Below, one piece after another: positions 1 through 64,000 of a stretch of DNA of 64,000 bases. Numbering within the stretch: position 1 is the stretch's first letter; the number at the start of each line of letters is the position of its first letter. The stretch covers positions 66,836,001 through 66,900,000 of the forward strand of contig OZ287751.1 in assembly GCA_965649765.1 (NCBI GenBank), given 5' to 3'. Below the pieces are notes generated by a model. It saw only the letters and a list, made by a program, of their open reading frames with translations. It did not search any database and was not told the DNA's origin. This stretch comes from Bispira polyomma (lineage: Eukaryota). A program made the position numbers and the translations under genes.

Positions 1-204
1 TCTGAATATCTTGTATGCTCTCTAAATCTATTTCTAGAACACCAATAAGTGAGCAATAAGATTTGACTCTTAAAAATTATGTACCCAATACGGATTGCTT
101 TTCCAATATTTTATTGCAATGAAAATATATAGTGGAATATATATTGTTTTAATGTGGCTCAATATGTTAACTGGTACAACGAAAATATTTGAAATGTGTA
201 TTAG

Positions 205-325
205 AATGGCAACCAGGATATGTTGTACCGAGAGCTGAGGCTGAATCTGCCTGTCCCACGCATCAGCAGGAAAAAGGGGAGGAATTGTCTAGTGTAATAC
301 AAAGATTGAGTAAGATTAGAGAGAG
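205..325 (+). CDS. Internal coding exon of unidentified host gene (WQPGYVVPRAEAESACPTHQQEKGEELSSVIQRLSKIRE)
   Basis: ttag| acceptor, open frame, AG|GTAAGT donor at 326; phase-2 end matches phase-2 start of exon 3362. Confidence 0.65.
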
Positions 326-452
326 GTAAGTATTAATACAAAAGCTGAGTAAGATTAGAGAGAGGTAAGTACTAATACAAAAACTGAGTAAGATTACAGA
401 GAGGTAAGTACTAATACAAAAACTGAGTAAGATTACAGAGAGGTAAGTACTA
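294..452 (+). repeat. 39-bp tandem repeat x4 containing the splice donor
   Basis: unit ctaatacaaaaactgagtaagattacagagaggtaagta; GT at 326, 365, 404, 443. Confidence 0.9.
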
Positions 453-550
453 AGTACAGATACTTCATGTACACAATGTTAGTGTAATGGCCTGTTCCTA
501 TACAAGTGAAAAATTCATCCGTACACGTCAAAATATTCGCTCCTTATATA

Positions 551-750
551 CAGTTAAATCTCTATTATCTAAAGTTTGATTGTCCGAATATTCAATTTTA
601 TAAACTAAATTTTACATTCCTAAATTTCGGATTTCCAATAAATTATTGTTTTATACAGACACGTCTCCTCAGTTTTCTAGCTTATGAAAATTCCATTATC
701 CAAACAAAATCTGCTCCCCCATCATGTTTTGGATAATAGAGGTTCTACTG
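551..750. mobile_element. Tc1/mariner(pogo)-type MITE
   Basis: TA-cagt...actg-TA termini with imperfect TIR (tctattatc/gataataga); same right end as 2990-3189. Confidence 0.65.
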
Positions 751-1029
751 TATGTCATTATAGTGTGTCCATACATCTGTGTAAGTCATTCGTTTCCTTA
801 AAAATTGTCCTGAGAGTGAATTTTGATGGACACAAACCAAAGCTGTATATCAAGTAGTTACTTCTGTGCAATAACCTAATTGGGGTATTTTGTATAAAAA
901 AAATTGTGTCTTGAGATACTGATAAAAAGGTTGAGATAATTAGTACATTGAGAGTACAAATAAGAAAGTTATACTTTAAAGACTATATGTTTTGAAACAA
1001 ATAGAATGATTTCTGATTTATTTGGTCAC

Positions 1030-1155
1030 AGGAGTGACAAATGTTGCTGATGTGAGTATCAAATGAGAAAGCAGAGTCAATAGTAACACCAAGGTTCTTG
1101 ATTTTTTCAGCGGGCCGTATATCATTGCCCAGTAGTGTAATGGGAAATAATTATG
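1030..1155 (-). pseudogene. Short relic of CR1/L2-type LINE ORF2
   Basis: minus strand reads FPITLLGNDIRPAEKIKNLGVTIDSAFSFDTHISNICHS, aligning with FPVDILGSRLFTADKVRKLGVLFDSEFSFSNHVASVCRS of the LINE at 31.9-33.6 kb. Confidence 0.8.
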
Positions 1156-2297
1156 TAAAACCTAGACTTACTTAAGTCTTTTCTTACTTGATTATGATGC
1201 TGTTAATGTATTGAATGACAACAGTATTTTACCAGTTGAACATAATTTTCAAACTCCATGTGATAAGTGAAAGCGTCTTTTCCTCACTAAATAGTATGTA
1301 CAAGTTGTATTGTTTATTTGTGAGTCAGATATTTTCGTAATTACCAACAGCATTTGTTACTTCCAGAACCTCTGTCTGTTGGCAAGCATTCAACACCCCC
1401 AAAATATTATTTTATTTTGCTTCAGTTCCTCGCAATAGGAAATTGTTAAATCAGTCTGTGGTGTGTGTTTTTGTTACTTTAGTTAGAAAAATTTTCTTCC
1501 AATTTGTTACACGTTTAAATTATTTTTGTGTACCGCCAGGTCAACAAGAAGTGGTATGTAGGTTATCGATGTATACAAAATGTAGAGCTAACCAAATTCT
1601 TACCAGATCACAATACATTCGATTGGGGATTTCATGATGATTACCTTAATGTTTTTAACAATAAAATTGGGTGAATCATCATCAGTAGTAAAATCTGGCG
1701 ACCTGGAAAAAACAGATCAATTCCCAAAGGGACAAAGTACATAGTATTACACTATGCTCCATAGTATTGTCAGAGTTAGGGGTAAGGTGACCTTGTGGTT
1801 GGTTGTGCAAACAAATAGTTACACAACTGAGTTCACACCATTGGCCATTGTGTACAGATAAATTTCTTAAATATTTATTTGCAATACTGTGTGTAATCAA
1901 AAAACACATCAAAAGCGTTTTAATGATATTTCTTGGTATTGATATTTTTGCTGTATTTTTTCACCTATGTTTTTGTAGTTGTATGAAAATCTACGAATGA
2001 TGTAATAAATCACTTGAGTTGATTATCCGTGAAATAAGTCCTCTGCTTTGATTTGAGGACATATATCTTACTTATGTGTTCTATTGGAGTGCATATTGAT
2101 TTGAGGTGTACATATTATATCTTAGTTCTCTGTTCTATTAGAGTGCATATTGATTTCAGGTGTACATATATTTTACTCATTTTAAATTTTATGACCTAAA
2201 ATCTAAATATCGGAGCAATATTTCAAGAATATGAATGATGTATACAGGTGTATTTTGAAGGTGGAAAAAAAAAATGAGGGGGAAATATCAAAGTTTT

Positions 2298-2360
2298 CAA
2301 CGGGGATTCGAACCTGGACTGCTGGCGTAAAAGGCCAGAATCCTGACTAGTAGACCAAAT
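2298..2360 (-). pseudogene. tRNA-derived fragment (pseudogene or SINE head)
   Basis: minus strand has A-box-like tggtctactagtcagg and B-box ggttcgaatcc; no full cloverleaf. Confidence 0.5.
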
Positions 2361-2989
2361 AATAATAATAAACTATTTCATACTATAAAGCACATTTAAA
2401 AAAAACAAAGGGAAAATCCCCTAAAACACTACAAAAAATTCATAGAAGTATAACATGCAGATATATTAATTAAACTCGTACATGTGGAATACCCAGCCAG
2501 ATTATGTTCAACATAATTGTAATTACCAACTAACAACTGAAAGTTCAAAATTTTTGAAGTATCAGACCTATTACTATATCAGACCATATGGGGAAGTCAT
2601 GTAATGGCTAGGAAAATGATGAAATCTTATAGTCGCCTGTTTATATTTCTAAAGCCAATGTGGTGCTATATAACAGCAAGATTTACTCGATTCGAGGAAC
2701 TATCACTTCAAACAAGCTGCTACCAACCATGGCTAATTTTTGCTGGGAAAAATAGGACGGCAAAGGAAAGCGATAAATTGTTTGAAATTGTCATAGCTCC
2801 ACTGCGAGTAATGAAGAATAGGGGGAAAAATGGCGAATAATAGGGATGAGATGGCTGGCTACCAAACTGGAAGAATTTCGAGTTCGCAGACAATCGCTAT
2901 CCAATTTTGTGACAGTATGACCGAGGCATAAGATAGGTATATGTATTGTCAAATAAAAATCTATTAACAGTGACATACTGAACAACGTA

Positions 2990-3189
2990 CAGTAAATCCT
3001 CCGTTACCCGAAAACGTCGGGAGAACAAGATTTTGTTTGGATAACAGAAGGTTTAGAAAATAAAATAAGTAGTTAATATACTATTTATATGTAAAACTAG
3101 AGGAAAACATAAATTTGGGAAAATGTGACAATGAGTTCTTAAAATTAAATATTTGGATATTAGAAGTTCGGATAATAGAGGTTCTACTG
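2990..3189. mobile_element. Tc1/mariner-type MITE
   Basis: TA-cagtaaatcctc...gaggttctactg-TA. Confidence 0.65.
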
Positions 3190-3361
3190 TATTACATTTT
3201 CAAGTTACACTGCCTAGCACCTGTACGCATCAACCACTATGGGTAAATTATTTTGAATGTATTTTCAATCCATAGGAATTAGGAATGCCCCCTTTATATA
3301 TAAAAGTATTACATGGTATTATTGATTTGAAGGGTGACCATTGTATATCTTTTGTAACTAG

Positions 3362-3488
3362 GACATTGGCTGGAGGTGACAGTAATGCCGGATCATCCAA
3401 TACCCAGTCCAAAGATAGCAGTGACAAGTGTGTGTCAATGGTTGTAGCTACCAAACCCACACCGACTAACTGTAATATATCTGTACAG
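3362..3488 (+). CDS. Host gene coding exon (TLAGGDSNAGSS...NISVQ)
   Basis: pyrimidine-rich ...ctag| acceptor, CAG|GTGAGT donor; phase 2 to 0. Confidence 0.7.
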
Positions 3489-3981
3489 GTGAGTATGTGT
3501 CAACACTTTGAACTACACATGTCAACATTACTCTTGGCAGACAAGCTATCCGGTGAAAATAGCTATGGGTGTTTTTGCCACATAACACAAAAATTGATTG
3601 TTTACTTCATGAACTGACGTCATGTGATATGTTTACTTTATGTACTGATGTTATGTGATAGGAGTGTGATCAACAAGAAGGGTTAATAAAGCTTGTTGGT
3701 TATGTAGAATTTCCCTATCTTGGGGTACTTAATGGTTAATCAGGCTTGTCTATTCAATAACAATACTATTGTGATGTCACTGTGGAGTGAAGATCTACTC
3801 TACATACCTTATAACATTGCGTGAAATTCACAGAAATATGATATTCTCAATAGGAGTAGTTATTTTCAGTGTCATATAGACTGAATTTTTTCTTAAAGGT
3901 CGCAAGTATAGCCAGATATATAGCGTCTAGTTTTACTGGTGCCAAAGTATATAACACCAGGCACTACACATAACTGTTATA

Positions 3982-4155
3982 CAGTTGACCCCCTTTAATT
4001 AGAACTCTGTAAAGTCATTTTCCCTGTTATGCGGAGATAAAATTGAAGTCCCATAAATGCCTTTTCCTTTCAAATCTACCTTGTTAAGTGGAAATCCTGC
4101 CTAAATGGAGGTATTATTCCGGGTCCCCTGTGGTTTAACCTAAAAGGGTCAACTG
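3982..4155. mobile_element. Tc1/mariner-type MITE
   Basis: perfect TIR cagttgaccc/gggtcaactg flanked by TA. Confidence 0.7.
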
Positions 4156-4194
4156 TAAATGTATTAGAAATGAGTCAGTATTTCACCGTTTCAG

Positions 4195-4338
4195 GTGGGT
4201 CACTCGCTGCTGTCTGGTTCCCCTGAAGACCCTCCTCACCAGGTTAAGGAAGCCCCTGAGATGACGGAGTGCTCTGCTCAAGTAGGGAATTCTTTACTCA
4301 ACAACTCACAGCTTAACCAGAAGGACAGTCAGTCTCAG
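4195..4338 (+). CDS. Host gene coding exon (VGHSLLSGSPEDPPHQ...KDSQSQ)
   Basis: tttcag| acceptor, 48 open codons, CAG|GT donor; phase 0 to 0. Confidence 0.7.
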
Positions 4339-4375
4339 GTATAGAATTTAAGTCAATCCCTGGTATAAATACTCT

Positions 4376-4608
4376 GGGGCTGCGGTGGCCTGGTGGTTAA
4401 AAAGTGCCTGCTTCTCAATTACTGGCCTCTCACTAATGTCGGTTCGAATCCTATTCGATCCTTTGTGTGAGAAAGTTTGTCGGGTACTTGCTGTAGGTCG
4501 GTGATTTACACAGTGGCTTCAGCACTTGTTTCTTCCACAATTGGATCTGGCCGTCGTGATATGACCTAATCAGTTGACACCGGCCTAAAACCCAATTGTA
4601 AATAAATT
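4376..4608 (+). mobile_element. tRNA-derived SINE (family A)
   Basis: A box tggcctggtgg, B box ggttcgaatcc; body shared with 6997-7230 and the minus copy at 23.3 kb. Confidence 0.8.
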
Positions 4609-5324
4609 TCCAAGGTAAGTTTAAGTTTTACTTATATTCAATGCACCAGTTGAATGCTAATGTTTTTGCCTTGGTTAAGCTTAACTTAATTCACACTTCA
4701 AAGATATATATAGTGAATAATTAATGACTTTAAATTTTAAGAAAAAACTCAAGTCTGTGACATTATGACGTTGGTCTATGACATACATTTACATATTAAT
4801 GTGCACATGTACTTCTCCTTCAAAACTATAATACCTAGAGCTGCCGATGTTTGTACTGATACCTTATGATGAAAACTTCAATGTATTGGGATCCACAAAA
4901 AATTGTTAATAATTATGTTGACTATCCTTATGTTAACTATCCTGTATTTTGGAATCAGAGTGAGATTGAGTGATTTTAAGACTATTTTCTTTCCTCTTGT
5001 GTATTCTGGACTTAGTCATAAGCTTTTTCAAAATGTCAAAAGTTTCAGGGTAAAGTTTTTAGCAAACTGGGTCAACATCTTAGAAACAGAGCGTGTGACA
5101 ACTGATTTTCTATATTTTTGACTGATCTACCTCTCTTAGTAGTGAAAGTTGTTGTATTATAATTTATAATGAGATACTCTTCAGCAGGGATCTTCAGATA
5201 AGATATAGGTTCTACTCTATATTGTAGTTTTAGTGTGCGATTTCAATTTTTCGGGTGATAAGGTACTCTTAAATAGAAGTATTAGTTTAATGTATATTTA
5301 ACCCATTTGGAGTTGTGGTAGATA

Positions 5325-5570
5325 ACAGTAAAACTTTGAGGACTTGTAAGTACTTGTCTATCTTGGAACTGAAGCACCATTAAGTAAAACTCGGATGACT
5401 TGTAGATACTTGTCTATTTTAGTCTTTAACTGAATCACCATTAAGTAAGTAAACTCTGATGACATAAAGATACTTGTCCGGTTTAGGCTGGAGCTGAAGC
5501 ACCATAAGTAAAACTCTGATGACTTGTAGATGCTTGTCTGTTTTAGGCTGGAGCTGAAGCATCATTAAGT
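5325..5570. repeat. ~60-bp minisatellite x4
   Basis: recurring agtaaaactctgatgacttgtagatacttgtc...gctgaagcaccatta. Confidence 0.8.
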
Positions 5571-6151
5571 CTGCCTAGTAACTTTATATTTCATCCGTAC
5601 TTCCTTGGAGAAAGCAACACAAATGAAGTCCTACATTTTCAGTCAGCATTTAAAGGTGGGTAATAGGGTTCTAAATAGCTTGATGTGTTGCTACCTAGGC
5701 GGTAGTTCCTTTTCATTAGCGGGAACCTGGGTATTCAAATCTTCAATAAATATAGCGCACACTGTCTATTTACTATAATGTAAACAAAGATGGCCTCTGA
5801 AAAGTGACAAATTTTACGAATTGTGATGCCAAAATTTGACCGTTTTAATAGAAATTAATGACCTCTGAATGATACTACATATGTAGGCAGTGTTTGTACC
5901 ATGGAAATAGTTGTCCACTTATGATCTTTGATGTTATATTCAGACTTGTTTATGAAGTACCAAACCATAAACAAATATTGCATAAGTGAAAAAGTAAAAT
6001 TTCACAGACATCTTCCTTTGCAAAAAAATAGAGCCGATTACTAGTGGGTATCTAATAAAAAAAGAGAACTTCTACATAAAACAAGCATCAGTCCGAGCTA
6101 GGTAGAGTTATCTAATGTTATGCAATAGAACCTCTATTTTCTAAACTTAGT

Positions 6152-6539
6152 GGTCTCCTGTGGCCCAGTGGTTAGGCAGTTTCTATGGTATTCAGAATGT
6201 CCCCGGTTTAATTCCCAGTGGAGGAGTTGGCTTAGTGATCGCAACTCCTGCTATTGTCGCTAGGTTAATTAGTCGCATAACATCCTTGGACAAGATGTGA
6301 AAGGGGCCGCGGTGGCCTAGTGGTTAGCAAGCATTGCGCTTCACAATCACTGGTCTCTCACCTATAGGCGGCGTGAGTTCGAATCCCGTCAATGCCTATG
6401 TGGGAAAGGCGGTAGTTCCTTACTGTAGGCCGCTGGTTTCAGTGCAGAACCTTGATCAACTGTATGCAGTGTTTCCTACAGCGTTTCCAACTACCCGTCC
6501 CATTATAACCTAAACAGGTACTAGAGTGGACAATAAATA

Positions 6540-6570
<31 letters not shown>

Positions 6571-6700
6571 TGGACAATATGTGAACACACCATTGCCTAC
6601 CCAGGACGACCCAGGCTATGTTATAGGACACATGATTGGTTTATTGATCCAGCTGTTGCACTTTAGAATATGCTTTAGAAGCACGTTAAAAGTATATAGT
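6152..6700 (+). mobile_element. tRNA-derived SINE (family B), interrupted by a nested SINE
   Basis: tRNA-like head; gtgatcgcaac, ataacatccttggac and gttgcactttagaa blocks shared with the minus copy at 25.1-25.35 kb. Confidence 0.7.
6302..6570 (+). mobile_element. Nested tRNA-derived SINE with poly(A) tail and 15-bp TSD
   Basis: A/B boxes (gttcgaatcc), long A tail, TSD tggacaa(g/t)atgtgaa at 6287-6301 and 6571-6585. Confidence 0.85.
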
Positions 6701-6996
6701 ACAATACATTAAACTTAAGCTGTCCAGATCTTTAGTTTTAAAAATTTTAATTTTTTTTTCAAAATTCTCCTGAAAGTTGTTTTGCATTAGAATTTTGTAA
6801 ACTCTTTATCTGAGAAAACCTTACTTTTTCTTTCTAGATATTTCACTCTATTAAAATAACCTCAGATTTATGAATTTTTTGTACTTTTTACATTATAGAG
6901 TAATTATGTTGATTTTCAAAGTATATAATGGAGAAAAAAGAAAAAGTAGATTTAAAAAAGATTAAATGTACAAGTCACTTTCATTTTTCTTGTTAG

Positions 6997-7230
6997 GGCT
7001 GCGGTGGGCTAGTGGTTAGAAGTGTTAGCTTCGTAATCACTAGCCTCTCACCAATGTGGAACCGAATCTCATTTGTTCCTTCATGTGGGAAAGTTTGTCA
7101 GCTACTTGCTGTAGGCTGGTGGTTTACTGTGGCTTCAGCACTGGCTTCTTCCACAATTAAATCTGGCCGTCGTGATATTACCTGAGCTGTTGAAACAGAC
7201 ATAAAACCCAACTAAATTCAAATTTCTTTG
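6997..7230 (+). mobile_element. tRNA-derived SINE (family A) inserted at a splice acceptor
   Basis: homologous to 4376-4608; flanked by tcttgttag at 6988-6996 and 7231-7239. Confidence 0.8.
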
Positions 7231-7239
7231 TCTTGTTAG

Positions 7240-7416
7240 AACCTTGCTTGCCGGCAAGGTTACAGGGTGAGAGAGTAAAGGGGGCAGGGGATATAGAAGA
7301 GGAGTCATTTGTGGCCTCTACTCAGATAGACAGAGAAGAGGGGGAGATCATGGCACCCAGACCGGACTTCGCAATGTCTCCAGTCAAGAACTCACAGGCG
7401 GGTCAAAGGTTAAGAG
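7240..7416 (+). CDS. Host gene coding exon (EPCLPARLQGE...GQRLR)
   Basis: ttgttag| acceptor, AG|GTCAGT donor at 7417; phase-1 end matches the 14837 acceptor; upstream phase needs one more unidentified exon. Confidence 0.65.
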
Positions 7417-8296
7417 GTCAGTAGGCTAATGGCCATTTCGTGGGTTATAACACCAAATACGTTGGGTGAAATTAATTTTTAGCCCAAGACATAAACAAAC
7501 ATAATTGATCTCACACAGAAGTATACCGAGAAACTTAGTGGTGATTCAAAATTCATGGCTCTGGACAAGGCTTTGTGGAGACTTAGCACCATAGAGAATG
7601 CCGTTACAATTTGATTTTTTGAAAATGTGTCATTTTTAAAGTATAATACAGTCAAACTGGTATAAGATGTCCACCTTACAAATCAGTAAACAGTGTTTTT
7701 TGTCGTGGGTGAGTGATGTTTGGCTTTATTATGAAATTTCTTACTAAAATATAAAGGTAATATTGAAGGCATTCTTGTATATTAGCTGTAATTATGTCCA
7801 CCCCAGTGGGGGGGTGGACATATTATTTTTGCTTTTTCCGGCGTCCAGCGTCTTCTTTTGTTTCCGGGCATTTTAAGGAAAAATATTTGACATATCTTTA
7901 CCAAATTTGGTATGACCAATAGTTAGGTCAATAGCTTGCTTGGGATTGCTTTTAGTGATAATAGCTATATAACTGACTCAGCAATAGTTACTTAGCTACT
8001 TTTAGTAGTAATAGCTACATAGCAAAAAACATAAATATGTCTATCTCCTAAACCGTGCGAGATAGAGCGATTTCGTCGAAATTTTCGACCCTCAGGGTAT
8101 CTAAGCAATGTAGTCTTGGCAATTTTGAAAAAAATTTTACTCTCCCGCGGCCATTTTGAATTTTCGAATTTTTGCCAAAAATGGAAAAACGTAAATTTGC
8201 TTCTATCTCCTTAACCGTGCCAGATAGAGTGATTTCGTCAAAATTTTCGACCCACAGGATATCTACAAAATGTACTTTTTATTGCGATAAATACAC

Positions 8297-8460
8297 CTTA
8301 CCTTATCCTCACTAACGCTATATAATTTAGTACACCTAAATGTTCGACCACAAAAATCACTTAAGTCTTTTTTCAAAGACTATTCTTGTGATTTGACCTA
8401 AATAAATCTCACCAACCTCACTGCGCATGCGCCGGAAGTCCCTTCAACTCTCGTCCTCGA
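8297..8460 (+). repeat. Left inverted terminal repeat of DIRS element
   Basis: reverse complement of 13519-13682 with 2 substitutions. Confidence 0.95.
8422..8439 (+). promoter_or_regulatory. NRF1-like plus ETS motif in the ITR (putative promoter; mirrored at 13540-13557)
   Basis: TGCGCATGCGC overlapping CCGGAAGT. Confidence 0.5.
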
Positions 8461-8689
8461 AATTAATTTGGTCGCCGTTGTGTCAACACCTAGTTCGATC
8501 TACTACTGGAGTTTTTGAAGAAAAATAGATGCTTTATTTCATAAGGCAGGATGTATTGTGGCTGAGGAACTTGCTTTCTACAGTTAGTTTCATCATTGGC
8601 AGCGTTTTTGGAGGGTTTACCAGACTTTCCATTTCGTTAGCGATCTTAACGTCCATTGCCGGTTTTGTCGAGTTTTGGAACAGCACAGG

Positions 8690-8838
8690 AGTCAACTTAA
8701 CACAACCAGATGTTGTGGTGTTAACTTTTCACAACGAGATGTTGTGGTGTTAACTTTACACAACGAGATGTTGTGGAGTCAACTTAACACAACGAGATGT
8801 TGTACAGTCAACTTAACACAACGAGATGTTGTGGTGTT
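8690..8838. repeat. 29-bp tandem repeat x5, each with a CACAAC-N5-GTTGTG hairpin
   Basis: cacaac at 8701, 8730, 8759, 8788, 8817. Confidence 0.9.
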
Positions 8839-10979
8839 GCCGGATAATTGTTTTGTGTGCCTAGCTCTGTATTCAGGGCATGGGAGGCACATAGAATTTT
8901 CTATGGCGAAGAAGTCCCAACAGTGATGTCTTAGCAGTGATGTCCCAACAGGGATATCCTAGCAGTGATGTCCTAACAAAGGAGGTGTGTTGAATTGCTG
9001 GTTGATTATTTGGTGGGCCTAGCGCTGTTTTTCAGAGCATTGGAGGCTCATCGAATTTTCTATGGCTGATACGCAGTGTTCTGATGGTGATGGCCTTACA
9101 GTCATGTCCCAACAGTGATGTCCCAAAAGTGATGTTACAACTGTGATATCTCAACAGACTCAAAGCTTATAGTTCATTGTGAACGCTGGAAGCTCTTAGT
9201 ATATCTTGAAGATGATGGTCCTTGAGGTTCCTGAAGGCTGAAGTTGCGAATACTACAGCTGCTGACCCCTGAGCTACCTGAAGATGTGAGCTACCTGGAG
9301 ATGACTGCTATGTTACTTATAGTTCATTGTGAATTCTGGAAGCGCTTACTATGTTCTACAGATGAAGATCCTTGTGGTACCTGAAGGCTAAAGTTGTGAA
9401 CACTACAGCTCCTGATGTCTTACAGCTGAGGATCCCTGAATTACCTTCCTGTCAGCTTTGCTACCAGTTCCGATACAAGGATAGAAGGGGACCTGGGCAG
9501 AAGAGGGTGAATCATCAGCACACAGGATTGGATAGGGGTTTTCTGACTAGGTTAACATCCAGTTGGATTTTCCCTGAGAACTGGAGGTGTAGCATCACTG
9601 ATGTACTTAAGATATCTGCTACAAAGAAGGGGACTGCTGTTTGCTGATAGTTCTCTTGTGAATGATAGAAGATCTTTCCAACTATTGCATCGATTTTTCA
9701 GCCATCCAATGCTTGATGTATGTGAGGTATGATCATTGCCAGTATAGAGGGACCCTGATAATGTTGTTATCAGTTTCACTTCAAGCTATATCGTCAAAAT
9801 TACTGAGGACTTTCTGATCGAGTTGAGTGGAAGGAGACCTAGGTAGATGAGAGTGAATCGTCAGCATATAAGTTTTACAGGACTTCTTTGGCTAGGGAAC
9901 TTGAACTTTCCCCTGAAACTGGAGATGTACAGAGATGATATTTCCACTGAAGCAGAAGATCTCACAATGTTGGGGAATTTAAAGAGTAACCAGAGAATCA
10001 TAGTGTCTTCTCAACAGTACTCATCACAGCCATCATATTCTTCTGATTCTTTGCTGATTTTCTTGACAGAGAGTGTCTACTTTTTCTTGGAGAATATGGA
10101 ATCTCTCAGACCCATGTTTTTTCCAGATTCCAGGAGGGATTCACTTTGATAGATGTGATGCAAGTTTGAAGATTGGGCAGAACACCGTCAATTTGCCATA
10201 ATAGCCATGTGTTTGACAGAAACCATTTTTTGTGGAGTGTCCTGGCTTCTCACAGTCTTATCAACAGAGATTTCTACCTAGACAGCCACGAACAAGTAAT
10301 GGTTTTTTTCTCTTAAATGGCTGAACAAGGCCAGGTTCTAACAGTAAAACAGAATACTTGCAGTATTCTAGTTGATTACAGTCTTCTCCACAGATATATC
10401 TATCAAAGACAGTTACGAGAAATCAAATGATGTTTAGTTGGCTATTTCTATTTCCGGGTGTGCTGTTCCCGAATTCGGGCCGTACTGCGAGATGAATACC
10501 AGGCTTACATTAATATGGACTCTTCTCTGAGTAAATATCACGTGGTGTAAGAGACGAAAATGGATATATTTGACAAATATTGTGTATGAAGACGATGCTG
10601 TGAGATCTGGGGAGAGTTCTCAATGTGATGACGGATTATGAATGAAGAGGGTTTACTACTGGGGATAGCAGTATATATAGACGAGGTGAGATTTTTCGAC
10701 GTCTTGTGAAAGAACGATCCCGTTGTGTACGGCTGCCTAGCTTCTCAAATTCAACTTGAAGAGGTATCTGAATATGGCAGTTTTGTTAGCGAAAATAGAT
10801 ATATTTGGGTGGCGTTAGACGTCTGGTACTCTTATATTCTATTTAATTCAAAGATTCGCCGAGATTCAATGGATTCGTTGTGAGGAATCATTAGTGTATG
10901 GGCGATAATAGGTGGCAGTAAGACCTGCCAATGTATACTTTTATGCTGGCGAATTTGCAGATATTCATGTTTCAGGTGG

Positions 10980-11230
10980 GGAAGCAGTTTCTTGCGAATA
11001 TTTTTGGATTATTCACCCTTGATGGATGGATATTTAAATTCTTCTGCAGGATTATTTTTCGACATTTTCAACAACAGTCGTGTTCAAATCTGGAATTTCT
11101 TCACAATATTTCACTCTGTGGGCTGGTTTATTGTTACACAAGGTCAGAAATCGATCCTAGACAGGAAATCGAGTTTTCTGGGCTATCATTTCATTCTAAG
11201 TCAGGTGACAAAGTCACTGACTTATTTGAA
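10980..11230 (+). pseudogene. Heavily decayed DIRS reverse transcriptase remnant
   Basis: TLDGWIF resembles YLDDWLI; RSEIDPRQEIEFSGLSFHS resembles KSxLxPxQxIxFLGxxxDS. Confidence 0.6.
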
Positions 11231-11699
11231 AGCAGAAGCAGTTTTTCTAGCATAGTGTTTTTTGAAAGTTTACCAATGAGAAACAACTGCTACAACAACT
11301 ACAGAGGCCTACAGTAAAGATTGCGCTACTTGTTTAAGAGATTTTATTCCAAATGGAATGAATTGGTTGGAGTTAAACAGTTTTTTGGCCTTGTTATCTT
11401 CAGCATCGAGTTCCATGCCAGAACAATTTCACAGTTTCAAGACCAGAGATAGGTTGATTATTACAGAATATTCACTTCATTAACCAATGCTCGTGCTTCT
11501 GTACATTTTTCCCACATCTAGACAGTTGGCTTTTTCATTGGTAATGGATGGAAAATGTTTTTGGTTGTGTGGTCAGGTTTTCCATTATATGCAGGACATG
11601 TTTAAGAACATTTGTCATTGAGGATGGTCCTCATCATAGGATTATTAGACGGGGAATATAAAGAAACTTAGGACCATTGCTGTGTAGGGTACCTGCTAT

Positions 11700-12070
11700 T
11701 TTGGAGATGTCTGAAACTCATAAAATGAATTAATTGGCATCTGAGCTTGCAGATCCTGTTTCACTAGTGTTCATTCCAGCCATTAAACTGGCCCTGGATG
11801 GTTTATTTGCTGGAATTATTTTTTGGTGTCCTGGCAGATCTGGAAGATATTATCTTGTTAGATCTGACACAGGTACTACTTCATCTTCATACATACAGTC
11901 ATATGCTGATGAGCTGCTTTGTTTTCTCTCAATTTTATATTTCTCTTCATGTGTGTGTTAGAGTTTTTCTATTTGGGAAGGTGATGCCGTCTGAATGTCT
12001 GTTTCTTGGCATGACGACTCGAGTGCAGTACCTTATCCATTAAATGGGTGATGGATTGTTTCTCGATCTG
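11700..12070 (+). pseudogene. Decayed DIRS RNase H remnant
   Basis: YLVRSDTGTTSSSYIQ resembles VxVRSDNTTxVAYIN, in the expected order after RT. Confidence 0.5.
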
Positions 12071-12109
12071 GGTTTTTTCATGCTCTACATGTTTTAGTAT
12101 ATGTATAGA

Positions 12110-12975
12110 GGCATGCTCTTATTACCATGTCTTCAAGTAGAAGGTTGGATGAATACTTGCTGGTTCATAAGAAATGTCTAGTGAAGTAACTTTATCCTTC
12201 AAATATAGCACCACTTACCATTGAGTGAAGTAGGCTGCTGGTTGAATACTTACTGACACATAAGTAATTGTTTAGTGAAGTACTTTCTTGGTCCTTGTAA
12301 TTCAGCACTGCTTACCATGGAGTGAAGTTGTTTTGCTGGTTGAATTCTTATTGTTCATTAAACTGTCCAGTGAAGTAATTCTTTTTATCCTTAAAGGACA
12401 GCACCACTTACATGTTGTTTGGTATGCTGTTGGTTGAATATTTTTACTGGTTGGTAACAAATTGTTCAGTAAAGTATTTTTCCATATCCTTCCAGTACAC
12501 CTTCACTTACCTTGGTGTGGAGGGTGTTGCTGGTTGAATTACTTGGTTACTAAACTGTCCAGTTAAGTAATTCTTTTGATCCTTTAGGACAGCACTACTT
12601 TCATTAATTTGAATAGGCTGTTGCTTGAGTGCTTACTGGTTCTCAAGGAACTGTTTAGTGAAGTCATTTTCGTTTACTATTAAGTACAGCGTCACTTATC
12701 ATGGAGTGAAGTGACTTTCTGGTTGAGTATTTACTGATGCCAGGACACTTTTCAGTGACACTTTCTTCTTATTATTACTACAGTTCTACTTACATTATCT
12801 GAGTGGTCTGTTAGTTGAATATTTATTGATTCACAAGGAAATTTCCAGTGAAGTGTCCTTACTTATCTTTGCAGGATAGCACTACTTGCCACAAAGTCAA
12901 GTAGTCTGTTGGTGCCCTACTTACTGGTTTCATTAGAAACTGTCCAGTGAAGTAATTTCCTTTGTACTGTCTACA
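12110..12975. repeat. Diverged ~96-bp tandem array (~9 units) inside the DIRS element
   Basis: agcaccactta..gctggttgaata..tgtccagtgaagta recurs near 12207, 12304, 12400, 12499, 12591, 12688, 12782, 12878. Confidence 0.85.
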
Positions 12976-13343
12976 TACATCTTTGCATGTGCTGATGACT
13001 TCTCTGTTTTCTCTTGCAAGCTTTTCATTAAGTGGCATCTTGTGAAGAGATCATCTGTGGGATGTGATGTCATTTTGATGACGGCTAAGCGTAATAGCCA
13101 GATAACATTATTTTCTTGGCCTATTGACATACATATGTGGTACATTCATATCTGTGTAGAATGCAGCACTACTTGTTATTCAGTTAGGTAGTTGGCTGTT
13201 TTATCAGACTTACATGCTTCTCCTGAAGTGACATGAGTAAGTCAAATGCCTTATCCTCAACAACTAATGCTTTAAAACTCCTTAATTCCTTAGGTGGGGC
13301 TTTGTTTCACACAAATAACCCTCCTCCTTCAAGGTTGGATTCA

Positions 13344-13447
13344 AGCGTTAGTGAGGATAAGGTAAGGTGTATTTATCGCAATAAAATGTAAAAATTTTAT
13401 TGTAATTTATCTTTTTGGAAGATAAATACTTACCTTATCCTCATTAA
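13344..13447 (-). repeat. Internal complementary region (ICR) of DIRS element
   Basis: 13344-13386 is the reverse complement of the left terminus; 13387 onward is the reverse complement of the right terminus. Confidence 0.95.
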
Positions 13448-13518
13448 ACCAGATCCCGTCCCAACCAGCCCTACTTTTAGTTGTGAAAACATCACCCAAA
13501 TTAATTGTGAAGGGTATC

Positions 13519-13724
13519 TCGAGGACGAGAGTTGAAGGGACTTCCGGCGCATGCGCAGTGAGGTTGGTGAGATTTATTTAGGTCAAATCACAAGAATAGT
13601 CTTTGAAAAAAAACTTAAGTGATTTTTGTGGTCGAACATTTAGGTGTACTAAATTATATAGCCTTAGTGAGGATAAGGTAAGTATTTATCTTCCAAAAAG
13701 ATAAATTACAATAAAATTTTTACA
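13519..13724 (-). repeat. Right ITR plus terminal extension of DIRS element
   Basis: 13519-13682 inverted copy of 8297-8460; extension matched by the ICR. Confidence 0.95.
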
Positions 13725-14836
13725 ATTGGCAATTTTCAAAAAAATTTCTTTTCCCCCAAAATGGCGGCCATTTTGAATTTTCGAATTTTTGCCCAAACTG
13801 GAAAAACACAAATTTGCTTCTATCTCCTTAACCGTGCCAGATAGAGTGATTTCGTCGAAATTTTCGACCCACAGGATATCTAAGAAATGTACTATTGGCA
13901 ATTTTCAAAAAATTTCCTCTCCCCAAAAATGGCGGCCATTTTGAATTTTCGAATTTTTGCCAGAAATGGAAAAACACAAATTTGCTTCTATCTCCTTAAC
14001 CGTGCGAGATAGAGCAATTTCGTCGAAATTTTCGACCCACAGGGTTTCTAAAAAATGTACTATAGGCAATTTTCAAAAAATTTTCCTCTCCCGAAAAATG
14101 GCGGCCATTTTGAATTTTTGCCCAAACACAAATTTGCTTCTATCTCCTGAACCGTGCGAGATAGAGCAATTTGTTATTACTCTCACACACCTTAATCAAT
14201 TGTAAATGTAGTTTATCATTACCTTACATCAGATTTTTATAAATAATAGTTAAATTATCTGTTGTGAAGAAATTTTGCAAAATTAATGGCCAATTTTCCC
14301 ACCCATCACTTTAGCTGATGGCCAATTTTCCTGATGGGATTTTTTGCTGATGGGATTCACTTGATGGACATTTTTCCTGATGGGCTTTTTTCAGGAATCT
14401 GTTACATGGTGTACACTACTAGGCAGTGCTTGTGTAAATGTGTTATGTACCATTTAGTTAGACAGCATTTTGTCCCCCTTGCAATTTTGACTGCCGTTTT
14501 GTCCCCTCGGTATTTTGTCTGACGACATTTTGTCCATGCAGTTGAAATAATTTACATGTATACTAATAAATTTTGGAGCATCGTTGATATATTTTACAAA
14601 CAAAACATTCCTGTAAGACTACTGTGCAATTGTTCCAAAAGGTTCATGGGGTGGACATTACACATGCTAATGTGTGTTCTTCTATGCTATCCTGTTTCTT
14701 TTCATATGTTGCAGCTACTCTTAACAGGGCGTCCTATTTCTAGTATTGAATTTTACTATGAATTATATTATATCAGTGATAATATCATGACTTTTTGAAA
14801 GGTTTATAAGCCTTTAACATTTTTATGTTGTTTCAG

Positions 14837-17800
14837 ATTTTGAAATGTTAAGTGAAGTTGATTTGAACACAGATAGCCAAAGTGAACCAAATCCTCCGGA
14901 AATTAAAGGTGTAGAAAATGACTTGGGTGAAAAGACTTCTGTTATGAAAGAGCCTGCTACCGCTATAGAGAGATTTACAGGATCACCTGGCCATAAATCT
15001 GCTGTGGACACAGACAGTAAGACAAACTCGAAGAAAACTCAAGGAAAATTACTGTGTAGGGAAGATTTATCATCACCAATGAAAGACTGTGTTCAACTTG
15101 GTGCTTCCAATCTGCCAGCCTCAGCTTATGAAACTTGTGCTGAGGGTTTAGAAACATCACACAAAATAGCCACTTCTACTGGAGGATCAATAAATGCCAG
15201 TGAAGTAAATCCTATCCAGTCAAATGATCAGACTGGAACGAATAGTGGTGCTTTGGTTACCTCTACATCGGTAAAGTGTAATATGGCATCAACTCCAAAT
15301 CTGGTTGATTCCTTATCTGAAGCCCAGCTGGAGAAAGATTCTGAAGAGAATGAATGTCCCAGTGGCCTCAGTGACCTGGCTCAGAAGTTTTTAACTACAC
15401 CAGAGACCTCTAGCAGTGGTGGGTCAGCTCCGGGTTCACAGAATAGTGTGGTTGTGAGTAGTTCAAACAGTAAAGTGGAGGAAGCAATGCAGAACAGTGG
15501 TGCAGATGTCCAAGATGCAGAAGGTGTGGTTAGTAGAAGAAATCAAGCTAGTTCCGAAGCCAACAGATACACTAGTGAAATTAAGACATTGCATAGTGAC
15601 AGTGTAGAAGATCAAAGATTGCATGATTTGGCAAAGGTTTCTGAACACAATAATATGGCAGATAAATCAATGGAGGAAAAATGTGGAAGGGATTGTGATG
15701 TTACAGATGAAGCTAAGGTACAAAAAAAGGCTCCAGCTCCAGTACAGTCACCATTTAGTGTAAACTTTGGTGTACAAAGTGCTATGTTCATGGGGCTCAA
15801 TTTTCCGAGTCCAAAGAAGTTCAGTTTGAGGATGAGCCCAGAGGAACGTAGATTGGAAGTGATGAGACAAGTGATCAAATCCTCGGAAGCTCATACAGCT
15901 CAGAAAGTAGATGGTAGGAAAGAAGAACCAGCTGATGATTTAACAATGAAAGAAACAGAGAAATCTGATACAGGAATGACATATGATGAATCTGGCAGTC
16001 ATGCCTCAGATGATAGCAAAGAAAGTAGTGAGCAGGAGGACCTCATAGTTGAAAAGGTTATAAGGATCAAAAACAGGAATTCAAGCGGTAATGCTAGCCT
16101 TGACTGTTCATCATCTGTAGTGTTAAAAGTTGAACCAGTCTCTGACTCTGAAGCAAAGAAAGATAGCACAAGGACCAGAAAGAAACAGCTTAACAGAAGC
16201 AGTGTTCACAGACCTTTGATAGGTCAGCTATTGGGAGAGGTAAACGATGATGGTGACACTAGCATAGTTGTACAAGTAAAAATTGATGCTTCGCCAGAGG
16301 CTGATGGTATGGCCATTGATGTAATAGCAGAAGATGGTGCCCAAAATAATGACACATCTGTCGAAAGTTTTGCTATGGAAAAGGTAGAGAATAGTGGAAC
16401 TGACGTTACAACCCAAAGTTCTCCTGAAGCTAGGGAATGTGTATCTGATGTGAGACAATTGGCAGATGTAGAGGAAGACATTCTCACAGTAGACACACTC
16501 AATAGTACCTTACTCAGAGATCAGAAACAGAAAAGAAAGACTTCTTTAATAACTAGACAGTCTGGTAAGAAGCAAAGGAAGGCAGGTAAGGTTTTCAGTA
16601 GTGATGAGGAGGGTGACTCTTTACATTCTAAAAAGACATTGGCTTCTGTTAAGAAACAGGTAAAGGCCCGAAAGCCGTCAGAAGAGAGTGAAGAGACTAA
16701 TGATGATGACTGGGTACCTAGTCCTGTCAAACAAGGTCGACCTAATAAAAGAGCCTCCCAGCCCAGGTTCTCCTTCAACAAAACTAAGTCTGTGGCGGAG
16801 AATATTCAGGACATGTTGACAACCAAGAAATCTGCTGAGCTAGATAGTAGTGTCCTATTTTCAGAAAAGATTCCAAAAGGAAAGTCAGCAGATAAGAGAC
16901 GTGGTACCCAGGCCCGTAGGTCTAGCAGGAAACATCGCTTATACAACGAAGGCGAGAGTATGTTGTTGTTGTCTGAAGCTCCGGATGGTTTACAGTCAGT
17001 TGCAGAAGAAGCAATAAAAGAAACAGGAAATACAAAGGTACCAACAAGCAATAGTCTCAAAGTTGAACAGAAGCTTTCTCCTGAAATGAGAGAAGGAAAT
17101 TCTCAAAGCAGAAAGGCAGGAGAGAATGAGCAGGTTAACAGTGAGCTGCCACAACAGGACAATAACAAAAGTGAAAGGACATGTATGGATAAAGAGAAAG
17201 AGGATAATGATGATGTGCATGCGTCTACCCTGGAAGATATATCACAGAGCAGAACCACCCCTCGCCTATGTTTGTTTGCTGCTGTTTCTGATAATGTCTC
17301 AGAAGAAGGTAGGGGTGACATTATAGATGGGTCATTTACAGCAGAAGAGAAGGCAAGTAGTATAGAAACCAAAACTGGGACAAAAGAAATACTGGATGTT
17401 TCTCCCATTATTGTTGTACAAGGTGGAAGTACCTTTCATGTGTCTCAACCATTGGTATTGTTAAAGTCTTTAAATTTAAGTGACACAGGTGACTTTACCG
17501 TTTTAAATGAAGGTCAGAATAGAACTCTCAATAACTTAAATAAACATAATATAAATAAATCTCTGTTGGACACACAAGGCACAGATGTAGTTAATACGAC
17601 TACTGATGACAAAAACCAAGATTCAGTACTGAATAAATCAAATGCTTTAGAAGATCATAAAACTTTAGTACCTTCCACAAGTGAAAATAGTAATCAGCAA
17701 GATGTCAATACAAATGCTACAGAACATTATTACCAGTCCTGTGATGATGCTTTTGCAGAGAGTGAGGTCTCTGATTCAGAGAATGTTGAAGGGAATGTTC

Positions 17801-18394
17801 AGGAAGATTCCGGAAGAACTATTTCAGAACCTGCTGGAAATGGCCATGTGGCAGAAGAGATTGTTGAGGATGTTGATGTAGTTCAAATGGTGAAGGGTCA
17901 AGCAATGCGTTCTGATACAGAGATGTCCAAAGGAAATATTACTGAACGTATATTACAGGATATTCCTGAAAGACTTGGTTTTTCCAGAGTTTCTGAAGAG
18001 CCTCCATTAATGTCTAGCCACAGTCGAGTGGACTTTAGGAGCCAGAAAGCTGGTGAAGCAGAGATGGAAGATATGGAACCGGAGAAAGAAGTAAGCGGGA
18101 GCAATGAATTTATAGAGAACAAAACTAACACAGAGGTGGTTTCTAGATTAACAGAGAATTCAGACAGAGAAGGGTTTTCTAAAGTATCAGGAATCAATGG
18201 TACACTAGCTTCAACTGCAGAATCCTTGGTAAAGTCAGTATCACCACTAAAAGGGAAAAATGACATGAAGAGATTTGTAAACCAGAGACAGGAAGAATCA
18301 GATAACTTTCAGGATGGCAAATTAGTTAAAGATACTGACTTTCATAGTGACTACCAAGATGGGAGAGATGGTGAAAACCTAACCAGGGAAAAGG
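14837..18394 (+). CDS. Giant 3,558-nt coding exon, Ser/Glu/Asp/Lys-rich, likely disordered, with basic NLS-like clusters
   Basis: 1237-aa ORF; tttcag| phase-1 acceptor; G|GTATGT phase-1 donor at 18395. Confidence 0.88.
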
Positions 18395-18434
18395 GTATGT
18401 GCCTGCATAATCATTTTAATGTAGTAATGGACTG

Positions 18435-18640
18435 TATGATTGATTGGGCTTTAATGTCGCTATTAACACATTGTATAGCGTCATATCACGACAGGCAGTT
18501 TTACTTGTGGGAGGAAAGCAGTGTGTACCTACTAGTTGGTCAAGATTCTGCACTATAAACCACCTGGCATTGGCAAGTAACTGCTAACTTTCCGACATAA
18601 CGCCATGGCCCAGATTCTAAACCACAACCTCAACATCTAT
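18435..18640 (-). mobile_element. tRNA-derived SINE related to 6302-6570
   Basis: reverse complement contains gtgcagaatcttgaccaact and ggaaagttagcagttacttgc. Confidence 0.65.
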
Positions 18641-18948
18641 ATGACTACAGACAGGGCATCTTCTATGGTGCATCTCCTAATCATGATCCAACAAAGACTA
18701 GTCCGATTGGAAAGGCTCAAGATCAAATAGTCCAGTCGAAACCTGATCAAGGAGTGCAGTGATATTTTTAAAATGAACATCTTTTGACATATAAATCTGT
18801 TTTTGTGAATATATTGCCTCTTTTTTGAATTGCGAGCATTGTTATTACTGAGTACTCTTCTCGTTTTTCTTTATACAATTTCCCAGCATTATGTTTCAGA
18901 AAGTATAAATTTGATGGATCAGTATATTACTTTCCTTTTGTGTTGTAG

Positions 18949-19682
18949 ATCAAGACATCAGTATTGTCAATACCAGTAGCCAGCCTGTATCTACCATTGT
19001 TGAAGTTATGACTACCACAGACAAGAGTGATGAAGTGATCCCCATTTCCTGCAAGTCTAGTGAAGAAATCCCCTCTCCTGATAAAAGTAGTGAAGTGATT
19101 CCACCTACAGATGAAAGTGTTTCTACAGGAGTAAGTACTTCTTGTGGGGAAGAAAAGGCTGTCAGTTCACAATTCCCACATGGTCATGAGCAGGACAAAT
19201 TTGAAGAATGTTCACCTAGTCAAGTTGATAAACTAAATAGTCACACATGTGATAACTTCCCTTCAAAATGTTTAAGTGGTGAGAATCTTAAAGACTCTGT
19301 AGAACAGCTTCCTGAAGATCATTTGATCGAAAGACAACAGCTTTACAAAAGTCCCACAATAACACAAGGCAGAAATGGTATGGACTCATTGCCAGGAGAC
19401 TATACTTCTAATGAGAATAAAGAAGAAGAGAAGTACATGTATGTAGAAAAAGCTGGAGACCAAGATAGTATAGAGAAACTTCTAGAAGCTTCCCAGATAG
19501 ATGAGATCAGTCCACCGTGTGGAAGTGGGAAAAACCTTACCTTCCCCACACCTGAAATGTCCTTGCAGTGTGCTCAGAGGTCAAGGCAAGGTGAAGGCCA
19601 CTTGTCTCAAATTCAAGGCTTCATTGAGGCAGCATCGAGTCAGGATGATGCAGATGATTTGAGCAGATTATGTAATTTACAG
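18949..19682 (+). CDS. Host gene coding exon with three ~10-aa xxxKSxExIP repeats
   Basis: ttgtag| phase-1 acceptor in frame with ORF 19008; CAG|GTAATT phase-0 donor. Confidence 0.85.
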
Positions 19683-20724
19683 GTAATTATGTATCGCATA
19701 ATATTAGTAACATCAAAATGGTTTTTGGCAGTTATTTGCTTTAGCTTTGGGAAAATAGTTTTACAGGTGTAAATTTAACTTTCTCAAGGTCACATGATCA
19801 AAAACAAATTTTCACGTACACTTGCTTGTCAGCACTTTTTCTCAGAAAATATTTCTTGTAACTCAAAATTCCAAAATTTGACATACATGTTACTGACATT
19901 AATGTCTAGACCAAGCCGATTGTCAGATCAATATAGCCATAAGCAAGTTATGGATGAGTATTTATCTAATGCTACAAAATACATTAAATATCCCCTTGTG
20001 GCACATATTTCAGGTTTTCATCATGAACTAAACTGACATATCTTTCATATTTTATCTAAATAGGACGAGTGGATGCTTTAATATGATGAGCCTTATGTTT
20101 AAGGTTACCTAAAACTCCATCAATTTCTGAATGATGCAAGAAAATAACAATTTTAGCTTAGAGTTTAAACTTTAATAAATGTTGTGTGAAATGCATAATT
20201 TAACCTTAAATTAATGGTGTCATGCAAGAAAAACAAGAAAAGTTTGCAGTTTATACATGTTGAAGTAATCTAAATGGTGTTTTAGTATACTACCTATAAA
20301 TTTTCTGGTTTCTGTGAAATACCAGTTCAGACATTTGCTTTCAGTTTGCTGCAATTGGACCCAAAACAAAACTGCGATTTCCAGTTTATCGTTCACAACA
20401 TTGGGTATTTTGTTGTGTGACTTTCTATGACTCAAACACTCTAGTAACAGGGTCATCCATTGTGTTCTTGAAATTCAATTTTCTTCAGTAAACTGTCACA
20501 TTTCTCACACTTTCTATAAACTACAATGGTGGCTATAAAGCAAATAATTAACTTTAAAATTGGGTGACTTACATTTAAAGCCCTAAATGGGTTTGCTGCA
20601 AAATACACCAAAGACGTGCTATAACATTATATAGACCAGCAAGAATATTAAGATCAATCAGTGATTAGGCATGTTCTGATGCTTTTTAGGTTATTTTACA
20701 GTAGTAATACTTGTATTTCATTAG

Positions 20725-20835
20725 AAAATGCTGGATGAAGAGATACAGAGGGAAGATGAACATCATCTCCTGAGTATTAGCTTCGCAGCCAAGACCCAGT
20801 CAGCATTGATGTCTAACTTTGGCTTGGATCACTAA
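20725..20835 (+). CDS. Terminal coding exon KMLDEEIQREDEHHLLSISFAAKTQSALMSNFGLDH*
   Basis: tttcattag| phase-0 acceptor, TAA 20833-20835, AATAAA at 20886. Confidence 0.75.
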   Translation, partial: KMLDEEIQREDEHHLLSISFAAKTQSALMSNFGLDH

Positions 20836-23249
20836 AGTGCCTGGATTTGATCAGCCTTGTATGGATAAAGAGTTTGTTTGGACCAAATAAAAGCTCAAAC
20901 AGAGAGAGTCAAAGACACAATGATGAGAGTGGAGAGTAGTAAATTGTACAAGTCAGGGCTTCGGTGGTGTTGTGGTAATACACTTACCTCCCCAGGAAAG
21001 TTGGCAGTTGACTTGCTGAAGGCAGTTCATTTGTAGTAGCACGAAAATCATGTATTCCTGCACCAGTGAATTGTTTGTTATGATTCGACACAAGACATGC
21101 TTTGTAGAACAAACAGCTGTTTGAAAAACAGTGTTTCTCAGGGTAACATGCATTTAATTTACCAATGAAGTGTTCATGCATGTTATAATTAAGAATAATT
21201 CAAACTTTATTGTACACAGTAGCACTCAATCCTTACTTTTATAATCCAAAAGAAAAATTTAATTTTCTAAAGTCCATTTCACTCCCCACAACTTTTCTAT
21301 TCCTGTATACTCAAGTACCTCTTCTGTTATTAACCTTCTATTATTTACACAAAATTCTACTGTGTACCATGAAACTGTAATGAATTGATAACACAGGCAA
21401 ACCCTTTTAAGTAGAACTCTGTTAAGTCAAATTTACCTTTTACAGTAAAACTTACACTATCCGAACTTCTGTAATCTGACTTGAATTTTATACACAAATT
21501 TCCACTCTCCCAAATTTATATTTACGTATTGTTTTATACAGAAAAGCCTTCTCTATTTTATGAACCATATATTATCCAAACAAAATCTTGCTGAGATAAT
21601 AGAACATTCTACTGTACATTCTACTGTATCTGTTTTCTCTCCTAGTTCTCGCCGCCAGCTCTTATGTCATTTTCTTTCGCTAATAACTTTGTCACTCTTC
21701 TTTGTATCTTCTGCACTTCTTCATTTTAAATGAAACCGGAGGGGTATAACATCCATCCGTCTAGAGGTATACTTGGCTATGGGAGTAGATTTCTTTTATT
21801 TAGGGCCTGAATTTAACCCATAGTCAGGCAATAAAACGGAGTTTTAAATTAAAAAAAAATCCAATATAGCAGCGTGGAAGGCAACGGAATGTAACAATTT
21901 GTTGTTATTTGACCGTTTATTCTGGAGGAGTGTGCGCGGCTCCGATCCTATGGGGTCGACTGTTTTTATGGTTTGCCAGACTGTGAATTTGCAAAAAAAA
22001 TCCAATATGGCTGTCATGGGAAGTGATGGTAGGTAACATATGACTTGTTGCACTGCAATTTTTCCGAGATTTTCTGACTTTGGCAGTCACCTAGAATTTC
22101 TGGGTCTTTTTCAGCAATTTCTGTTGTCTCCAAAAGGTACAAGGTTGAGTGACTTCAAGCTCATTATGGCCCAATAGTGTCTTGCACAGTATATCCGGCA
22201 ATTTTTAGAATTTTCTGATTTTGGCAAACATCTGGAATTTCTAGGTCTTTTTAAAAAACATCTGTTCTCTTCAAAAAGGTACGAGATAGAGCAATTTTGA
22301 GGTAATTTCCGACCTACACTGTGCTGAACAGTAGGCAATAAATTTTCAGATAGTTTCAAATTTTCCGATTTTGACGGCTATCTTGAATTTATTTTGCAAT
22401 GTCCATTATTGCTAAACAGCCTTCAGGATAAGTGTGCAGTGTACGGAAACTTTTCAAAAATTTCTGATTTGTGCGACCATCTTTTGTTCATTTGCATTGC
22501 TATCTGGAAATTTGTATTTTCGTGCATGTTGATTACTGTCATTATTATTTCTGTAACACTTCTCATTGATTTTTCATTGGATGCGGTTTTTGTTTTCAAA
22601 AAGTGATTTTCTAATTTAAGTTAATATGTACATGTCTTGATATATGCATTGTGTCTAATTGGAACTGTTTACTATTAACACTGTTATCACTATTAAGTAA
22701 TTATTTAATACATGCTTGGTATTCTCTTTAAACTTGTACATCAAAATTGTCCTGTATGGTTGATTTGTAATATTGTAGTTGTTTGTCAAGGCTAGTGATT
22801 GATTGATTACTTTCTACTAAATTGTTACCATAAAACTTTTGATAACCATGGCATTAATTTCTCTGTTTTGTAAAAGATACATTAATACAAAGTGTAATGC
22901 TGCTTACTAGATTTTGTATTTAATTATTTACCTGTGGTTAAGTCTTATGTAATTTTGTGGAATATGTATTTTTTGACAAAGTTTCCGGATTTACTTTGTC
23001 CAATCATGCCAATAAAAAATTGTCAATGGAATAATACTTATTTTTCTTTAATTGTTTCCAAGGAATGAACCAGGAAATAACATATTAAAACTTTCCCATT
23101 TATTGGTTGCTCTTGTACAAAATCCAGTTTTCTGTTACAGTCATGACTTTTACACTGATTTTCTTTCATACGTTTACAGTTTTTAGGTAACGGTAACAAA
23201 CGTACTTGGAGAATGGCTTCCATTTACTTGCTGTTGCCAGCGACAGGTG

Positions 23250-23460
23250 TATTTGAATTAAGTTTGGTTTTATTTTACTTTCCACAGGTTGGCTCATATC
23301 ACAAAAGTGGCCAGATTTAATGATTGAGAAAACGAATGCTGAAGCACTATGAACCACTGGCCTATGGCAAATACCTAACAAAATTTCTCACATAAAGAAA
23401 CAAGCACATTGGTTAGAGGCCAGTGAGTGTGCAGTAAATGCAATCTAACCACCACAGCCC
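23250..23460 (-). mobile_element. tRNA-derived SINE (family A), diverged
   Basis: reverse complement has gcttcagca, aaatctggcc and gtgatatga blocks of family A. Confidence 0.6.
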
Positions 23461-23574
23461 AGTTGTAATCTTTATAAAAGATGGCTCACTAAAAAATTGC
23501 ATTGGAGATGACAGAAACCCACAGCTTTGGTAGGAACTACTGAAATATAGACTGTAAGAATGAATGTATTGTAT

Positions 23575-25097
23575 TTAAGCGTCCTGTAAGGGCGCTTGTT
23601 TGTATATAGGAGATAAATTTATGCATTTTCGGTCATACGACTTATTTCATTAGTCGAAATGTAATGACACTATATTGAAAATTTGCCCAAGGTCTACTGG
23701 ATACATGTGCCAAATTTGAAGAGAATCCATCCAGTAATTGCTGAGTTACAGCCAATTGAAAATGCATGACTAAAAAATTTTCCTTGTTTTGTATACAGGA
23801 GAAAATGCACGCGGAAGAGGCCACCGGCTCCCACCTTTTCTATTGACTATAGCTCAGCAACCACTGGGTGGATTCTCTTCAAATTTGGCACATGTATGCA
23901 GTAGCCCTGGGAAAATTTTTTAAATATATAGTGTCATCACATTTCAACCAGTCAGAGAAGTCACATGACCCAAAACACCTTTTTTAAAGGGGTGTGCTTG
24001 TCCGGATGATAACTTAAAAAGCACCTTACCTATTCTCATGAAGTTTGACAAGTATGTTTTTATAGATGTCTGGAACTAGATAACTTTGGAAATGATCAGA
24101 TACAAAATAGCTGACTTATTAACGATTAATTAAACGTTACGATTTTTCGAAACAAAGAAAATGAAAAATCCTTAATATCTTGGAAACGAGATAGAGCAAT
24201 TTCGGCTGAATTTTGGGTCGAGAGGGTATACTCAGCATATTTAAAACTCAGCAACTTGTCTAAAATTTTTTAAAAAATTTTAAATTTTTTTTAAAGTCAA
24301 AATTTTTTCAAAAATAAAATTTTTAATAAAATTTAAATTTTTTCAAAAAGTCAAAATTTTGGAAAAACCATTAATCTTTAAACCATTAATGAAAAATCCT
24401 TAATATCTTGGAAACGGTGCGAGATAGAGCGATTTCGGCTGAATTTTGGGCCCAAAGGGTATACTCAGTATTTTCTAAACTTTGAAATTTTTTAAAAAAG
24501 TCAAAATTTTTAAAAAAATTTAAAGTTTTCAAAATTTTGCAAAAGTCCTCAATCTCAACAAAGGAAACGAAAAATCCTTAATATCTCGGAAACGGTGCGA
24601 GATAGAGTGATTTTGGCGGAATTTTGGGCCAACGGGGTATAAAAATTTTTTAAAAATGTTAAAGTTTTGCCAAAGTCCTTAATCTCAACAAAGAAAACGA
24701 AAAATCCTTAATATCTCGGAATTTTAGGCCCATAGGGTAGAAATTTTTTTTAAAAAAGTCAATATTTTTCAAAAAAGTCAAAAACTTTTAAGTCAAAATT
24801 TTTTTAAAAAGTCAAAAATTTTTAAAAATTGTCAAATTTTCAAAAAAAAATTTTTTTGGGGGGGGGATTTTTTTTTGGAATATTTTTTTTTAAATTTTTT
24901 AAAAAATCGCTCTCTTGCCATTTTTGGCCGCCAACTTCAATTTCTGCATTTATCTCGGAAATGGTGCCAGATAGAGCAATTTCGGCAGAATTTTGGGCTC
25001 GGAGGGTGTATGCAGAAAATTGCTTAATGTCTTATTAGGACGCTTTGTTTTTGGTCTGCAAAAACAATTTCCTTTCATTTGCAAAGCAGTACTCTAG
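23575..25097 (+). mobile_element. Non-autonomous Helentron/Helitron-like element with internal tandem repeats
   Basis: 5' aagcgtcct-gta-agggcgctt hairpin, 3' sub-terminal aggacgctt (25037-25045), hairpin and CTAG end; units share gagatagagcgatttcg with the 8/14-kb repeat. Confidence 0.65.
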
Positions 25098-25355
25098 TTT
25101 ATATTTTTAACGCACTTTATTGATGCAAGGTGTCTTCTAAAGTGCAACAGTTGAATCAATAAACACATCACATATGCCTGGGTCATCATCAGTAGCAAAA
25201 GCCTAAGGTCCAAGGATGTTATCCCACCTAGCGATATTAGCAGTAATTGAACGTGGGACGTTGCGATCACCAGACCAACTCCCTTGCTGGCTTTTGAACC
25301 ATTGACCTTCTGTTCACCAGACCTACTCCCTAACCACTTGGCCACATAGACCTAT
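25098..25355 (-). mobile_element. tRNA-derived SINE (family B)
   Basis: homologous to 6152-6700 without the nested insert. Confidence 0.7.
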
Positions 25356-25906
25356 TTCCACTAGGCAGTAACAATATTGCATGCAACATTAAACAACTTC
25401 AATTTTCAGTCCAGGTCGTATTACTCCAACGTTAAAAAAAATATGTGAGACGACAAAACCCTACAGCCATGTTATGAAAAACATGTAATTGCCCTACTTA
25501 ATCTCTCTACCTACTAAAGTTAAACCTCTGTTTTCTGAACATGTACAGGGACATTTAGTTCTGTTATAGAACAGTCATATTGGTTCAAATCAGTAAAATG
25601 TGAATTTAGGAGAGTGAAGACATGGTCATAAAATTTAATATTCGGAAATTAACTGTTATACTATATAAGATTACAATGATCAGTGACTGAAATATAGACC
25701 TGAAAATAATTTTTTTACTCTATGTTATTACTCAAAGGTCAAAAGGAGGTAGGGCAAGTTTGTTACTGAGGTATAGTTCAGGCAAGGTATCTTATGCAAA
25801 GGTCAATATTCTCGGGACAAGTGTTAAAATGAGGACAGGCGAAAAAACTACATTTACAGCCCCTCAACAAATATTTCTACCACATTTGAATTTCCAGTGA
25901 TCATTG

Positions 25907-26134
25907 AGGGGCGTAGCTAGTGTAGAAGCAAGTACGCCCAGGTGTATCAATTGAATGACACACAAAACAAAATAAAAAACATAATAAAAATAAATAAAAA
26001 GTAATAAACAAATAATATTAATATTTATTAAAGAGCCCCCCCCCCCCCCCCCCCTCCTTTATGTTAGCACTAAAATAAACATAATATTTTGAAAAATTGT
26101 GGAGTACCAAATGAAAAAACCTGGCTACTCCCCT
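25907..26134. mobile_element. Small MITE with internal poly-C
   Basis: TIR aggggcgtagc / gctactcccct. Confidence 0.55.
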
Positions 26135-26592
26135 GGCATTGCCTACTTTAACAGTGCAAGCTCAATGCCACAGTCAAACTGCCGAATGAAGTTCAAATTT
26201 GATTTATGTGTTGTTGGTGGTGCTTCATATCCAGTGCAAAATTTGTGTCTGTTTTTTTTCTTGTTTTAATTTTGACACATAAACAATTAATTGTAATTGC
26301 CGCACACGCGAGATATATCCACTTTTTTCTTCAAACAAATAATTGATAAAATACTCCTGGCCTAGACATGAAAGTAGCTATTATCAAGTAAGCCCCCCCC
26401 CCCCGCCCCCCCCTCCCCCCCCCGCCCCCCCCCTCCCCCCCCCCCCCATGTTTTTCATACAAATTAACCACAAGTATATAACAATGGCCTGACCTAACAA
26501 TTTATACATGATGAAATATAATTATATTGAAATAGTGGATTTAAAACCGATATTCCAAATGATTATTCATGATATCGACCAGACGTCTAAGA

Positions 26593-26665
26593 GGTTCAGT
26601 AGTGTAGTGGTTATCACGCTCACCTCACACACGAGAGGTCCCCAGTTCAATCCTGGGCTGAACCT
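26593..26665 (+). pseudogene. tRNA-Val(CAC) degenerate copy
   Basis: Val body with two anticodon-stem mismatches. Confidence 0.75.
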
Positions 26666-26848
26666 TGAGACGTTTTGTACTACACCAACAAAAGTTGAAG
26701 CAATTAATGTCAATAATAGTATTTACAATAACTGATTTGATTTTAATCTCTCCAGGAATACAAGATTAAATTGATCCATACGTATATGTTCATCTTGTGC
26801 ATTGAATAGAGTATGTTTGTTTTCACTGGATGCATTTAAAATTTTATG

Positions 26849-26920
26849 TGCGTCAGCTAGGAATCAAACCCGGATCGATTGCTTTGAAGGCAACCATGCT
26901 AACCGCTACACCACTGACGC
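26849..26920 (-). pseudogene. tRNA-Gly body with TCA anticodon, damaged B box
   Basis: loop CT-TCA-AA; T arm CCGGG-TTTGATT-CCTAG. Confidence 0.75.
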
Positions 26921-27739
26921 TTGATATTAATTTTCTCTGTATTAGTTTAATATAACACTTCTGATTGCTCTACTGAATCTTTGGAGTTGGAATGTTTGTT
27001 TTGGAATTACAAACTGCTATCAAACTAAATCAGGTTGTTTTAAGGTGTGGTGTATTCCACCTGATGTGAGTTTAACATTCACACCGGAAGTTGCTACTGA
27101 GTAATTACAAAAACTGTCAAAATGTTTTATGAGGTGTATTTTCAGCAGAAATAACATATTTATTTATGACTATTATTACGGAAGTAGGTAATGTTGTGTA
27201 CTTATAAAGGATATGCTAGGTAGACCCAACGGGGGTAGTGAGTTCAGTTAGACCTTAAACTCTTTTATTAAAACCATTCTGGTTCTTTGACCTTATTGGA
27301 TGGCAGTTGGCCTAGATTCTATAGCAATTCCCGCAAAAAGCCATAGAACCTCACTTTAATTTAAGAAATTGAAAGGGCAGAACGCCATTTATAAACTTTC
27401 AGATTTTCTTTATTTTATTTTTTATACTTTATTTTACTCTTTTATTTTATATTTGTGTGTGGTTTTACTAATAACCGAGTCTTCATATATGTTGTAGTCA
27501 TGGAATGAGTGCTGTCTGGACTAGAAAAGTGAACTGCTGGCACCTGACTGTAGTGTTTTGTCAAAACATCTTTGACATATGCGAATTTTGCTCTTTTTCT
27601 AGGGCTTTGGTTGAGGACTGTTATTAATCTTATTTGAAATTTATTGAAATTTATTTGCTATAAAAGTTTCAACAGAAATGACCATTGTTATTGACTACTT
27701 TCTGGGCATGCGCCCTCCTAATTCTATCAATTTTACTTG

Positions 27740-28594
27740 TCTCATCCCACGGGACTGTGGAGCAGACAGAGAACAGTCAAATTGCTAATAGTGTTGCAGC
27801 TAATGCTGCAGCAACAGCTCCTGTGACCCATCCTGTGGCTATGGCCACGTCCATGCAGTCAACCGTTCCTGCTGAGGTTCCCGCGATTCTCAACTGCCCA
27901 CGGCTAAGGATCCAGAAGATACACTGGTCCCCTCATTGTCCACACTGAAAACTTCAGAGTATCTCCAGCACGCTGTGGATTCCAGGCTGCGCAACTTGGC
28001 TAGGATAAATGAAAAAAGTAATTTTAAGTCACAAAGAGGCAGAACTGAGATTATTTGGGTAAAATGCCAGGTTGCCTGGCCTCAGAACCATATTCTAGGG
28101 GGTACTACAAAAAATCGCACTACGTATGATGGCCTCTCTATGGTCCAATGGGTTTATGGGTTTTGTTCTATAATCAAAGATGAAAACAATGTAGAATTAA
28201 AAAATGCCATGTTAGAGTATGCCCAAGATCTCATGGAAGACTGTAATGACTTTTCTTGGACGGCGGCTAAAGCTAGTCACACAGTACTGTTATGTCGTAT
28301 GGGGGAAGGAAAAGTCTCGTGGGATGAGACAAGTAAAATTGATAGAATTAGGAGGGCCCATGCCCAGAAAGTAGTCAATAACAATGGTCATTCCACATTT
28401 ACAAATTCCCTTGTAGGTACTTCCAGAAAGGCTCATGCCCACACAAAGTGGATCATGAAACAAAAGGGCAGATGTACTTGCACACTTGTTCTACTTGCTT
28501 AAGCTTTGGTAAATCACTTCCCCATGCATCAAAAGACTGCAACCGAAATAAGGCTAGTACATTTGGTGACCAAACTGGTTCAAAAAACGAGTAA
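27740..28594 (+). pseudogene. gag-like ORF1 with C-terminal Cys/His zinc finger, frameshifted
   Basis: ORF 27936-28502 plus shifted frame PCRYFQKGSCPHKVDH..HTCSTC..HASKDC..SKNE*. Confidence 0.7.
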
Positions 28595-28878
28595 GGAACT
28601 GCAGTACAGCAGTGCCCAAAAGTTATACCAAGATAATTGTAATTCTCTTATACATATCAAAGATCGAAGTCAGTATTGTTGTAGTCGTACTGTGTATAAT
28701 GTGAATATAAACAACCAGAGTGACAACTGGAGGGCTGATTGGACTGGTTTGCAAACAAATCCTATGCTCAAGTAGTAAAACAAAATAGGGGTAATGAAGG
28801 TCAAAAGTATTTTTCTAAAAGTGTAACAAAAATGGCCAAAACAATCCCTCCAATTGTCGCTCAGGTACCAATAACCAA

Positions 28879-30998
28879 GTGTTTACAAATGTCTCTGTAA
28901 ATAATGTACACAATTTCAGGAAATTTCATAAAGGTGTGAAAAACAAATGTCACACCCCAAGAAAGTGTGTGAATGTCCAAAAAATTTTTCACTCAAATGT
29001 ACAGTTTCAGACCAATGGCCAGAGTCGCACCTCTGGTGTGAATGCATGTGACAAGGTAATCTCTAGTGAAACGTGTAAAACAAAGTGCCAAAATAGATTT
29101 GCACCCTTACAACATTTTGATGGAGGTGACGGCACCTACTATTCAAATGACAAAATGGCTTCTGATAACAATGTCCCTAGTAGTCAATGTGAGGACAAGT
29201 ATGAATTGCAATTACAAGTGAAAAGAAAACACAGAGAGGTTATTGCTAAAGAGGGAAACAATCCCCTTTTCAAAAAAAGGAACAGCCAAAATAAAGAGAA
29301 ATTTGGGTTTATTCCTCTAGGTAACCTTAAGATGCCAGATGAGATTAAGGCCGGTTCACACTTAGGCGATCCCCTTGAATTACACAAAACAGTTAAAAAT
29401 CAAAATTGTCCAAATTTCTTGGGTGCCCAGATACCAGTGGAATCTGAACTTTACGTCAATAAATGGGAAAAATTATTAGATAATTACTGGGACAGTCAAC
29501 TGGTACACCTCATCAAATTTGGCTTTCCCTTAGATTTTAATAGAGCTTGTCCCCTAGAAAATAAGGGAGCAAACCACAGCTCTGCTACTATGTTTGAAGA
29601 GGACGTTAAGGCATATCTTAAAGAGGAAAAAGAATTGGAGCAATCATTGGTCCTTTCAAAGAGCCCCCATTATCCGGATTGCATTTCTCTCCCTTCATGA
29701 CTAGGCCGAAACCAGATGCTAAGCACCATAGAGTAATAATTGATTTAAGTTGCCCACAAGGGCAAGCAGTCAACTCAGCTATAAATAAAGATTAGTACTT
29801 AGATACTCCTTTTATCCTTACGCTTCCCACAGTAGATGACATCACTCGGAATATTGTCAAACTAGGTAAAAGTGCATTATTATACAAGCTAGACATTAGT
29901 CGTGCCTTTAGGCACGTAAAGATCGACCCAGCCGACTATGACCTACTAGGGCTTCAACTCAATGACTACAATATTGATACATGCCTGCCGTTTGGCTATC
30001 GCCACGGCAGTGCTATATTTCAAAGATTCAGTGACGCAATTCAATTTATGATGATGTCACAAGGTTATGACGTTGTAATTACATAGATGACGTCATTGGT
30101 GACGGTCTTCCAGATACCATTGCTGACTCATTTGTAAAATTTAAAGAACTTTTCCCAAAATTAGGCTTTTCCATCAGTCAGAAAAAAGTGGTTCCACCTA
30201 GTACTAAAGAGTTTGTCTAGGGGTTTTAGTGAACACAGAGGACTTTACTGTCTCCATACCAGACAATAAACTCGCTGAGATATAACAGATATGTCTCTCA
30301 TGGACTAACAAAAAAGCGTGCACCAGAAGACAGCTTCAATCGCTACTGAGCTCGTTATTATATATCTCGAAATGTGTGAGAACTTCACGAGCTTATCTTA
30401 ATAGAATGTTAAACACCCTGAGGGGTTCACAAAATGCTCAAGAAATTAAGCTTGAAAAAACATTTCATCAGGACCTTAGTTGGTTCAATACTTTTTTTAC
30501 AAGTTTTAATGGTATGGCTTTCTTTGAACACAAACCAGTCACAGATCAAGTCCACCTAGATGCATGTCTGCAAGGCCTGGGTGCCTGATGCAACAATGAG
30601 GTCTATACCAAGAAATTCCACTTGGCTATAAAAATTATACCATAGTCCATCTCGAAATGGTTAATATACTAGTCGCAATCAGAGTTTGGAAAAATAAATG
30701 GGCTGGACGCAAATTACTTATAAACTGTGACAATCAAGCGGTTGTATCTATTCTAAATTCAGGTAAGACTTATGATCTTACTCTGGCAGCAATGACCAGA
30801 AACATTTTTATGGAGGCTGCAAAAGCAGACATAGAATTAAGAACGGTACACTTCCTAGGCAAAAAAAATGTCACAGCAGACTTACCCTCCAGGTGGGCTA
30901 TCACCCCTAATAATGAAGGACAATTAAAGGGCTTAATGCAAAATCCTAGTTGGATACAGGTCAATGATGACATCCTGGAAGTAAATTGGTCAATCTAG
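28879..30998 (+). pseudogene. Reverse transcriptase/RNase H, multiple frameshifts and stops
   Basis: FGFPL, NHSSA, RVIIDLS, KLDISRAFR, LPFG, YIDD (30080-30091), HLDAC, CDNQAVV. Confidence 0.92.
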
Positions 30999-31797
30999 CT
31001 TTAAAATTTTTCAGGCTCTCCAACCTGGGTGTCAAAGCTTGCAAAAAGAGCAGCTAATAGAGCACATCAGGCATTTCGTCCTTCTACACATAAAGCATAC
31101 ACAGCCATGTTCAGAGTATTCTTAGCTTACTGCTGTTTTGCCAATATCTCAGTTTACAACATTACACTTACGTCACTCCTTACCTTCTTAGAAGTGCTAG
31201 TAGTGAACAATACTTCACATACTTCAGTATCAAATTACCTCGCTGCCATTAAGGCCAGTATGTCATTGTATGGGCTTCAGATTACAGCCTTTGCGGACCA
31301 GAGAATAAAATACTTTCAAAAAGCCCTGGTCCTACACAAACCATTTAAAGCCAAAATAAATGGCATTATTGATATTGATCTATTGCAAAATATAGCCCTT
31401 ATCTGCGACTCCATGTATATGAGACAAATTTATAAAGCAGCTTATCTGCTTGCATTTTTCTCTTTCCTCAGAATTTCTAACTTAGTTCACACTAACAAGC
31501 TACTTACTCACCACTGCACCAGTTAGCTAGGGCCGACGTTATTTTCACCCCTGCAGGTGCCCACATAATCATAAAATGGACAAAAACTGTACAAGCTAGA
31601 AACACAATAAAGGTCATTAAAATTCCTTCATTGCAAAATAAAATTATTTGCCCGATAACTGCCCTAAAAAATTTGTTGGCAATTACTCCAGGCCATAACA
31701 ATACCCCATTGTTCCAAATTAAAAGTAATTCTCAATGGATCACCCTTACTGACACCAAAATACGTAGAAATCTTAAGGACATCTTGAATAGACTAAA

Positions 31798-33637
31798 TAA
31801 TCTAATCTAATCGTACTTTTATAGCGCTTAATCTTTGTACAACAAATTCTAAGGTGCAACTAACCTAAGCATTAATCAAAAAAAATCAGAAATGAGGGAC
31901 GGATGGTGGTCATAACCCGAGAGACTACCGGGATGGTTGTGATGGCTAAGGTGGAAAGGCCTGTTCGAAAAGGTAGGCCTTCAGTTTACTCCTAAAAGAG
32001 GAGAACGTTTGAGCCAAGCGAACATGATCAGGCAGGCTGTTCCATATGAAGGGGCCATCATGAGCAAGGCAATGATTGAAATGTACTTTGGATTTGTGGA
32101 TGCGAGGGTCGAAAGTGGGAATGTTAAGATATAACTTATCAGGGTTACTGCGCCTAGTCCTGACTGAGCATGTATATTTGGATAGATGGGGGCTGAAATA
32201 GGTGGGTGATCCAGAATTTAGAAATTTGTATATAATTGTTGCAATTTTGAAAGCAACACAATATTTTATTGGGAGCCAGTGGAGTGACTTAAGTACAGGA
32301 GTAATATGAGAAAATCTAGAAGTTTTGGCCACGATGCGAGCCAATGAGTGTTGAACGTTCTGAAGACGTTTGAGGTCACTACAAGATAGGGAACGGAACA
32401 GAGAGTTGCAGTAATCAAGCCTACTGCTGACCAAGGTGTTGGCAACAGTGATTGCAGTGAATTTGGTTAGATAACGCCTCATTTGCCTGAAATCACGGAG
32501 CCTAACAAAACATGACCTACACACGGATGCAACATGGTTGGAGAAGGAGAATTCAGAGTCAAACAACACGCCCAGCTTGCGTACTTTGTCAGCTGTGAAA
32601 AGCCTGCTGCCAAGAATATCAACTGGGAAACAGCTGGACAGTTTTTCCCGTTGCAACTTGGAGCCAAACAAAATAAACTCGGTCTTATCAGGGTTCAGCT
32701 TGAGTTTATTTGCTGCCATCCAGTGTTGTACATCGACAAGGCAGTTCTGTAAGGAGGTGAAAGCTGCCTGGGCAGAATCGGGTGTAAGGTGGATGTACAA
32801 TTGGGTATCATCTGCATAGAAGTGAAAGTTTATGTTTTTGTATGCAGCAATGATCTTGCTGAGTGGGGTGGTATACATTGAGAACAAAATAGGACCCAGG
32901 ACTGAGCCCTGGGGAACCCCAAATTTTAACCATGTAGGGTCGGACAAGATGGTGCCAATTTTGACCGATTGGAATCTATCAGACAAATACGCCTTGAACC
33001 ATTTAAGTGCAGTACCGTTGATACCAAACCAAGACGATAGGCACTCAAGAAGAACTTTGTGATCAATAGTATCAAATGCCGCCGACAGATCCAGCAGTAC
33101 TAAGGCAGTAGGCATACCTTTAGATAAAGATATATGAACGTCATTTTTGATGCAGAGTAGTGCAGTCTCTGTAGAATGACCACTTCTGTATGCTGACTGA
33201 TACTTATTGCATAGATTACTAACGTCAAGATGTTGTTTGATCTGTAAGGCGACCACGCGTTCAACCAACTTAGAGATATAGCAAAGGCCTGAGACAGGAC
33301 GGTAGTTTTTCAAGTCAGCCTTTGGGAGAGAAGATTTTTTTATTAAAGGAGTGACAATGGCTTTTTTAAAATCATTTGGAAAGACACCATTGACCAATGA
33401 GAGGTTAACAAGTTTGGTGATTGAGGACAATAAAATGTCAATACATTCCTTAACAAGGAATGTAGACCACGGATCTAACAAGCAAGATTTTACGAGTGAT
33501 GTAAGTATAATTTTCCGGACCTCATCAACAGTTACTGTGGAGAAACGGTTGAAGATGGTTGGTGGAGCTGATGGTAAAGGAGCATTTGGGGCAGCTGATG
33601 TAAAACTATCACGGATTCTGGTAATTTTATCAGTAAA
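31798..33637 (-). mobile_element. 5'-truncated CR1/L2-type LINE
   Basis: (GATTA)3 tail after aagcgctataaaag; taaa shared at both junctions; removal restores the YR frame. Confidence 0.92.
31946..33637 (-). CDS. LINE ORF2 reverse transcriptase and C-terminus, uninterrupted but lacking endonuclease
   Basis: NYRPVS, LDLSAAFDTIDH, GVPQGSVLGP, YADD, LHWLP. Confidence 0.93.
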   Translation of the reverse strand, partial: FTDKITRIRDSFTSAAPNAPLPSAPPTIFNRFSTVTVDEVRKIILTSLVKSCLLDPWSTFLVKECIDILLSSITKLVNLSLVNGVFPNDFKKAIVTPLIKKSSLPKADLKNYRPVSGLCYISKLVERVVALQIKQHLDVSNLCNKYQSAYRSGHSTETALLCIKNDVHISLSKGMPTALVLLDLSAAFDTIDHKVLLECLSSWFGINGTALKWFKAYLSDRFQSVKIGTILSDPTWLKFGVPQGSVLGPILFSMYTTPLSKIIAAYKNINFHFYADDTQLYIHLTPDSAQAAFTSLQNCLVDVQHWMAANKLKLNPDKTEFILFGSKLQREKLSSCFPVDILGSRLFTADKVRKLGVLFDSEFSFSNHVASVCRSCFVRLRDFRQMRRYLTKFTAITVANTLVSSRLDYCNSLFRSLSCSDLKRLQNVQHSLARIVAKTSRFSHITPVLKSLHWLPIKYCVAFKIATIIYKFLNSGSPTYFSPHLSKYTCSVRTRRSNPDKLYLNIPTFDPRIHKSKVHFNHCLAHDGPFIWNSLPDHVRLAQTFSSFRSKLKAYLFEQAFPP

Positions 33638-36600
33638 ATCACAAGCTAACATCACCTTCCATACTTTTAGACATTCTGGGGCGACAATGGCCTTTAATGC
33701 CCATGTGCCCCTCCAAGACATTCAAAGTCAGGGCATCTGGTCCTCTGAGTGTGTTTGGAGATATATCACTCAGGACCATGCGGCCTCTGACCAGGTAGCC
33801 CTAGCTCTTCAATCCCTCCTCAACCCTAGTTCTACTTCCTAATAGGCCTTGGCGGTTATTGTCTTTTTACTATCATTTATATGCTATAATTTTTAAACTT
33901 TATTATATACTTAAGGCCACCTTATAGGCTAAACATTTAATAACCTTAACTAGATAGATGTAAGGCTAAGACCAGCAGAAATTGTGTAACTCGTTAAGGT
34001 TACCTTAAATTGTGATAAACTTTAACTTACGTTAACCTTAAACTCTTAGTTGATATAAAGTCACTTTTAAGGTGAACTTAGACTAAACTCTAAAACATTC
34101 TTTTAAGGTGGCCTCAATTATTTCAAAAAATTAATTTTAACCAATTGTAACTGTATGTGTAGTAATAGATTAAATGTATATATCCCAACTGCTAGTCTTT
34201 CTTACAAGGTCAACATTCAAAATTCAAGGTCAGGGCACTGTCAGTACCTGATGGATGCATACATTAAGTGGCTTTAATTGTATCAAAATGGTAAGCATAG
34301 AATGAATTTTATAACTCACCTTTTGATGATTTCTTGAACCTTTCTTCGAAATAAATATATACCCTTTCCCTTCAAACAAACGAATGATAAAATTGCTCCT
34401 GGTCTAAACATAAAAGTATACATTATCAAGTAATGCAGCATCGATCAACTTACACAGCTTTAAGAACATGTCTTTTTAAAAATAATGTTGAGTATATGAC
34501 TGTAGCATATTAGGCAATATAACATATAAATGATGTGTAAATAAGAGAAAGCTGTAAAGTATGAGTGAATGACTTGGATATCAGAGGCACAATTGTAACC
34601 AGCGTGATCAGATGCCTAATTTGAAATATTGAAAAAGAATGTTTTTTATACAAATAAACCACAAGTGTATAACAATGGCATAACCTAACAAATTACACAT
34701 GATGAGATATTATAACGATATTGAAATAGTGGATTTAAAACCGACATTCCAAGTGATTATTCATGATATCAATCATCTGTCTAATAGGTTCAGTAGTGTA
34801 GTGGTTATCACGTCCACCTTACACGCGAGAGGTCCCCACTTCAATCCTGGGCTGAACCTTGAGACATTTTGTACTACAAAACCACAAACAAAAATTGAAG
34901 CAATTAATTTCACTAAAAGTATTTAAATTGACAATAACTGATTGATTTTATTCTCTCTAGGAATAAAGCATTAAATTGACCAATATGTATATGTTCATCT
35001 TGTGCATCGAACAGAGTATGTTTGTTTTTACTGGATGCATTTAAAATTTTATGTGTATCAGCCTGGAGTTAAACTCCGATCGACTGTTTGGAAGGCAACC
35101 ATGCTAACCGCCACACCACTGACGCTTGATATTAATTTTCTCTATGTTAGTTTGATATTACACTTTTGATTGCTCTGATGAATCTTGTGGCGTTGGAATG
35201 TTTGTTTTAGAATTAAAAACTGCTATCAAACTAAATCAGGTTGTTTTAAGGTGTGGTGTATTCCACCTGATGTGAGTTTAACATTCACACCAGAAGTCGC
35301 CACTGAGTGATTACAAAAACTATCAAAATGTTTTATGAGGTGTATTTTCAGCAGAAATAACATATTTATTCATCACTATTATTACGGAAGTAGGTAATGT
35401 TGTGTACTTATAAAGGATATCAGTACCTGATGGATGCATACATTAAGTGGCTTTAATTATATCAAAATGGTAAGTATAGAATAAATATTATAACTCACCT
35501 TTTAATGATTTCTTGAACCTTTCTTTCAAATAGATATATCCACTTTTCCCTTGAAACAAATGAATGATAAAATTGCTCCTGGTCTAAACATACAAGTAGG
35601 CATTTTCAAGTAATACAGCATCGATCAACTTACACAGCTTTAAGAACATGTTTTTTTAAAATAATGTTGAGTATATGTCTGTAGCATATTAAGTAACATA
35701 ACATATAAATGATGTGTAAATAGGAGGAAGTTGTAAAGTATGAGTGAATGACTCAGATATCAGAGCCACAATTGCAACCAGTGCAAACAGATGCCTAATT
35801 TAAAATTTTTGAAAAAGCATGTTTTTTTACAAATCCACCACAAACGAAAATTGAAGCAATTAATTTCACTAAAAGCATTTAAATTTACAATAACTGATTA
35901 ATTTTATTCTCTCCGGGAATAAGAGATTAAATTGACCAATACGAATATGTTCATCTTGAGCATTGAATAGAGTATGTTTGTTTTCACTGGATACATTTAA
36001 AATTTTAAGTGCATCAGCCTGCAGTCAAACTCGGACCGACTGCTTGGAAGGCAACCATGCTAACTGCTACACCACTGACGCTTGATATTAATTTTCTCAA
36101 AATTAGTTTGATACAAGATTTCTGGTTGCTCAACTGAATCTTGTGGAGTTGGAATGTTTGTTTTGGAATTACAAACTGCTATCAACCTAAATCAGGTTGT
36201 TTTAAGGTGTGGTGTATTCCACCTGATGTGAGTTAAACATTCACACCAGAAGTCGCCACTGAGTGATTACAAAAACTGTCAAAATGTTTGATGAAGTGTA
36301 TTTTCAGCAGAAATAACATATTTATTCATCACTATTATTACGGAAGTATATACATCTGAACTTACACAGCTTTAAGAACATGTCTTTTTTAAAATAATGT
36401 TGAGTATATGTCTGTAGCATATTAAGTAATATAACATATAAATGATGTGTAAATAGGAGGAAGTTGTAAAGTATGAGTGAAGGACTCAGATATTAGAGGC
36501 ACAATTGCAACCAGTGTGATCAGATGCCTAATTTAAAATTTTTGAAAAAGAATGTTTTTTTTTACAAATCAACCACAAGTGTATAACAATGGCCTAACCT

Positions 36601-38917
36601 AACAAATTACACATGATGAAATATTATAGCGATATTGAAATAGTGGATTTAAAACCGACAATCCAAGTTATTATTCATGATATCGATCAGCTGTCTAATA
36701 GGTTCAGTAGTGTAGTGGTTATCACGCTTGCCTCACACGCGAGAGGTCCACAGTTCAATCCTGGGCTGAACCTTGAGGCATTTTGTACTACAAAACCACA
36801 AACAAAAATTCTCTCCAGGAATAAAACATTAAATTGACCAATATGTATATGTTCATCTTGTGCATCTAATAGAGTATGTTTGTTTTCACTGAATGCGTTT
36901 AAAATTATATGTGCATCAGCCTGGAGTCAAACTCGGATCGACTGCTTGGAAGGCAACCATGCTAACCGCTATACCACTGACGCTTGATATTAATTTTATA
37001 ATAGGTTCAGTAGTGTAGTGGTTATCACGCTCGCCTCTCACGCGAGAGGTCCCCACTTCAATCCTGGGCTGAACCTTGTGGCATTTTGTACTACAAAACC
37101 ACAAACAAAAATTGAAGCAATTAATTTCACTAAAAGTATTTAAATTGACAATAACTGATTGATTTTATTCTCTCTAGGAATGAAACATTAAATTGACCAA
37201 TATGTATATGTTCATCTTGTGCATCGAACAGAGTATGTTTGTTTTTACTGGATGCATTTAAAATTTTATGTGTATCAGCCTGGAGTTAAACTCAGATCGA
37301 CTGCTTGGAAGGCAACCATGCTAACCGCCACACCACTGACGCTTGATATTAACTTTCTCTATGTTAGTTTGTTATAACACTTTTGATTGCTCTGATGAAT
37401 CTTGTGGAGTTGGAATGTTTGTTTTGGAATTACAAACTGCTATCAAACTAAATCAGGTTGTTTTAAGGTGTGGTGTATTCCACCTGATGTGAGTTTAACA
37501 TTCACACCAGAAGTCGCCACTGAGTGATTACAAAAACTATCAAAATGTTTTATGAGGTGTATTTTCAGCAGAAATAACATATTTATTCATCACTATTATT
37601 ACGGAAGTAGGTAATGTTGTGTACTTATAAAGGATATCAGTACCTGATGGATGCATACATTAAGTGGCTTTAATTATATCAAAATGGTAAGTATAGAGTA
37701 AATATTATAACTCACCTTTTTATGATTTCTTGAACCTTTCTTTCAAATAGATATATCCACTTTTCCCTTTAAACAAACGAATGATAAAATTGCTCCTGGT
37801 CTAAATATACAAGTAGGCATTTTCAAGTGATACAGCATCGATCAACTTACACAGCTTTAAGAACATGTCTTTTTTAAATAATGTTGAGTATATGTCTGTA
37901 GCATATTAAGCAATATAACATATAAATGATGTGTAAATAGGAGAAAGTTGTAAAGTATGATTGAATGACTCAGATATCAGAGCCACAATTACAACCAGTG
38001 TGATCAGATGCCTAATTTAAAATTTTTGAAAAGCATGTTTTTTTTACAAATCAACCACAAACAAAAATTGAAGCAATTAATTTCACTAAAAGTATTTAAA
38101 TTTACAATAACTAATTAATTTTATTTTCTCCGGGAATAAGAGATTAAATTGACCAATACGAATATGTTCATCTTGAGCATTGAATAGAGTATGTTTGTTT
38201 TCACTGGATGCATTTAAAACTTTATGTGTATCAGCCTGGAGTCAAACTCTGATCGACTGCTTGGAAGGCAACCATGCTAACCGCTACACCACTGACGCTT
38301 GATATTAATTTCCTCTGTATTAGTTTGTTATAACATTTCTGATTGCTCAACTGAATCTTGTGGAGTTGGAATGTTTGTTTTGGAATTACAAACTGCTATC
38401 AACCTAAATCAGGTTGTTTTAAGGTGTGGTGTATTCCACCTGATGTGAGTTAAACATTCACACCAGAAGTCGCCACGGAGTGATTACAAAAACTGTCAAA
38501 ATGTTTTATGAGGTGTATTTTCAGCAGAAATAACATATTTATTTATGACTATTATTACGGAAGTATATACATCTGAACTTACACAGCTTTAAGAGCATGT
38601 CTGTTTTAAAATAATGTTGAGTATATGTCTGTAGCATATTAAGTAATATAACATATAAATGATGTGTAAATAGGAGGAAGTTGTAAAGTATGAGTGAAGG
38701 ACTCAGATATTAGAGGCACAATTGCAACCAGTGTGATCAGATGCCTAATTTAAAATTTTTGAAAAAGAATGTTTTTTTTTACAAATCAATCACAAGTGTA
38801 TAACAATGGCCTAACCTAACAAATTACACATGATGAAATATTATAGCGATATTGAAATAGTGGCTTTAAAACCGACAATCCAAGTTATTATTCATGATAT
38901 CGATCAGTTGTCTAACA

Positions 38918-38990
38918 GGTTCAGTAGTGTAGTGGTTATCACGCTCGCCTCACACGCGAGAGGTCCCCAGTTCAATCCTGGGCTGAACCT
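38918..38990 (+). tRNA. tRNA-Val(CAC), fully paired copy (U discriminator)
   Basis: GGTTCAG/CTGAACC acceptor, CTCGC-CTCACAC-GCGAG, CCCAG-TTCAATC-CTGGG, downstream TTTT. Confidence 0.7.
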
Positions 38991-41586
38991 TGATGCATTT
39001 TGTACTACAAAACCACAAACAAAAATTGAAGCAATTAATTTCAGTAAAAGTATTTAAATTGACAATAACTGATCGATTTTATTTTCTCCAGGAATAAAAC
39101 ATTAAATTGACCAATATGTATATGTTCATCTTGTGCATCTAATAGAGTATGTTTGTTTTCACTGGATGCATTTAAAATTATATGTGCATCAGCCTGGAGT
39201 CAAACTCGGATCGACTGTTTGGAAGGCAACCATGCTAACCGCTACACCACTGATGCTTGATATTAATTTCCTCTGTATTAGTTTGTTATAACACTTCTGA
39301 TTGCTCAACTGAATCTTGTGGAGTTGGAATGTTTGTTTTGGAATTACAAACTGCTATCAACCTAAATCAGGTTGTTTTAAGGTGTGGTGTATTCCACCTG
39401 ATGTGAGTTAAACATTCACACCAGAAGTCGCCACTGAGTGATTACAAAAACTGTCAAAATGTTTTATGAGGTGTATTTTCAGCGGAAATAACATATTTAT
39501 TTATGACTATTATTACGGAAGTATATACATCTGAATAACATATTTATTCATCACTATTATTACGGAACTAGGTAATGTTGTGTACTTATAAAGGATATCA
39601 GTACCTGATGGATGCATACATTAAGTGGCTTTAATTATATCAAAATGGTAAGTATAGAGTAAATATTATAACTCACCTTTTTATGATTTCTTGAACCTTT
39701 CTTTCAAATAGATATATCCACTTTTCCCTTTAAACAAACGAATGATAAAATTGCTCCTGGTCTAAACATACAAGTAGGCATTTTCAAGTGATACAGCATC
39801 GATCAACTTACACAGCTTTAAGAACATGATTTTATTTTCTCCAGGAATAAAACATTAAATTGACCAATATGTATATGTTCATCTTGTGCATCTAATAGAG
39901 TATGTTTGTTTTCACTGGATGCATTTAAAATTATATGTGCATCAGCCTGGAGTCAAACTCGGATCGACTGTTTGGAAGGCAACCATGCTAACCGCTACAC
40001 CACTGATGCTTGATATTAATTTCGTCTGTATTAGTTTGTTATAACACTTCTGATTGCTCAACTGAATCTTGTGGAGTTGGAATGTTTGTTTTGGAATTAC
40101 AAACTGCTATCAACCTAAATCAGGTTGTTTTAAGGTGTGGTGTATTCCACCTGATGTGAGTTAAACATTCACACCAGAAGTCGCCACTGAGTGATTACAA
40201 AAACTGTCAAAATGTTTGATGAAGTGTATTTTCAGCAGAAATAACATATTTATTCATCACTATTATTACGGAAGTATATACATCTGAACTTACACAGCTT
40301 TAAGAACATGTCTTTTTTAAAATAATGTTGAGTATATGTCTGTAGCATATTAAGTAATATAACATATAAATGATGTGTAAATAGGAGGAAGTTGTAAAGT
40401 ATGAGTGAAGGACTCAGATATTAGAGCCACAATTACAACCAGTGTGATCAGATGCCTAATTTAAAATTTTTGAAAAAGAATGTTTTTTTTTATAAATCAA
40501 CCACAAGTGTATAACAATGGCCTAACCTAACAAATTACACATGATGAAATATTATAGCGATATTGAAATAGTGGCTTTAAAACCGACAATCCAAGTTATT
40601 ATTCATGATATCGATCAGCTGTCTAACAGGTTCAGTAGTGTAGTGGTTATCACGCTTGCCTCACACACGAGAGGTCCCCAGTTCAATCCTGGGCTGAACC
40701 TTGAGGCATTTTGTACTACAAAACCACAAACAAAAATTGAAGCAATTAATTTCACTAAAAGTATTTAAATTGACAATAACTGATCGATTTTATTTTCTCC
40801 AGGAATAAAACATTAAATTGACCAATATGTATATGTTCATCTTGTGCATCTAATAGAGTATGTTTGTTTTCACTGGATGCATTTAAAATTATATGTGCAT
40901 CAGCCTGGAGTCAAACTCTGATCGACTGCTTGGAAGGCAACCATGCTAACCGCTACACCACTGATGCTTGATATTAATTTCCTCTGTATTAGTTTGTTAT
41001 AACACTTCTGATTGCTCAACTGAATCTTGTGGAGTTGGAATGTTTGTTTTGGAATTACAAACTGCTATCAACCTAAATCAGGTTGTTTTAAGGTGTGGTG
41101 TATTCCACCTGATGTGAGTTAAACATTCACACCAGAAGTCGCCACTGAGTGATTACAAAAACTGTCAAAATGTTTGATGAAGTGTATTTTCAGCAGAAAT
41201 AACATATTTATTCTTCACTATTATTACGGAAGTATATACATCTGAACTTACACAGCTTTAAGAACATGTCTTTTTTAAAATAATGTTGAGTATATGTCTG
41301 TAGCATATTAAGTAATATAACATATAAATGATGTGTAAATAGGAGGAAGTTGTAAAGTATGAGTGAAGGGCTCAGATATTAGAGGCACAATTGCAACCAG
41401 TGTGATCAGATGCCTAATTTAAAATTTTTGAAAAAGAATGTTTTTTTTTATAAATCAACCACAAGTGTATAACAATGGCCTAACCTAACAAATTACACAT
41501 GATGAAATATTATAGCGATATTGAAATAATGGCTTTAAAACCGACAATCCAAGTTATTATTCATGATATCGATCAGCTGTCTAACA

Positions 41587-41659
41587 GGTTCAGTAGTGTA
41601 GTGGTTATCACGCTCGCCTCACACGCGAGAGGTCCCCAGTTCAATCCTGGGCTGAACCT
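41587..41659 (+). tRNA. tRNA-Val(CAC), fully paired copy
   Basis: same sequence as 38918-38990. Confidence 0.7.
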
Positions 41660-44600
41660 TGATGCATTTTGTACTACAAAGCCACAAACAAAAATTGAAG
41701 CAATTAATTTCAGTAAAAGTATTTAAATTGACAATAACTGATCGATTTTATTTTCTCCAGGAATAAAACATTAAATTGACCAATATGTATATGTTCATCT
41801 TGTGCATCGAACAGAGTATGTTTGTTTTTACTGGATGCATTTAAAATTTTATGTGTATCAGCCTGGAGTTAAACTCAGATCGACTGCTTGGAAGGCAACC
41901 ATGCTAACCGCCACACCACTGACGCTTGATATTAATTTTCTCTATGTTAGTTTGTTATAACACTTTTGATTGCTCTGATGAATCTTGTGGAGTTGGAATG
42001 TTTGTTTTGGAATTACAAACTGCTATCAAACTAAATCAGGTTGTTTTAAGGTGTGGTGTATTCCACCTGATGTGAGTTTAACATTCACACCAGAAGTCGC
42101 CACTGAGTGATTACAAAAACTATCAAAATGTTTTATGAGGTGTATTTTCAGCAGAAATAACATATTTATTCATCACTATTATTACGGAAGTAGGTAATGT
42201 TGTGTACTTATAAAGGATATCAGTACCTGATGGATGCATACATTAAGTGGCTTTAATTATATCAAAATGGTAAGTATAGAGTAAATATTATAACTCACCT
42301 TTTTATGATTTCTTGAACCTTTCTTTCAAATAGATATATCCACTTTTCCCTTTAAACAAACGAATGATAAAATTGCTCCTGGTCTAAACATACAAGTAGG
42401 CATTTTCAAGTAATACAGCATCGATCAACTTACACAGCTTTAAGAACATGTCTTTTTTAAATAATGTTGAGTATATGTCTGTAGCATATTAAGCAATATA
42501 ACATATAAATGATGTGTAAATAGGAGAAAGTTGTAAAGTATGATTGAATGACTCAGATATCAGAGCCACAATTACAACCAGTGTGATCAGATGCCTAATT
42601 TAAAATTTTTGAAAAACATGTTTTTTTTACAAATCAACCACAAACAAAAATTGAAGCAATTAATTTCACTAAAAGTATTTAAATTTACAATAACTAATTA
42701 ATTTTATTTTCTCCGGGAATAAGAGATTAAATTGACCAATACGAATATGTTCATCTTGAGCATTGAATAGAGTATGTTTGTTTTCACTGGATGCATTTAA
42801 AATTATATGTGCATCAGCCTGGAGTCAAACTCGGATCGACTGTTTGGAAGGCAACCATGCTAACCGCTACACCACTGATGCTTGATATTAATTTCCTCTG
42901 TATTAGTTTGTTATAACACTTCTGATTGCTCAACTGAATCTTGTGGAGTTGGAATGTTTGTTTTGGAATTACAAACTGCTATCAACCTAAATCAGGTTGT
43001 TTTAAGGTGTGGTGTATTCCACCTGATGTGAGTTAAACATTCACACCAGAAGTCGCCACTGAGTGATTACAAAAACTGTCAAAATGTTTGATGAAGTGTA
43101 TTTTCAGCAGAAATAACATATTTATTCTTCACTATTATTACGGAAGTATATACATCTGAACTTACACAGCTTTAAGAACATGTCTTTTTTAAAATAATGT
43201 TGAGTATATGTCTGTAGCATATTAAATAATATAACATATAAATGATGTGTAAATAGGAGGAAGTTGTAAAGTATGAGTGAAGGACTCAGATATTAGAGGC
43301 ACAATTGCAACCAGTGTGATCAGATGCCTAATTTAAAATTTTTGAAAAAGAATGTTTTTTTTTACAAATCAACCACAAGTGTATAACAATGGCCTAACCT
43401 AACAAATTACACATGATGAAATATTATAGCGATATTGAAATAGTGGATTTAAAACCGACAATCCAAGTTATTATTCATGATATCGATCAGCTGTCTAATA
43501 GGTTCAGTAGTGTAGCGGTTATCACGCTTGCCTCACACGCGAGAGGTCCACAGTTCAATCCTGGGCTGAACCTTGAGGCATTTTGTACTACAAAACCACA
43601 AACAAAAATTGAAGCAATTAATTTCACTAAAAGTATTTAAATTGACAATAACTGATTGATTTTATTCTCTCCAGGAATAAAGCATTAAATTGACCAATAT
43701 GTATATGTTCATCTTGTGCATCTAATAGAGTATGTTTGTTTTCACTGGATGCATTTAAAATTATATGTGCATCAGCCTGGAGTCAAACTCGGATCGACTG
43801 TTTGGAAGGCAACCATGCTAACCGCTACACCACTGATGCTTGATATTAATTTCCTCTGTATTAGTTTGTTATAACACTTCTGATTGCTCAACTGAATCTT
43901 GTGGAGTTGGAATGTTTGTTTTGGAATTACAAACTGCTATCAACCTAAATCAGGTTGTTTTAAGGTGTGGTGTATTCCACCTGATGTGAGTTTAACATTC
44001 ACACCAGAAGTCGCCACTGAGTGATTACAAAAACTGTCAAAATGTTTTATGAGGTGTATTTTCAGCAGAAATAACATATTTATTTATGACTATTATTACG
44101 GAAGTATATACATCTGAACTTACACAGCTTTAAGAGCATGTCTGTTTTAAAATAATGTTGAGTATATGTCTGTAGCATATTAAGTAATATAACATATAAA
44201 TGATGTGTAAATAGGAGGAAGTTGTAAAGTATGAGTGAAGGACTCAGATATTAGAGGCACAATTGCAACCAGTGTGATCAGATGCCTAATTTAAAATTTT
44301 TGAAAAAGAATGTTTTTTTTTACAAATCAACCACAAGTGTATAACAATGGCCTAACCTAACAAATTACACATGATGAAATATTATAGCGATATTGAAATA
44401 GTGGCTTTAAAACCGACAATCCAAGTCAGATTCATGATATCGATCAGCTGTCTAATAGGTTCAGTAGTGTAGTGGTTATCACGCTCGCCTCACATGCGAG
44501 AGGTCCCCAGTTCAATCCTGGGCTGAACCTTGAGGCATTTTGTACTACAAAACCACAAACAAAAATTGAAGCAATTAATTTCACTAAAAGTATTTAAATT

Positions 44601-47600
44601 GACAATAACTGATCGATTTTATTCTCTCCAGGAATAAAACATTAAATTGACCAATATGTATATGTTCTTCTTGTGCATCTAATAGAGTATGTTTGTTTTC
44701 ACTGGATGCATTTAAAATTATTTGTGCATCAGCCTGGAGTCAAACTCGGATCGACTGCTTGGAAGGCAACCATGCTAACCGCTATACCACTGACGCTTGA
44801 TATTAATTTTCTAATAGGTTCAGTAGTGTAGTGGTTATCACGCTCGCCTCCCACGGGAGAGGTCCCCACTTCAATCCTGGGCTGAACATTGTGGCATTTT
44901 GTACTACAAAACCACAAACAAAAATTGAAGCAATTAATTTCACTAAAAGTATTTAAATTGACAATAACTGATTGATTTTATTCTCTCTAGGAATAAAGCA
45001 TTAAATTGACCAATATGTATATGTTCATCTTGTGCATCGAACAGAGTATGTTTGTTTTTACTGGATGCATTTAAAATTTTATGTGTATCAGCCTGGAGTT
45101 AAACTCCGATCGACTGTTTGGAAGGCAACCATGCTAACCGCCACACCACTGACGCTTGATATTAATTTTCTCTATGTTAGTTTGATATTACACTTTTGAT
45201 TGCTCTGATGAATCTTGTGGCGTTGGAATGTTTGTTTTGGAATTAAAAACTGCTATCAAACTAAATCAGGTTGTTTTAAGGTGTGGTGTATTCCACCTGA
45301 TGTGAGTTTAACATTCACACCAGAAGTCGCCACTGAGTGATTACAAAAACTATCAAAATGTTTTATGAGGTGTATTTTCAGCAGAAATAACATATTTATT
45401 CATCACTATTATTACGGAAGTAGGTAATGTTGTGTACTTATAAAGGATATCAGTACCTGATGGATGCATACATTAAGTGGCTTTAATTATATCAAAATGG
45501 TAAGTATAGAATAAATATTATAACTCACCTTTTAATGATTTCTTGAACCTTTCTTTCAAATAGATATATCCACTTTTCCCTTGAAACAAATGAATGATAA
45601 AATTGCTCCTGGTCTAAACATACAAGTAGGCATTTTCAAGTAATACAGCATCGATCAACTTACACAGCTTTAAGAACATGTTTTTTTAAAATAATGTTGA
45701 GTATATGTCTGTAGCATATTAAGTAACATAACATATAAATGATGTGTAAATAGGAGGAAGTTGTAAAGTATGAGTGAATGACTCAGATATCAGAGCCACA
45801 ATTGCAACCAGTGCAAACAGATGCCTAATTTAAAATTTTTGAAAAAGCATGTTTTTTTACAAATCCACCACAAACGAAAATTGAAGCAATTAATTTCACT
45901 AAAAGCATTTAAATTTACAATAACTGATTAATTTTATTCTCTCCGGGAATAAGAGATTAAATTGACCAATACGAATATGTTCATCTTGAGCATTGAATAG
46001 AGTATGTTTGTTTTCACTGGATGCATTTAAAACTTTATGTGTATCAGCCTGGAGTCAAACTCTGATCAACTGCTTGGAAGGCAACCATGCTAACCGCTAC
46101 ACCACTGACGCTTGATATTAAGTTCCTCTGTATTAGTTTGTTATAACACTTCTGATTGCTCAACTGAATCTTGTGGAGTTGGAATGTTTGTTTTGGAATT
46201 ACAAACTGCTATCAACCGAAATCAGGTTGTTTTAAGGTGTGGTGTATTCCACCTGATGTGAGTTTAACATTCACACCAGAAGTCGCCACTGAGTGATTAC
46301 AAAAACTGTCAAAATGTTTTATGAGGTGTATTTTCAGCAGAAATAACATATTTATTTATGACTATTATTACGGAAGTATATACATCTGAACTTACACAGC
46401 TTTAAGAGCATGTCTGTTTTAAAATAATGTTGAGTATATGTCTGTAGCATATTAAGTAATATAACATATAAATGATGTGTAAATAGGAGGAAGTTGTAAA
46501 GTATGAGTGAAGGACTCAGATATTAGAGGCACAATTGCAACCAGTGTGATCAGATGCCTAATTTAAAATTCTTGAAAAAGAATGTTTTTTTTTACAAATC
46601 AACCACAAGTGTATAACAATGGCCTAACCTAACAAATTACACATGATGAAATATTATAGCGATATTGAAATAGTGGATTTAAAACCGACAATCCAAGTCA
46701 GATTCATGATATCGATCAGCTGTCTAATAGGTTCAGTAGTGTAGTGGTTATCACGCTCGCTTCACACGCGAGAGGTCCCCAGTTCAATCCTGGGCTGAAC
46801 CTTGAGGCATTTTGTACTACAAAACCACAAACAAAAATTGAAGCAATTAATTTCACTAAAAGTATTTAAATTGACAATAACTGATCGATTTTATTCTCTC
46901 CAGGAATAAAACATTAAATTGACCAATATGTATATGTTCATCTTGTGCATCTAATAGAGTATGTTTGTTTTCACTGGATGCATTTAAAATTATATGTGCA
47001 TCAGCCTGGAGTCAAACTCTGATCGACTGCTTGGACGGCAACCATGCTAACCGCTACACCACTGACGCTTGATATTAGTTTCCTCTGTATTAGTTTGTTA
47101 TAACACTTCTGATTGCTCAACTGAATCTTGTGGAGTTGGAATGTTTGTTTTGGAATTACAAACTGCTATCAACCTAAATCAGGTTGTTTTAAGGTGTGGT
47201 GTATTCCACCTGATGTGAGTTAAACATTCACACCAGAAGTCGCCACTGAGTGATTACAAAAACTGTCAAAATGTTTTATGAGGTGTATTTTCAGCGGAAA
47301 TAACATATTTATTTATGACTATTATTACGGAAGTATATACATCTGAACTTACACAGCTTTAAGAACATGTCTTTTTTAAAATAATGTTGAGTATATGTCT
47401 GTAGCATATTAAGTAATATAACATATAAATGATGTGTAAATAGGAGGAAGTTGTAAAGTATGAGTGAAGGGCTCAGATATTAGAGGCACAATTGCAACCA
47501 GTGTGATCAGATGCCTAATTTAAAATTTTTGAAAAAGAATGTTTTTTTTTATAAATCAACCACAAGTGTATAACAATGGCCTAACCTAACAAATTACACA

Positions 47601-47687
47601 TGATGAAATATTATAGCGATATTGAAATAGTGGCTTTAAAACCGACAATCCAAGTTATTATTCATGATATCGATCAGCTGTCTAACA

Positions 47688-47760
47688 GGTTCAGTAGTGT
47701 AGTGGTTATCACGCTCGCCTCACACGCGAGAGGTCCCCAGTTCAATCCTGGGCTGAACCT
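47688..47760 (+). tRNA. tRNA-Val(CAC), fully paired copy
   Basis: same sequence as 38918-38990. Confidence 0.7.
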
Positions 47761-48645
47761 TGATGCATTTTGTACTACAAAACCACAAACAAAAATTGAA
47801 GCAATTAATTTCAGTAAAAGTATTTAAATTGACAATAACTGATCGATTTTATTTTCTCCAGGAATAAAACATTAAATTGACCAATATGTATATGTTCATC
47901 TTGTGCATCTAATAGAGTATGTTTGTTTTCACTGGATGCATTTAAAATTATATGTGCATCAGCCTGGAGTCAAACTCGGATCGACTGTTTGGAAGGCAAC
48001 CATGCTAACCGCTACACCACTGACGCTTGATATTAATTTCCTCTGTATTAGTTTGTTATAACACTTCTGATTGCTCAACTGAATCTTGTGGAGTTGGAAT
48101 GTTTGTTTTGGAATTACAAACTGCTATCAACCTAAATCAGGTTGTTTTAAGGTGTGGTGTATTCCACCTGATGTGAGTTAAACATTCACACCAGAAGTCG
48201 CCACTGAGTGATTACAAAAACTGTCAAAATGTTTGATGAAGTGTATTTTCAGCAGAAATAACATATTTATTCATCACTATTATTACGGAAGTATATACAT
48301 CTGAACTTACACAGCTTTAAGAACATGTCTTTTTTAAAATAATGTTGAGTATATGTCTGTAGCATATTAAGTAATATAACATATAAATGATGTGTAAATA
48401 GGAGGAAGTTGTAAAGTATGAGTGAAGGGCTCAGATATTAGAGGCACAATTGCAACCAGTGTGATCAGATGCCTAATTTAAAATTTTTGAAAAAGAATGT
48501 TTTTTTTTATAAATCAACCACAAGTGTATAACAATGGCCTAACCTAACAAATTACACATGATGAAATATTATAGCGATATTGAAATAGTGGCTTTAAAAC
48601 CGACAATCCAAGTTATTATTCATGATATCAATCAGCTGTCTAACA

Positions 48646-48718
48646 GGTTCAGTAGTGTAGTGGTTATCACGCTCGCCTCACACGCGAGAGGTCCCCAGTT
48701 CAATCCTGGGCTGAACCT
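48646..48718 (+). tRNA. tRNA-Val(CAC), fully paired copy
   Basis: same sequence as 38918-38990. Confidence 0.7.
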
Positions 48719-49603
48719 TGATGCATTTTGTACTACAAAACCACAAACAAAAATTGAAGCAATTAATTTCACTAAAAGTATTTAAATTGACAATAACTGA
48801 TCGATTTTATTTTCTCCAGGAATAAAACATTAAATTGACCAATATGTATATGTTCATCTTGTGCATCTAATAGAGTATGTTTGTTTTCACTGGATGCATT
48901 TAAAATTATATGTGCATCAGCCTGGAGTCAAACTCGGATCGACTGTTTGGAAGGCAACCATGCTAACCGCTACACCACTGATGCTTGATATTAATTTCCT
49001 CTGTATTAGTTTGTTATAACACTTCTGATTGCTCAACTGAATCTTGTGGAGTTGGAATGTTTGTTTTGGAATTACAAACTGCTATCAACCTAAATCAGGT
49101 TGTTTTAAGGTGTGGTGTATTCCACCTGATGTGAGTTAAACATTCACACCAGAAGTCGCCACTGAGTGATTACAAAAACTGTCAAAATGTTTTATGAGGT
49201 GTATTTTCAGCGGAAATAACATATTTATTTATGACTATTATTACGGAAGTATATACATCTGAACTTACACAGCTTTAAGAACATGTCTTTTTTAAAATAA
49301 TGTTGAGTATATGTCTGTAGCATATTAAGTAATATAACATATAAATGATGTGTAAATAGGAGGAAGTTGTAAAGTATGAGTGAAGGGCTCAGATATTAGA
49401 GGCACAATTGCAACCAGTGTGATCAGATGCCTAATTTAAAATTTTTGAAAAAGAATGTTTTTTTTTATAAATCAACCACAAGTGTATAACAATGGCCTAA
49501 CCTAACAAATTACACATGATGAAATATTATAGCGATATTGAAATAGTGGCTTTAAAACCGACAATCCAAGTTATTATTCATGATATCGATCAGCTGTCTA
49601 ACA

Positions 49604-49676
49604 GGTTCAGTAGTGTAGTGGTTATCACGCTCGCCTCACACGCGAGAGGTCCCCAGTTCAATCCTGGGCTGAACCT
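49604..49676 (+). tRNA. tRNA-Val(CAC), fully paired copy
   Basis: same sequence as 38918-38990. Confidence 0.7.
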
Positions 49677-50816
49677 TGATGCATTTTGTACTACAAAACC
49701 ACAAACAAAAATTGAAGCAATTAATTTCAGTAAAAGTATTTAAATTGACAATAACTGATCGATTTTATTTTCTCCAGGAATAAAACATTAAATTGACCAA
49801 TATGTATATGTTCATCTTGTGCATCTAATAGAGTATGTTTGTTTTCACTGGATGCATTTAAAATTATATGTGCATCAGCCTGGAGTCAAACTCGGATCGA
49901 CTGTTTGGAAGGCAACCATGCTAACCGCTACACCACTGACGCTTGATATTAAGTTCCTCTGTATTAGTTTGTTATAACACTTCTGATTGCTCAACTGAAT
50001 CTTGTGGAGTTGGAATGTTTGTTTTGGAATTACAAACTGCTATCAACCTAAATCAGGTTGTTTTAAGGTGTGGTGTATTCCACCTGATGTGAGTTTAACA
50101 TTCACACCAGAAGTCGCCACTGAGTGATTACAAAAACTGTCAAAATGTTTTATGAGGTGTATTTTCAGCAGAAATAACATATTTATTCATCACTATTATT
50201 ACGGAAGTAGGTAATGTTGTGTACTTATAAAGGATATCAGTACCTGATGGATGCATACATTAAGTGGCTTTAATTATATCAAAATGGTAAGTATAGAATA
50301 AATATTATAACTCACCTTTTAATGATTTCTTGAACCTTTCTTTCAAATAGATATATCCACTTTTCCCTTGAAACAAATGAATGATAAAATTGCTCCTGGT
50401 CTAAACATACAAGTAGGCATTTTCAAGTAATACAGCATCGATCAACTTACACAGCTTTAAGAACATGTTTTTTTTAAATAATGTTGAGTATATGTCTGTA
50501 GCATATTAAGTAACATAACATATAAATGATGTGTAAATAGGAGGAAGTTGTAAAGTATGAGTGAATGACTCAGATATCAGAGCCACAATTGCAACCAGTG
50601 TAAACAGATGCCTAATTTAAAATTTTTGAAAAAGCATGTTTTTTTACAAATCTACCACAAACAAAAATTGAAGCAATTAATTTCACTAAAAGCATTTAAA
50701 TTTACAATAACTGATTAATTTTATTCTCTCCGGGAATGAAAGATTAAATTGACCAATACATCTTGAGCATTGAATAGAGTATGTTTGTTTTCACTGGGTG
50801 CATTTAAAACTTTATG

Positions 50817-50888
50817 TGCGTCAGCCGGGAGTCGAACCCGGATCGACTGCTTGGAAGGCAACCATGCTAACCGCTACACCACTGACGC
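50817..50888 (-). tRNA. tRNA-Gly(TCC), intact
   Basis: GCGTCAGTGGTGTAGCGGTTAGCATGGTTGCCTTCCAAGCAGTCGATCCGGGTTCGACTCCCGGCTGACGCA; downstream TTTT. Confidence 0.88.
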
Positions 50889-52517
50889 TTGATATTAAGT
50901 TCCTCTGTATTAGTTTGTTATAACACTTCTGATTGCTCAACTGAATCTTGTGGAGTTGGAATGTTTGTTTTGGAATTACAAACTGCTATCAACCTAAATC
51001 AGGTTGTTTTAAGGTGTGGTGTATTCCACCTGATGTGAGTTTAACATTCACACCAGAAGTCGCCACTGAGTGATTACAAAAACTGTCAAAATGTTTTATG
51101 AGGTGTATTTTCAGCAGAAATAACATATTTATTTATGACTATTATTACGGAAGTATATACATCTGAACTTACACAGCTTTAAGAACATGTCTGTTTTAAA
51201 ATAATGTTGAGTATATGTCTGTAGCATATTAAGTAATATAACATATAAATGATGTGTAAATAGGAGGAAGTTGTAAAGTATGAGTGAAGGACTCAGATAT
51301 TAGAGGCACAATTGCAACCAGTGTGATCAGATGCCTAATTTAAAATTTTTGAAAAAGAATGTTTTTTTTTACAAATCAACCACAAGTGTATAACAATGGC
51401 CTAACCTAACAAATTACACATGATGAAATATTATAGCGATATTGAAATAGTGGATTTAAAACCGACAATCCAAGTCAGATTCATGATATCGATCAGCTGT
51501 CTAATAGGTTCAGTAGTGTAGTGGTTATCACGCTTGCCTCACACGCGAGAGGTCCCCAGTTCAATCCTGGGCTGAACCTTGAGGCATTTTGTACTACAAA
51601 ACCACAAACAAAAATTGAAGCAATTAATTTCACTAAAAGTATTTAAATTGACAATAACTGATTGATTTTATTCTCTCTAGGAATAAAACGTTAAATTGAC
51701 CAATATGTATATGTTCATCTTGTGCATCGAACAGAGTATGTTTGTTTTTACTGGATGCATTTAAAATTTTATGTGTATCAGCCTGGAGTTAAACTTGGAT
51801 CCAATGCTTGGAAGGCAACCATGCTAACCGCTACACCACTGACGCTTGATATTAAGTTCCTCTGTATTAGTTTGTTATAACACTTCTGATTGCTCAACTG
51901 AATCTTGTGGAGTTGGAATGTTTGTTTTGGAATTACAAACTGCTATCATGTTTTTTTACAAATCCACCACAAACAAAAATTGAAGCAATTAATTTCACTA
52001 AAAGCATTTACATTTACAATAACTGATTAATTTTATTCTCTCCGGGAATGAAAGATTAAATTGACCAATACATCTTGAGCATTGAATAGAGTATGTTTGT
52101 TTTCACTGGGTGCATTTAAAACTTTATGTGCGTCAGCCGGGAGTCGCAAAAAAAATTTTATGTGTATCAGCCTGGAGTTAAACTTGGATCGACTGCTTGG
52201 AAGGCAACCATGCTAACCGCTACACCACTGACGCTTGATATTAAGTTCCTCTGTATTAGTTTGTTATAACACTTCTGATTGCTCAACTGAATCTTGTGGA
52301 GTTGGAATGTTTGTTTTGGAATTACAAACTGCTATCATGTTTTTTTACAAATCCACCACAAACAAAAATTGAAGCAATTAATTTCACTAAAAGCATTTAC
52401 ATTTACAATAACTGATTAATTTTATTCTCTCCGGGAATGAAAGATTAAATTGACCAATACATCTTGAGCATTGAATAGAGTATGTTTGTTTTCACTGGGT
52501 GCATTTAAAACTTAATG

Positions 52518-52589
52518 TGCGTCAGCCGGGAGTCGAACCCGGATCGACTGCTTGGAAGGCAACCATGCTAACCGCTACACCACTGACGC
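52518..52589 (-). tRNA. tRNA-Gly(TCC), intact
   Basis: identical to 50817-50888. Confidence 0.88.
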
Positions 52590-53811
52590 TTGATATTAAG
52601 TTCCTCTGTATTAGTTTGTTATAACACTTCTGATTGCTCAACTGAATCTTGTGGAGTTGGAATGTTTGTTTTGGAATTACAAACTGCTATCAACCTAAAT
52701 CAGGTTGTTTTAAGGTGTGGTGTATTCCACCTGATGTGAGTTTAACATTCACACCAGAAGTCGCCACTGAGTGATTACAAAAACTGTCAAAATGTTTTAT
52801 GAGGTGTATTTTCAGCAGAAATAACATATTTATTCATCACTATTATTACGGAAGTAGGTAATGTTGTGTACTTATAAAGGATATCAGTACCTGATGGATG
52901 CATACATTAAGTGGCTTTAATTATATCAAAATGGTAAGTATAGAATAAATATTATAACTCACCTTTTAATGATTTCTTGAACCTTTCTTTCAAATAGATA
53001 TATCCACTTTTCCCTTGAAACAAATGAATGATAAAATTGCTCCTGGTCTAAACATACAAGTAGGCATTTTCAAGTAATACAGCATCGATCAACTTACACA
53101 GCTTTAAGAACATGTTTTTTTTAAATAATGTTGAGTATATGTCTGTAGCATATTAAGTAACATAACATATAAATGATGTGTAAATAGGAGGAAGTTGTAA
53201 AGTATGAGTGAATGACTCAGATATCAGAGCCACAATTGCAACCAGTGTAAACAGATGCCTAATTTAAAATTTTTGAAAAAGCATGTTTTTTTACAAATCC
53301 ACCACAAACAAAAATTGAAGCAATTAATTTCACTAAAAGCATTTAAATTTACAATAACTGATTAATTTTATTCTCTCCGGGAATGAAAGATTAAATTGAC
53401 CAATACATCTTGAGCATTGAATAGAGTATGTTTGTTTTCACTGGGTGCATTTAAAACTTTATGTGCGTCAGCCGAACCCGGATCGACTGCTTGGAAGGCA
53501 ACCATGCTAACTGCTACACCACTGACGCTTGATATTAAGTTCCTCTGTATTAGTTTGTTATAACACTTCTGATTGCTCAACTGAATCTTGTGGAGTTGGA
53601 ATGTTTGTTTTGGAATTACAAACTGCTATCATGTTTTTTTACAAATCCACCACAAACAAAAATTGAAGCAATTAATTTCACTAAAAGCATTTAAATTTAC
53701 AATAACTGATTAATTTTATTCTCTCCGGGAATGAAAGATTAAATTGACCAATACATCTTGAGCATTGAATAGAGTATGTTTGTTTTCACTGGGTGCATTT
53801 AAAACTTTATG

Positions 53812-53883
53812 TGCGTCAGCCGGGAGTCGAACCCGGATCGACTGCTTGGAAGGCAACCATGCTAACCGCTACACCACTGACGC
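53812..53883 (-). tRNA. tRNA-Gly(TCC), intact
   Basis: identical to 50817-50888. Confidence 0.88.
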
Positions 53884-56800
53884 TTGATATTAAGTTCCTC
53901 TGTATTAGTTTGTTATAACACTTCTGATTGCTCAACTGAATCTTGTGGAGTTGGAATGTTTGTTTTGGAATTACAAACTGCTATCATGTTTTTTTACAAA
54001 TCCACCACAAACAAAAATTGAAGCAATTAATTTCACTAAAAGCATTTACATTTACAATAACTGATTAATTTTATTCTCTCCGGGAATGAAAGATTAAATT
54101 GACCAATACATCTTGAGCATTGAATAGAGTATGTTTGTTTTCACTGGGTGCATTTAAAACTTTATGTGCGTCAGCCGAACCCGGATCGACTGCTTGGAAG
54201 GCAACCATGCTAACCGCTACACCACTGACGCTTGATATTAAGTTCCTCTGTATTAGTTTGTTATAACACTTCTGATTGCTCAACTGAATCTTGTGGAGTT
54301 GGAATGTTTGTTTTGGAATTACAAACTGCTATCAACCTAAATCAGGTTGTTTTAAGGTGTGGTGTATTCCACCTGATGTGAGTTTAACATTCACACCAGA
54401 AGTCGCCACTGAGTGATTACAAAAACTGTCAAAATGTTTTATGAGGTGTATTTTCAGCAGAAATAACATATTTATTCATCACTATTATTACGGAAGTAGG
54501 TAATGTTGTGTACTTATAAAGGATATCAGTACCTGATGGATGCATACATTAAGTGGCTTTAATTATATCAAAATGGTAAGTATAGAATAAATATTATAAC
54601 TCACCTTTTAATGATTTCTTGAACCTTTCTTTCAAATAGATATATCCACTTTTCCCTTGAAACAAATGAATGATAAAATTGCTCCTGGTCTAAACATACA
54701 AGTAGGCATTTTCAAGTAATACAGCATCGATCAACTTACACAGCTTTAAGAACATGTTTTTTTTAAATAATGTTGAGTATATGTCTGTAGCATATTAAGT
54801 AACATAACATATAAATGATGTGTAAATAGGAGGAAGTTGTAAAGTATGAGTGAATGACTCAGATATCAGAGCCACAATTGCAACCAGTGTAAACAGATGC
54901 CTAATTTAAAATTTTTGAAAAAGCATGTTTTTTTACAAATCCACCACAAACAAAAATTGAAGCAATTAATTTCACTAAAAGCATTTACATTTACAATAAC
55001 TGATTAATTTTATTCTCTCCGGGAATGAAAGATTAAATTGACCAATACATCTTGAGCATTGAATAGAGTATGTTTGTTTTCACTGGGTGCATTTAAAACT
55101 TTATGTGCGTCAGCCGAACCCGGATCGACTGCTTGGAAGGCAACCATGCTAACCGCTACACCACTGACGCTTGATATTAAGTTCCTCTGTATTAGTTTGT
55201 TATAACACTTCTGATTGCTCAACTGAATCTTGTGGAGTTGGAATGTTTGTTTTGGAATTACAAACTGCTATCAACCTAAATCAGGTTGTTTTAAGGTGTG
55301 GTGTATTCCACCTGATGTGAGTTTAACATTCACACCAGAAGTCGCCACTGAGTGATTACAAAAACTGTCAAAATGTTTTATGAGGTGTATTTTCAGCAGA
55401 AATAACATATTTATTCATCACTATTATTACGGAAGTAGGTAATGTTGTGTACTTATAAAGGATATCAGTACCTGATGGATGCATACATTAAGTGGCTTTA
55501 ATTATATCAAAATGGTAAGTATAGAATAAATATTATAACTCACCTTTTAATGATTTCTTGAACCTTTCTTTCAAATAGATATATCCACTTTTCCCTTGAA
55601 ACAAATGAATGATAAAATTGCTCCTGGTCTAAACATACAAGTAGGCATTTTCAAGTAATACAGCATCGATCAACTTACACAGCTTTAAGAACATGTTTTT
55701 TTTAAATAATGTTGAGTATATGTCTGTAGCATATTAAGTAACATAACATATAAATGATGTGTAAATAGGAGGAAGTTGTAAAGTATGAGTGAATGACTCA
55801 GATATCAGAGCCACAATTGCAACCAGTGTAAACAGATGCCTAATTTAAAATTTTTGAAAAAGCATGTTTTTTTACAAATCCACCACAAACAAAAATTGAA
55901 GCAATTAATTTCACTAAAAGCATTTACATTTACAATAACTGATTAATTTTATTCTCTCCGGGAATGAAAGATTAAATTGACCAATACATCTTGAGCATTG
56001 AATAGAGTATGTTTGTTTTCACTGGGTGCATTTAAAACTTTATGTGCGTCAGCCGAACCCGGATCGACTGCTTGGAAGGCAACCATGCTAACCGCTACAC
56101 CACTGACGCTTGATATTAAGTTCCTCTGTATTAGTTTGTTATAACACTTCTGATTGCTCAACTGAATCTTGTGGAGTTGGAATGTTTGTTTTGGAATTAC
56201 AAACTGCTATCAACCTAAATCAGGTTGTTTTAAGGTGTGGTGTATTCCACCTGATGTGAGTTTAACATTCACACCAGAAGTCGCCACTGAGTGATTACAA
56301 AAACTGTCAAAATGTTTTATGAGGTGTATTTTCAGCAGAAATAACATATTTATTCATCACTATTATTACGGAAGTAGGTAATGTTGTGTACTTATAAAGG
56401 ATATCAGTACCTGATGGATGCATACATTAAGTGGCTTTAATTATATCAAAATGGTAAGTATAGAATAAATATTATAACTCACCTTTTAATGATTTCTTGA
56501 ACCTTTCTTTCAAATAGATATATCCACTTTTCCCTTGAAACAAATGAATGATAAAATTGCTCCTGGTCTAAACATACAAGTAGGCATTTTCAAGTAATAC
56601 AGCATCGATCAACTTACACAGCTTTAAGAACATGTTTTTTTTAAATAATGTTGAGTATATGTCTGTAGCATATTAAGTAACATAACATATAAATGATGTG
56701 TAAATAGGAGGAAGTTGTAAAGTATGAGTGAATGACTCAGATATCAGAGCCACAATTGCAACCAGTGTAAACAGATGCCTAATTTAAAATTTTTGAAAAA

Positions 56801-58277
56801 GCATGTTTTTTTACAAATCTACCACAAACAAAAATTGAAGCAATTAATTTCACTAAAAGCATTTAAATTTACAATAACTGATTAATTTTATTCTCTCCGG
56901 GAATGAAAGATTAAATTGACCAATACATCTTGAGCATTGAATAGAGTATGTTTGTTTTCACTGGGTGCATTTAAAACTTTATGTGTATCAGCCTGGAGTT
57001 AAACTTGGATCGACTGCTTGGAAGGCAACCATGCTAACCGCTACACCACTGACGCTTGATATTAAGTTCCTCTGTATTAGTTTGTTATAACACTTCTGAT
57101 TGCTCAACTGAATCTTGTGGAGTTGGAATGTTTGTTTTGGAATTACAAACTGCTATCATGTTTTTTTACAAATCCACCACAAACAAAAATTGAAGCAATT
57201 AATTTCACTAAAAGCATTTACATTTACAATAACTGATTAATTTTATTCTCTCCGGGAATGAAAGATTAAATTGACCAATACATCTTGAGCATTGAATAGA
57301 GTATGTTTGTTTTCACTGGGTGCATTTAAAACTTTATGTGCGTCAGCCGAACCCGGATCGACTGCTTGGAAGGCAACCATGCTAACCGCTACACCACTGA
57401 CGCTTGATATTAAGTTCCTCTGTATTAGTTTGTTATAACACTTCTGATTGCTCAACTGAATCTTGTGGAGTTGGAATGTTTGTTTTGGAATTACAAACTG
57501 CTATCAACCTAAATCAGGTTGTTTTAAGGTGTGGTGTATTCCACCTGATGTGAGTTTAACATTCACACCAGAAGTCGCCACTGAGTGATTACAAAAACTG
57601 TCAAAATGTTTTATGAGGTGTATTTTCAGCAGAAATAACATATTTATTCATCACTATTATTACGGAAGTAGGTAATGTTGTGTACTTATAAAGGATATCA
57701 GTACCTGATGGATGCATACATTAAGTGGCTTTAATTATATCAAAATGGTAAGTATAGAATAAATATTATAACTCACCTTTTAATGATTTCTTGAACCTTT
57801 CTTTCAAATAGATATATCCACTTTTCCCTTGAAACAAATGAATGATAAAATTGCTCCTGGTCTAAACATACAAGTAGGCATTTTCAAGTAATACAGCATC
57901 GATCAACTTACACAGCTTTAAGAACATGTTTTTTTTAAATAATGTTGAGTATATGTCTGTAGCATATTAAGTAACATAACATATAAATGATGTGTAAATA
58001 GGAGGAAGTTGTAAAGTATGAGTGAATGACTCAGATATCAGAGCCACAATTGCAACCAGTGTAAACAGATGCCTAATTTAAAATTTTTGAAAAAGCATGT
58101 TTTTTTACAAATCTACCACAAACAAAAATTGAAGCAATTAATTTCACTAAAAGCATTTAAATTTACAATAACTGATTAATTTTATTCTCTCCGGGAATGA
58201 AAGATTAAATTGACCAATACATCTTGAGCATTGAATAGAGTATGTTTGTTTTCACTGGGTGCATTTAAAACTTTATG

Positions 58278-58349
58278 TGCGTCAGCCGGGAGTCGAACCC
58301 GGATCGACTGCTTGGAAGGCAACCATGCTAACCGCTACACCACTGACGC
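58278..58349 (-). tRNA. tRNA-Gly(TCC), intact
   Basis: identical to 50817-50888. Confidence 0.88.
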
Positions 58350-61300
58350 TTGATATTAAGTTCCTCTGTATTAGTTTGTTATAACACTTCTGATTGCTCA
58401 ACTGAATCTTGTGGAGTTGGAATGTTTGTTTTGGAATTACAAACTGATATCAACCTAAATCAGGTTGTTTTAAGGTGTGGTGTATTCCACCTGATGTGAG
58501 TTTAACATTCACACCAGAAGTCGCCACTGAGTGATTACAAAAACTGTCAAAATGTTTTATGAGGTGTATTTTCAGCAGAAATAACATATTTATTCATCAC
58601 TATTATTACGGAAGTAGGTAATGTTGTGTACTTATAAAGGATATCAGTACCTGATGGATGCATACATTAAGTGGCTTTAATTATATCAAAATGGTAAGTA
58701 TAGAATAAATATTATAACTCACCTTTTAATGATTTCTTGAACCTTTCTTTCAAATAGATATATCCACTTTTCCCTTGAAACAAATGAATGATAAAATTGC
58801 TCCTGGTCTAAACATACAAGTAGGCATTTTCAAGTAATACAGCATCGATCAACTTACACAGCTTTAAGAACATGTTTTTTTTAAATAATGTTGAGTATAT
58901 GTCTGTAGCATATTAAGTAACATAACATATAAATGATGTGTAAATAGGAGGAAGTTGTAAAGTATGAGTGAATGACTCAGATATCAGAGCCACAATTGCA
59001 ACCAGTGTAAACAGATGCCTAATTTAAAATTTTTGAAAAAGCATGTTTTTTTACAAATCCACCACAAACAAAAATTGAAGCAATTAATTTCACTAAAAGC
59101 ATTTAAATTTACAATAACTGATTAATTTTATTCTCTCCGGGAATGAAAGATTAAATTGACCAATACATCTTGAGCATTGAATAGAGTATGTTTGTTTTCA
59201 CTGGGTGCATTTAAAACTTTATGTGTATCAGCCTGGAGTTAAACTTGGATCGACTGCTTGGAAGGCAACCATGCTAACCGCTACACCACTGACGCTTGAT
59301 ATTAAGTTCCTCTGTATTAGTTTGTTATAACACTTCTGATTGCTCAACTGAATCTTGTGGAGTTGGAATGTTTGTTTTGGAATTACAAACTGCTATCATG
59401 TTTTTTTACAAATCCACCACAAACAAAAATTGAAGCAATTAATTTCACTAAAAGCATTTACATTTACAATAACTGATTAATTTTATTCTCTCCGGGAATG
59501 AAAGATTAAATTGACCAATACATCTTGAGCATTGAATAGAGTATGTTTGTTTTCACTGGGTGCATTTAAAACTTTATGTGCGTCAGCCGAACCCGGATCG
59601 ACTGCTTGGAAGGCAACCATGCTAACCGCTACACCACTGACGCTTGATATTAAGTTCCTCTGTATTAGTTTGTTATAACACTTCTGATTGCTCAACTGAA
59701 TCTTGTGGAGTTGGAATGTTTGTTTTGGAATTACAAACTGCTATCAACCTAAATCAGGTTGTTTTAAGGTGTGGTGTATTCCACCTGATGTGAGTTTAAC
59801 ATTCACACCAGAAGTCGCCACTGAGTGATTACAAAAACTGTCAAAATGTTTTATGAGGTGTATTTTCAGCAGAAATAACATATTTATTCATCACTATTAT
59901 TACGGAAGTAGGTAATGTTGTGTACTTATAAAGGATATCAGTACCTGATGGATGCATACGTTAAGTGGCTTTAATTATATCAAAATGGTAAGTATAGAAT
60001 AAATATTATAACTCACCTTTTAATGATTTCTTGAACCTTTCTTTCAAATAGATATATCCACTTTTCCCTTGAAACAAATGAATGATAAAATTGCTCCTGG
60101 TCTAAACATACAAGTAGGCATTTTCAAGTAATACAGCATCGATCAACTTACACAGCTTTAAGAACATGTTTTTTTTAAATAATGTTGAGTATATGTCTGT
60201 AGCATATTAAGTAACATAACATATAAATGATGTGTAAATAGGAGGAAGTTGTAAAGTATGAGTGAATGACTCAGATATCAGAGCCACAATTGCAACCAGT
60301 GTAAACAGATGCCTAATTTAAAATTTTTGAAAAAGCATGTTTTTTTACAAATCTACCACAAACAAAAATTGAAGCAATTAATTTCACTAAAAGCATTTAA
60401 ATTTACAATAACTGATTAATTTTATTCTCTCCGGGAATGAAAGATTAAATTGACCAATACATCTTGAGCATTGAATAGAGTATGTTTGTTTTCACTGGGT
60501 GCATTTAAAACTTTATGTGTATCAGCCTGGAGTTAAACTTGGATCGACTGCTTGGAAGGCAACCATGCTAACTGCTACACCACTGACGCTTGATATTAAG
60601 TTCCTCTGTATTAGTTTGTTATAACACTTCTGATTGCTCAACTGAATCTTGTGGAGTTGGAATGTTTGTTTTGGAATTACAAACTGCTATCATGTTTTTT
60701 TACAAATCCACCACAAACAAAAATTGAAGCAATTAATTTCACTAAAAGCATTTACATTTACAATAACTGATTAATTTTATTCTCTCCGGGAATGAAAGAT
60801 TAAATTGACCAATACATCTTGAGCATTGAATAGAGTATGTTTGTTTTCACTGGGTGCATTTAAAACTTTATGTGCGTCAGCCGAACCCGGATCGACTGCT
60901 TGGAAGGCAACCATGCTAACCGCTACACCACTGACGCTTGATATTAAGTTCCTCTGTATTAGTTTGTTATAACACTTCTGATTGCTCAACTGAATCTTGT
61001 GGAGTTGGAATGTTTGTTTTGGAATTACAAACTGCTATCAACCTAAATCAGGTTGTTTTAAGGTGTGGTGTATTCCACCTGATGTGAGTTTAACATTCAC
61101 ACCAGAAGTCGCCACTGAGTGATTACAAAAACTGTCAAAATGTTTTATGAGGTGTATTTTCAGCAGAAATAACATATTTATTCATCACTATTATTACGGA
61201 AGTAGGTAATGTTGTGTACTTATAAAGGATATCAGTACCTGATGGATGCATACATTAAGTGGCTTTAATTATATCAAAATGGTAAGTATAGAATAAATAT

Positions 61301-61811
61301 TATAACTCACCTTTTAATGATTTCTTGAACCTTTCTTTCAAATAGATATAGCCACTTTTCCCTTGAAACAAATGAATGATAAAATTGCTCCTGGTCTAAA
61401 CATACAAGTAGGCATTTTCAAGTAATACAGCATCGATCAACTTACACAGCTTTAAGAACATGTTTTTTTTAAATAATGTTGAGTATATGTCTGTAGCATA
61501 TTAAGTAACATAACATATAAATGATGTGTAAATAGGAGGAAGTTGTAAAGTATGAGTGAATGACTCAGATATCAGAGCCACAATTGCAACCAGTGTAAAC
61601 AGATGCCTAATTTAAAATTTTTGAAAAAGCATGTTTTTTTACAAATCTACCACAAACAAAAATTGAAGCAATTAATTTCACTAAAAGCATTTAAATTTAC
61701 AATAACTGATTAATTTTATTCTCTCCGGGAATGAAAGATTAAATTGACCAATACATCTTGAGCATTGAATAGAGTATGTTTGTTTTCACTGGGTGCATTT
61801 AAAACTTTATG

Positions 61812-61883
61812 TGCGTCAGCCGGGAGTCGAACCCGGATCGACTGCTTGGAAGGCAACCATGCTAACCGCTACACCACTGACGC
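61812..61883 (-). tRNA. tRNA-Gly(TCC), intact
   Basis: identical to 50817-50888. Confidence 0.88.
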
Positions 61884-64000
61884 TTGATATTAAGTTCCTC
61901 TGTATTAGTTTGTTATAACACTTCTGATTGCTCAACTGAATCTTGTGGAGTTGGAATGTTTGTTTTGGAATTACAAACTGATATCAACCTAAATCAGGTT
62001 GTTTTAAGGTGTGGTGTATTCCACCTGATGTGAGTTTAACATTCACACCAGAAGTCGCCACTGAGTGATTACAAAAACTGTCAAAATGTTTTATGAGGTG
62101 TATTTTCAGCAGAAATAACATATTTATTCATCACTATTATTACGGAAGTAGGTAATGTTGTGTACTTATAAAGGATATCAGTACCTGATGGATGCATACA
62201 TTAAGTGGCTTTAATTATATCAAAATGGTAAGTATAGAATAAATATTATAACTCACCTTTTAATGATTTCTTGAACCTTTCTTTCAAATAGATATATCCA
62301 CTTTTCCCTTGAAACAAATGAATGATAAAATTGCTCCTGGTCTAAACATACAAGTAGGCATTTTCAAGTAATACAGCATCGATCAACTTACACAGCTTTA
62401 AGAACATGTTTTTTTTAAATAATGTTGAGTATATGTCTGTAGCATATTAAGTAACATAACATATAAATGATGTGTAAATAGGAGGAAGTTGTAAAGTATG
62501 AGTGAATGACTCAGATATCAGAGCCACAATTGCAACCAGTGTAAACAGATGCCTAATTTAAAATTTTTGAAAAAGCATGTTTTTTTACAAATCCACCACA
62601 AACAAAAATTGAAGCAATTAATTTCACTAAAAGCATTTAAATTTACAATAACTGATTAATTTTATTCTCTCCGGGAATGAAAGATTAAATTGACCAATAC
62701 ATCTTGAGCATTGAATAGAGTATGTTTGTTTTCACTGGGTGCATTTAAAACTTTATGTGCGTCAGCCGAACCCGGATCGACTGCTTGGAAGGCAACCATG
62801 CTAACTGCTACACCACTGACGCTTGATATTAAGTGCCTCTGTATTAGTTTGTTATAACACTTCTGATTGCTCAACTGAATCTTGTGGAGTTGGAATGTTT
62901 GTTTTGGAATTACAAACTGCTATCATGTTTTTTTACAAATCCACCACAAACAAAAATTGAAGCAATTAATTTCACTAAAAGCATTTAAATTTACAATAAC
63001 TGATTAATTTTATTCTCTCCGGGAATGAAAGATTAAATTGACCAATACATCTTGAGCATTGAATAGAGTATGTTTGTTTTCACTGGGTGCATTTAAAACT
63101 TTATGTGCGTCAGCCGAACCCGGATCGACTGCTTGGAAGGCAACCATGCTAACCGCTACACCACTGACGCTTGATATTAAGTTCCTCTGTATTAGTTTGT
63201 TATAACACTTCTGATTGCTCAACTGAATCTTGTGGAGTTGGAATGTTTGTTTTGGAATTACAAACTGCTATCAACCTAAATCAGGTTGTTTTAAGGTGTG
63301 GTGTATTCCACCTGATGTGAGTTTAACATTCACACCAGAAGTCGCCACTGAGTGATTACAAAAACTGTCAAAATGTTTTATGAGGTGTATTTTCAGCAGA
63401 AATAACATATTTATTCATCACTATTATTACGGAAGTAGGTAATGTTGTGTACTTATAAAGGATATCAGTACCTGATGGATGCATACATTAAGTGGCTTTA
63501 ATTATATCAAAATGGTAAGTATAGAATAAATATTATAACTCACCTTTTAATGATTTCTTGAACCTTTCTTTCAAATAGATATATCCACTTTTCCCTTGAA
63601 ACAAATGAATGATAAAATTGCTCCTGGTCTAAACATACAAGTAGGCATTTTCAAGTAATACAGCATCGATCAACTTACACAGCTTTAAGAACATGTTTTT
63701 TTTAAATAATGTTGAGTATATGTCTGTAGCATATTAAGTAACATAACATATAAATGATGTGTAAATAGGAGGAAGTTGTAAAGTATGAGTGAATGACTCA
63801 GATATCAGAGCCACAATTGCAACCAGTGTAAACAGATGCCTAATTTAAAATTTTTGAAAAAGCATGTTTTTTTACAAATCTACCACAAACAAAAATTGAA
63901 GCAATTAATTTCACTAAAAGCATTTAAATTTACAATAACTGATTAATTTTATTCTCTCCGGGAATGAAAGATTAAATTGACCAATACATCTTGAGCATTG

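Follow-up and report, generated by a model that had tools for sequence, protein, structure and literature searches.

A gene-less repeat family with DIRS1-like ends in the genome of Bispira polyomma

The element at 8277–13724 of the window analyzed here (64,000 nucleotides of Bispira polyomma contig OZ287751.1) very probably belongs to a large non-autonomous DIRS1-like retrotransposon family, which lost its coding capacity long ago and is copied in trans by gene-bearing DIRS elements. Fifteen full copies, 5.41–5.60 kb in length and 93.3–98.1% identical, were found on eight contigs, and they have common ends. Twelve of them occupy independent sites with unrelated flanks and exact ends, while L005, L006, L008, and L010 have both flanks in common and were therefore copied within a larger repeat. 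The family ITR is present at 190 sites in the genome and an interior 24-mer, which belongs to a broken motif, at 152; the family comprises roughly 150 copies. Thirty family loci were read, and copies were compared column by column, without a consensus or a mended frame. One locus (L039), located on a contig labeled as human-gut metagenome, was excluded from the comparisons and entered only the count of YR motifs over all loci, in which it had no match. The earlier note had proposed a long-lived non-autonomous DIRS lineage, and this proposal is supported: near-identical copies (93–98%) carry the same decayed interior, and the end core recurs in DIRS elements that carry a recombinase motif.

The 5,448-bp element has the same ends in all of the 15 full copies (features are on the plus strand unless stated otherwise). 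Its left terminus (8277–8319) opens with the junction T-run and complements one half of the ICR, and its right terminus (13664–13724), which includes the right extension, complements the other. The ITR arms, located at 8297–8463 and, on the minus strand, at 13516–13682, match over 167 nt with three mismatches (98% identity), two of which fall within the 164 bp for which two differences had been reported earlier, and the third beyond. The left ITR starts with a 19-nt core that is common genome-wide and displays a CpG observed/expected ratio of 1.5 vs 0.37 in the interior. It is about 180 bp long in most copies, and the window copy carries a private 12-nt deletion near 8460; the aligned ITR length ranges from 102 to 187 nt across the 15 copies. 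The ICR (13344–13447, minus strand, 43 + 61 nt), which presumably templates the end-to-end junction, corresponds in reverse complement to the right end (13664–13724, 61 nt) fused seamlessly to the left end (8277–8319, 43 nt). As had been claimed, it copies both termini: the window copy shows one mismatch in 104 nt, and both joined extremities are matched in all 15 copies with 0–4 mismatches in about 104 nt. The ICR folds into arms flanking the junction (z = −8.1). The end core sites at 8297, 13348, 13429, and 13664 place one core in each ITR and one in each half of the ICR, and a fifth copy of an 11-nt end motif is found at 13249–13259, 103 nt before the ICR. The two ICR cores are spaced 81 nt apart, a distance that recurs in the genome at C1:3429400–3435750.

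The element splits a host 168-bp tandem repeat (7955–14172, no strand assigned) at 8276/13725. The rejoined flanks restore a sister unit of this repeat with nothing gained or lost, which confirms the precise, TSD-free insertion described in the earlier note. Across copies, the flank overlaps are 0–4 nt long and have no fixed length. In the window copy, the right end is followed by the target-derived trinucleotide ATT (13725–13727). NTT is present at all 17 right junctions, with TT at +2/+3 in 17 of 17 right flanks, and A occupies positions −9 and −8 in 15 and 14 of the 17 left flanks, respectively (p about 4e-6 and 4e-5). This AT-rich target pattern, AA-N7-NTT, may reflect an arm-spacer-arm recombinase site at which homology of the spacer is little needed.

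The arms of one copy are 2.3% apart, compared to 6–9% between copies, and both the arms and the ICR are homogenized. Copy-private substitutions are mirrored in the two arms of L002 (two substitutions), L003, L007, L010, L011, and L012, a private change of L011 is present in both the right end and the ICR, and L009 and L014 carry a 1-nt insertion at all four core sites. The L009/L014 clade inflates the count of mirrored changes (38 vs 6.9); the argument rests on the private cases. Mirrored private mutations, in both arms and in some instances in an end and the ICR, are expected if the ends are rebuilt in each cycle; arm-to-arm conversion after insertion could be another source of them. The ends thus appear pristine because they are homogenized or rebuilt, and not because they are especially young. 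The contrast drawn earlier between pristine ends and an ancient interior holds insofar as the arms of one copy match, but there is no age contrast within the family, whose between-copy divergence is 4.5% in the interior, 6–7% in the ITRs, and about 2.5% in the ICR and right end.

We propose the following life cycle. A DIRS1-like ancestor would have lost its coding capacity long ago, and its interior would then have been reshaped by local duplications, with only the cis signals being kept. Transcription would start at the left ITR, and a gene-bearing DIRS family that has this end core would supply the Gag and RT that copy the RNA in trans. The right arm would be the source for rebuilding the left arm, and the ICR for rebuilding both tips, as the mirrored mutations suggest; this would give an end-to-end junction, and a helper tyrosine recombinase would insert the product without duplication at AT-rich AA-N7-NTT sites, a pattern that is observed directly. 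The ITR/ICR layout on which the earlier note based replication through a circle is present, but the circle itself is a model: linear single-stranded cDNA was found, and the circle junction could not be amplified (PMC7192593).

An improbable alternative retains the same ancestry and has the family move as DNA, with a helper recombinase or transposase excising or copying it with no RNA step, as for non-autonomous Cryptons and MITEs. The long inverted ends, the complete lack of coding capacity, and the folding of the junction into arms around a spacer agree with such movement. Movement as DNA, however, offers no reason for the exact internal copy of the joined ends in all 15 copies or for private mutations mirrored between arms that are 5 kb apart. 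Furthermore, MITEs mobilized by DDE enzymes produce a TSD, in contrast to this family.

The interior contains several repeat arrays. A 29-bp tandem array (8688–8838), which has five units in the window copy and whose unit number appears to vary between copies, is followed by old local duplications with a period of about 150–160 bp and embedded 14-bp arrays (8814–9446), present in 15 of 15 copies. The local duplications noticed earlier in the 5′ region are therefore genuine: 8814–9296 matches 8974–9446 at 65% over 501 nt, and the 9166/9316 duplication reaches 83%. An additional old duplication (9484–9929) pairs 9484–9591 with 9830–9929 at 72%. A 96-bp array of nine units, each 69–77% identical to one unit, occupies the expected MT/YR location (12122–12958) in all copies; it had been overlooked in the earlier note. 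A YR 33-mer match inside this array (12489) was not significant (3 of 100 shuffles, three queries tried).

The longest stop-free stretches, 122–132 codons in three frames, lie at 10881–11620. This region is a probable RT fossil, recognized by eye only and broken in the same way in all copies, in which LDGW stands in place of the DIRS YLDDW and GW-I-V, QEIEF, and LGYHF pieces are distributed across two frames. The barely recognizable RT and RNase H reported earlier are thus represented by motif pieces seen by eye, with no scored search above chance. Ten interior pieces had no match in Pfam, and the interior was likewise blank in word searches, in phmmer against 1.84 billion proteins, in ESM Atlas and PDB searches, and in tblastn with Ngaro pol, YR, and Gag. 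A frameshift-aware Ngaro RT/RNase H profile scored 35 on the interior, compared to 38 ± 3.5 for shuffles and 1178 for the control, the protein references being Ngaro only and not DIRS1-like.

Gag, RT-RH-MT, and YR reading frames are absent from every copy read, and the YR motif, which had not been visible in the window copy, was found at none of the 30 family loci. At least 10 of the 12 independent copies have 271 stop triplets in common, the longest stretch without a shared stop is 132 codons, and the longest frame per copy is 106–241 amino acids (15 copies). Variants are spread evenly over codon positions (35/31/34 and 26/32/31), and, of 59 near-private deletions, 46 cause a frameshift. As this dead interior, with its shared stops, no codon-position bias, and no frame over 241 amino acids, is common to all copies, the family spread while non-coding, that is, it multiplied after losing its coding capacity.

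There is only a slim chance that the interior was retained for a function, whether as a non-coding RNA, as a small-RNA decoy directed against coding DIRS, or as captured cargo of non-DIRS origin. Its full length is kept in all clades, its variability does not exceed that of the ITRs, and its RT ancestry is unscored, all of which would suit a function, but the substitution and indel patterns look neutral, Rfam has no match to the interior, and internally deleted copies that keep both ends exist (L020; L024/L030).

The family tree contains several supported clades with tips of 0.9–3.1%, and several source lineages gave rise to the copies. Recent mobilization, as suggested in the earlier note, agrees with these tip branches of 1–3%, although ongoing activity is not demonstrable from them. 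That an autonomous family decayed in place, with extra copies made by segmental duplication and arms homogenized by gene conversion, is very improbable and largely refuted, for it would account for the four copies carried inside a larger repeat, but not for the unrelated flanks and exact ends of 12 of the 15 or for the stops, frame breaks, and arrays common to all clades; neither a single copy decayed in place nor an intact YR or RT inside the element was seen.

The element closely resembles DIRS1-like retrotransposons (Piednoel et al. 2011, PMC3266345): its 5.4 kb are within their published size range of 4.0–6.3 kb, it has ITRs, a right extension, and an ICR that is split 43 + 61 (43–61 in XtDIRS2), and it displays the TTT start, NTT end, AAA junction, lack of a TSD, and short motif (≥10 nt) repeated in each ITR and each half of the ICR. 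What sets it apart is that every copy read lacks Gag, RT-RH-MT, and YR frames and that its interior is rebuilt by duplications and the 96-bp array. LARDs are large non-coding derivatives of LTR retrotransposons with intact termini that are mobilized in trans; their LTRs are direct, with PBS/PPT and TSDs, and their insertion depends on an integrase. The analogy is one of life-style only, as the element has inverted ends and no TSD, and LARD-type direct LTRs with TSD are absent. TOC1 has PAT-like split direct repeats and a known partner; it is likewise a non-autonomous member of the DIRS order, but the element has an ICR and inverted ends, with no split direct repeats of the Ngaro, PAT, or TOC1 type. 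In Chlamydomonas reinhardtii, TOC1 is active (10.1101/2022.06.16.496473). SIRE/VIPER of Trypanosoma cruzi was described as a truncated non-autonomous YR retrotransposon derivative (PMC6681497); it is about 430 bp long, of the direct-repeat type, and of debated mobility, whereas the element keeps its full length and shows signs of having been mobilized repeatedly. The laboratory construct trDIRS-1 of Dictyostelium lacks Gag, RT, and RNase H, is mobilized in trans, and requires the ICR (PMC7192593). The element would be a natural, long-lived counterpart of this engineered one.

We found no published description of non-autonomous DIRS families of the ITR/ICR type. We tentatively suggest that full-length elements of this kind may form an undescribed long-lived class, with several lineages in this genome, a pol beyond profile recognition, and only the 19-nt core and the junction shared with helpers, a minimal and perhaps promiscuous signal. 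As DIRS detection relies on RT, YR, and MT domains, gene-less families would be missed or end up among unknown or TIR repeats. In a natural non-coding family, the cis signals required for DIRS replication are seen in isolation, and the features shared with helpers (19-nt core, junction, and ICR spacing) are a candidate recognition site. Parts of the 1985 DIRS replication model are still unproven in the laboratory, and the mirrored mutations (arm/arm and ICR/tip) give genomic support to its end-rebuilding steps. No new mechanism is implied: non-autonomous retroelements and the trans activity of DIRS-1 proteins are already known.

The genome contains 10,190 occurrences of the 19-nt end core (control, 0), compared to 190 sites for the ITR body beyond it, which is family-specific. 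The YR C-terminal motif pattern has 3,108 matches in the genome (control, 174), and 19 of the first 32 are located 0.56–1.27 kb upstream of an exact core. These YR motifs near cores overturned the view that most of the 10,190 cores mark elements without genes, which had been based on the lack of YLDDWL inside the exact-core triad. Judging by the shared end motif, gene-bearing DIRS elements are most likely the enzyme donors, and candidates abound. For the autonomous DIRS with similar ends anticipated in the earlier note, these YR-motif elements with the shared core, located by coordinates and short patterns, are candidates. YLDDW patterns found no RT motif in the commonest YR-bearing family, of which one copy lies at C1:2090450–2096400, and this family may therefore also be defective. 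None of the PF00589 matches in the genome coincided with the listed DIRS RT motifs, and Pfam Dam and LAP2alpha searches of the genome returned nothing. The DIRS RT pattern was absent from viral contigs, and the end core had 10 single matches in metagenomes with no triad, which we took as chance. One element in the genome, C1:3801687–3807268, combines the five-site 11-mer layout of the family, including the fifth copy at C1:3806825, with YLDDWI and YR motifs.

The element occupies positions 8277–13724 and, judged by its sequence, the ends agree on every point with the published anatomy of DIRS1-like elements (PMC3266345). Its ITR arms (8297–8463 and 13516–13682) carry 3 mismatches in 167 positions, two of them within the first 164, the count that the earlier note had reported. 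The internal complementary region (ICR, 13344–13447) is the reverse complement of the terminal 61 nt and the initial 43 nt with a single mismatch and, as claimed there, thus copies both termini. Excision of the element in silico restores the adjacent 168-bp tandem repeat unit exactly, which bears out a precise insertion with no target-site duplication. The element behaves as DIRS1-like elements do and has all their cis features but is not an autonomous member of the group.

A search of the genome assembly (1.035 Gb, 75 contigs) returned 15 full copies of 5.41–5.60 kb, which have identical first and last bases and are 93.3–98.1% identical to one another, as well as partial copies. An interior 24-nt stretch is found at 152 genome sites and a family-specific ITR 31-mer at 190, both lower bounds, which points to a family of about 150 copies or somewhat more. 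Four full copies (L005, L006, L008, and L010) have common flanks, 95–98% alike over more than 1 kb on each side, and occupy one and the same position in a larger repeat on three contigs; they were copied as part of this other multi-copy unit, and grouping them leaves 12 independent insertions. The tree of copies contains several well-supported clades with tips of 0.9–3.1%, which points to several sources, each already dead. Some loci are rearranged: a 127-bp duplication repeats the junction within the ICR region (L015:1168–1611), an inverted or nested copy lies at 30.16 Mb of contig C6 (L019/L028/L029), and the 96-bp array described below is expanded by ~280 bp at 84.03 Mb of the same contig (L018/L027).

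The longest interior frame of the window copy is 131 codons. The local duplications seen earlier in the interior were recovered at 8814–9446; they are old, as is a further one at 9484–9929. The interior also holds 29-bp and 14-bp arrays and a nine-unit 96-bp array (12122–12958), and these duplications and arrays are present in all 15 full copies. Among the 12 independent copies, 271 stop triplets are common to at least 10, stop-free runs reach at most 132 codons once private changes are ignored, variants are spread evenly among codon positions, and 46 of 59 near-private deletions are frame-shifting. The shared stops, the even codon positions, and the frame-shifting deletions thus indicate spread while non-coding, and multiplication in this state, rather than survival as a relic, is well supported by the sequences compared. 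A functional interior seems improbable. By eye, the region 10881–11620 gives the impression of a reverse transcriptase (RT) remnant, with LDGW at the catalytic position and GW-I-V, QEIEF, and LGYHF over two frames, all broken identically in 15 of 15 copies; protein searches, in which the references were of the Ngaro type only, gave no scored match. A motif search of all family loci found no tyrosine recombinase (YR) C-terminal motif, in keeping with the earlier reading. Pieces resembling VFIPAIK and LDLTQ (11760–11880) are possible recombinase remnants by eye, and a weak YR motif match at 12489, within the 96-bp array, was not significant in the single test made.

The contrast of pristine ends with an ancient interior is not one of age within the family. 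The two arms of a copy differ by 2.3% on average, but between copies the ITRs are at least as divergent as the interior: 6–7%, a figure partly due to one divergent clade, versus 4.5%. The ICR and right tip are the least divergent (about 2.5%). Substitutions private to one copy are present in both arms of L002 (twice), L003, L007, L010, L011, and L012; L011 has a private change in the right tip and ICR alike, and L009/L014 carry a one-base insertion at all four sites of the 19-nt core that starts the ITR. In the DIRS-1 model, the right arm restores the left arm and the ICR restores the tips (PMC7192593), and mirrored end mutations are what this model predicts. Post-insertion conversion between arms could also mirror arm mutations, although it accounts less well for the four-site insertion. 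That the family moves as DNA only appears unlikely.

At the right junctions, NTT follows in 17 of 17 sites (first base A in 11, T in 5, G in 1), and on the left, where the element supplies the T-run, A stands at −9 in 15 of 17 flanks and at −8 in 14. These 17 sites contain no target duplication of a constant size. When joined, the ends make inverted arms flanking a short spacer, and the target bases immediately left of the cut are unlike this spacer. The pattern fits a tyrosine recombinase that would read A/T arms, 17 sites being too few to define the site. Two independent copies, the present element (flanks 7955–8276 and 13725–14172) and L016 (left flank), are located within or next to one 168-bp repeat family, each at its own position.

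Across the genome, DIRS1-like elements are present in very large numbers. The 19-nt core occurs 10,190 times (control 0), with triads spanning 4.5–6.8 kb. The C-terminal motif of DIRS recombinases is W-x-S-x-x-T-F-x-x-F/H-Y; the codon pattern written for it has 3,108 matches (control 174), one family being dominant. In nineteen of the first 32 matches on contig 1, an exact core in ICR orientation follows 0.56–1.27 kb downstream, so many core-bounded elements have at least a YR motif, and the gene-less family makes up a few percent of them. YLDDW-type RT motifs number about 950, in several families; the most numerous YR family has an RT motif that these patterns did not match. One element (C1:3801687–3807268) shares with ours the five-site arrangement of the 11-nt sub-core, with spacings of 115/81/237 versus 103/81/235 here, and carries YLDDWI 2.4 kb into the element and a YR motif 2.2 kb beyond it. 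Such core-sharing elements are candidate helpers, defined by coordinates and motifs.

Very probably, the family moves as follows. The left ITR would drive transcription, helper Gag/RT would reverse-transcribe the RNA in trans, the right arm and the ICR would serve as templates for rebuilding the ends, and a helper recombinase would insert the product. Trans action and ICR dependence, demonstrated for Dictyostelium DIRS-1 (PMC7192593), would apply here by analogy. Decay in place is the least probable alternative, as the 15 near-identical full copies share the same decayed interior, breaks and arrays included. A mobile, non-coding family is well supported, its helper and RNA step being putative. 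The non-autonomous YR retroelements TOC1 (10.1101/2022.06.16.496473) and SIRE (PMC6681497) are of the direct-repeat type; a survey of the open literature yielded none of the ITR/ICR type, and subscription papers and Repbase, mostly outside this survey, may catalogue such families.

Elsewhere in the window, acidic low-complexity frames of 1,237 and 254 aa (14845–19772), 1.1 kb downstream of the element, are probably large exons of a host gene; the longer has no Pfam match. A broken Ngaro-like YR retrotransposon (27685–33842) retains Gag, RT, RNase H, and YR pieces, its YR gene split by a LINE on the minus strand, in which an RT frame of 591 aa spans 31946–33721. An apparently intact Ngaro-like element from an ENA assembly (L041:10716–15579; Gag, 898-aa pol, 323-aa YR) served solely as a reference. 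A tandem array of about 35 tRNA genes, mostly tRNA-Gly(TCC) on the minus strand and tRNA-Val(CAC) on the plus strand, fills 36700–61883, its initial portion repeating about every 960 bp.
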